Origin: Candidatus Thorarchaeota archaeon
GTDB lineage: Archaea > Asgardarchaeota > Thorarchaeia > Thorarchaeales > Thorarchaeaceae
Length of the DNA: 13,367 nucleotides
Assembly: GCA_016933575.1 (NCBI GenBank)
Contig: JAFGAR010000098.1
Location: 1 to 13,367, forward strand
Reading direction: 5' to 3'
Positions within the stretch are counted from its first letter, which is position 1, and each line of letters begins with the position of its first letter. The position numbers and the translations under genes were made by a program. Under the pieces are notes generated by a model that saw nothing but the letters and a program-made list of their open reading frames with translations, ran no database searches and was not told the origin of the DNA. Of this stretch, positions 1 through 13,367 are shown one piece after another.

Positions 1-9
1 GCTACGAGG

Positions 10-465
10 ATGTCGATGTTTCTAAAAGATACAGAAACAAATGTGGATTCTTCTGAACGTGATGTTCAGCAAGTTCCTTTTGTTGAGCTCTATAAGAATC
101 GCATTCAGGGTGTCGTTTCTTCTGGGTCTGATGTGAATAGAGTCTATATCGCATACATTGATTCTGACACTCACAACTACTACTGCAGTACGAATAACAA
201 TAGGCGATGTGGTGGATTACGAGGTTCCTACTGCAAGCATATCCGCTGGATGCTTGATGAAGCCATCCAGCAGTATGGTGTTCTCCGAATAGCGGAATTC
301 CTCCACTTGGACTCGACGCTTTCCGGCGTTCAAACTCACCATCTACACGGCAGAGAGGTGAATGAGAATCTTAGCGAGGTCTTCAGTCGTTTCCTTGGCT
401 ACCTAAAGTATCTTGATGGAACGGCTTCTTCTGTACCAATTCCTGAGTTGTCATGGTTCATCTGA
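10..465 (+). CDS. Small variant SWIM-type zinc-finger protein, first visible gene of a MoxR/YehL-type operon
   Basis: Motif YYCSTNNNRRCGGLRGSYCKHI is C-x7-C-x7-C-x-H (Cys codons at 184, 208, 232; His at 238). It follows a beta-rich segment (IQGVVSSGS..RVYIAYI), as in SWIM proteins. The start is uncertain: ATG at 10 or 16 (GAGG at 6-9 suits 16), and the frame stays open to the window edge. Confidence 0.8.
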   Translation: MSMFLKDTETNVDSSERDVQQVPFVELYKNRIQGVVSSGSDVNRVYIAYIDSDTHNYYCSTNNNRRCGGLRGSYCKHIRWMLDEAIQQYGVLRIAEFLHLDSTLSGVQTHHLHGREVNENLSEVFSRFLGYLKYLDGTASSVPIPELSWFI

Positions 466-476
466 GGTAGCTTGCT

Positions 477-1883
477 ATGAGTGATTACGATTTCGGCAAT
501 CTTCCTGACTTACCTGGTGAAATAGCTGATATTGACAGACTACTAGATGATCTCGACCATTGTCTCCTTGTTGGATTCTCACATTTGACTGACACTGAAA
601 CTGCCATCTTCGAATCGCTACAGTCCGCTCTAGATGGAACTCCTCTTTCAACGCTGATTTCGGGAATCATTGATTCCTACAATCAGAATATTCTAGACGA
701 GTCGTTTTTTGAAAAGCTTTCCATCATTAGATCTTCTCTTCAAACTGTCAAGTATGAGGCTCTAAAGGATCATCTCACGAAGTGTCTTGGCCGCAAAAGG
801 AGAGCTACTGACTTTGCTCCCTCTCCCAGCCCGGGAAATGAACATGCAATACTTGATGCAGTTAGGTCCTTTCTCAAGGACCTTGCAATTGCTGGGTTTG
901 AACGGATAAACAGGGATATCCTCGAGCCTTTTGACACGACTCTCGACAAGATGCTGGATCAAGCCGAGCTATATCCAATTGCTGCCCTCCTCACAGGCTT
1001 CTATAATGAGCTGATCAATGCCCTCCCAATCAATAGCCGCGAAAGCGTTCCTCTCATTCGCTGGTGCGATTTATGGTCTCGTGTGTTTCTCAAGTTGATA
1101 CACCCTAGGATCCCCGCTGAGGCTTCTCTAGTGGACGGAGAGTTCTTCCCGCTCGGGAGTGAATATCTGCATCATCGAAATCTTGTCGCAATACGCTTTC
1201 ATGGACTACTTGAGACAGCCAAAGAAAAGCAGCTTGTGCAAATCACATTCTCCTCTCTCAAGGTGGATATTGTAAATCTACAAAGCTCTCAACATCTAAT
1301 TCCTCAACTTTCGGTATTCCTTCAGGCTCTTTCAGGCTCCTCTCGAATCCTATTGAGGAACTATAATTTATACCCAACAGGTGACCTAGAACAGACACCA
1401 GCCTCTGCCTGCAGCGCGGGGAAGAGCTTTGATAGGATTGGCATGCTGTCCCAGTACTTCTGTATTGGTAGCTCTGATGAATCGATTACTATCAATCAAC
1501 CGCATCCCTTCCATTGTCATCCAGCAGTTCTTGCAGAACCAGTCCTTATTGGCAGTCCTGTTTGGACTATGGAGAAAGAGGAGTACCTCATAGAGATCAA
1601 GGGAACATCCATCCCGATACGATTCAAACATGTTATGCCTGAATTTGGCACCGCGATCAAATCAACAGGTGGATTGGTTTCAATTGAATCCATTTTTGGA
1701 ATCTTAAAGTTTGATAGTGCTCATTGGTTCATTCAGCCTCTCTTGGTTGTCAGTTCGCTTTCAAACAGCTATTTTGCGGGTTCAAGTATGCTAGGTTCCC
1801 AGAACCCTCCAAAGGATGCGAACCAAATCGCCATTCTGAAGGAACGCGCAAGTCGTCTTCTACGAGGGAAAGGAGGCTGTTAG
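477..1883 (+). CDS. Hypothetical protein (468 aa), MoxR/vWA operon-associated; helical N-terminal half, beta-rich C-terminal half
   Basis: Long ORF with GAGGT at 464-468 overlapping the previous stop codon, an 11-nt gap to the upstream gene and a 1-nt gap to the downstream gene. No catalytic motif recognised. Confidence 0.8.
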   Translation: MSDYDFGNLPDLPGEIADIDRLLDDLDHCLLVGFSHLTDTETAIFESLQSALDGTPLSTLISGIIDSYNQNILDESFFEKLSIIRSSLQTVKYEALKDHLTKCLGRKRRATDFAPSPSPGNEHAILDAVRSFLKDLAIAGFERINRDILEPFDTTLDKMLDQAELYPIAALLTGFYNELINALPINSRESVPLIRWCDLWSRVFLKLIHPRIPAEASLVDGEFFPLGSEYLHHRNLVAIRFHGLLETAKEKQLVQITFSSLKVDIVNLQSSQHLIPQLSVFLQALSGSSRILLRNYNLYPTGDLEQTPASACSAGKSFDRIGMLSQYFCIGSSDESITINQPHPFHCHPAVLAEPVLIGSPVWTMEKEEYLIEIKGTSIPIRFKHVMPEFGTAIKSTGGLVSIESIFGILKFDSAHWFIQPLLVVSSLSNSYFAGSSMLGSQNPPKDANQIAILKERASRLLRGKGGC

Positions 1884-1884
1884 A

Positions 1885-3411
1885 TTGGACGAAGGACAAT
1901 TCTCCCGAAGGCGACAGGTCATCTGCTGGCATCTGCTCAAATCTATTATATCCCCGGATGAAGAGGACCAGAACATCGATTTGATGACCAAGGAGATAGT
2001 TGAAGAGCTTGGGCTTCCAGAGATCATCCTCGACCCATCTATTTCAATTGACAACCTCTTGAAACGTTATCCTGAGCTGAAGGAAATCTATGACCTCATT
2101 GACCTCAGTGAGAATGATGCGGCTACCGATGCTGATGTCTCCGATTTCGCAATGGAACTGAAGAAACTCGTCTTACATGCAAAGGTGCTCGGTAACACAT
2201 TGGGTCAAAATACTCAGAGTCCAGTCGTTTCAGCGCAGCAGTATCAGCAATGGACCAAGGATTTGGAATATCTTGAGGGGATGTATCAACTACCACCTGG
2301 TGGAATACGTAAGGGTGGAGTGATGACAAAGACCAGATCGCCACGATTTGATGATCGAGAAACCAGTGCTCAAGGAAAGGTGACAAAGGGGCGCGGGGGT
2401 CGCAGTCGACCACATCCTGGAGCGGGGCGGACAGGACGTGACTCAGGGAGTCCTTCTGGGGGTGGAGGACAAGGTGCATCAACTGAGACCCGTGACATAG
2501 GTCCTCGAACCTCTCTAATCGATATACCCGACCTGACCTTCATCGACAATGAGCTTATCGAGCGGATGAAGATACGAGAGATGCTCGAAGATGATGAACT
2601 GGCCGCTAAGCTCACGCCTTCCATGGGTCTCATCGAGCAACTGCTCTATGAGAAATCCAACATCTCAGGAATCGCGCTCAAGAATGCAAAGTCACTCATC
2701 AAACGTTTCGTGACCCAAATGACGGAGGTCCTCAAAATTATGGTCGACCAAACCCCTACCGGGAAAATAGACTACTCAGTCCCTCCGAAGCGGGTCTTCA
2801 GAAATCTGGATATGAAGCGTACAATCTGGAGGAACCTCCCCTATTGGGATCCTGAATCCCGCAAGCTCTACATCAATCATCTGTACTATCATCATACTGC
2901 TAAGAAGAAGAATCCGAAGCGATTGATCGTCGTAGTGGATCAATCAGGTTCGATGGTCGACGCCATGGTTCAGTGCACCATACTCGCCTCTATCTTTGCT
3001 GGAATCCCCAATGTTTCAGTCGATTTGCTGGCATTCGATACAAGAATACTTGATCTAACGCCTTGGGTCAGTGATCCATTCGAGGCATTACTACGCACAC
3101 AACTAGGTGGAGGCACGCATATCTATCAAGCGCTCGTTGAGGCAGCGAATCGCGTGACGAATCCAAAGAGCACTGCTATCGTCCTGATCTCGGACTTCTA
3201 TGAGGGCGGTAGCCGCGAGGTCCTGTTTGATTATATTAAATCGTTGATTGATTCAGATATCCATTTCATACCGGTAGGGTCTGTTACCTCTTCTGGCTAC
3301 TTCAGTGTGGACGAGTGGTTCAGATCCAAGTTGAAATCAATTGGACATCCAATCCTTACAGGAAGTCCGAAGAAGCTTATAGCTGAGATAAAGCAAGCCA
3401 TTGTAACGTAG
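1885..3411 (+). CDS. vWA domain protein (VWA_CoxE / YehP-like), MoxR partner
   Basis: TTG start at 1885 with AGGAGG at 1871-1876. Complete MIDAS: VVVDQSGSM (D at 2938), GGGTHI and LISDFYEG. The pre-vWA segment LDMKRTIWRNL is typical of CoxE/YehP-like proteins. Confidence 0.9.
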   Translation: MDEGQFSRRRQVICWHLLKSIISPDEEDQNIDLMTKEIVEELGLPEIILDPSISIDNLLKRYPELKEIYDLIDLSENDAATDADVSDFAMELKKLVLHAKVLGNTLGQNTQSPVVSAQQYQQWTKDLEYLEGMYQLPPGGIRKGGVMTKTRSPRFDDRETSAQGKVTKGRGGRSRPHPGAGRTGRDSGSPSGGGGQGASTETRDIGPRTSLIDIPDLTFIDNELIERMKIREMLEDDELAAKLTPSMGLIEQLLYEKSNISGIALKNAKSLIKRFVTQMTEVLKIMVDQTPTGKIDYSVPPKRVFRNLDMKRTIWRNLPYWDPESRKLYINHLYYHHTAKKKNPKRLIVVVDQSGSMVDAMVQCTILASIFAGIPNVSVDLLAFDTRILDLTPWVSDPFEALLRTQLGGGTHIYQALVEAANRVTNPKSTAIVLISDFYEGGSREVLFDYIKSLIDSDIHFIPVGSVTSSGYFSVDEWFRSKLKSIGHPILTGSPKKLIAEIKQAIVT

Positions 3412-3422
3412 GAGTTGAAAGC

Positions 3423-4601
3423 ATGTCGAAAAAAGGAAAATCAATGAAAGTGGCTCAGGTTACTCCCGCAAAGACATCCAAACCGTCCTCAGAGGAAGTA
3501 GAGATACTTCGTGAACCAGCTGAGGTGAAGTACAAGGATGAGCTGGAATACCTGATCTCGATAGACCCGGAAACAAAGCCTTTCTCATGGCATTTGTCTC
3601 CACGAATGGTCCGCATCTTCATTTTGGGAAGTGAAAAGTCTGACAAGCTCGATAGAACCATCAATCAGAAATGGTTCGGAGCTTCTTCTATCGTCGAACG
3701 GGCGATTGTCACCTTGGCATCTGATAGAGGGTTGCTGCTGATCGGTGACCCGGGGACCGGTAAGAGCTGGCTGGCTGAGTTGCTAGCAGCAGCAATCAGT
3801 CGCAATTCGGTGAATGTCCTGCAAGGGACCGCTGGAACGACAGAGGATCAGATTAAGTACAGCTGGAACATCGCCCAAGTCATAGCAGAGGGACAGTCAC
3901 GAGATGCGCTCATTCCTTCTCCTCTCATGACCTCAATGGTGCAAGGGAGTATTGGTCGGTTCGAGGAGCTCACAAGATGTACCAGTGATGTACAAGATGC
4001 ACTAATCTCGATAATGAGTGAGAAGTATATCTCCATACCTGAACTGGATATACGGAATATGGTCTTCGCCAAGCCTGGCTTCAACATCATCGCCACCGCG
4101 AACAGCCGCGATCGAGGCGTGAATGATCTATCCTCCGCATTGAAGCGACGCTTCAACTTCGTTCACATCCCTATTGTGACGAACAAGAAGATCGAAACAG
4201 AGATCATCGAATTCAGGACACAAGATCTGATGTCAAGGCATGGATTCCAGGTTGCAGTTCCTCCCACATTGCTCAACATATTAATCCAGACATTCAATGA
4301 CCTTCGAGAATTCAATGCATCAGCAACCTCTGACGACACCAGACTTGAATCTGCTTTATCCACTGCCGAGCAGATTGGAGTACTTGAGGATGCGGTTCTC
4401 TATAGTAGATTCTTCAACGCCGATAAACTGGAATCAGGCATTCTGGGACAATCTCTTGTAACAACCCTGATTCGCCGGTTCCCTGAGGATGTATCCATTC
4501 TGAACAAGTTCTGGCATGGAGTGGTCGAACGCTACGCCAAAGACGATACAGAATGGAAGGAATTCGCGGCTGGAGGAAAGACCGCTATGACGAAGCTCTG
4601 A
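3423..4601 (+). CDS. MoxR-family AAA+ ATPase (AAA_5, YehL-like subfamily)
   Basis: Walker A GDPGTGKS (3744-3767), Walker B GRFEELTR (3954-3977), sensor-1 ATANSRD and Arg finger LKRRF. The segments EPAEVKYKDEL and QGTAGTTEDQIKYSWN are YehL-like. GGAG SD lies at 3411-3414. Confidence 0.93.
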   Translation: MSKKGKSMKVAQVTPAKTSKPSSEEVEILREPAEVKYKDELEYLISIDPETKPFSWHLSPRMVRIFILGSEKSDKLDRTINQKWFGASSIVERAIVTLASDRGLLLIGDPGTGKSWLAELLAAAISRNSVNVLQGTAGTTEDQIKYSWNIAQVIAEGQSRDALIPSPLMTSMVQGSIGRFEELTRCTSDVQDALISIMSEKYISIPELDIRNMVFAKPGFNIIATANSRDRGVNDLSSALKRRFNFVHIPIVTNKKIETEIIEFRTQDLMSRHGFQVAVPPTLLNILIQTFNDLREFNASATSDDTRLESALSTAEQIGVLEDAVLYSRFFNADKLESGILGQSLVTTLIRRFPEDVSILNKFWHGVVERYAKDDTEWKEFAAGGKTAMTKL

Positions 4602-4630
4602 GATACCTGGTAGTGGAGGGAGGCGCTCTT

Positions 4631-7396
4631 ATGACTATCAGGATTGATTACTCACCTCTTCGCGAGCAAATTGAAACCCTCGCAAAGAAATACTCGCCAA
4701 AAGGAACGAAAGCAGACCAGTTCCTTCTCTCTATGGTTAATGATGTCGAGCGTGCCATGGCTGAAACCTTAGAGATCTTTCCGGTCTGTCATCATTCACC
4801 TTCCTCTGCTCTTCACCTTCTCCGTCGCTTGAGTGAGAAACCTGTCAAAGCAATCTATGTGGAGATGTGTGAGGACCTACGAGAGCTTGTCGATATGCTT
4901 CCTGAATGCGAACTACCGGTAGCACTCCAAGCATTTGCAGGTGCTTCTGATGCGTTTCCCGAGGAATGGTTTCCTCTTACTGTTGTAGCCCCCCTCACAG
5001 AATCGTCAGCTGAGTATCAGGCTATTGCTTATGCCATTAGCAATCCTGATGTCGACCTAGTCTTTGTGGATCGTGCAGTTGACTATATCTTCCAAAATAT
5101 CGATCAAAAGGGGATGGAACTAAAGACGCTCATCCCTGATGCCAACGAGAAAGGTGAGAGTGCCGCGCTAGGTATACGAGTTGGTGACATGATGCCTACC
5201 ATGGAGAGCTTTCTTGCCTTCCTTCTGAAGAATGCGCGGGTCAGGCACTTCTCAGAGTGGTGGGATCAATATGTTGATCAAGCGCTGCTCTCAGCAGACT
5301 ATCAGAACTATCGTCAGATTCTATTCCTGATAGGGAGTCTATTCAGAAAGATCGGGACAGAGCCAAAGGAACTTGATGAGAGCCGCATGAGAGAACGCTT
5401 CATGTGGACACGAATAAAGCAGCATATGAAGCAGACGGGCATCAAGCCATCGGATGCCATCTATATCTGTGGTGCTTCCCACTCAGTCTGCGAGGTTTCT
5501 GAATTTGGGACCGACTCCGACGTTCTTTGGGACATACCTCCAAGGACAGCCACCAACTGGTTGTATGGCCTTATTCCGTATAGCTTCAGTGCTATTGAGA
5601 AGCAATTCGACATGTTTCCTGGTATGATATCCATCTCCGAACGGACATGGAAAAAGGGATTGGCCTCTCAGCAACTGAGTCCACTCGCTGTGGGGAAATC
5701 AAGGGGACGAAAATCCGATGAGCAGAAAGCAGCAAGACGACCTGCGAGAACGACGAAGTCATCCAAGCAGCCTAGCGATGACTCTATCTCTATCGATGAC
5801 ATGCTATCCTATCTGATAAAGCCTCCATCTCAAATCAAGGCCGATGATGAAGAGCTGGTCCGAAATTGCGTTGAGATCGTCTCTCTTGCACGGTCAAATG
5901 GCTATCTCGCTAGTACCGCTGACTCTATTGCTATCTACGAAACCTCTTTGCTATTAGCGAATCTTCGAGAGCGGATTCAACCATCCTTCTTTGATTTCCA
6001 GGATGCTGCTGTCACATGTCTGGAAAAAGACTATGTGCCGAAAAACAAAAACATCTTTCAGCTCTGTCATGAGATGCTCTCAATCGACAAGATGGGAAGG
6101 GTTGGCTATACTTCCTTGCCCCCCCTGGCACAGGACGTGTACGACCGTCTATCAGTGCTTCAGGGAGTCAACTTGAAGGCAAAAACCAATCAGCGCGCAC
6201 TCATGGATTTCAAGAAGAATCTCAAGTACTTGGATTGCTCAGATGTCCTTTGGCAGATTCATTACCTGCTTCCCTCCATTGACATCGTTGTTCCTATCAT
6301 GGGAGAACTTGAGTTGGGTAAGGAGCGACTGCAAGAATCATGGGATATCAAGTTCGGGAAGCAGCAAGCTGCATTGATCCAGCTAGGTTATGAGGGAATC
6401 TCACTCGAACAGGTCATAGAGCAACGTATGAATCGAATCTGTTTTAGGGATGGTGCGAAATCAGGAGAAGTGCTGCAAATCGCAAAGGATAGCATTCTAC
6501 TTCTACGTAGTCCACGGTTTACTGAATCCCTAGGTTCACATGCCGAGCATCAGCTAGCTACAGAACTAGGTGTTGAGGATGCACCTGACAATTACCGCAT
6601 TATTCGCGAGCTGATATACTATTACCAAGCGACTTCAAAGGGAGTTCCTGATTGGATCAAGAGTTATGTTGCAACCGGATACTCCCACTATATCTCAATG
6701 TTGCCACAGGCTTTCGTCGATAGAGGGACTACTCCTGAGCAAATCGCTGGGATGCTCAACTTCATTCTGACCCTGGAGAACTTGGCGATATCTATGGGTT
6801 GCAACCGAACTCAGCTCGTGATAGCACTCCAGAATATCGGGGTGCCATCGCATGAGATCGATCCGAATAAACTAGGACTATTGTGGTCTGCTGAATGGCT
6901 GTTGCGAATGCGTACACTTGAGGACATTCGATCGCACTTCGAGTTGCTATTCACGAATCCTCTATTGATGAATAACATACCTCAGTATGTACGAGGTTTC
7001 CTCCTCTCGCTAACCTTCGCTCCTGGCATATCATCATTCATCGTGGAGATTTTGAGTAGAATCTACTCCTCTGTACCAACGAAAGCTCTTCTTCCTTGGC
7101 TACTGAATCAGCTCCTTGAGCTCAGAGTTAATAGAGGCGTCGTACTGGAACTTCTGAGAGATGTGATTCTAATCCATCCCACAAGTCTCAAGGAACTTGA
7201 CAACTGGTCGCCTCCGTGGGAAAAGGAGTCTATGTCCACCGTGGATACACAAACTCAATCCCTTTCAAAGGAATCATCCGCCTTGGAGAAAGAACGTTCT
7301 TCCGTATCAGAGGCCTTTACTACTTATGCACCAAGTATCAAGGCTCTCCTCAAGGCATGTGGTGTCATGGTGCAGGATGACTCTCACACTACGTGA
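4631..7396 (+). CDS. DUF5682 / YehM-like large protein (921 aa)
   Basis: Start reassigned from 4553 to the ATG at 4631, which has GGAGGGAGG at 4615-4623 and does not overlap the ATPase. Motifs PVCHHSPSSA, SAEYQAIAYA, RERFM, YICGASH and YLASTADSIA match my recollection of DUF5682/YehM proteins, which are encoded beside YehL-type ATPases. Confidence 0.85.
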   Translation: MTIRIDYSPLREQIETLAKKYSPKGTKADQFLLSMVNDVERAMAETLEIFPVCHHSPSSALHLLRRLSEKPVKAIYVEMCEDLRELVDMLPECELPVALQAFAGASDAFPEEWFPLTVVAPLTESSAEYQAIAYAISNPDVDLVFVDRAVDYIFQNIDQKGMELKTLIPDANEKGESAALGIRVGDMMPTMESFLAFLLKNARVRHFSEWWDQYVDQALLSADYQNYRQILFLIGSLFRKIGTEPKELDESRMRERFMWTRIKQHMKQTGIKPSDAIYICGASHSVCEVSEFGTDSDVLWDIPPRTATNWLYGLIPYSFSAIEKQFDMFPGMISISERTWKKGLASQQLSPLAVGKSRGRKSDEQKAARRPARTTKSSKQPSDDSISIDDMLSYLIKPPSQIKADDEELVRNCVEIVSLARSNGYLASTADSIAIYETSLLLANLRERIQPSFFDFQDAAVTCLEKDYVPKNKNIFQLCHEMLSIDKMGRVGYTSLPPLAQDVYDRLSVLQGVNLKAKTNQRALMDFKKNLKYLDCSDVLWQIHYLLPSIDIVVPIMGELELGKERLQESWDIKFGKQQAALIQLGYEGISLEQVIEQRMNRICFRDGAKSGEVLQIAKDSILLLRSPRFTESLGSHAEHQLATELGVEDAPDNYRIIRELIYYYQATSKGVPDWIKSYVATGYSHYISMLPQAFVDRGTTPEQIAGMLNFILTLENLAISMGCNRTQLVIALQNIGVPSHEIDPNKLGLLWSAEWLLRMRTLEDIRSHFELLFTNPLLMNNIPQYVRGFLLSLTFAPGISSFIVEILSRIYSSVPTKALLPWLLNQLLELRVNRGVVLELLRDVILIHPTSLKELDNWSPPWEKESMSTVDTQTQSLSKESSALEKERSSVSEAFTTYAPSIKALLKACGVMVQDDSHTT

Positions 7397-7452
7397 GCAT
7401 CTTCACGAATCTCTATTAGCGTCATAGACTTGAGGATCTTCCAGAAGTTTCT

Positions 7453-8022
7453 TCAGAACTGATTATCGATATCATCAGGGGTCTCCCGCGCAAAGTTTTC
7501 CTTGTTCTGTTGTTCAAGATGACTCAGAATTGCTTGATATTGGGTCTCAGTGTCATCCAACCAGGATATCTCAAGAATCTGAAGACCTAATATCTCGGCT
7601 TTGTCCTTGTAGTACGAGAAGGGATAGGAGCACTGCTTGATGATTCTATGTTCTGGAGTCGGATTCTCCCTTCTTCTCTGTCTTTCAATGCAGATTTGCT
7701 CAGGCGCACTCACAAAGACCACGAGTCCCTTCTTATCTTTGAAGAAGGTTCGAGCAAGTTTCTCGAATATCTGGTCAGGATAGTCGTTCGAGGCCTCAAG
7801 AATGGACGCAGATGATGAAGCCAATTGATCGATGACTTCATCATACAGGTCTCTTAGTTTCTCCTCCAGATCATTATTACCAAATTTCAAAGCGAAATCT
7901 GGAATTAATTCTCGCGCATCGAAGACCTCAATGGCGAAGTCCTGTGTCATTCTTTGGACAAGTCGCGTCTTTCCGCTACCTGATGGGCCAGTTACAAATA
8001 TCGGGACATCTAGGGTCTTCAT
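7453..8022 (-). CDS. P-loop small-molecule/nucleotide kinase-like protein (AAA_33 / NMP-kinase fold)
   Basis: N-terminal Walker A IFVTGPSGSGKT and lid motif VFVSAPEQICIERQRRR (RxxxR); 189 aa. Substrate unknown. Confidence 0.8.
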   Translation of the reverse strand: MKTLDVPIFVTGPSGSGKTRLVQRMTQDFAIEVFDARELIPDFALKFGNNDLEEKLRDLYDEVIDQLASSSASILEASNDYPDQIFEKLARTFFKDKKGLVVFVSAPEQICIERQRRRENPTPEHRIIKQCSYPFSYYKDKAEILGLQILEISWLDDTETQYQAILSHLEQQNKENFARETPDDIDNQF

Positions 8023-8094
8023 TTTGAAACCTATCCTATTGATCGATACTTTTTGGAAATAAGGCAGTATCTACTATTTGCATTTGAATCATAT

Positions 8095-8116
8095 GAAGAA
8101 TGTATATACCTTCAAA
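8095..8116. promoter_or_regulatory. Putative bidirectional TATA box for the divergent kinase and small membrane protein genes
   Basis: Self-complementary GTATATAC at 8102-8109 in the 122-bp divergent gap. Purine-rich BRE-like sequence lies upstream on both strands (GAAGAAT on +, TGAAG on -). Confidence 0.45.
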
Positions 8117-8144
8117 TTACGGAATTAGCTCTTGGAGATAGCCA

Positions 8145-8384
8145 ATGTCATCGACAAAGGACTCGCGACTGGCAAGAGGGTGTCAATCTCTTTGTGTGCT
8201 CATCATTGGAGTTCTAACCTTTTCCATGATACTGTCTGTGCAAGATATGGGATTTGATCTCCCCCTCTTCATGTACATCGGATGGTTCATCGTCTTGCTA
8301 TGCATCCTTATTGCCCTTGGTCTAATTATCGGTAAATGTAAACCATGGACTCCTCATCATTCATTCGATTACTTCCCATTGTAG
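8145..8384 (+). CDS. Small membrane protein, 2 predicted TM helices (possibly 3' frameshifted)
   Basis: GGAG upstream of the ATG. Two hydrophobic stretches: LCVLIIGVLTFSMILSV and LFMYIGWFIVLLCILIALGLII. Confidence 0.6.
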   Translation: MSSTKDSRLARGCQSLCVLIIGVLTFSMILSVQDMGFDLPLFMYIGWFIVLLCILIALGLIIGKCKPWTPHHSFDYFPL

Positions 8385-8498
8385 GGTTCTCTGATGGAAT
8401 TGTCATCATCACTCCCTTACTGGCTATCTATCTCGTATCTACGACTCATAATCCACCGGATCTGGAAAAGTGATACTCCGTCCTTTTCATGGAACCAT

Positions 8499-9149
8499 CT
8501 AGTATCCAGTCGCGTTTGAGAACACCCAAATCATCAGTACCACCAATATTCCCGCAGCAAGTGTCTTGATTCCATATGCGAGCATATTGGATTTAGATAC
8601 ATTGCCAAGAAAAAGTCCAAGGATAAAGAGCAGTAACATAGCGACGATCACAGACGATGCGAAAGCTATCCCAATTGGAAAACCAGCAAACACCATCATC
8701 AATGGGAGGGCAGTAATCAACCCAGCACCAAATGGTGAGAAGCCATTTATCAGTGAAACGACAAGAGTCGTGGTTCGGGTTGCCTTGACGATCATGCTCC
8801 CATCCAAGCTCCCTAGTAGTGAACGTTCGAGTTCCTCGATGTCCCTTTTTCTTTCTGCTCCTTCTGTCAGGTATGATGAAGTGATGCCTGAGATGAGCAT
8901 AGCGAAGCTTGTAGCAACGATGGCAAGAATCGAAGTTTCAAAGATCACCTCTGGGTCTTGGAAAGATAGTGAAGCAAACCCACCCATGATGATTCCCAGA
9001 ACTGGTAGCACTCCGTCAAATGCATTCATCGCCAGATACCGTCTTGCTATCTCGGCACCTTGAGTCAATCTTAGCTGCGCTCGTACTCTATCCATGAAGC
9101 CACATGAATCATCAAAATAGGTAGGGTCACATCTGTCATCTTTCGACAT
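8499..9149 (-). CDS. VIT1/CCC1-family (archaeal TIGR00267-like) Fe/Mn transporter
   Basis: IARRYLAMNAFDGVL carries the conserved TM1 Asp, FAMLISG..SSYLTEGAE carries the conserved TM2 Met and acidic residues, and LFILGLFLG follows. About five TM segments. GGAG lies 9 nt before the ATG. Confidence 0.88.
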   Translation of the reverse strand: MSKDDRCDPTYFDDSCGFMDRVRAQLRLTQGAEIARRYLAMNAFDGVLPVLGIIMGGFASLSFQDPEVIFETSILAIVATSFAMLISGITSSYLTEGAERKRDIEELERSLLGSLDGSMIVKATRTTTLVVSLINGFSPFGAGLITALPLMMVFAGFPIGIAFASSVIVAMLLLFILGLFLGNVSKSNMLAYGIKTLAAGILVVLMIWVFSNATGY

Positions 9150-9164
9150 TGGGCTTAGCTCCGT

Positions 9165-9195
9165 TACTGCAAGGAATCCCTTGCACTATATATTT
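9165..9195 (-). promoter_or_regulatory. TATA box and adjacent inverted-repeat operator candidate upstream of the VIT1-family gene
   Basis: The minus strand reads AAATATATAG (9195-9186), immediately followed by the palindrome TGCAAGG-N4-CCTTGCA (9168-9185). The ATG is at 9149. Confidence 0.55.
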
Positions 9196-9213
9196 GTGGA
9201 ACCTGCAAATGAC

Positions 9214-9262
9214 TAAAAGAAGGGAGGGAGTTCACCCCCTCACAATGAGGGGGAAAAAGTCC
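9214..9262 (-). terminator. Putative terminator of the subtilase gene
   Basis: After the stop codon the minus strand has a T5 run, then a perfect 8-bp hairpin CCCCCTCA-TTG-TGAGGGGG (9235-9253), then pyrimidine-rich CTCCCTTCTTTT. Confidence 0.55.
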
Positions 9263-9263
9263 C

Positions 9264-12176
9264 TCATCGGCGCTTTCTACAGGTTAGGATTATGATTACA
9301 AGGAGCAGGATGCCTCCTGCTGCCAGTACTAGGGTCATATTCTCCTGCAACCAATCGATGATGCTTGTTGTAGGTGGTAGGGGTCCTGTTGTAGAAGTAG
9401 TTGTACCAGTGGTAGTCGAAGTGTCTGTCGTTGATGTCGTAGTTGTGGTGGTGGTTGTAGTGGTCGAGGCAGGATTGACGGTGTATGCTACTTCTGAAGT
9501 TACTGCTCTATTCATTGCATAATCATAGACTGCAACTCTGAACTTCACTGTCAAGGGGGCTGGGATTGGAGTTATCGTACCGATCCAATGAGTTCCGTTG
9601 AACGTCATGGCGATGAGATTTGTATTGATCCAGTTATCAACTGAGAACTCGATGTCTACACCCCAGATACCCGATGCATTGGTGGGTTCTGACGCCTGGA
9701 TCGCGACATCAACAAACGTGGGATCAATCACAGTTGCCGTTGCATTGTTCCAGAAGGAGATAATTGTTGGTGCAATAGTGTCTGTGACAATGTATTCTCC
9801 TCCAACAATTGGATTTCCTTTTGCTGAGATGTTTACAGGCATGATCCTATACTTGATGTTCGTGGAATACGCATGACTGGGAATTGATGCAGAGTATATG
9901 CCACTTGACAAAGTCATGTTCGTATGGGTCAATGACGACCAGTCATCATGTGTCCAGTCAAATATCACGAAGTCTGCATTGGTAATATTGGCAGTGACAA
10001 CGAAGGTTTCGTTGTATTCTGGTGGCATTGGAGCCTCAGTGGTTTCCCATATGACTGGTATCTCTCTTGTTTCCTCTATCGCCTTGGAAATGTTAAGCTT
10101 GCCATATCCCCATGCCGTGCTCGCTACTCCTGGGGGCGGGGGTATTGAGCCTGTGAATGCATCATTGTATGCTGTTCCCTCAATGATGTCCTTCACTATT
10201 GGACCACAATCGCGATTCAATTGAAGTATCAGCGCAGCAGCTCCGGCGACATGAGGTCCGGAAGCTGAGGTTCCGCTGAACAATCGATAGCCTCCGAAGA
10301 CATCATCAAGCGCAAATGCACCGTAAGCATCGAACCATGTTGCCCATGCAGAGTCACTCGACCACGCAGAGATGACATCCCATCCACCAGGTGCTGCGAT
10401 TGACATCTTCGCATTACCATCAATTCGTGGTCCAATGGATGAGAACGCAGCAAGGGTTCCCGCAGAGGTCCCAAATGCAGGAATTGTCCTCGTGTGATAT
10501 GATGCCACTGAGATGGCAGTGTCTGCAGTAGATGGCCATGTTATTGTGTTTTGATTTGTCAATCCATGCGACCCCGACCATCCAGCACCATCACTCCATG
10601 CGCTGGCATCATCTGATATGTAGAAATGGTAATCTGCCGTTAATGTGTTATTGACTGCAATCGACCACCATGTATTGTGATAGAGAACACCAGAGATGTC
10701 AATGGCAATCATATGCCAAGAGCCTCTCGTGGAATTTGCTATGAACGTATCAATCGTAACATTCGTCCCTGTTGAAGCTCTCGCCCATTGATAGTATCCA
10801 AAACCAAAAGATAGCTGATGAGTTATTGAACCATAAGCTGTTGGCTCTGTGATATTTACCTGTACATTATTCACTAGTTGATCACAAAGTACGGTAATAT
10901 ACATCTCAGTCGCAGACATGTATTGATATCCTGTGCGATTTAGCATGAAATCTGTAGATAGGATTGCGTTCGCGCTAGCAGATCGATAAGCATGTCTATA
11001 ACCGCCTTGCAGATTGCCTGCAGGGACGATGACCGGTATCCCACTTGTCGTCAGGGTATCAATCATCATCTCGACGTTGCTTGATCCATCTAGGAACTCA
11101 TAGGTCCATGAGCCAACCTCAATGAGGATGACATCTGCACCATGATCGCGAGCCCATACGAGACCTTCCTCCACTGTCAAACCATCTGTCCCGAAGATAT
11201 TGATAGCCATCAATTCCGCATCCGGTGCGACACCCACATACTTCCTGTACCCAAGCTGTCCACCATTGAGAATCCCTGCAACTCCTGTCCCGTGGCCGTC
11301 TGTGTCATAGAAGGTGCTTGAGGTGAGATTGACACCTCTTTCCCATGCGCGTATTGAGCCACCAATTTTATGAACGAGATATTTCGTCTTTGGTGTCTTT
11401 AGCCGGACTAGGTAATCAACGCCTCCAAGTACGTTATTGGAGTCAGTATCGTTTACGGCAAAGAAAGTATCTCCATCATCGATAGACCCGACCGTAGTGC
11501 CATTGTCCAGCCAAATCCAGTCGACTGTCGCATCTACGCTTCCATCCTGATTGACATCAATGGCATAGAGCTTCTCGTTGTTCTCAATTGCATAGTTGCC
11601 ATTCAAGTCAACGCCATCAGTGCCATTGTTAAAGACCCATGGAGGCGTACTTGAGGTCTCGAAGTATTGGATACTGGGACCATCAGCGAAGTAGAAATCT
11701 GGGTGTCGCCATTGAATTCCTGTATCAAGGTCTGCGATTAGGATCCCTTCGCCTGTGAGATTCTCTCCGAAATAGTCATTCATCTGCCATGCAAGGTCCG
11801 CGTAGCAATCGGTGATGGACACATCCCGAGGGGATTGATAGAATGATTGTTTCAAGGGTTCAGACTGTTCGAACAACCAATCCGTTTCGAGATGCTTCAG
11901 TGCTACCTTTGATGCTTGAGCGATATATACCGAACCGATATGTTGAGGCGAGTCTCCGAAATGGATTCCCTTGCTTTCATAGTATGCAATCTCATTGGGC
12001 ATAAGCTCTCGTTCAAATCGTACTGTGACATCTTCTTTCTCTCCACTGTCGATAAATTCCTCCAGTGGGAGCCATTCTCCACTCTGCTCAACCTCCATTT
12101 GCTGGGCCTGCGGGACTGGATTAATGATGATACACATTGAAACAATAAGCATGCCAAGAATAAGCGTGCGCTTCAC
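9264..12176 (-). CDS. Secreted, C-terminally membrane-anchored S8 (subtilisin-like) serine protease, ~970 aa
   Basis: Start reassigned to the GTG at 12176 (SD AGGAGAGG at 12191-12184), giving the signal peptide MKRTLILGMLIVSMCIII. Catalytic triad: DLDTG (Asp 11724-11726), GHGTGVAG (His 11292-11294) and GTSASGPHVAG (Ser 10266-10268). Oxyanion PAGN (Asn 11013-11015). Two Ig/FN3-like C-terminal repeats, a Thr-rich linker, a TM helix and an RKRR tail follow. Confidence 0.93.
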   Translation of the reverse strand: MKRTLILGMLIVSMCIIINPVPQAQQMEVEQSGEWLPLEEFIDSGEKEDVTVRFERELMPNEIAYYESKGIHFGDSPQHIGSVYIAQASKVALKHLETDWLFEQSEPLKQSFYQSPRDVSITDCYADLAWQMNDYFGENLTGEGILIADLDTGIQWRHPDFYFADGPSIQYFETSSTPPWVFNNGTDGVDLNGNYAIENNEKLYAIDVNQDGSVDATVDWIWLDNGTTVGSIDDGDTFFAVNDTDSNNVLGGVDYLVRLKTPKTKYLVHKIGGSIRAWERGVNLTSSTFYDTDGHGTGVAGILNGGQLGYRKYVGVAPDAELMAINIFGTDGLTVEEGLVWARDHGADVILIEVGSWTYEFLDGSSNVEMMIDTLTTSGIPVIVPAGNLQGGYRHAYRSASANAILSTDFMLNRTGYQYMSATEMYITVLCDQLVNNVQVNITEPTAYGSITHQLSFGFGYYQWARASTGTNVTIDTFIANSTRGSWHMIAIDISGVLYHNTWWSIAVNNTLTADYHFYISDDASAWSDGAGWSGSHGLTNQNTITWPSTADTAISVASYHTRTIPAFGTSAGTLAAFSSIGPRIDGNAKMSIAAPGGWDVISAWSSDSAWATWFDAYGAFALDDVFGGYRLFSGTSASGPHVAGAAALILQLNRDCGPIVKDIIEGTAYNDAFTGSIPPPPGVASTAWGYGKLNISKAIEETREIPVIWETTEAPMPPEYNETFVVTANITNADFVIFDWTHDDWSSLTHTNMTLSSGIYSASIPSHAYSTNIKYRIMPVNISAKGNPIVGGEYIVTDTIAPTIISFWNNATATVIDPTFVDVAIQASEPTNASGIWGVDIEFSVDNWINTNLIAMTFNGTHWIGTITPIPAPLTVKFRVAVYDYAMNRAVTSEVAYTVNPASTTTTTTTTTTSTTDTSTTTGTTTSTTGPLPPTTSIIDWLQENMTLVLAAGGILLLVIIILTCRKRR
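9364..9472 (-). repeat. Low-complexity Thr/Ser-rich coding repeat (linker of the surface protease)
   Basis: Encodes STTTTTTTTTTSTTDTSTTTGTTTSTTGPLPPTTS using mixed ACN codons, so it is a protein-level repeat rather than a microsatellite. Confidence 0.85.
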
Positions 12177-12218
12177 CTTGATACCTCTCCTAATTGCATG
12201 TATCGCAGGCAAAGGTGA

Positions 12219-12262
12219 CATATAAGCTTCTGCTGATTCTATTTTTCGAAAGGTTTTATGCT
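12219..12262. promoter_or_regulatory. Back-to-back archaeal promoters for the subtilase (-) and GNAT-OB (+) genes
   Basis: Minus strand CAGAAG-CTTATATG (TATA-like 12226-12219, about 43 nt from the GTG). Plus strand CGAAAAGG-TTTTATGC (BRE and TATA-like, 12247-12262). Confidence 0.55.
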
Positions 12263-12378
12263 CTTCAGCTTTTGTGGAAACATCTAGAATTTGCTGCATA
12301 TTGCTCAGTAACATTAGTATAGAGGAGAGGGGGAACAGTGATCTGAAGACGGAGATAATATGTGGAGGGATGAAGAAC

Positions 12379-13173
12379 ATGACAAGATCTGTGTCAATCG
12401 AGTTCGCACAACCAGAAGATGCTGAGAAACTTGCTGACATCTCGAAACGAGCCTTTGATTCTGATATTGAGGTCGGAGCCTCTGGTCCGGGAGGTCCCCC
12501 GGAATATGATTCCATTGAGGCGCATCGAAGAGATACCGGGTTGGAACAAACGGATTACTGGAAGATTATCTTTAATGGCCAAATAGTTGGCGGAATGAGA
12601 GTATTCAGAGTCACTCCTGAGCATTGTGACATCTATGGTGTCTTCATAGACCCTGATTTCCATAGGCAAGGAATAGGTAGTGAGTTCTTCAGACTGATCG
12701 AGATCAAATATCCTCAGGTAAAGAAATGGTCATTAGACACACCGATATGGAATGTTCGAACGAAGGTGTTCTACGAGAAGTTGGGCTTCGTTCAGCTGGG
12801 CATACTAAGGTGGGTGCCTGATTTTGATTTGCGCTACTATGCAAAGATGACCGATAAGGACTTTCAACTAGTCACGACAAAGATATCCGACCTTTCTCCT
12901 GGCTTGGGGGGACTCCGAGTCGAAGGAGTGGTTCAAAGCATCTCAACAACAAGAGAAGTGACTTCACCTATGGATGGGAAAAGGCATCATGTTGCAAATG
13001 CGACCCTTGTTGATGATACTGGGTCCGTGATCTTGGTTCTTTGGAACGATCAAATCCGACAGATTCATGAAGGAGAGAGAATTCGGGTCGAAGATGCACA
13101 TGTCAAAGAATTCAATGGACAACTACAACTAAGTCTTGAGAGAGGTGGACAATTGGTGATCTTACAGGTTTGA
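12379..13173 (+). CDS. GNAT-family N-acetyltransferase fused to a C-terminal SSB/RPA-type OB fold (264 aa)
   Basis: Start ATG at 12379 (alternative 12370) after GGAGGG at 12364-12369. GNAT acetyl-CoA motif FIDPDFHRQGIGSEFF and motif NVRTKVFYEKLGF. The C-terminal KISDLSPG..VEGVV..VANATLVDDTGSVILVLWND..EGERIRVEDAHVKEFNGQLQL is a single OB fold of the crenarchaeal SSB/hSSB1/archaeal RPA type. Confidence 0.9.
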   Translation: MTRSVSIEFAQPEDAEKLADISKRAFDSDIEVGASGPGGPPEYDSIEAHRRDTGLEQTDYWKIIFNGQIVGGMRVFRVTPEHCDIYGVFIDPDFHRQGIGSEFFRLIEIKYPQVKKWSLDTPIWNVRTKVFYEKLGFVQLGILRWVPDFDLRYYAKMTDKDFQLVTTKISDLSPGLGGLRVEGVVQSISTTREVTSPMDGKRHHVANATLVDDTGSVILVLWNDQIRQIHEGERIRVEDAHVKEFNGQLQLSLERGGQLVILQV

Positions 13174-13365
13174 GTCATTCCATTTCTTTGCCATGTCCGG
13201 GAAAGAAAGGGCCTTCCCCTTGAGAGAAGGCCCATGAATGCCCTCGACCTCAAGACCCTGTTCATCAGCAAACAGGATGAGAGGATCTAAGAGGCATAGA
13301 GTCGAAACTCCCAAAGACCCGAACCATCGAATTCCTGTGGCTCGTAGGGGCTCCCTGGATAGTAG
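13162..13365 (-). CDS. Probable 3' end of a convergent gene entering from the right edge (partial, unknown product)
   Basis: A frame open from the edge for 67 codons (LLSREPLRATGIRWFGSLGVSTLCLLDPLILFADEQGLEVEGIHGPSLKGKALSFPDMAKKWNDSNL*) ends at TAA 13164-13162 and overlaps the GNAT-OB 3' end by 12 nt. The other two minus frames are also open at the edge but shorter (26 and 33 codons), so the frame is not certain. Confidence 0.5.
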   Translation of the reverse strand, partial: LLSREPLRATGIRWFGSLGVSTLCLLDPLILFADEQGLEVEGIHGPSLKGKALSFPDMAKKWNDSNL

Positions 13366-13367
13366 TA

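Follow-up and report, generated by a model that had tools for sequence, protein, structure and literature searches.

An intact fusion gene in a Thorarchaeota-like archaeon

Does a reading frame that joins an acetyltransferase to a single-stranded-DNA-binding domain on a metagenomic contig correspond to a real protein, and on what would such an enzyme act? The question is raised by the window analysed here, a stretch of 13,367 nucleotides (contig JAFGAR010000098.1), which the initial annotation had ascribed to an Asgard-like archaeon; this ascription is borne out, as the host is a Thorarchaeota-like member of the Asgard archaea. The sole long open reading frame across the interval 12379-13173 is 12274..13173 on the forward strand, and the complete coding sequence within it (12379..13173, +) specifies 264 amino acids plus a TGA stop codon (13171-13173), identical to database entry P0002. 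The frame is unbroken, with no internal stop. The ATG at 12379 is the likely start: a Shine-Dalgarno-like GGAGG motif read from the sequence (12364..12368, +) sits 10 nt upstream, and this start agrees with the N-termini of homologues and with the 264-residue entry, whereas the other ATG, at 12370, directly abuts the motif.

The encoded protein consists of a GNAT domain (residues 1-158), a linker of nine residues and an OB fold of the SSB/hSSB1 type (residues 168-264). The union of the two domains in one frame, as initially annotated, is thus confirmed as a single open reading frame, with both domains above their Pfam cut-offs. In the full-length AlphaFold2 model (pLDDT 94.7, pTM 0.86) both domains are modelled as one unit, including the linker (residues 159-167; 12853..12879, +), which is variable in sequence and has a pLDDT of 93-95. 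In its Atlas model, a second family member has its two domains arranged in the same way (TM 0.86 over 260 residues); among the fold-search matches listed, no solved chain spans both domains.

An artificial joining of a GNAT gene and an SSB gene by assembly or gene calling deserves a thought for a 13.4-kb metagenomic contig from a genome with 6.9% contamination. However, besides the unbroken frame, more than 110 protein clusters (at 90% identity), drawn from NCBI, JGI, ENA and Logan assemblies, carry the full architecture with the same junction, in species-representative genomes 69 of the best 80 loci cover both domains, and the genome of the window itself has three paralogs on three contigs. 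Because the architecture recurs in so many independent clusters, drawn from numerous assemblies, we regard chance or chimerism as excluded for all practical purposes, and the fusion gene as a real, intact archaeal gene.

Distribution of the fusion

The initial annotation had left open whether the architecture was peculiar to this assembly; it is distributed over several archaeal phyla. Among the genomes sampled, about 62 of 301 from the phylum of the window and 30 of 201 from Bathyarchaeia have full-length copies, which are present in Theionarchaea as well. Hundreds of sediment archaea retain the fusion, at 36-66% identity and with up to three paralogs per genome. Its persistence through such deep divergence, in several phyla and in multiple copies, argues that the two activities work together.

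Within Asgard the distribution is patchy. It had been suggested that a fusion in an Asgard-like archaeon would bear on the origin of eukaryotic acetylation-linked genome maintenance, a suggestion that finds no support here: the family is no less established in Bathyarchaeia and Theionarchaea, and its neighbourhoods are variable and are not replication or repair loci. By itself the fusion does not speak to eukaryogenesis; the family extends beyond Asgard, and no counterpart in eukaryotes was seen.

Names given to family members in public databases end at 'GNAT family N-acetyltransferase'. The literature that we searched for the GNAT-OB architecture contained no description of it, in line with the earlier remark that no characterised protein of this kind was known; a search for GNAT-pentapeptide fusions likewise returned none.

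The GNAT domain

The N-terminal domain (12379..12852, +) belongs to the GNAT superfamily by profile as well as by fold. Acetyltransf_7 (PF13508, 42.5 bits, cut-off 27) and Acetyltransf_1 (PF00583, 40.5 bits, cut-off 20.7) both match residues ~56-141, and VIA-align superposes residues 1-160 of the model on many GNATs with Z scores of 17-18 (e.g. Z 17.9, rmsd 2.3 over 150 residues). Searches with the whole model, by Foldseek and VIA-align, return GNATs only.

The acetyl-CoA (pyrophosphate-binding) motif H-R-Q-G-I-G-S (residues 95-101; 12661..12681, +) lies in the Pfam-matched motif A region after strand 4 and follows the pattern Q/R-x-x-G-x-G/A, with His instead of Gln or Arg at the first position; G98 is found in 117 of 119 fused members. 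Two further blocks characterise the domain. The loop G-A-S-G-P-G-G-P-P-E-Y-D-S (residues 33-45; 12475..12513, +), in the interval between helices 1 and 2, is presumed by analogy to line the acceptor side; its residues G33, G39, P40, Y43 and D44 vary little or not at all among the 119 fused members and are present in standalone bacterial homologues. The second block, T-P-x-W-N-x-R-T-x-x-F-Y-E-K-L-G-F (residues 121-137; 12739..12789, +), is also common to the standalone homologues, and among the 119 members it retains W124 in 118, G136 in 117, and N125, R127 and Y132 in 116 each. The conservation of Tyr132 is consistent with acetyl-transfer activity.

The GNAT half falls into a subfamily with sharp boundaries, which in bacteria occurs as standalone proteins (40-47% identity). 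Elsewhere its members are fused to pentapeptide repeats, a transglutaminase-like core or SWIM, and in another case, by eye, to an NlpC/P60-like Cys-His domain. The C-terminal extensions of two further proteins (P0176 and P0151) were rejected as fusion domains, as they resemble low-complexity read-through. In a tree of the GNAT domain the fused and standalone forms interleave (7 changes), a count to be read with the possibility that many of the short 'standalone' entries are fragments.

The OB fold and its predicted contact face

The C-terminal domain (12880..13170, +) matches Ssb-like_OB (PF21473) over its C-terminal ~76 residues with 36.2 bits (cut-off 24), and again above the cut-off in the whole-genome scan (38.4 bits). 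Its best NCBIfam match is the crenarchaeal-type SSB PRK06461 (E 3.7e-16), and matches in the PDB include hSSB1 (5d8e, E 5e-7) and SsoSSB (1o7i, E 1e-6). The OB fold was modelled separately for the fold search, the whole-model searches having given only GNATs. This model (pLDDT 92.4) forms a five-stranded barrel that superposes on SsoSSB (1o7i_B, TM 0.85, rmsd 1.6) and on hSSB1 from its complex with ssDNA (5d8f_B, TM 0.80, rmsd 1.8, 31% identity). In Foldseek, ssDNA-binding OB folds make up nearly all of the first ~40 matches listed, with some dsDNA-binding HIN domains lower down. The fused OBs form a single clade in the OB tree (SH-aLRT 99) and, together with the short SSBs of the organism itself, are separated from the domains of multi-OB RPA (SH-aLRT 95); the SSB of the genome scores 92 bits against the profile of the fused OBs. 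Unlike archaeal and eukaryotic RPA, which has several tandem OBs with a zinc-finger OB or is a heterotrimer, the protein has a single OB. Sequence, fold and tree, the last of which had been proposed as a check, therefore all support the original identification of an OB of the SSB/hSSB1 kind. Absent, as first noted, is a flexible acidic tail: the protein ends two to three residues past the last OB strand, which makes this an SSB-type domain and not an SSB protein.

The correspondences with Sulfolobus SSB that had been drawn by eye hold in HMMER alignments. The D-D-T-G turn (residues 212-215; 13012..13023, +) aligns with D-E-T-G in SsoSSB and D-K-T-G in hSSB1. Of the aromatic triad, Trp222 (13042..13044, +) is the equivalent of the base-stacking W56 of SsoSSB and W55 of hSSB1, and Phe245 (13111..13113, +) that of F79 and F78. 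The third position, W75 in SsoSSB and Y74 in hSSB1, is occupied by His241 (13099..13101, +), so that two of the three aromatic residues are identical. This histidine is atypical, as position 241 is Tyr in 104, Phe in 6 and His in 3 of the 119 members. We take the equivalents of W222, position 241, F245, R/K192, V194 and D212 to be the residues that contact ssDNA in SsoSSB and hSSB1; in the fused family they are conserved in 117 (W222), 110 (Y/F241), 116 (F/Y245; F 81, Y 35), 114 (R/K192), 114 (V194) and 118 (D212) of 119 members. This pattern supports selection on the putative base-stacking positions. The equivalent of hSSB1 Y85 is Asn, Ser or Gly in the fused family.

The copy in the window departs from the family at several sites. 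In addition to H241, positions 197-198 are Pro-Met, where most members have a basic pair and the clade of the window copy has Ser-Lys, and its OB carries a net charge of -3. These departures count against nucleic-acid binding, and the OB, perhaps at least in this copy, might instead serve in protein-protein contact, oligomerisation or substrate recognition. Its conserved aromatic face might then be buried against the GNAT domain or a partner, away from DNA; the same GNAT subfamily is after all fused elsewhere to modules that do not bind DNA, such as those with pentapeptide repeats and the transglutaminase-like and NlpC/P60-like domains. We consider this improbable. Conservation extends beyond the hydrophobic positions to polar and basic ones (R/K192 and the pair 197-198), both paralogs in the same genome retain the full set of contact residues, and the OBs of the genuine SSBs of this genome are just as acidic.

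Proposed function and the nature of the acceptor

The explanation that we favour, although we would stop slightly short of calling it probable, is that of an acetyltransferase placed or activated at single-stranded nucleic acid through its OB and acting on a strand-associated amine. The protein would be an active, acetyl-CoA-dependent GNAT N-acetyltransferase, the SSB-type OB at its C-terminus would bind single strands of DNA, or possibly RNA, and the enzyme would thereby be concentrated at exposed single strands or be switched on there allosterically, where it would acetylate an amine on a strand-associated protein or other ligand. In favour of this explanation are the acetyl-CoA motif and the conserved tyrosine kept in the GNAT domain, the SSB-type fold of the OB and the conservation of its stacking residues, so that the nucleic-acid-targeted acetyltransferase proposed in the initial annotation appears plausible from sequence. 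Its nucleic-acid binding, the coupling between the domains and the nature of the acceptor are the parts that we infer.

G33, G38-P40, Y43, D44, W124, N125 and R127 are invariant in fused archaeal and standalone bacterial members alike, and such a shared acceptor-side signature suggests one fixed acceptor group and not a diversity of strand-bound proteins; a fixed small acceptor would fit it at least as well as varied proteins. The enzyme might accordingly acetylate a small molecule, be it a xenobiotic, a genotoxin, an antibiotic, a polyamine or an amino-acid analogue, with the OB parking it on nucleic acid where cationic or DNA-binding compounds accumulate, or helping to bind the compound. Among solved structures, those closest in sequence or profile include PaiA (1tiq), which acetylates polyamines, and a distant relative, the canavanine-selective GNAT 8osp (PMC10416765). 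Protein N-terminal and lysine acetyltransferases (such as RimI, Ard1 and PA4794) nevertheless match at equal Z, and the long retention of an SSB-type OB with conserved stacking residues would be left unexplained; on balance, we hold a small-molecule acceptor to be rather unlikely, and return to it with the gene neighbourhood.

Alternatively, the acceptor could be the nucleic acid itself, with the OB feeding a strand into the GNAT cleft for acetylation of a base (ac4C-like or in DNA), of the 3'-aminoacyl group on tRNA or of a terminal amine. GNATs of the TmcA/NAT10 type acetylate cytidine in RNA, TacT/AtaT toxins acetylate aminoacyl-tRNA, and Mom of phage Mu is a DNA modifier with a GNAT fold. 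The model suggests a rigid coupling of the two domains through the short linker, and the OB additionally matches the tRNA_anti-codon family PF01336 (29.2 bits). Against these points, a Pfam scan of the protein revealed no helicase or tRNA-binding module of the TmcA kind, the same GNAT subfamily lacks any nucleic-acid-binding domain in bacteria, and PADLOC-DB v2 returned no family at E <= 0.01 for any of the three paralogs in the genome. An antitoxin-like gene is missing from the window, from the 25 commonest families of the 136 nearest and 125 next-nearest neighbours surveyed, and as a recurrent element from all 261; the protein thus does not fit a toxin-antitoxin module of the TacT/AtaT/ItaT type. 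We judge modification of the strand itself to be very unlikely, and retain as the preferred reading an acetyltransferase that would act on an amine associated with the strand.

Gene neighbourhood

The neighbourhood was surveyed by BLAST clustering of 1038 open reading frames from 82 loci and by Pfam tallies of the 136 nearest and 125 next-nearest neighbours (261 genes, 71 loci). Neither survey yielded a conserved partner gene, and among the 261 genes those for replication and repair are likewise not conserved as neighbours. In the window, an S8 protease gene lies divergently upstream, and the reading frame on the downstream side is convergent. Ten loci of the same phylum, seven of them from the genus of the window, include no close ortholog (at most 62% identity) and show no synteny with it.

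The commonest families among the 261 neighbours are MFS transporters, methyltransferases, other GNATs and HTH regulators. ICMT/PEMT-like methyltransferases stand beside or near 12 loci, at variable distance and strand, and aldo-keto reductases recur as well. Together with PhzF, several of these (MFS transporters, aldo-keto reductases, methyltransferases) would suit an enzyme acting on small molecules, as would the GyrI-like effector-binding regulators that adjoin members in both domains of life: ArsR-GyrI regulators at loci L011 and L013, and an AraC-type regulator with a confirmed GyrI-like/Cass2 domain at L085, whose BLAST-cluster relatives adjoin L088 and L090 (Pfam gave only the AraC HTH for the protein at L088). 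The island at L013, with DinB_2, a Pol-beta-type nucleotidyltransferase, another GNAT and UvrA-like ATPases, may be read in the same way. The signal is weak, however, as no family accounts for more than 6 of the 136 nearest neighbours.

Adjacency to a true uvrA is confined to 2 of the 71 loci (L012 and L013), in which the fusion gene overlaps the uvrA stop codon by 4 nt. Both belong to one Thorarchaeota subclade, the closest relatives of the window copy among the genome contigs compared (62% identity); the two uvrA-like genes in the genome of the window lie on another contig. This coupling provides a hint that the OB might sense exposed strands arising from replication stress or damage and license the GNAT domain to mark strand-bound proteins or the nucleic acid. 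We regard a switch gated by ssDNA in this manner as unlikely, but if it exists, it would constitute a principle of prokaryotic signalling or modification without a characterised precedent.

Significance and comparison with known systems

GNATs and SSB-type OBs are each well understood; their conserved covalent union is not described in the literature searched. Should the OB direct or gate the enzyme, the protein would be the first known archaeal acetyltransferase to contain its own sensor of single strands. It would then open acetylation, as part of genome maintenance or of RNA metabolism, to direct biochemical study in Asgard archaea and Bathyarchaeia, whose enzymology is, to our knowledge, almost unexplored. 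The family is abundant, with hundreds of species; its members, being small and modelled with confidence, should be easy to express and test.

SsoSSB (1o7i, 2mna, 7wcg) and hSSB1/NABP2 (5d8e, 5d8f, 4oww) resemble the fusion in having a single PF21473 OB, in sequence (E 5e-7 to 1e-6), in structure (TM 0.80-0.85, rmsd 1.6-1.9 for the OB-only model), and in the D-x-T-G turn and the equivalents of W56/W55 and F79/F78; with Tyr as its consensus at position 241, the fused family is also like hSSB1 Y74. In contrast to both, the fusion has no flexible or acidic tail and its OB forms the C-terminal part of an enzyme, and the window copy differs further in its His at the W75/Y74 position and its lack of the basic pair at 197-198. 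Compact GNATs such as the RimI/Ard1-type enzymes, PA4794, PaiA/SpeG and the canavanine GNAT of L. curiae (8osp) resemble the fusion in fold (Z 15-18 over about 150 residues; E 1e-8 to 1e-10 in Foldseek) and likewise have the acetyl-CoA motif and the conserved Tyr. Their identity to the fusion is only 12-21%, none has the G-P-G-G-P-P-G-Y-D-S loop, the T-P-x-W-N-x-R-T block or an OB, and their substrate class is not transferable.

Much closer are the GNATs of the fusion's own subfamily that stand alone in bacteria and archaea (Clostridia/Lachnospiraceae, Chloroflexota, Actinomycetota, Myxococcales; 150-185 aa), which have all signature residues in common with the fusion at 40-49% identity over the GNAT half, but lack the OB. 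They adjoin XRE, AraC-type (one with a confirmed GyrI-like domain) and WYL regulators, and none is characterised by name or in the literature searched.

The remaining parallels are analogies. Fusions of a regulatory domain with a GNAT are represented by the mycobacterial cAMP-dependent protein acetyltransferase MtPat/Rv0998 and by Pat/YfiQ, in which a ligand-binding domain is likewise combined with a GNAT and the ligand controls or places acetylation; the likeness is mechanistic only, as their sensors are unrelated (cNMP-binding or NDP-forming acyl-CoA-synthetase-like, versus an OB) and the domain order is different. TmcA/NAT10 and TacT/AtaT in turn combine a GNAT catalytic domain with nucleic-acid recognition, as the fusion may do, in contrast to which the fusion possesses neither a helicase, a tRNA-binding module nor an antitoxin partner and has no match in PADLOC.

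Gene and domain organisation

The gene lies on a contig of 13,367 bp, taken in full, from an archaeal MAG of 3.47 Mb (215 contigs, 85.5% complete, 6.9% contamination). A single open frame extends from 12274 to the TGA at 13171-13173, and we prefer the ATG at 12379 (+) as its start: a GGAGG motif (12364-12368) is found 10 nt upstream, and this start is consistent with the N-termini of homologues and with a 264-aa database entry (P0002). Pfam scores pass the cut-offs for both halves, with Acetyltransf_7 (42.5 bits) and Acetyltransf_1 (40.5 bits) in the GNAT part and Ssb-like_OB (PF21473; 36.2 bits against a cut-off of 24) in the OB part, so that the in-frame joining of a GNAT to an SSB-type OB fold, proposed in the initial annotation, is borne out. 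The top NCBIfam match is the crenarchaeal-type SSB model PRK06461 (E 3.7e-16, C-terminal third), and the OB part matches the PDB sequences of human SSB1 (5d8e, 5e-7) and Sulfolobus solfataricus SSB (1o7i, 1e-6). In these alignments the base-stacking positions fall where they had been placed by eye (W222 on W56 of SsoSSB and W55 of hSSB1, H241 on W75/Y74, F245 on F79/F78), and the window's D-D-T-G aligns on the expected D-x-T-G turn. The protein ends directly after the last OB strand, in agreement with the tail-less OB described earlier.

Distribution of the fusion

In a word-indexed search of 5.8 billion proteins, both domains occur together in more than 110 clusters (90% identity), with lengths of 256-307 aa and identities of 36-66%; the sources name them Thor-, Hod-, Odin-, Prometheo- and Bathyarchaeota. 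When 1.84 billion representatives (50% identity) were searched exhaustively with a profile, about 14 full-length representative clusters came up, and besides them SSB/RPA OBs and numerous standalone members of the GNAT subfamily. A relative is encoded by 572 stretches in the GTDB species representatives; 69 of the best 80 loci cover both domains, and their titles name Thor-, Hod-, Hermod-, Heimdall- and Prometheoarchaeota, Bathyarchaeia and Theionarchaea. The range of the architecture, which the initial annotation had left to a search, is therefore wide: Asgard groups, Bathyarchaeia and Theionarchaea.

Full-length matches (E < 1e-70, counted from the table) occur in about 62 of 301 sampled genomes of the window's phylum. 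The share is 21/26 in the window's genus and 17/51 in the rest of its family; two other families reach 9/19 and 13/21, and the largest one just 2/68. Of 201 genomes sampled from the class to which the Bathyarchaeota genome G301 belongs, 30 give a full-length match. One full-length copy sits in a 'Krumholzibacteriaceae bacterium' MAG (L037, DATKWN010000031.1), on a contig syntenic with the Bathyarchaeia loci L039, L040 and L045; this contig is probably archaeal and wrongly binned with bacterial sequence. The window's genome itself possesses three paralogs, on C75 (the window), C196 (L008:949-1755, 268 aa) and C156 (L009:4352-5143, 263 aa). The latter two each share 44% identity with the window copy and 67% with one another, and have a P-type cation ATPase, a NosD-like beta-helix protein and EutA-like ATPases nearby. 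Because the fusion recurs in this way across clusters, GTDB loci, sampled genomes and paralogs, it is real and widespread, and a chimeric assembly of GNAT and OB is ruled out.

Origin of the two halves

A tree built from 90 OB domains unites all of the 35 fused OBs sampled in a single clade (SH-aLRT 99), nested with the genome's own short SSBs and with two-OB proteins; this SSB-containing group is set apart from multi-OB RPA domains with a support of 95. The comparison with archaeal SSB and RPA that had been called for thus sides with the short SSBs. Since the genome's 127-aa SSB moreover scores 92 bits against the fused-OB profile, a single recruitment of the OB from a short SSB lineage is concluded. 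The GNAT tree shows fused and short forms intermixed, and some of the short forms are probably fragments.

The window's genome contains 11 Ssb-like_OB matches. Four short SSB-type OB proteins of 184-204 aa (C156:393-656, C215:25058-25321, C137:11940-12203 and C7:55306-55572; L003, L004, L005 and L007) have Gly/Arg-rich, RGG-like C-terminal tails with GGYGG...RDRR repeats and no acidic tail.

In bacteria the same GNAT subfamily is also joined to other modules: pentapeptide repeats (P0174 and P0269; a recurrent Bacillota family, with 56 members in one Atlas cluster), a SWIM zinc finger (P0138), a transglutaminase-like core (P0172) and what looks by eye like an NlpC/P60-like Cys-His domain (P0223). 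As standalone proteins its members are found in Clostridia, Chloroflexota, Actinomycetota and Myxococcales.

Predicted structure

AlphaFold2 models the whole protein confidently (44-sequence alignment; pLDDT 94.7, pTM 0.86), including the 9-residue linker, and an independent ESM Atlas model superposes on a different family member with a TM of 0.86 over 260 residues; on these grounds both domains are predicted to sit in one fixed arrangement. Fold searches with the whole model retrieved GNATs only (Foldseek TMq <= 0.51; VIA-align Z 15-18), and no solved chain spanning both domains is among the matches listed by either. The OB modelled alone (pLDDT 92.4) matches SsoSSB 1o7i (TM 0.85, rmsd 1.6), the hSSB1-ssDNA complex 5d8f (TM 0.80, rmsd 1.8, 31% identity) and P. 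abyssi RPA OB-1, followed at lower rank by RPA70, POT1, Teb1, TEBP and then dsDNA-binding HIN domains.

Genomic neighbourhood

Upstream and divergent lies a large S8 subtilase (9264-12515, -) with a Thr-rich stalk, a C-terminal hydrophobic membrane anchor and a basic tail. The ORF as called mechanically begins at 12515 and so runs into the GNAT-OB gene; translation therefore probably begins at an internal Met before a signal-peptide-like stretch near 12225. Beyond the GNAT-OB gene, 194 bp are left before the contig ends. A five-gene module (SWIM / unknown / vWA / MoxR-AAA+ / DUF5682-like; 10-7396, +) resembles nothing found around other GNAT-OB loci.

No neighbour is conserved over the 71 archaeal loci compared. 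The families that recur most in the 136 nearest positions are MFS (6), SAM methyltransferases (5), other GNATs (5) and HTH_24 (4), and in the 125 next-nearest positions creatininase (5), methyltransferases (4) and ICMT/PEMT (4). Bacterial standalone members lie behind XRE-type HTH genes in four Clostridia loci and also adjoin WYL or AraC-type regulators; Pfam confirmed a GyrI-like domain in just one AraC-type regulator, that of L085. The exception among the archaeal loci is a Thorarchaeota subclade (L012, L013), which at 62% identity comes nearer to the window copy than any other genome locus fetched. In it, the start of GNAT-OB falls 4 nt ahead of or past the stop of uvrA (a 4-nt overlap). 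This uvrA is genuine, with UvrA_inter and UvrA_DNA-bind domains. The island (L013:2559-15854, Thorarchaeota MAG LCG1B.475; also L012) further comprises DinB_2, an ArsR-GyrI-like protein, a Pol-beta-type nucleotidyltransferase, a second GNAT, a 1631-aa double UvrA-like ATPase and a squalene-cyclase-like protein, and looks like a genotoxin or xenobiotic response cluster. The window's genome, an Asgard one, carries two tandem uvrA-like genes (C138:~89000-95400; L091 and L092, frames of 1003 and 944 aa), which are linked to none of its GNAT-OB paralogs.

Conserved residues and proposed function

Among 119 full-length members, the OB stacking positions are retained at W222 (117), at 241 (Y 104, F 6, H 3) and at 245 (F 81, Y 35), as are D212 (118), R/K192 (114), V194 (114) and Q250 (115); positions 197-198 are mostly a basic pair. 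Selection thus acts on aromatic and polar SSB-type contact positions alike, which is our main argument that the OB would still bind single strands. A role of the OB other than nucleic-acid binding is unlikely. The window copy is atypical in H241 and in P197-M198, against Ser-Lys in its own clade, and its OB has a net charge of -3 (-4 to 0 in the genome's own SSB OBs). The C196 and C156 paralogs have all of the W/Y(F)/Y stacking residues as well as the basic pair.

Our best-supported reading, a tentative one, is an active GNAT tethered to or gated by single-stranded nucleic acid through its SSB-type OB. The enzyme would acetylate an amine on something bound at the single strand; we infer all three elements, acetyl transfer, strand binding and domain coupling. 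Direct acetylation of nucleic acid or aminoacyl-tRNA is unlikely. Pfam finds no TmcA-type module in the protein, the window contains no antitoxin partner gene, and no antitoxin-type family is among the 25 commonest of the nearest and next-nearest neighbours. The three paralogs of the window's genome gave no PADLOC match.

In the same 119 members the GNAT half carries a sharp signature of K-R-A-F-D-S-D, a Gly/Pro-rich loop (G-x-x-G-P-G-G-P-P-G-Y-D-S), the acetyl-CoA motif glycine G98 and W-x-L-x-T-P-x-W-N-x-R-T-x-x-F-Y-E-K-L-G-F, mostly more than 95% conserved. The identical residues are invariant in standalone GNATs of 150-185 aa, and this acceptor-side signature, common to the bacterial enzymes, suggests the main rival, a small-molecule acetyltransferase. 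So do detox-like and GyrI-regulator neighbourhoods. The nearest solved relatives, PaiA and the canavanine GNAT 8osp (PMC10416765), point the same way. Such an enzyme would, however, leave the OB unexplained, and we consider it rather unlikely.

Comparison with known systems

No description of the GNAT+OB architecture was found in the literature searched. We rejected its classification as an SSB protein, given that it has no tail and its OB is fused to an enzyme, and as RPA, given the separation of the fused OBs from multi-OB RPA domains. The protein belongs to the GNAT superfamily and has an SSB-type OB domain; it would function most like fusions of regulatory domains with GNATs (MtPat type) or like nucleic-acid-directed GNATs (TmcA type), with both of which it presumably has only the GNAT fold in common.
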